A DNA stretch of 53,231 bases, from the IMG/VR virus record IMGVR_UViG_3300028835_001764, one strand, 5' to 3'. The stretch's first letter is position 1, and every line of letters starts with the position of its first letter. The notes below the pieces were generated by a model. The model was not told where the DNA came from and searched no databases. It saw nothing but the letters and a program-made list of their open reading frames with translations. The translations under genes were made by a program, and so were the position numbers. This stretch comes from a virus. Positions 1 to 53,231 of this stretch are shown here, one piece after another.

Positions 1-449
1 AGCGGGTCAATATCGTGGTCTTGGAGCCATGCTGCGAACTGCGGGCCGAGTGTCTCTTCGGAGCAGGTCCAGGCGTCATCTGCGGGATCATTGGAGTCTA
101 ACTTACGAATGATCTCGGCATTACGCGCAAGTGCAAATGGCTGACCGTAAATGTAGGGCTGGCCGTCAATCGTGTCGTGAGGTCGAATATAGCGGTGAAA
201 TTGCGGCAACTGTTCGATTGGGGAGGACCAATTATCAATGACGGCCCCAAATTCCAAAATTTGACAGAAACTCGCATCCGTACCTGTCGTCTCTAAGTCG
301 ATAGATACGTATGGACGCCAACTTGTAATAGGCTCTTGGAGAAATTCATCGGGCCCGCCTATCCAACCGCACTGACAATTCGCTACAACAGTCGGGTACG
401 ATTGGATTTTTAATACGGTGCCGCATTTCGGACAATATCGCTGCGTCAT
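1..449 (-). CDS. DEDD-type 3'-5' exonuclease with N-terminal Zn-ribbon (3' end runs off the window start)
   Basis: Manual minus-strand translation from the ATG at 449..447 gives MTQRYCPKCG...CQCGW (Zn ribbon) followed by SIDLETTG (Exo I D-x-E motif). The frame is open to position 1. It is absent from the ORF track because no stop codon lies inside the window. Confidence 0.55.
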   Translation of the reverse strand, partial: MTQRYCPKCGTVLKIQSYPTVVANCQCGWIGGPDEFLQEPITSWRPYVSIDLETTGTDASFCQILEFGAVIDNWSSPIEQLPQFHRYIRPHDTIDGQPYIYGQPFALARNAEIIRKLDSNDPADDAWTCSEETLGPQFAAWLQDHDIDP

Positions 450-464
450 TGTTTCTCTCGATTG

Positions 465-803
465 TTAAAGGGTTAAATCTTCATCGGAATTTCCTCGAAT
501 CGCGTGAAAAAAATGAAGGATACTGTGGCGAGCATGGGATGCACGCGCACGAACGGCTTTGAGACTCTCATCATAATTTGCGCTGTTCTCAACAAGTTGT
601 TCAGCGAGCAATTCCATCCTACACACCTCTCGGAATAGAACAAGTAGCTGCGCAAAAGCAAGGTCAAGATCGGAGGGCGTAGGCGGCTTATTGCAAACTT
701 CTGATTTGTCGCCAAACCAATTACAAACAGCGCAAAGACGGCCATCGTCACTGATAGTTGTTTCAAGCGGATAGAAACACTTTGGGCAGAATTCAACAGT
801 CAT
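465..803 (-). CDS. hypothetical Zn-ribbon protein (CPKC...CAVC)
   Basis: The ORF is 465..896. An internal ATG at 803 overlaps the stop of the upstream gene in an ATGA junction. Two CxxC pairs are present. Confidence 0.4.
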   Translation of the reverse strand: MTVEFCPKCFYPLETTISDDGRLCAVCNWFGDKSEVCNKPPTPSDLDLAFAQLLVLFREVCRMELLAEQLVENSANYDESLKAVRARASHARHSILHFFHAIRGNSDEDLTL

Positions 804-805
804 CA

Positions 806-1108
806 TTCGCGTCCCGACCATTTTGTATCGAAATCTTGGCACGCAGAGTCGGGCGACGGACCGTGCCCTTGACACTCCCCGTGAGTTGCCACCCATCCGT
901 CCCCGTCGCGTGAGACTTGCACCCGCATCAAAACACTTGGACGAAGATTCTGTTTTGTGTGCTGAACAATAAGTTGCACATTTTCATGCGCAGCTTGAGC
1001 GATCAACAATTCGTGGGCCGCCTGCTTCTCTTTGTAGGCGCTGATTCGATGATACGCCTCGCATTGCTGTTGCGCGCCGAAGGCGAAGATGTCGTCAATG
1101 TTATTCAT
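806..1108 (-). CDS. hypothetical protein
   Basis: The 101-aa ORF has protein-like composition. Its start overlaps the stop of the upstream gene (ATGA). Confidence 0.35.
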
Positions 1109-1640
1109 TCAATCTCCTTTTACGAGGTCCCCGCCTCTTCCCTTTATCACTGCGCGTTTTTCGCTTCGTGAGTTTCGTGGGTTTCGTGGGTTTCGTGGGT
1201 TTCGTCGGTTTCGTGGGTTTCGTGGGTTTCATGGGTTCCTCGAATACACATATTTCGCTTTGTCTCCCAGGTCGAGTGTCCAGAAGTATCCTTGAGACAC
1301 GCCGGTCAAGTTTAGTCACGGCCCATTTCGGTACGGTCATCGGCTTGCGGCCGAACAGTTCCAAAATGGCGCGGGCGCTTGTACATTCTGTAGCTTGATT
1401 CCACAATTGTCGATGGAGCTTGCACGCCTGTGCGGCAGCTTTTATCGTTTTGAAAAGCCGCTTGTTGCGATCTACAAAGTCCCACATTCCAGTGCTAGTC
1501 AGAATGCAAGCTTGAAAAGCTTGCGGTACGGAGACGCCGAAAACTTCTCTTCGCCAAATGATACGATAGCCATCGGCGCTAAGCCAAAGACGACGGGTCT
1601 TTTGATCAAAGCCTTTTTTCTTCTGGCGTTTGAATTCCAC
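1101..1640 (-). CDS. hypothetical protein with (PTK)n repeat and basic C-terminal tail
   Basis: The 179-aa ORF carries PTKPTKPTKPTKPTKPTKLTK encoded by a 9-bp tandem repeat, followed by a K/R-rich tail. Confidence 0.4.
   Translation of the reverse strand: MEFKRQKKKGFDQKTRRLWLSADGYRIIWRREVFGVSVPQAFQACILTSTGMWDFVDRNKRLFKTIKAAAQACKLHRQLWNQATECTSARAILELFGRKPMTVPKWAVTKLDRRVSRILLDTRPGRQSEICVFEEPMKPTKPTKPTKPTKPTKPTKLTKRKTRSDKGKRRGPRKRRLNE
1173..1235. repeat. 7 x 9-bp tandem repeat GTTTCGTGG (encodes the PTK repeat on the minus strand)
   Basis: Seen directly in the sequence: gtttcgtgg x7, with two single-base variants. Confidence 0.9.
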
Positions 1641-2674
1641 GTTTCTCTCGACAATCTTCGACAGTGATCTCGTCGGAGACTATTGTGATGTTGAGTCCAA
1701 GTTGGTCGCGACTCATAATTTGCACGTAGTCATCATGTCCGTCGCGCGTTTTTGCAATTTGGATGTGAATCGGACCCATTTAAGTATACCTTACAAAAAG
1801 CGTTTGTCAAGGTAATCTTCACACCAGAATTTCCGGTGTGATCTGACCGGGACGAATAACGACAGTGTTGGTGAGGTTGGTTAGCTTCACTCGGCGGCCA
1901 TCGGGATTCGATCCATGAATCGCATCACTCTCAATTTTGGCGACGGTGATTCGGCTTAACCACATACGCGAGCCCTTGCGGACTGGGTAGACTAAAACAT
2001 CGTTGACTTCGATAGTACGGCCTAGAATGTCAATCGGGTTCATTTGGTATCTCCTCAATGGATTCAAAAGGAACAATGGCAGGAGTCAGTTCTGTCTGTT
2101 CACGCATCCCTGCCTTCAAATCGCGAAAACAGTCTCGAAAGTTTTTGACCTCGTTGAGCCGAACTTGTAATTCGGCATCTGGCTTCGCATCTGCCATGAT
2201 ACAAGCCTGCATTCCAGCCCAAAACTTGGGGTGGATACCGTAATTCACAAAAGCCTCTTCAAATGTCATTTTGTGGCTCCAGCTTTAAGTTTTGGCGGCT
2301 TTATCTTTTGCCATGAGGTCGCGGTAAAATTTGATCAAGTCACAAGCTCTCTTGAACACAACGTAGCTTTTACCGTCAATTACCATTTCAACCGCAGCCC
2401 CACTGATAAACTCCGGGCACGGCCCGAGGCGCTCCCACGATGCCAAGTTTTCAATTGGACCTTGGCGGAGAACTTTCCGCAACTGTTGTGTGGTCTTGAT
2501 TAGCATCGGGAGTTTCATCAGGTTGCTCCAGCTTCAAGTCGCGTTTGATCTTGCGAAGTATTTCTTTCTCCGTGTCGTCGAGTAACGGTGCAATCTTTAA
2601 CCGATTGTAGACCTGTTGTGCTTCTTTGGTAGAAAGAATCACAATTGCGCTCCCGTTGATGTCTGTGCTTGGCA

Positions 2675-3427
2675 TTATAGTCTCCACTGCCCGTCATCGT
2701 CAACACACGCCATTCTGTGCTCGGCTGCAATGTGCGTGCAATAGCCTGAGTCAATCTCAACTAAAGTACAGGCGCGGTCGATTTGACGGCAGACTCGAAG
2801 CGTAGTTCCTGTACCGCCAAACGGATCAAGGATATGCTCACCCGGAGCCGTGGTGAGTTTGATGCACCGTTCAACAAGTCCTTCATTAAGTTGCGTGGGA
2901 TGCCATTTCCGCCGCTGCTTGGAGTTGCCAGTAACACGGGTAAAGTCGAAAACATCACCCGGTACGCGACCCCGGGGGTCCGCCCGCTTGTCGCCATGCT
3001 CCTGACGCCATGATTGAATACGAATTGCATCGGGGTACAGCGGACAATCGCACCATCTGATACGAATCAGCGGTCGGTGATTGTTGCCAAGGTCACTATG
3101 ATTGTGCTGACCGAAGCTAAACACCTGAACACACGGCTTGACATCAATGTTTTTGCCGTAGTAGCCTTCAAGTTCAGTGACGATGCGACCGACCTGAGAC
3201 CACCACTTGGCGTTGTAGCTGAACCACACACAACGAGAGTGTTTGACAAACAGCCAAAGCCACTTGCGGAGCAAGTCAATGTAATCGCTCCCTGGTAGCT
3301 TATCGTTGTAGTCGTTGTACTTCAAACCGAGATTGTCTGGAGGATCAGCGAAAATTGTATCCCACCGCCGGGTATTATTTTTGAGCCAAACAACACAGTT
3401 ATCACAGTAGAGTTCGTATCGGTTCAT
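2675..3427 (-). CDS. DNA methyltransferase (N6-adenine/N4-cytosine, N6_N4_Mtase family)
   Basis: Motifs FADPPDN (a DPPY-like motif IV) and DPFGGTGTT (the AdoMet-binding motif I) are present. The likely start is MNRYELYCDNC at 3427, which overlaps the stop of the HNH gene. Confidence 0.8.
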   Translation of the reverse strand: MNRYELYCDNCVVWLKNNTRRWDTIFADPPDNLGLKYNDYNDKLPGSDYIDLLRKWLWLFVKHSRCVWFSYNAKWWSQVGRIVTELEGYYGKNIDVKPCVQVFSFGQHNHSDLGNNHRPLIRIRWCDCPLYPDAIRIQSWRQEHGDKRADPRGRVPGDVFDFTRVTGNSKQRRKWHPTQLNEGLVERCIKLTTAPGEHILDPFGGTGTTLRVCRQIDRACTLVEIDSGYCTHIAAEHRMACVDDDGQWRL

Positions 3428-3987
3428 TTCAATCCCAATTCTTGTGCTCGTTTTGAGCAATCTGGACACTGGCCGGTTTTCCAAAGTGGGCAAAGTTTGG
3501 TCTTGTCGTATTGGTACTCGCCAAAGTATTTGATCTCGGCTTTACGGCGAACAGCAATGGCCCTGTCCTTATTCATGTCATCATAGTAGCCGAGGTGTAT
3601 CCATTTTCCGTTGACTTTGATGTAAGCCCGCCATTTACCGCAATCTTTTTTCCAATTTACACCTGTAACTCCTGACGTGTTGTTTGATTTGAGTCCTTCA
3701 TTGGCCTTCTGTTCACCCGAAGTAGCAAGTCGAAGATTCACTTTTCGATTGTCACAGCCACATGTGTCGATGTGATCGACTTGTTTTCCACGCTTCCACT
3801 GTTTGTGGTGCTGTATAATGGCAACGTGCATCAGAATTAGTGGTCGTTTTGGTTTAGAATTATCATGCCGCTCAGCGTAGCCAGTCTTCCCTCTACGAGC
3901 ATAATTCCATTTCCACTTCGACAGCCACTTGAAATCTTCATTGTCAACAATGGCTACTCGACCTTGAGTCAATTCGATCAGTTTCAT
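3424..3987 (-). CDS. HNH endonuclease with AP2 DNA-binding domain (homing-endonuclease-like), copy 1
   Basis: HVAII...VDHIDTCGCDNRKVNLRLAT matches the HNH_3 family. SGVTGVNWKKDCGKWRAYIKVNGKWIHLGYY matches an AP2 domain. A paralog lies at 25376..25933. Confidence 0.8.
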   Translation of the reverse strand: MKLIELTQGRVAIVDNEDFKWLSKWKWNYARRGKTGYAERHDNSKPKRPLILMHVAIIQHHKQWKRGKQVDHIDTCGCDNRKVNLRLATSGEQKANEGLKSNNTSGVTGVNWKKDCGKWRAYIKVNGKWIHLGYYDDMNKDRAIAVRRKAEIKYFGEYQYDKTKLCPLWKTGQCPDCSKRAQELGLK

Positions 3988-4184
3988 CGTCGCACTCGTC
4001 CCCGATTCAATCGGGCTGATCCGGGTTCGTGTTTCGTCTGAATCAAAATGCGGCCTGGGCTGAACATTCGCGCTGCACGTTTTGCCCTACACTTTGGGCA
4101 TTTAAGCAAGTCTGTCAATCCGGCGGGTTTGATTTCTTCAAACTCATGTTCGCACGCCCGACATTTGTAGTCGTACATTGGCAT
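3984..4184 (-). CDS. FmdB-family zinc-ribbon protein
   Basis: MPMYDYKCRACEHEFE...CPKC is the typical FmdB/CxxC-x17-CxxC motif. Confidence 0.6.
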   Translation of the reverse strand: MPMYDYKCRACEHEFEEIKPAGLTDLLKCPKCRAKRAARMFSPGRILIQTKHEPGSARLNRGRVRR

Positions 4185-4186
4185 AA

Positions 4187-4429
4187 TTAGAGCCTCAAAC
4201 AGGCGGTGTGATATTCGTAATCGTCGAGTGCCTTTTTAACTTCCGAAGGGCAGTTGGTATGCAGCAGCATTTTTCCTGCCAACTCGAAAGCGGCCTGAAA
4301 AAGTGTTTTACCGGCACCGTGCATCCTTGGTCGATATTTGGAAGTCACAATCGCATAATTCGGTTTCACGGTACACACAATACCGTCATCGACTTTTGCC
4401 AAAGCATCTAGTAGTTCAGCAGTTCGCAT
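4187..4429 (-). CDS. hypothetical protein
   Basis: The ORF is 4187..4525. The plausible start is an internal Met just downstream of the methylase stop. Confidence 0.3.
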   Translation of the reverse strand: MRTAELLDALAKVDDGIVCTVKPNYAIVTSKYRPRMHGAGKTLFQAAFELAGKMLLHTNCPSEVKKALDDYEYHTACLRL

Positions 4430-5141
4430 TGATTCTCTCGTTGGCAAGTCGGCAGTATTTGGCATTGAGTTCAATGCCGATGAATTGTCTGCCCGTATTG
4501 AGACAGGCGATTGCGGTTGTACCACTACCGATACAATTATCGAGCACGACTGCGCCTTCGTCAGTGAACGATCGAATCAGAAACTCGAATAGTTCAACCG
4601 GCTTCTGGTTGGGGTGGACTTTGATTCCGCTGTCATTATTGACAACTGAGATGTCAATGACAGAGGTAGGATGCCGATCCGTTTGGCCGCCGCCGCTAAT
4701 ACGTTTCGTCTGCCCGTAGTTGGTCCCGTCGCTCGTATGCTTTGTGAATGAATGAACTGGCTTATGACCACGTGATTTCTGCGGGTGATAAACCGGCAGG
4801 CGGCGATAGAAAACAAGAATGATTTCGTGTTGCCGGAGAGGCATCCTGTTGGCATTGAGAAACCCTGTTGACTTGTTCTTCCGCCAAATCAAGTCGTAGC
4901 GAAACATCGCGGGATTCGACATAACCAACTGTGCAGCAAAAGGCTGTGTAGCGGTCAGCACAATAGCCGCATTTCGTTTTGTTACACGCCGATACTCGTC
5001 CCACAGCCGATCAAATGGGATCACCCGATCCCATGCGTTCTGTGTGACGCCGTAGGGCAGGTCAGCCAATACCATATCGACGCTCTCATCCTGGAGCGTC
5101 GGCATGATGTCAAGACAGTCACCGTAAAGAATCTGGTTCAC
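4416..5141 (-). CDS. DNA N6-adenine methyltransferase (Dam-like, phage type)
   Basis: Motifs ADLPYG (DPPY), HPNQKPVEL and DNCIGSGTT are present. Confidence 0.85.
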   Translation of the reverse strand: MNQILYGDCLDIMPTLQDESVDMVLADLPYGVTQNAWDRVIPFDRLWDEYRRVTKRNAAIVLTATQPFAAQLVMSNPAMFRYDLIWRKNKSTGFLNANRMPLRQHEIILVFYRRLPVYHPQKSRGHKPVHSFTKHTSDGTNYGQTKRISGGGQTDRHPTSVIDISVVNNDSGIKVHPNQKPVELFEFLIRSFTDEGAVVLDNCIGSGTTAIACLNTGRQFIGIELNAKYCRLANERINANC

Positions 5142-5824
5142 CGATTATCTCCGTCGCCTTTGATAGTGCCACGCTCCTTGCGGCCGAACAAGTTGACCAT
5201 GTTTGCACGGGCAACACTAGACAGATTGCAGCCCATTGTCGTTGCTACTTCAGCTAGATACCAGAGGCAGTCACCGAGTTCCTTGAGAATTGCTGCGCGC
5301 CGCTTTTCACTGGGAACCCCACCATCATCCCGACCAATCTTCTTGATTTGGTTTGCCACTTTACCGGCCGACCCCGCCAGTTTGAGAGCAACAAAAACTT
5401 GCTCCAACATTTGGCCCAACTTCTCAACAGTCTCCCCCACTTCTCCAGTCAGACCTAGACCGGCGTACATCGCAGCGCTTTCGGATGGATAGCAGGAGAG
5501 GCTGTGGGCGGCCTGTTGGTAGGTATCGAAGCCAACCAACTCACTGGGTCCTGGAGCACCATCCGTGATGGGAACTTCAACATACTCGTAGTCCCAATCC
5601 TCGTATTCGCATCCACGGCGACTTTCAAGGATAATTTCAATGGCTTTTTCGTCGCCCGCACGAGCTTTCTCTAATAGCTCCTCCTCATCAACCTCATAGT
5701 AACCTTGCTCATCGAGCATGTTAAAGAGGTCCTCGCGTGCTTGAGCAGCGCGGGTTGGAGTATCGGCGAGCCAAAAGGAATCGCCTTGCTTACCGTGGTG
5801 AATGAGAATTCGTAATGCGGCCAT
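5138..5824 (-). CDS. mazG: MazG-like nucleoside triphosphate pyrophosphohydrolase
   Basis: The C-terminal GDCLWYLAEVATTMGCNLSSVARANMVNLFGRKERGT is a canonical MazG helix and motif. Confidence 0.7.
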   Translation of the reverse strand: MAALRILIHHGKQGDSFWLADTPTRAAQAREDLFNMLDEQGYYEVDEEELLEKARAGDEKAIEIILESRRGCEYEDWDYEYVEVPITDGAPGPSELVGFDTYQQAAHSLSCYPSESAAMYAGLGLTGEVGETVEKLGQMLEQVFVALKLAGSAGKVANQIKKIGRDDGGVPSEKRRAAILKELGDCLWYLAEVATTMGCNLSSVARANMVNLFGRKERGTIKGDGDNR

Positions 5825-6411
5825 TAGTTCTCTCTCCCTGGAAAATAAAACTTTTTCAACTGATGGGTAATGTGTGGTACGGGGTTATGGTGCCGATACG
5901 AATTCCATGGTCGCGGAACTGTAATTGCATCCCCGCCATGGGCGCGAAAAAGCCCGATGTTTATCCAATTGTCGTCAATCAAGAGTGTATCGGGTTTTGC
6001 CAAAAGGTTCTTGTGCGGTGTAATGAAAAACTGTCGATGAAGCCAACGCGGGCAGTGCGCATGAATCCATTCCAATTTACCTGCTACACACTGGGGCGTA
6101 CTTATTGGCGTAGTTGCCAGGTAGACGTTTCTCTCACCAACTAACGAACGGCACTTTTCAATTAGCCAGTGGCAGAAATTGGATACGGGTATAGTGGCCC
6201 ACATCTGCTGGGTGAAACTATTCCAAAATGACTCGAAATCATACGCATGGGTACCCAGCAAAAAATTCGCTGCTTCATGCGCGTTGTAGCCAAATTCTTG
6301 TGGAAAGTTAGCGTAGTCACTTGGACCAATGTCGCAGCCAACCGCATTCAGCACACAAGGCGCTAAAGTGTTGAGTACGTCATCAAGGTCTAAGATAATG
6401 GTGTTGATCAT
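5824..6411 (-). CDS. HAD-superfamily 5'(3')-deoxyribonucleotidase
   Basis: The N-terminal ILDLDDVL is the HAD motif I (DxDx[TV]). A downstream LIDDN motif and a ~195-aa size fit the NT5C-like family. Confidence 0.55.
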   Translation of the reverse strand: MINTIILDLDDVLNTLAPCVLNAVGCDIGPSDYANFPQEFGYNAHEAANFLLGTHAYDFESFWNSFTQQMWATIPVSNFCHWLIEKCRSLVGERNVYLATTPISTPQCVAGKLEWIHAHCPRWLHRQFFITPHKNLLAKPDTLLIDDNWINIGLFRAHGGDAITVPRPWNSYRHHNPVPHITHQLKKFYFPGREN

Positions 6412-6632
6412 TTGCCCGCTCTCGGAGTTGAGAATGGTTTAAGTGCGAATGTAATCGTTGGTACAAGCTCACCCTCTTCAGGCAAACGATCTGGGTCCAC
6501 GTAGCTTAGGATCAGAAGACTACCAGTCGAGTCCATAGCTCCAATGGCCATTTTCTCGAAGAGCGCAGCAACATTCTCACCGGTGAAATCGGCGTTCCGA
6601 ATTGCCTCTATCGCAAATTTGTTGATCTTCAT
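6408..6632 (-). CDS. hypothetical protein
   Basis: The 74-aa ORF is co-oriented with its neighbours and its ends overlap them. Confidence 0.3.
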   Translation of the reverse strand: MKINKFAIEAIRNADFTGENVAALFEKMAIGAMDSTGSLLILSYVDPDRLPEEGELVPTITFALKPFSTPRAGK

Positions 6633-6635
6633 TGC

Positions 6636-7646
6636 TCAACCTCGATATGGGTCGCGGGTTGCATCAGCAAACCATTGATCAAGCTCGGAGCCGTCTCCTT
6701 CACACATGCTGGCACTCACGTCTTCAAGCAGCTTGCAGCGGTCCTCGCTATCTTCGCGACTTAATTCGGTGAAAAAGTGACCACTGTTTATGCGGTCCCA
6801 GGCTGTTTTAACACGCTCCAACAGTCCGAGTTGGTATTCCTTTTTGCAAAGCGCCCGGTGGCGGGCGAAGCGAAGCTGCGGCGGCTTCCCCTCCTCTTTG
6901 GAAGGTTTAGCAACAAACTCTTCGATACCTAGCACAATATTTTCGTCGCCCGGTGTTTCGTCAAGAAGCCAGCCATACAGGCAGAGTTGATCTGCATAGT
7001 TGCTGCTGCACGTCTCGAAATAACCCGCGTTGATCGTGAGTCCCCGGAACGATTTAGCAAGATACAAGCTGTGTTCTTTACCGTGGCTTCGATTTTGTTT
7101 TGGAGCCTCGAAACAATCGAGACAGATAGCGTAGCCTTTTGTCGGGCTGGTTGTATACTTAGAACAGTAACCACGCACCTTCCAGTCATAGATGCAGGGA
7201 ATCAAACCTTCACCAAAATCCAAAACAAGACGGCAATCCGGTTTACCTTGGAAAGGCACGCCGCCGATCAATCCTTTCACGGTAAACTCGAATCGCGGCG
7301 ACTCGACAGATTGGTGAAGCTCTTTGAGCAAATGACCGTAAGCCCCGCAGAAATTGTAGGCATCGAAAACATGCTTCCCAGCTTCCAAACCGAAGTCTCG
7401 ATTGTGCTCTTCCACTTGTGACACGAAAATAGCGTCAAACTCGTAACGTGGATCAGCCCCAGAACCAAACAAGGCAGCGTGCAAAGCAGCCTTCGCATAG
7501 GCATCAAATGCCGACCCGACCGCCATTGGCTGTGACTGCGGCTCTCGGGGCGGCCTTACTTCAGCCAGCCGTTGAGTATAGAAATCTTCTGGATTCTTTT
7601 CCAAAAGAGAAAGTGACGAGTAGCTAAGATACTCTGGTGTTCTCAT
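6636..7646 (-). CDS. PD-(D/E)XK nuclease (Cas4/RecB-like exonuclease fold)
   Basis: N-terminal YSSLSLLEKNPEDF, GKPDCRLVLD and IYDWKV motifs are present, with C-terminal cysteines. Confidence 0.5.
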   Translation of the reverse strand: MRTPEYLSYSSLSLLEKNPEDFYTQRLAEVRPPREPQSQPMAVGSAFDAYAKAALHAALFGSGADPRYEFDAIFVSQVEEHNRDFGLEAGKHVFDAYNFCGAYGHLLKELHQSVESPRFEFTVKGLIGGVPFQGKPDCRLVLDFGEGLIPCIYDWKVRGYCSKYTTSPTKGYAICLDCFEAPKQNRSHGKEHSLYLAKSFRGLTINAGYFETCSSNYADQLCLYGWLLDETPGDENIVLGIEEFVAKPSKEEGKPPQLRFARHRALCKKEYQLGLLERVKTAWDRINSGHFFTELSREDSEDRCKLLEDVSASMCEGDGSELDQWFADATRDPYRG

Positions 7647-7679
7647 GTTTCAACTCCCCATAAGTGCGATGTGTCCTAT

Positions 7680-8484
7680 CTACTTTTCCAATGCAGCTTT
7701 CCGCTTATCTATTGCTTCTTGCAACAGTTGAGACTTCCCTTGGCGGTGTGCTTCTACACACAATTGTTCTATCTGTGCGGGCTCCTCAATGGAGCCTATT
7801 GGCATCTGCTGCCTGATGCCGGCCTCCAAGAAAGCCCGGCGCACATTCTCTGGTAAAGCGGCAATAGCTTTAACCTGCTCCAAACAACATCGTTTCGCTT
7901 TCTTTCCGCTTCCACATGGGCAAGGCTGATTTCTTTTGATCTTGACCCCTGTGTTACGGTGAGGCCGAAGTCCACTCGGTTCTTTGACTTGCACCTTCCC
8001 ACCTTGGACCGCCCGCATTAAAGCCTTGATATTCCTCGGATTCGCTCCATGGAGCCCGTAGCCGGTAGACGAAACAAGGAAGTCAACGTCACAATCAATA
8101 CACAGTGCTGCCGCTGCTTCTAATTGGGGCATGGTAAAAAAACAGGATTCCAAAACAGCCTTGACTATTACGCCACGTGGTTGAGCAATGGCAACAATTC
8201 CAGTCAACTCTCGTACAACTATCATGTTGTCACCGTCAAGAAGACGACCATAATTGATCACCACATCCAACTCTGATACGCCGTCCTCAAGCAGAGCGGC
8301 GGCTTCCCTCCGTTTCTGAGTTGAGGTGCTAGTTCCGTGCGGAAAGCCAACTACCGCGCAAACTCGCGACAGTACGTATCCCCTCCTGTTGTGCCATATC
8401 ACACGCCCGAGCAATATCACTCACTCGTGTAGTCGGTCGGAGAACAGCCAGGTCGAGTGCATTTGCAATGTTGTACTTAGCCAT
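7680..8484 (-). pseudogene. deoC: deoxyribose-phosphate aldolase (DeoC)-like gene with C-terminal SEC-C motif, apparently frameshifted (N-terminal 8329..8484 and C-terminal 7680..8420 lie in different frames)
   Basis: The C-terminal ORF carries VCAVVGFPHG, DVVIN, VIVKAVLES, FLVSSTGYG (DeoC motifs) and then CPCGSGKKAKRCC (SEC-C). The N-terminal ORF (MAKYNIANALDLAVLRPTTRVSDIARAC...) follows a good RBS (AAGGGAG) and matches the DeoC N-terminus. The two overlap in different frames around a G4 run at 8381-8384. Confidence 0.5.
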
Positions 8485-9544
8485 TATCTTTAGCTCCCTT
8501 TCTATCGAGATAATCGGCCGACACGCTCTTGAGTACCACACGGCCAATGTCCGGGTGGTACATCTCAGTTAGGGGCGTGATGACGCAACCTTCTCGACCT
8601 TTGAATTTTGCTTTGATTTCGCTCCCGTTTCCAACCATCAAAGACGGGCCATTAGTCCATTTTTCAACAAGGTCTGGATCAAATGGCCCGATATAAATGG
8701 TTGGCACCAGTTGCAAACCATAGCCGATGCAAGTAGGATGGAGGTCGGCCCAACTCAGGTATCGACCGTTAATGGAAATATCGAAGACGCGGAAGCCGAT
8801 TTTCCCGCCCATGATACCATAGTCCATGTCCTGAACACTAGCGCCAAAAATTTCCCCGAAGATGATTGTATCGCCGTAGCGGCTAAGCTGCTGTAGAGCC
8901 GTCTGCACCCTCGCGTCACGGTTCAATGGCTCCCAGTATAGTGATGGTCGGCCATTGATATTCTCCTCTTTTTGCGCAGTGCGATGTGAACCGCAAACAA
9001 AACCATCCAAGCCGTCAATGTTGAGACTTCCGAGTCGGCAATTTGTTCCATGAATCTTCTCAGTTACCCGGACCCTAGTATTAAGTTCCAACACATGCGG
9101 ATAACGGTAGTAGTGCTCAATATGAGTGTAGCGCTGAAAATTTGGCGGTTCAGCCATGACATCACCCGTGGCTAACTTGATCGGCGGCTCGTATTTCACA
9201 GCGTGATAGTAGTCAGTCAAGTCAGTTTCCAGAACGCCATCCGGCACCGGAGCCACAAAACCATAAGACGGAATGCCACGCAGGCGACAGGCCGCTACAC
9301 GACATTGACATTTGTGGTCTTCCCAGAGCGCGTGTTTCAGGTACTTTTTGACACCCAGATTCTCGGCTACCTCGGGTGGCAACAGAATATCCGGCGGAAA
9401 GAAGACAACTTTATTACCTGATTGAAACTCACCTTTTCCAACGATAGTTTGGGTCCCTAAGATGTGTGCAATTTCCAGTCGATCCGCGTTTGGATGAACA
9501 TCAATTGAGTCGATGGTTTCGACAGTGATCCGTATAGTGCTCAT
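8477..9544 (-). CDS. ATP-dependent RNA ligase (Rnl-type nucleotidyltransferase) with N-terminal tRNA-binding-like OB domain
   Basis: EKIHGTN is nucleotidyltransferase motif I (KxxG). The N-terminal VHPNADRL...KGEFQSG resembles Myf/tRNA-binding-type OB folds. The 355-aa size fits Rnl-family ligases. Confidence 0.65.
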   Translation of the reverse strand: MSTIRITVETIDSIDVHPNADRLEIAHILGTQTIVGKGEFQSGNKVVFFPPDILLPPEVAENLGVKKYLKHALWEDHKCQCRVAACRLRGIPSYGFVAPVPDGVLETDLTDYYHAVKYEPPIKLATGDVMAEPPNFQRYTHIEHYYRYPHVLELNTRVRVTEKIHGTNCRLGSLNIDGLDGFVCGSHRTAQKEENINGRPSLYWEPLNRDARVQTALQQLSRYGDTIIFGEIFGASVQDMDYGIMGGKIGFRVFDISINGRYLSWADLHPTCIGYGLQLVPTIYIGPFDPDLVEKWTNGPSLMVGNGSEIKAKFKGREGCVITPLTEMYHPDIGRVVLKSVSADYLDRKGAKDNG

Positions 9545-9604
9545 GGTTTCAATCCTAGTTCTTTGTCTTGCGTCAATTCGATTAGTCGCATCGGCTGAGT
9601 CGTG

Positions 9605-28389: not shown

Positions 28390-28701
28390 TCACAATACTT
28401 CCACTGTAATGCGAAGCCTAACGCCCTCGCGCGTCCCATCAGGCACGCCTTCAACCGGTCGCAGCTTCTTCTCGCGAAGCGCTCGGAGCTTCTCGTACAT
28501 TATGTCGAATTCGGTATCACTTGGAAAACCCAATTCGTCACAAATCTTCGATTCCAATCGCCTCTGTGTGACTGAAACAGTTTCGGGTCCGTCAGTGGCA
28601 GCATTCGGATCATCAATCAAAACGTGCTTTGAATCTGTCTCACCGATAAAATACGCCAGAGACACGTCGCCTTCAAGAACAAATAATGTGGTTTCGGCCA
28701 T
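28390..28701 (-). CDS. hypothetical protein
   Basis: A 103-aa ORF. Confidence 0.3.
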   Translation of the reverse strand: MAETTLFVLEGDVSLAYFIGETDSKHVLIDDPNAATDGPETVSVTQRRLESKICDELGFPSDTEFDIMYEKLRALREKKLRPVEGVPDGTREGVRLRITVEVL

Positions 28702-28717
28702 TTTTACCTCTCGTTAG

Positions 28718-29056
28718 TTAGAACACCTCAAACTTCCACTTCTTACCGTCAGTCACGCCTTTGATCAAGGCGTGAGTAACAAGTTTGCTTTCAAAATTCC
28801 CATTCTTGAAGACTAATGACATCTTCAAAAGCTTACCGATCCAGTGATTGATCTGCACTTTCTTGTCATCAGAAAACGAGTGGGTCAGTACCCCGAGAAC
28901 AGGGCACTTCAATCGTGGCTCCGTACCTGAAATTTCAACAACGCCTGTCTCCGGTCTTTTGACAATCAACTCGAAGAGATGGTTGTCCTCAGTCTCTACC
29001 AGAATAATTGATCCGACTGCCTGCTTAGTTACGTCTACACCGATTTCCCTGGTCAT
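28718..29056 (-). CDS. hypothetical protein
   Basis: A 112-aa ORF. Confidence 0.3.
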   Translation of the reverse strand: MTREIGVDVTKQAVGSIILVETEDNHLFELIVKRPETGVVEISGTEPRLKCPVLGVLTHSFSDDKKVQINHWIGKLLKMSLVFKNGNFESKLVTHALIKGVTDGKKWKFEVF

Positions 29057-29087
29057 AGCAATTATTCTCCTTCTATCAGTATGATTG

Positions 29088-29900
29088 TCAAACGGAGCCC
29101 CACCCCGACACTTTTTTCAGATCACCAACCAATTTCTCAGTTGAAATCGTCCCGGCGCACCATGCAGCAACGCGGGGAGGCAGATCAGAAATCCCCATCT
29201 CGAACATCAAGTCGATCATCTCGGCGATCTCGGCCTTCTTGCGCCGGCTATCGCTCACTCGTCGCCCCCTGTGAAGCTGTCTTCGTACTTTCCGCATTTC
29301 GGCAGGGCTTTTCTGGCGAGCCTCCAGGAGACGCTGTGCGGCCGTCTGAGCGGTCTTTGGGTCGTCTCGGTACGGAAGCACTGCGTCAAGGTCGCTTTGA
29401 GCCAGTCGGCCGGACGCAAACATCATTTGTACCGCGTATGGGAGGTCCAAGAGCCCCAATCGGCGGTACACCCATTGGCGGGGTCTTTTCAACTCTTTGG
29501 CAATCTCGCCGGGCGATTCGGACAACGGAAACAAGTGCCTGATCCCTTTAGCCTCTTCCAGGATATTCAGGTCTTGACGCTCTAAATTCTCAATCAGATT
29601 CAGCTTATGAGCCTCGAACTCAGAGAGATCACATTCCGTTACCATTGCCGGAATCTCACCCATGTGCAGCAGTCGGCACGCCTCGAATCGCCGGAAACCC
29701 GCGACAAGCCGGTAACAATAGCCGGGGTTCTTGTCCCAAGGTTGAATAATCACAGGAAATTGCAAACCAGTGTCACGGATGCTTTTGGCTAAAGCCTCAA
29801 CTGATTCCGGAGTAAACCGTCCCCGACAGTTGAAGAACGGGTCAATCCAAACTTGCGACATCGAGATCGCGTATGCGTTGTACTCAGGGAGACTTTTCAC
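29088..29900 (-). CDS. ParB-like nuclease domain protein
   Basis: LVAGFRRFEACRLLHMGEIPAMV is the ParB/Srx N-terminal GxRR motif. Confidence 0.7.
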   Translation of the reverse strand: MKSLPEYNAYAISMSQVWIDPFFNCRGRFTPESVEALAKSIRDTGLQFPVIIQPWDKNPGYCYRLVAGFRRFEACRLLHMGEIPAMVTECDLSEFEAHKLNLIENLERQDLNILEEAKGIRHLFPLSESPGEIAKELKRPRQWVYRRLGLLDLPYAVQMMFASGRLAQSDLDAVLPYRDDPKTAQTAAQRLLEARQKSPAEMRKVRRQLHRGRRVSDSRRKKAEIAEMIDLMFEMGISDLPPRVAAWCAGTISTEKLVGDLKKVSGWGSV

Positions 29901-30127
29901 GATTGCATTCCAAAGAAGTTAATTTCATGCCCGCATCGAATGCAGTGCTCAACAGTTCCTTTACGACCAGCCAGCGGCGCAAGAGAATCCTCCTCAAACC
30001 GGGCTGGTCTTCCTACGATCCAACCTCCACAGAAGTCGCAAGAATATGATGGGTCATTGGGCTTGCTTTCCAAAACCGGCAACGTCATGTTTCTCGGTGC
30101 CGGAACCCATATAGTTTGATACGGCAT
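29897..30127 (-). CDS. small zinc-ribbon protein
   Basis: CDFCGG...CIRCGHE is present. Confidence 0.3.
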   Translation of the reverse strand: MPYQTIWVPAPRNMTLPVLESKPNDPSYSCDFCGGWIVGRPARFEEDSLAPLAGRKGTVEHCIRCGHEINFFGMQS

Positions 30128-30130
30128 GAC

Positions 30131-31198
30131 TCAGACTTCTATTCCTGTGAAATTCGGTTTAGATAATATGTTATCCCCATCCCAATCATAAACACCAACA
30201 TCACCATGCGGGCTGATCAACACAAAGCTACAAATATTTTCAGCCCAGGTACCGGTATTGTAAACCTGTAACGGCAATGTTTGACGATACAATTGACCCG
30301 CGCGGTGCGTGTGTCCTGAAACAAGAACATCGTATTTGTCCAAATACTCGATCAGACGGGAGTTCATAACTTTCGCCCGATTAGGTTTACGAAGAATCCA
30401 GCGAACAAAACTCAATATCCGCTCTATGCGGCCCAGCGATCTGTTTTCAATCGTCTGGTATTTGTTCACAAGTGGCCCGCCGTTGCGATCCTCTCTGAGA
30501 CCGGTGTAGATGGCTGAAATTCGGCCTAGACCCGGTGTGTCATTGGCGCAGTAGCGATCTACCTCGTGGCCGTGAATGAAGTGAAATTGCTTACCGCCGA
30601 TAGTTTCAGTGTGACTTGTCACCATGTTTCTGAAAAATGGGTGTGTTAATTTCAAGTGTCCACGAAAGTTCACTAAATCAGCATCATGGTTACCCAAGAT
30701 GTAAATAGCCCCCATCGAAGCGAGTCGATTCAAAAGCCAAGGGCGGGCTGTAAGAACTCGACTCACATTGCTTTGCCACAGTTCAAAGAGATCGCCCGCA
30801 ATGATAAGGCGGCCATTCTGTCTCTCAACGTAATTAAGAAAAGACGTGAAATCTTGCATCCGACGCCCTTCGGACATGAAAACAAAATTGTCTCTTACAC
30901 CTCGATCACCGAGATGCAGATCGGATACAACAAAAATCGGCTGGGAAATCTTTTGCTTAGATCGCACCGGCTGCGGTTGAACCTGATGGACAGGTTCAGT
31001 AAACTGATCGTCGAGCGACTCAAAAGACTCAACAGACTCAACAGACTCGATAGGTGGGGCAATTGAAATTTCTGGCATGGTAGGTGTGACCTCTGGGTAA
31101 AACCATTCGTTAGCACAACACTGAAGCCGATACAAAACATCATTAGGATCAGTATCTTCTACAACGTTTTTGAACAAAATATTAACTTGGATGTCCAT
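30131..31198 (-). CDS. calcineurin-like metallophosphoesterase with repeat-containing N-terminal extension
   Basis: VVSDLHLGD, AGDLFELW, GNHD and GHTHR motifs are present. The N-terminal ESVESVESFESL is encoded by 9-bp repeats. Confidence 0.7.
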   Translation of the reverse strand: MDIQVNILFKNVVEDTDPNDVLYRLQCCANEWFYPEVTPTMPEISIAPPIESVESVESFESLDDQFTEPVHQVQPQPVRSKQKISQPIFVVSDLHLGDRGVRDNFVFMSEGRRMQDFTSFLNYVERQNGRLIIAGDLFELWQSNVSRVLTARPWLLNRLASMGAIYILGNHDADLVNFRGHLKLTHPFFRNMVTSHTETIGGKQFHFIHGHEVDRYCANDTPGLGRISAIYTGLREDRNGGPLVNKYQTIENRSLGRIERILSFVRWILRKPNRAKVMNSRLIEYLDKYDVLVSGHTHRAGQLYRQTLPLQVYNTGTWAENICSFVLISPHGDVGVYDWDGDNILSKPNFTGIEV

Positions 31199-31882
31199 CT
31201 ATTGGCCCAAATCACCAAACACAACCGGCAAGCGAGCTTGCATAGCAGACAGAATAGCAGAGAAAATGCCGCGAATCTCCCACTGTGCGTGCTTGTTCAG
31301 AGCCCTCTCGGTGAAAACATGTCGCCACTGTCTCAAGTTAAAGGTAACGGCCAGTTCAGTTTTTGTGGCATTTGGAAGCACGAATCGAGCGTCCTCGGGC
31401 CGGATGCCATCATCAAGCTCGCATTTGTACTCGTAGTACGCGCCATCTATTTGCTCAACCCACCGGCATTGGCGAAAACTTAAAGTAATCGCCTCGTAGT
31501 TTTGGGCGCCCATTAAATAATCACCGGGCGGAAGTCCAATGCTGGGCGGACAAATAACCTGCAGACTGTCACGCTTACCGTAATTGCAATAGCGCATCGA
31601 CTCCTGGCTGTATGTTGCAATTCTGTGCCGAACCAGTTGATGACTCATTGCCCGACTACCTATAACAATAGCCGTAACTGAGGCATGTTCCAGTACGCTC
31701 AAATGACGATTCTTCCGAATTTTCTTAACAAACGTATCAGCCGAGCCGGGAGTGATCTTCTCCTCAGATTTGTAGCAAATTCTGCCGCAGCGCTCAACAT
31801 GCTCCAAAAGAAACGGGAACATCGACAATGTGGTTTCGGGCCAATAGAAACGCGGTTCAACTATTGTAATCATGGATACCAA
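31199..31882 (-). CDS. thyX: FAD-dependent thymidylate synthase ThyX
   Basis: The ThyX signature RHRIATYSQESMRY (RHRxxSxxxxSxRY) is present. Confidence 0.85.
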   Translation of the reverse strand: MVSMITIVEPRFYWPETTLSMFPFLLEHVERCGRICYKSEEKITPGSADTFVKKIRKNRHLSVLEHASVTAIVIGSRAMSHQLVRHRIATYSQESMRYCNYGKRDSLQVICPPSIGLPPGDYLMGAQNYEAITLSFRQCRWVEQIDGAYYEYKCELDDGIRPEDARFVLPNATKTELAVTFNLRQWRHVFTERALNKHAQWEIRGIFSAILSAMQARLPVVFGDLGQ

Positions 31883-32424
31883 ATTTCTCCGTTGAAAAGG
31901 TTCTGGGCTTCGCCGATTTTGCCGTCGTACAGCATGTGACTAACTCCGCCACTTTCAAGAATCTCGATGCCAAGGTCCATCTCTTCTCGCCACCGTTCTG
32001 GCGTTCTGTCAAATGCCTGCAAATGTCCAACTACCAACTTGATGCCGGAGAGAACAATAGCACGAGCACAATCTGGGCAACAGGTCCACGAATAGACCAT
32101 TGTTCGACCGTTCAACGAAATGCCTAACAAAGCCGCTTTGTAAATGGCCGCCCGCTCCGCGTGCTCAGTGATCTTATACTTGCGAGGTCGTTCATGGTTT
32201 TTCGGATCATCAGCCATAGCCGGATCGATAAACGCATTGGCACCACTGACAAGAATCTCGCCATCATCATTGATCACCACCGCGCCAATCTTGGTGCTGG
32301 TATCGGTACTCTCTTTGAAAGCCACCTCGTAAGCGGCGAGTATCAAGTCTCGAAAAACCGGATTCCTTGTTTCAGTCACCGCAACTCCCTCCCCGCAGTT
32401 CACAAACATCGACTGATTCCTCAA
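31870..32424 (-). CDS. dCMP/cytidine deaminase
   Basis: HAERAAI (H[AC]E zinc motif) and CCPDCARAI (PCxxC) are present. Confidence 0.8.
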   Translation of the reverse strand: MRNQSMFVNCGEGVAVTETRNPVFRDLILAAYEVAFKESTDTSTKIGAVVINDDGEILVSGANAFIDPAMADDPKNHERPRKYKITEHAERAAIYKAALLGISLNGRTMVYSWTCCPDCARAIVLSGIKLVVGHLQAFDRTPERWREEMDLGIEILESGGVSHMLYDGKIGEAQNLFNGEIWYP

Positions 32425-34027
32425 TCAATTCCGCACCCTCGTGAGCAACCGCTTCTTCATAAGGAACTGGTGTCAGTGGTTGCCCGGAGCGGCTACCATC
32501 CGGATAGCATGTGATACCTCGAAGCTGAGGTAGGTATCGCATAAGCATGGAACCAAATGGTCGTATCGTGCGTTGATTATTCAACTCACTACCGTAGGCG
32601 GGTAGATTGATCGTACTGCTGATGCAGTGATCAACATAACCTTGCACCCAAACCTGGAAAGCCACTCGCTTCTCGACATCTTGTGCAAGCGTATAAGCGT
32701 CGTCAATCTTACTCGGATCAACTCCGCTCTCGATCAAACGTCTGGCACACGGATCGACAACATACTGATAGAAGTATCGTTCGCCTTTCAGGTATCGTCT
32801 CTTGTAGGCAACACAAAAAATTGGTTCAATGGCGCTGGTAGTTTCAGCTATAATCGACGTAGTTCCGTTAGGCGCAATTGCCCGAGTCTTTTTCGGACGA
32901 CTCAGCTTCCACTCATCAGCCCACTTGTTAGCTGACCGACCGGATTTCGCATACGCCGCCAACCATTCTCCCAACTCTTCATCCGGAGCATAAGGCCGCC
33001 CACGTTTAAGAAGCCATTCTGTGACTCCCATCAAGCCAAGACCGAGCCGACGATTCTTACTGCGAACCTTGTCTACATCACTATAAGGAACATCTGAGTA
33101 AACTGAACCCGCCGTCAGAAACGCCATCGCAAGATCAATGAGAATTTTGAATTCATCGAGACTCTCGACTCGCGCTAAGTTAATTGAGCCCAAGTTGCAA
33201 ATATCATCTGTGTCTCGACTAGACAATTCTCCGCAGGCGTTTCTTAACGTTTCATTGGTATTCTTTCCAATGTCAACACTAAAGCCCGGCTCACCAGTCC
33301 GAAGCATCTGTTCAATGACTGCCCAATAGACGCTGTGTGCCAACGCATGATGCTCATGTTCATCATCCCCATAGGCTTCAAAGAACAGATCATCCAATTG
33401 CACACTGATGTTAGTGAAATCCAAAGTTGCAGGGAAACTGAAGTCTTTAGCTTTCAAACTGCAAATTTCTTCGGACCAATTCTTTATCCGAATGAATCGG
33501 TGAACATCCGGATGATTCCACTTCAAACCGGCCCATATAGCGCTACGTCGTGTACTACCCTGCATAATCCCTCGGCCACATTCATTCAGTATTTGCATAA
33601 GGGAAAGTGGTCCAGATGCTAAGCCACCTGTCTTGCGAATCGGTGAACCTTCACATCGAATATCGGAGTAGTCAACTCCAATCCCTGCGCCCGACATCAG
33701 AGCCATGCTGGCTTTCATCAGCAACTCCGACCAGCCTTCTCGACTATCGTGAACCTTAAGCATAAGGCAGTTTTGCACCTGGTGATACTGACGCCCGGAC
33801 GCATAGAGGTAACGCCCCGCCGGAATAAACTTTCGCTCAGTAATAACACGCCGAATATCCTGGGCAAATTTCTGCCGCATATCAATACCAACAGCCCGCA
33901 TAACATTCTTTGTCACACGATCGGCAATCTCAGGCCATGTCTCTTTTCGATCTTCAACATCATGGGCATAAGTTCGATCCATGATATTCTGCGCAAAGAC
34001 CGACATTGATTCCGTTGCATTTTCCAC
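32372..34027 (-). CDS. ribonucleotide reductase catalytic subunit (likely class II/NrdJ-like; no NrdB seen)
   Basis: NACGELSS...CNLGSINL matches the RNR active-site loop. Glycine-rich SGAGIGVDYS is present. The size is 551 aa and no beta subunit is in the window. Confidence 0.7.
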   Translation of the reverse strand: MENATESMSVFAQNIMDRTYAHDVEDRKETWPEIADRVTKNVMRAVGIDMRQKFAQDIRRVITERKFIPAGRYLYASGRQYHQVQNCLMLKVHDSREGWSELLMKASMALMSGAGIGVDYSDIRCEGSPIRKTGGLASGPLSLMQILNECGRGIMQGSTRRSAIWAGLKWNHPDVHRFIRIKNWSEEICSLKAKDFSFPATLDFTNISVQLDDLFFEAYGDDEHEHHALAHSVYWAVIEQMLRTGEPGFSVDIGKNTNETLRNACGELSSRDTDDICNLGSINLARVESLDEFKILIDLAMAFLTAGSVYSDVPYSDVDKVRSKNRRLGLGLMGVTEWLLKRGRPYAPDEELGEWLAAYAKSGRSANKWADEWKLSRPKKTRAIAPNGTTSIIAETTSAIEPIFCVAYKRRYLKGERYFYQYVVDPCARRLIESGVDPSKIDDAYTLAQDVEKRVAFQVWVQGYVDHCISSTINLPAYGSELNNQRTIRPFGSMLMRYLPQLRGITCYPDGSRSGQPLTPVPYEEAVAHEGAELIEESVDVCELRGGSCGD

Positions 34028-34038
34028 ACAAATATCCT

Positions 34039-34476
34039 CTACAGTAAGTTGTTATCAATTTCCTCTTCAGTCCAAACAAACTCAGTACCATCCGAAATAC
34101 GAAGCCCGAGATGATGCACAGGTCCCGAGCACCAAGGTGATGCTTGATGGAACACATCCGCTGTACGGCCATCTTTCAGAATGTGGCGATGTAAAAGAAA
34201 TTCCTCGTCAAACATCCCGAAGTAGCTGCCAATTTTCTCCGACTTGCGAGGAAATGGCCGCTGGCAACATTCGCAAATTTTCATCGGTACTTCATGCTCT
34301 TCAAGAAAAGCATCAGCAGCCGGTGGAAGCCCCATAAATTGATCGCATCGAATTCCCATGATCGCTCCCTTAGTAAATGATGGTCCGTTTGCGGTTTTCA
34401 TTGATCCTTTGTAACGTCTCCAGCAAATTGAATGGCGGTGCCTCAAGTTCAGCCATGTCACCGTACACCTTAGCAA
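34039..34476 (-). CDS. hypothetical protein
   Basis: A 145-aa ORF. Confidence 0.3.
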   Translation of the reverse strand: MLRCTVTWLNLRHRHSICWRRYKGSMKTANGPSFTKGAIMGIRCDQFMGLPPAADAFLEEHEVPMKICECCQRPFPRKSEKIGSYFGMFDEEFLLHRHILKDGRTADVFHQASPWCSGPVHHLGLRISDGTEFVWTEEEIDNNLL

Positions 34477-34527
34477 TTTGAGAGCAAATGTACCAAAGGC
34501 AATTTAATCTTCGCCATTCTTGTCTCC

Positions 34528-34600
34528 AAGCCGACGGTAGGAATCGAACCCACAACAAGCGCATTACAGATGCGCGGCTCTACCAATTGAGCTACACCGG
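34528..34600 (-). tRNA. tRNA, probable Thr (anticodon UGU; loop TCTGTAA with unusual C33)
   Basis: The manual cloverleaf is GCCGGTG-TA-GCTC..GAGC-C-GCGCA/TCTGTAA/TGCGC-TTGTT-GTGGG/TTCGATT/CCTAC-CGTCGGC-T. CCA is not encoded. Confidence 0.6.
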
Positions 34601-34603
34601 CAA

Positions 34604-34677
34604 GTGGGCAATGCGGGACTCGAACCTGCGACATCTGCCTTGTAAGGGCAGCGCTCTAACCAACTGAGCTAATTGCC
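34604..34677 (-). tRNA. tRNA-Val (anticodon UAC)
   Basis: GGGCAAT...CTGCC/CTTACAA/GGCAG...GCAGG/TTCGAGT/CCCGC-ATTGCCC-A is a clean cloverleaf. Confidence 0.75.
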
Positions 34678-34681
34678 CTAA

Positions 34682-34757
34682 GTAGCGGGCATGGGATTTG
34701 AACCCACGACCTCCTGGTTATGAGCCAGGCGAGCTAAACCAGACTGCTCTAACCCGC
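34682..34757 (-). tRNA. tRNA with CAU anticodon (Met or Ile2); U1·U72 mismatch at the top of the acceptor stem
   Basis: The fold is TGCGGGT-TA-GAGC(11-nt D loop)GCTC-G-CCTGG/CTCATAA/CCAGG-AGGTC-GTGGG/TTCAAAT/CCCAT-GCCCGCT-A. Confidence 0.65.
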
Positions 34758-35108
34758 ATCAAACTTCAAATACGAAGTAACTCTCGATTTCTCAAGCCAT
34801 CGGGGCACCTTTCGGAACACACCAGCCAAAGGATCATAGTATTTGTTCTTGTACCAAACAACCCAATGCGATCCGCCACTTGGATGTGTAAACTTCAATA
34901 TTGCCGAACCCTCTCCCGGAAATCCACGTGTCAACTTGTCACCGCATGTGACTCCCGTCTGCCGCAATGCTGCGACCACATGCTTTGTGCGAGTCTGCCC
35001 TCTGCGACAAAAAATCATCAACGACTTTTCAAGCGTAAATCCGCAGATTGTTGCAACACATGCCTGACCACATTGGCTACTTCCAACTGGCTGTTTCACA
35101 AGTTTCAT
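34749..35108 (-). CDS. C39-like (papain-fold) cysteine peptidase domain protein
   Basis: QCGQACVATICG is the catalytic Cys motif. A downstream GSHWVVW...YYDP (His) is present. The ORF overlaps the tRNA 5' end by 9 nt. Confidence 0.5.
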   Translation of the reverse strand: MKLVKQPVGSSQCGQACVATICGFTLEKSLMIFCRRGQTRTKHVVAALRQTGVTCGDKLTRGFPGEGSAILKFTHPSGGSHWVVWYKNKYYDPLAGVFRKVPRWLEKSRVTSYLKFDAG

Positions 35109-35277
35109 CGAACTTCGATCTCTCTGACCCGTATCATAAAACCTATAGCCCCGCCGATGCTCAACGCTACCACTTCACAACAGTATCGCTACTGTAATCG
35201 TGGTTTAACATTAGAACTATAAGGACTCAAAAATTTGTTTCAGTTTCTCCTGGAAAGCATAATAATGATCTACGCTA

Positions 35278-35520
35278 TCATTGTCCTTCCATTGCCTGTG
35301 CATCACCCACGACTTCAAATTCCACAACACGGCCGGCGTCAAACGTGTCGTCTAACGCCTCCACTAAATAGTCGCTGTATTTAGGTTCTTGTAGTGCGTC
35401 GGGATCAACACCTATTCCATCATCACCAAAATCACAAACAATCAACAGCACATTTCTCCGCTGAGTATTAAGTGTTTCAATAATGCTCACTTCAGATTTA
35501 GTCAAACTGTAGAGTTTCAT
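35278..35520 (-). CDS. hypothetical protein
   Basis: An 80-aa acidic ORF. Confidence 0.25.
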   Translation of the reverse strand: MKLYSLTKSEVSIIETLNTQRRNVLLIVCDFGDDGIGVDPDALQEPKYSDYLVEALDDTFDAGRVVEFEVVGDAQAMEGQ

Positions 35521-35535
35521 AGCATACCCCTAAGA

Positions 35536-36129
35536 TTAAAAGTTTATTTTCAGTTTTTTCTGAAAAACATGGTAGTGATCCAACATATCGTGGCCCTTCC
35601 GTTGCATAAGCCGCTCAACAACCTCTTCATCTGAGAACGGTCGCCACTCCCCCGTCAATTGGAAAGCGGTATCAGGCGACACATCCATCGACCGGCGCTC
35701 CGGCCAAATTGCATCCAGACATGCTTCACGCTGATTGTGACAATGCCCGTATAAATGAAGCGAACCACGATGACTCGACGGCCAGTGCGCATGTGGATAG
35801 TGCGACAGGAACGCCAAGGCTCCACACACCTTCTTCACCATGCGTGTCAAATACATGGCCCCGCCAAACACATTTCGACACTTGGCTTCACTATCATGGT
35901 TGCCAACAATCAAAGTCACATGGCGACATCGAATCCGTTGTCTCCAATAACCCGGCCGCTTCCACGCAAAGTCTCCGAGAATGAATAAGCGATCTGCACG
36001 ATCCACCAGTCTATTGATATTACCCAATATCAACTCGTTCCACTCGTCTAAAGTGAATGGACGGGTCACCTGCGGTTCAAAGAACTTCGCGTGGTCAAAA
36101 TGACAATCCGCAGTGAAAAATGTTTTCAT
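35536..36129 (-). CDS. metallophosphoesterase (lambda-phosphatase-like)
   Basis: ADCHFDH, ILGDF, GNHD and GHCH motifs are present. The start is taken at an internal Met (MKTFFTADCHFDH). Confidence 0.65.
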   Translation of the reverse strand: MKTFFTADCHFDHAKFFEPQVTRPFTLDEWNELILGNINRLVDRADRLFILGDFAWKRPGYWRQRIRCRHVTLIVGNHDSEAKCRNVFGGAMYLTRMVKKVCGALAFLSHYPHAHWPSSHRGSLHLYGHCHNQREACLDAIWPERRSMDVSPDTAFQLTGEWRPFSDEEVVERLMQRKGHDMLDHYHVFQKKLKINF

Positions 36130-36140
36130 AGCTCCAAGAC

Positions 36141-36767
36141 TTATAGTGAAAAGACTCCTACAAAGGCTTCGGCATTCGGAGTCCAATACTCGTTTAGCCG
36201 GGGAATACTAAGTTTCTCGATGCGCAAACCAGTGAGTCCTTTAGACAACAATTCCGGTGTAAGCACGTGCGGATGGCATTTGTCGGCTGGAATGTTAATC
36301 CATTCAAAGATACGAAGCCGACCGCACCTATTGAGATGATTTTTTGCTTCGACAAGAACCTTGTTTGGATCGGCAACATGTTGAAGCACATTACATATCC
36401 AAACCTCATCGGCCGGCCACACATCAACCGTCAATAAATCCTCGCCCGCACAACGTACAAAGTCGATGCCATACTGACAATACCGGCGAAGTACAGCTTT
36501 TGGCCAGGCGATAGGATCAACAACAGTGAGACGCGAGGCGTGGTGACACCGAAGTGTCATTGACACAGGACCCCCGCCTATATCAATCACGGACTTACCT
36601 TGCATGTCAAACTCACCATTGTCGCCGTAATCAGCAATCAATTGCATTTCACGACTGTACATTTCTTGTTTGACAAACTCCTGCCATGTCGATAAGTTGA
36701 GACAGTCACCCCAGAATTTAGCTTCGTGTTTCTGGGCGTCGATCCAAATCTGAGAATCAGTCGTCAT
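36141..36767 (-). CDS. SAM-dependent methyltransferase
   Basis: Motif I VIDIGGGPV is present. The likely start is MTTDSQIWIDAQ at 36767. The upstream T/S/I-rich 68 codons of the long ORF are probably not translated. Confidence 0.6.
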   Translation of the reverse strand: MTTDSQIWIDAQKHEAKFWGDCLNLSTWQEFVKQEMYSREMQLIADYGDNGEFDMQGKSVIDIGGGPVSMTLRCHHASRLTVVDPIAWPKAVLRRYCQYGIDFVRCAGEDLLTVDVWPADEVWICNVLQHVADPNKVLVEAKNHLNRCGRLRIFEWINIPADKCHPHVLTPELLSKGLTGLRIEKLSIPRLNEYWTPNAEAFVGVFSL

Positions 36768-36996
36768 CGTCCTCGTCGTCCTCGTGATTGTAATCAAAGT
36801 CGTCCTCGTCGAGATCATCGAGATCATCGAAATCATCATCGAAATCATCATCGAAATCGCCGTCAAAATCGCCGTCAAAATCGTCGTCAAAATCGTCGTC
36901 GTCGTCGTCGATTTTGTCGTCGAAGTCGTCGTCGTGAAAGTCGTCAACAAAGTCGTTGTCGAAGTCGTCAAGAGTAGGGTAACTGCTTTCGGGCAT
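36757..36996 (-). CDS. extremely acidic D/F-repeat protein (candidate DNA mimic/anti-restriction)
   Basis: The 79-aa product is MPESSYPTLDDFDNDFVDDFHDDDFDDKIDDDDDDFDDDFDGDFDGDFDDDFDDDFDDLDDLDEDDFDYNHEDDEDDDD. A GGGAG RBS lies 6 nt upstream of the ATG at 36996. It overlaps the downstream methylase start by 11 nt. Confidence 0.45.
   Translation of the reverse strand: MPESSYPTLDDFDNDFVDDFHDDDFDDKIDDDDDDFDDDFDGDFDGDFDDDFDDDFDDLDDLDEDDFDYNHEDDEDDDD
36775..36965. repeat. imperfect 12-bp tandem repeats (GTCGTC/ATCATCGAAATC units) encoding the acidic repeat
   Basis: Seen directly in the sequence: atcgaaatcatc x3, cgccgtcaaaat x2, cgtcgtcaaaat x2 and (gtc)n runs. Confidence 0.8.
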
Positions 36997-37033
36997 TTGT
37001 CTCTCCCTTTCCCTTTGGAACAAGTTAAATCAG

Positions 37034-37378
37034 TTACGGTTGAATGATCGGCGAAGGTGGTTCAGTTGGCGGTGAAGGCGGTTCAGTTGGCGGTGGCTGC
37101 GGCGCGCCTGCCGTAGGCGGTGCCACTCGATGAATACGAGACTTAATCGAGTACCACTGCAACAACATCTTGAAAACATCGTCGGCCGATAGACCCTCAA
37201 AGCAAGCCAATGGAAACTGAAGGCTATTACCTGCAAAGAAATGGACATGGTACTGGACAATAAGACCATTAGGCAAAGTGACCTTAAGAGTTGTATCGAT
37301 CATCGGACTGATGGTCTCTTCCACCTCTTGCATCTGACCATCATACGGCCCACCAAGAAAAAGAATTCGTGACGCCAT
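37034..37378 (-). CDS. hypothetical protein with Pro-rich C-terminal repeat (PPTEPPSP)x2
   Basis: A 24-bp tandem repeat at about 37040-37110 encodes the repeat. Confidence 0.3.
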   Translation of the reverse strand: MASRILFLGGPYDGQMQEVEETISPMIDTTLKVTLPNGLIVQYHVHFFAGNSLQFPLACFEGLSADDVFKMLLQWYSIKSRIHRVAPPTAGAPQPPPTEPPSPPTEPPSPIIQP

Positions 37379-37379
37379 G

Positions 37380-53231: not shown

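Follow-up and report, generated by a model that had tools for sequence, protein, structure and literature searches.

A hyper-acidic, aromatic-punctuated phage microprotein as a candidate disordered nucleic-acid decoy

Described acidic proteins and how the window protein compares

The textbook phage mimics (Ocr, ArdA, Gam, Arn, and several anti-CRISPRs) are rigid folds. Ocr (T7 gp0.3), for example, has a compact helical fold that imitates bent B-DNA. The subject of this analysis is a hyper-acidic protein of 79 residues encoded in a 53,231-nucleotide stretch of viral DNA (IMG/VR record IMGVR_UViG_3300028835_001764), referred to here in its entirety as the window. The likeness to Ocr and ArdA is that of small, acidic, phage- or plasmid-encoded proteins without an enzymatic domain. 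It does not extend to composition, Ocr being 29% D/E versus 61% for the window protein, which is predicted to be disordered, and no sequence match links them.

A disordered acidic region is found in Gp44 of the Bacillus phage SPO1. Residues 56-122 of Gp44 are 57% D/E, contain no basic residues, are disordered, and carry internal repeats; this acidic domain binds beta/beta' of host RNAP, a nucleic-acid-binding enzyme, and is proposed to mimic flexible ssDNA (PMC8208478). Gp44 and the protein described here are alike in being phage-encoded, more than 50% D/E, nearly free of basic residues (a single K in the window protein), and disordered, by prediction in our case. Gp44, however, is a 27-kDa protein in which the acidic domain has a folded, DNA-binding domain on its N-terminal side and a further region on its C-terminal side, whereas here the acidic array is approximately the whole protein, its aromatic punctuation is much more regular, and no sequence homology to Gp44 was detected.

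Acidic tails that include aromatic residues occur on the T7 proteins gp2.5 (EESWDEDDEESEEADEDGDF) and gp4 (STDWSNDTDF). The gp2.5 tail is reported, in a passage of PMC10359462 that cites Marintcheva 2008, to compete for the ssDNA-binding site. The C-terminal tip of Escherichia coli SSB (SSB-Ct) reads DDDIPF (PMC5872125, PMC7145534). All three are short, disordered, acidic-aromatic segments that bind basic/hydrophobic sites on replication proteins, and they share with our gene a replication-module context. Such tails require an aromatic residue at the C terminus, and for the SSB tip to be recognized this residue must carry a free carboxylate. The window protein, in contrast to SSB-Ct, has an acidic, non-aromatic C terminus, and its internal D(2-5)-F/W/Y motifs are alike in composition only. 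Moreover, the known tails are appendages of folded proteins, whereas this protein is free-standing with approximately 10 to 13 internal motifs.

A final point of comparison is translational. The DE/P-rich N terminus of MgtL (MEPDPT) aborts E. coli translation within the first six residues, and bulky residues offset the destabilization of the ribosome by acidic nascent chains (bioRxiv 10.1101/2021.02.02.429294). Our protein is likewise D/E/P-rich after the initial Met and continues into acidic runs of a kind described as destabilizing translating ribosomes, a likeness of composition. MgtL-type leaders are short, though, whereas the acidic ORFs described here span 35 to 105 aa, are enriched in bulky residues, and have no fixed downstream gene.

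What might such a protein do? Our best explanation, held tentatively and at a little less than even confidence, is that it works as a decoy: a disordered polyanion, similar to ssDNA, of the kind seen in the acidic domain of SPO1 Gp44 or the T7 gp2.5/SSB tails.

The acidic gene, its relatives, and its repeat

The features of the gene itself are as follows.
36757..36996, minus strand: coding sequence of the hyper-acidic D/F microprotein, 79 aa, starting MPESSYPTLDDFDNDF... and ending ...DEDDFDYNHEDDEDDDD
37003..37007, minus strand: Shine-Dalgarno (SD) sequence GGGAG, 6 nt before the ATG of the acidic ORF, within AAAGGGAGAGACAAATG
36757..36767, minus strand: stop/start overlap of 11 nt, ATGACGACTGA, in which the TGA of the acidic ORF lies over the ATG of the methyltransferase gene
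36823..36969, no strand assigned: decayed 12-bp tandem repeat under the acidic core (GAY GAY GAY TTY on the coding strand), found by Tandem Repeats Finder

The ORF runs on the minus strand, in the orientation of its operon, from an ATG at 36996 to a TGA at 36759-36757, and a gene caller applied to the source contig places a 79-aa gene at the same position. The initial annotation, made from the sequence alone, described a product of about 60% Asp/Glu with periodic repeats and a GGGAG ribosome-binding site of its own, and it was right on both counts. The protein has 44 D and 4 E (60.8%), 11 F, 2 Y, 1 K, and 0 R, giving a net charge of -47. Its core is built in the order DDDF DDDF DGDF DGDF DDDF DDDF DDL DDL, with one hydrophobic residue per 3 to 4 positions. 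The D+E fraction of the ORF (0.57 to 0.61) is far beyond chance: the mean over all 341 window ORFs of at least 50 aa is 0.074 +/- 0.053, and the second-highest value among them is 0.22. Asp codons in the ORF favor GAC (0.64 versus 0.38 in other genes). A promoter/terminator scan found nothing over shuffle expectation near the gene.

Homology searches with the acidic protein returned little. In a collection of 5.8 billion proteins, 2,853 word candidates yielded zero matches at an E value of ≤1e-3, and four family members were absent from it in an exact-sequence cluster look-up. Pfam-A hmmscan gave no family at E ≤ 0.01, and neither PHROGs nor NCBIfam gave a credible family for the window protein. 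PHROGs also gave none for nine relatives and a protein of locus L026 with an acidic N terminus and a Cys-rich composition; the lone match among relatives was a weak one to “ATPase” by the long form of L068. No OB-fold/SSB family was matched by the acidic ORF or the scanned neighbors. The lack of homology to any characterized mimic was counted against the decoy reading. As for the phage as a whole, no cultured-phage relatives were found (the best exonuclease match is 25% identical), and the sole megablast match was a tRNA.

There are 21 syntenic homologues on related uncultured phage contigs, which retain the D/E frame, an SD sequence with its ATG, a loosely kept motif at the N terminus, and an acidic core interspersed with F/W/Y/L. 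Across the family, length ranges from 35 to 105 aa, D/E content from 43 to 80%, and K+R from 0 to 5. The N termini include MPESS.., MPEND.., MPDPND.., MPADDP.., and MPEYPELPEE. The C terminus of the window protein (...HEDDEDDDD) has counterparts in relatives ending in DED, DDDDS, YEE, EEEEE, DIDP, or QDVP, and its C-terminal segment FDDLDEDDFDYNHEDD also occurs in relative L199.

Is the acidic frame the one that is translated? Counting stops is uninformative within the close subclade, where three frames stay open owing to the (GAY)n/TTY composition, and the frame was settled instead by distant relatives, by conservation of the SD sequence and ATG, and by conservation of residue class. In a comparison of frames and SD sequences tabulated for 20 relatives, the D/E frame is the sole frame open in all 20, while stops interrupt the T/S frame in 11. 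This is the opposite of the outcome named at the outset as fatal to the proposal, a D-rich frame lost with the T/S- or R-rich frame kept. A GGAG-type SD sequence lies 5 to 9 nt ahead of the ATG in all 20 as well. F, W, and Y replace one another between relatives, and since their codons (TTY, TGG, and TAY) are alike only at the protein level in the D/E frame, this also supports the reality of the gene. On these comparative grounds, the acidic ORF is judged to be a real phage gene belonging to a fast-evolving, undescribed family of an uncultured phage lineage.

The repeat under the gene had been noticed from the start, together with the suggestion that its copy number varies between isolates, and both observations stand. 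In the output of Tandem Repeats Finder, 36827-36969 is a 12-bp unit present 11.9 times and decayed to a 77% match, and 36823-36858 consists of three perfect ATCATCGAAATC copies. Among strains whose methyltransferase DNA is 99.2 to 100% identical, the acidic ORF varies from 174 to 207 nt through indels of 3 to 18 nt, every one a multiple of 3. The 12-bp repeat is the origin of this in-frame length variation. Could the ORF then be a by-product of triplet-repeat expansion, or a DNA-level element such as a set of iterons, that is open by chance and has no function as protein? The underlying DNA is a tandem repeat and three of the six frames are open from composition alone, as such a reading would have it. 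Against it, what the relatives share is protein character, SD sequence, ATG, and N-terminal motif, and not the nucleotide sequence, in which both D and E codons and differing spacings are used; indels between strains never break the frame; and the locus has no GC-skew switch and zero Rfam matches. The iteron or origin variant is rejected because the nucleotide repeats are unconserved and the skew does not change, and the by-product reading as a whole is barely credible.

The variable slot and the neighboring methyltransferase

Four neighbors define the setting of the gene.
36141..36767, minus strand: class I SAM-dependent methyltransferase, 208 aa, Methyltransf_11/UbiG-like, downstream of the acidic ORF
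37034..37378, minus strand: 114-aa gene (LFLGGPxDGQ...) with a Pro-rich C-terminal repeat, upstream and conserved in relatives
39601..40917, minus strand: SbcD/Mre11-like exonuclease, conserved anchor on the upstream side of the variable slot
30131..31198, minus strand: metallophosphoesterase, 355 aa, conserved downstream anchor

The acidic gene occupies a variable slot bounded by the SbcD-like exonuclease gene and by a block encoding phosphoesterase, ParB, and DNA polymerase. In most relatives it lies directly upstream of the metallophosphoesterase gene, which is followed by a ParB-like gene, a 112-aa gene, and the DNA polymerase gene. The surrounding replication/recombination module comprises a helicase, the SbcD-like exonuclease, phosphoesterases, ParB-like proteins, a DNA polymerase, and RNR. 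The gene is accessory, being present in 16 of the 28 complete intervals of the lineage, and this status, together with the variability of the slot, is compatible with a role in host takeover or counter-defense. Its being missing from about half of the related phages was itself counted against the decoy reading. A presence/absence screen of partner genes over 28 related loci found no co-occurring partner; the top association (p=5e-5) apparently reflects spurious ORFs, since the example ORF overlaps tRNA DNA. One suspected competitor for the slot, a small RTRYWD...HF.VW.QW.G protein, shows no relation to the presence of the acidic gene, occurring in 10 of 16 acid-positive and 9 of 12 acid-negative loci.

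The gene that follows the acidic ORF varies among relatives and may encode a methyltransferase, a phosphoesterase, unknown products, or a helicase. In most of the 21 members the acidic stop overlaps or abuts the following start, and overlaps of 11 to 17 nt with the downstream gene are kept in L001, L011-L018, and L199. In the window, the arrangement makes translational coupling of the acidic ORF to the methyltransferase possible. Such junctions, together with N termini (MPE.., MPDP.., MPADDP.., MPEYPELPEE) that resemble abortive DE/P-rich ones, raise the prospect of a cis-acting translational sensor: the acidic, Pro-containing nascent chain would destabilize the ribosome, as MgtL does, and so gate the coupled gene by Mg2+ or ribosome state, the peptide itself being functionless. 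We consider this very unlikely. At 35 to 105 aa, the ORFs are much longer than a leader requires; the downstream gene is not fixed, and in 6 of the 21 relatives what follows is not a coupled ORF but a hairpin plus tRNA genes; the bulky residues F/W/Y/L, which counter abortion, are enriched; and the Asp codons are skewed to GAC. The last two features are read as pointing to putative selection for a full-length product.

The initial annotation had pointed out that DNA mimics often lie near anti-restriction methylases and had proposed the acidic protein, coupled to a SAM-dependent methyltransferase, as an Ocr-like candidate. An anti-restriction methylase as neighbor is not supported. The enzyme matches only Methyltransf_11/12/25 in Pfam, gives a faint CmoB match in NCBIfam, bears a UbiG-like name from JGI, and has no sequence match in the PDB. 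The motifs [DNS]PP[YFW] and PCQ/ENV are absent from its translation. By these matches it is a class I SAM enzyme of a generic type and belongs to no DNA methylase family. The phage does encode N6/N4 DNA methylases, at 2675-3493 and 4416-5141 (N6_N4_Mtase, 1e-27 to 1e-29), more than 31 kb away. The acidic gene is independent of the methyltransferase, which follows it only in the subclade of the window and which occurs elsewhere in phage contexts without an acidic ORF.

These results bear on the Ocr-like proposal, a folded, Ocr/ArdA-like mimic of double-stranded DNA that blocks type I restriction or BREX and is paired with the adjacent methylase. What survives of it is a genuine, conserved, hyper-acidic gene of accessory status, and the very high negative charge, small size, phage origin, and position in a variable region would all suit such a mimic. 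What does not survive is the similarity to Ocr or ArdA: Pfam-A, which includes models of both (PF08684 for Ocr and PF07275 for ArdA), returned neither family at E ≤ 0.01, and the best BLASTP match to T7 Ocr has an E value of 3. The difference in D/E content given above, the lack of predicted secondary structure in place of a rigid fold shaped like double-stranded DNA, and the restriction of the methyltransferase linkage to one subclade also speak against it, making this reading highly improbable.

Predicted disorder, hydrophobic stickers, and possible modes of action

For the window protein, AlphaFold2 run on the single sequence without an alignment gave a disordered model, with a pLDDT of 53.9, a pTM of 0.13, and no helix or strand. 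Its mean hydropathy of 0.30 lies deep in the disordered region of the charge-hydropathy plot, the boundary (Uversky) being 0.63. Both lead to the prediction that the protein is wholly disordered. When extended, its chain presents about one negative charge per 5.6 to 5.9 Å, like single-stranded nucleic acid.

The chain is not, however, acid alone. The acidic cores of the family contain 382 non-acidic residues, among them 91 F, 46 L, 44 W, 38 Y, 10 I, 3 M, and 12 K+R. These hydrophobic “stickers” (F, W, Y, and L) recur once per 3 to 6 positions in the family chains. F and W lie at least two nucleotide changes from GAY, yet together they outnumber its single-step neighbors N, H, G, A, and V by 135 to 76, which indicates selection for stickers. 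An alternative cause of the aromatic spacing is possible by analogy with the published work on acidic nascent chains, namely, that it counters destabilization of the ribosome.

Under the decoy reading, we infer a binding mode, a target, and a benefit in counter-defense or host takeover along the following lines. (i) The protein would be produced together with the replication and recombination genes. (ii) It would act as a flexible, ssDNA-like nucleic-acid mimic or decoy, its carboxylates filling the basic phosphate-binding surface of at least one nucleic-acid-binding protein, which would most likely belong to the host, and its aromatic residues filling base-stacking or hydrophobic pockets. (iii) Multivalent, “fuzzy” binding would block or redirect the target. 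(iv) In-frame slippage of the repeat would allow quick change of length and valency.

Two other readings take the protein as functional. In one, it is a free-standing array of SSB/gp2.5-tail-like motifs that serves as a hub for phage replication/repair enzymes or as a decoy for host proteins that dock on the SSB tip. Motifs such as DDDF, DEDDF, and EEWDDE resemble SSB-Ct and the T7 gp2.5/gp4 tails, helicase, exonuclease, phosphoesterase, and DNA polymerase genes surround the gene, and no SSB is recognized in the window. The family C termini (DDDD, DED, YEE, DIDP, and QDVP), though, are acidic, unconserved, and without a terminal aromatic residue; about half of the relatives dispense with the gene, a pattern that speaks against a core role in the replisome; and no partner gene co-varies with it. 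On balance, we regard the array as rather unlikely. In the other, the protein is a polyanionic buffer or chaperone that sequesters divalent cations or polyamines or escorts a very basic phage protein to DNA. It has 47 net negative charges in 79 residues, and the phage encodes an AdoMet decarboxylase, an enzyme of the polyamine pathway, as well as a conserved small basic protein whose gene lies some 2.5 kb upstream (39399-39692). This reading leaves the conserved aromatic and Leu residues unexplained, the occurrence of the small basic protein does not track that of the acidic gene, and no partner was found; it is quite unlikely.

If the ssDNA-like decoy is correct, the protein would be a nucleic-acid mimic that stands alone and is disordered throughout, a design different from that of the rigid textbook mimics. 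Its relatives would then supply a natural series of lengths and valencies for studying polyanion-aromatic “fuzzy” inhibition of DNA- and RNA-binding proteins. The family also provides a test case for ribosomal translation of a chain that is 60 to 80% acidic from about residue 10 on. A broader speculation, which we think unlikely, is that free-standing, multivalent acidic-aromatic arrays of at least 10 SSB/gp2.5-tail-like or ssDNA-like units form a previously unrecognized class. They would saturate the clefts that bind ssDNA, or the sites where SSB tails dock, on host proteins of genome maintenance or defense, with slippage tuning valency in an arms race, aromatic spacing easing polyacidic translation, and cellular counterparts in Planctomycetes, Treponema, and Brachyspira.

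Homology tools miss ORFs of this kind: nothing passed the HMMER bias filters, and neither PHROGs nor Pfam has a family for them. Annotation of phages and bacteria alike therefore probably under-reports hyper-acidic microproteins. Small D/F/Y proteins of like composition are encoded on the chromosomes of the three bacterial groups just named, an occurrence that was counted against the decoy reading. Their neighbors are housekeeping genes (purine-nucleoside-phosphorylase-type, ArgJ, RsfS, and LytR), and these were dropped as a functional lead for that reason. The presence of D/F/Y proteins beside bacterial housekeeping genes indicates that the type is not phage specific and may have a more general role.

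Sequence and reading frame of the acidic gene

As the initial annotation observed, the window encodes a small protein of extreme composition, and each element of that observation holds: the composition, the GGGAG sequence, the overlap with the next gene, and the 12-bp repeat.

36757-36996 (-), acidic ORF, ATG at 36996, TGA at 36759-36757, 79 aa, MPESSYPTLDDFDNDFVDDFHDDDFDDKIDDDDDDFDDDFDGDFDGDFDDDFDDDFDDLDDLDEDDFDYNHEDDEDDDD
GGGAG, 6 nt 5' of the ATG (-), Shine-Dalgarno sequence of the acidic ORF
36141-36767 (-), next gene, encoding a 208-aa methyltransferase

The product, with a net charge of -47, contains 44 Asp and 4 Glu (60.8%) as well as 11 Phe, 2 Tyr, and a single Lys. Its D+E fraction is 0.57 to 0.61, versus a mean of 0.074 +/- 0.053 when every window ORF of 50 aa or more is counted across six frames (n = 341), where the second-highest value is 0.22. 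The TGA and the ATG of the next gene share an 11-nt overlap within ATGACGACTGA. By Tandem Repeats Finder, the DNA under the ORF repeats every 12 bp (11.9 copies, 77% match, 36827-36969), with three perfect copies at 36823-36858. GAC makes up 64% of Asp codons, versus 38% in 13 long window genes, a reversed usage that may reflect translational selection or the avoidance of GATGA(Y)-derived ATG and TGA in other frames. Directly beside the acidic repeat is a second in-frame coding repeat of 21 bp (2.2 copies, 92% match, 37049-37095, minus strand); it codes for PPTEPPSPPTEPPSP, the C terminus of a conserved 114-aa upstream gene (ORF 37034-37378).

Is the acidic ORF a real gene? In this genome, assembled from a metagenome and belonging to an uncultured phage, nearly all genes lie on the minus strand, and a gene caller, too, places a 79-aa gene at this position. 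Stop counts cannot pick the frame among the closest relatives because the (GAY)n/TTY composition keeps three frames open: the D frame, the +1 T/S/M frame used by the methyltransferase, and one antisense frame. Relatives were collected through the methyltransferase, the back-translated DDDFDDDFDDDFD pattern, the SbcD-like exonuclease encoded 2.6 kb upstream (51 loci), and a contig look-up by exact protein. These four routes yielded 21 distinct homologues of 35 to 105 aa. The D/E frame has an ATG with a GGAG-type Shine-Dalgarno sequence 5 to 9 nt ahead of it in all 20 tabulated homologues and is the sole frame open in all 20, the T/S frame being interrupted by stops in 11. The N terminus follows a loose consensus (M-P-[DE]...P...(Q)PEEWDD), and a C-terminal FDDLDEDDFDYNHEDD is common to the window protein and its closest relative, L199, whose methyltransferase is 85% identical. 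Between relatives, D and E swap (GAY versus GAR), and F, W, Y, and L replace one another (TTY, TGG, TAY, CTN); these swaps are conservative solely at the protein level, in the D/E frame. Six strains with methyltransferase DNA 99.2 to 100% identical carry acidic ORFs of 174 to 207 nt, and the indels among them (3, 6, 9, 12, and 18 nt) are all multiples of three.

The initial annotation had anticipated that repeat number might differ between isolates and had staked its case in part on retention of the D-rich frame in relatives; the strain lengths bear out the former, and the homologues and in-frame indels favor the latter. The acidic ORF is a real gene, the founder of a hitherto undescribed microprotein family whose members are disordered, hyper-acidic, and punctuated by aromatic residues. 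That the locus is instead a repeat without meaning, or an element acting at the DNA level, can hardly be credited, as conservation is at the protein and not the DNA level, and the locus shows neither a skew change nor an RNA family.

Genomic setting and neighbors

The window is the phage's replication and nucleotide-metabolism region and includes the following genes.

2675-3493 and 4416-5141 (-), bona fide N6/N4 DNA methylases (PF01555, 5.6e-27 and 1.5e-29)
25930-28335, DNA polymerase
32372-34027, RNR
39601-40917, SbcD-like exonuclease
41957-43939, helicase
46441-49335, primase

DNA and RNA ligases, two ParB-like proteins, ThyX, dCMP deaminase, and MazG are also encoded. Across 51 related contigs, the backbone runs from the helicase through a trypsin-like 318-aa gene, the SbcD exonuclease, and small variable genes to the acidic ORF, and onward through a variable insert to a 355-aa phosphoesterase, a ParB-like gene, a 112-aa gene, and the DNA polymerase. 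The acidic gene occupies 16 of the 28 loci with a complete exonuclease-to-phosphoesterase interval, which makes it an accessory gene of a variable slot. Two further relatives carry a similar acidic ORF elsewhere: 5' of an unknown 109-aa gene and a 216-aa-type phosphoesterase in L019, and between a homologue of a 174-aa gene and the helicase in L022. A strict DDDFDDDFDDDFD pattern has 8 matches in the whole IMG/VR collection, 3 of them in this phage's relatives, so the trait is concentrated in its lineage. Cultured phages include no close relative. Just 5' of the acidic ORF, several relatives (L001:4380-4760, L018:2124-2423, L020:5612-6010) encode a conserved small protein, marked by the motif LMDRLWxxGxRPxxxKGSAGALAATERHLEDMRxLVF, that is missing in the window. 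Between the 318-aa trypsin-like gene and the exonuclease, a strong hairpin resembling a terminator (13 pairs, 10 of them G-C; 40963-40992, minus strand) may show where the transcription unit holding the acidic gene begins.

What of the neighboring methyltransferase? The acidic protein had been presented as a candidate mimic coupled to a SAM-dependent methyltransferase, with the remark that such mimics are often encoded near anti-restriction methylases. The stop/start overlap stands; the methylase tie, the METHYLTRANSFERASE link, does not. Matches of the 208-aa product are confined to generic class I SAM-methyltransferase models (Methyltransf_11, 1.2e-5), with a faint CmoB match and no sequence match in the PDB; its source label is "UbiG-like," and the [DNS]PP[YFW] and PCQ/ENV motifs are absent from its sequence. 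Homologues of 40 to 60% identity, in cyanophage ACG-2014f and other phage contexts, have SEC-C or DUF2061 genes 5' and no acidic ORF. Lineage-wide, the order acidic gene then methyltransferase is confined to the window's subclade, outside which the acidic gene sits 5' of the phosphoesterase, unknown genes, or a helicase. The phage's self-protection methylases are likely the two bona fide enzymes, not the acidic ORF's neighbor. With that neighbor generic and subclade-bound and the true methylases at 2675-3493 and 4416-5141, the mimic-beside-methylase argument fails.

In 6 of 21 relatives, the acidic gene is followed by a conserved hairpin and then tRNA genes. Non-coding sequence and at least one tRNA gene follow the ORF in L034, L041, L051, L068, L038, and L067. 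A hairpin segment, ..CCACCATGCGTGG..CTCACCGTGGC..ACGGTGAGAG.., is common to four of these six; L067 shares just its start in the printed sequence, and L038 is without the motif. It is possibly a terminator or processing site. The post-ORF segments are as follows.

L034:12867-12960
L041:10363-10460
L051:13338-13440
L068:2852-2930

Such endings bear on whether the ORF could be an MgtL-like leader acting by "intrinsic ribosome destabilisation." The DE/P-rich N termini and acidic runs would suit a leader, but the ORF length, a downstream gene that changes from relative to relative, and the hairpin/tRNA endings do not. Bulky residues, which suppress translational abortion on acidic nascent chains (bioRxiv 10.1101/2021.02.02.429294), are enriched, and this enrichment and the GAC bias (0.64 versus 0.38 in other genes) also count against a leader because they are read as selection for full-length product; the idea is very improbable. 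That work also offers a second reason for the aromatic punctuation, compatible with others: it may allow a polyacidic chain to be translated.

Disorder, residue choice, and a putative decoy

The window protein has no Pfam, PHROG, or NCBIfam family match, and eight relatives, in short form, have no PHROG match; the biased composition also defeats homology searching with HMMER. AlphaFold2, run on the single sequence without the relatives' alignment, gave a pLDDT of 53.9, a pTM of 0.13, and no secondary structure. An Ocr/ArdA-type mimic, as first proposed, is highly improbable: sequence and predicted fold both fail. Mean normalised hydropathy is 0.30 versus a charge-hydropathy boundary of 0.63, and the protein, like its relatives, lies deep in the disordered region of that plot. 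The extended chain carries about one negative charge per 5.6 to 5.9 Å. The charge spacing of single-stranded nucleic acid is close to this.

The choice of non-acidic residues inside the acidic cores is far from random. The 382 such residues in 21 proteins include F 91, L 46, W 44, Y 38, P 31, and N 21, and more rarely G 18, A 17, V 14, S 14, K+R 12, I 10, and M 3. Changing GAY to F or W takes two or three nucleotide changes, yet F and W total 135, versus 76 for the one-step N, H, G, A, and V; Leu is much favored over Ile and Met, though these are equally bulky. Hydrophobic spacing, mostly a regular 4 in the window protein, varies from 3 to 13 in relatives, so no fixed helical face is conserved. 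The conserved trait is acidic runs broken by aromatic or Leu residues. A cation or polyamine buffer, or a chaperone of a basic protein, would leave the aromatic residues unexplained, and no co-varying partner gene was found, making this role improbable.

The best-supported reading, offered tentatively, is that the protein may be a flexible polyanion that mimics nucleic acid or serves as a decoy for it, ssDNA-like and not dsDNA-shaped. Its carboxylates would engage the basic phosphate-binding surface of a target, and its F/W/Y/L residues would enter base-stacking or hydrophobic pockets. Binding would be multivalent, making a fixed structure unnecessary. One precedent is the central domain of SPO1 Gp44, which is 57% D/E, repetitive, disordered, and devoid of basic residues; it binds RNAP beta/beta' and has been proposed to mimic ssDNA (PMC8208478). 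T7 offers another in the acidic tails of gp2.5 (EESWDEDDEESEEADEDGDF) and gp4 (STDWSNDTDF), read from its genome; both tails contain aromatic residues and bind replication partners, and the gp2.5 tail reportedly competes for the ssDNA-binding site (PMC10359462). The SSB tip, DDDIPF, is a docking site for many genome-maintenance proteins (PMC5872125, PMC7145534). Could the protein work on SSB-interacting proteins, as a tail-like hub or as a decoy? Most of the evidence is shared with the ssDNA-like decoy, but the defining C-terminal aromatic feature is missing from the family, and this role is rather unlikely. For the ssDNA-like decoy, an accessory gene with rapidly evolving repeats fits a role directed at the host (takeover or counter-defense) better than one in the core replisome. 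The DNA-mimic idea would survive just in this modified form, as a flexible ssDNA- or tail-like decoy, and neither as an Ocr-like fold nor as methylase-linked.

Similar proteins elsewhere and other features of the window

In bacterial and archaeal genomes, the acidic D/F DNA pattern has more than 120 matches at the least (chromosomal handles L079-L158), many of them small hyper-acidic D/F/Y proteins of 40 to 140 aa.

Planctomycetes (e.g., L082, L094, L126, L149), beside a PNP (purine-nucleoside-phosphorylase)-type gene
Treponema (L097, L115, L152), near rsfS and a LytR-family gene
Brachyspira (L103, L120, L133), near argJ

Lachnospiraceae have versions with a membrane anchor. The remaining matches include acidic tails of larger proteins; two of these proteins are long and Hsp70-like, with the acidic D/F tail at the C terminus (L122, a Myxococcota MAG, and L095, an uncultured bacterium). 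N-terminal leaders of the small chromosomal repeat proteins are conserved by lineage, and their housekeeping neighbors are conserved. These proteins appear uncharacterized and resemble the phage family by composition alone; the matches indicate a protein type that is neither phage-specific nor annotated. On an unrelated viral contig, a 141-aa ORF (L026:1217-1642, minus strand) joins an N-terminal D3F repeat to a Cys-rich, zinc-finger-like C-terminal domain; an acidic array can thus also be a module of a larger protein.

Three adjoining tRNA genes lie at 34529-34758 (-), Thr-TGT, Val-TAC, and Met-CAT; a tRNA-Asp is absent, despite the Asp-rich gene. Megablast against GenBank phages gave a single match, to Xanthomonas phage Elanor, and it lies on the tRNA-Met. 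An 881-aa ORF (19200-21845, minus strand) without a PHROG match contains domains of the Major Vault Protein (MVP_shoulder, 6.6e-24; Vault_3, 3.4e-10), which are unusual for a phage genome. Within it, a match to the nematode sRNA family RF01656 (21740-21810, minus strand; 38.6 bits, gathering score 38) is almost certainly chance. A DUF3326 protein (11106-12131, minus strand) gives a strong match of 1e-76, a set of 33 ORFs includes an AdoMet decarboxylase-like one, and ThyX, dCMP deaminase, MazG, and NT5C-like genes are present too. This gene content points to an extensive nucleotide or polyamine metabolism in this phage, and possibly to DNA modification.
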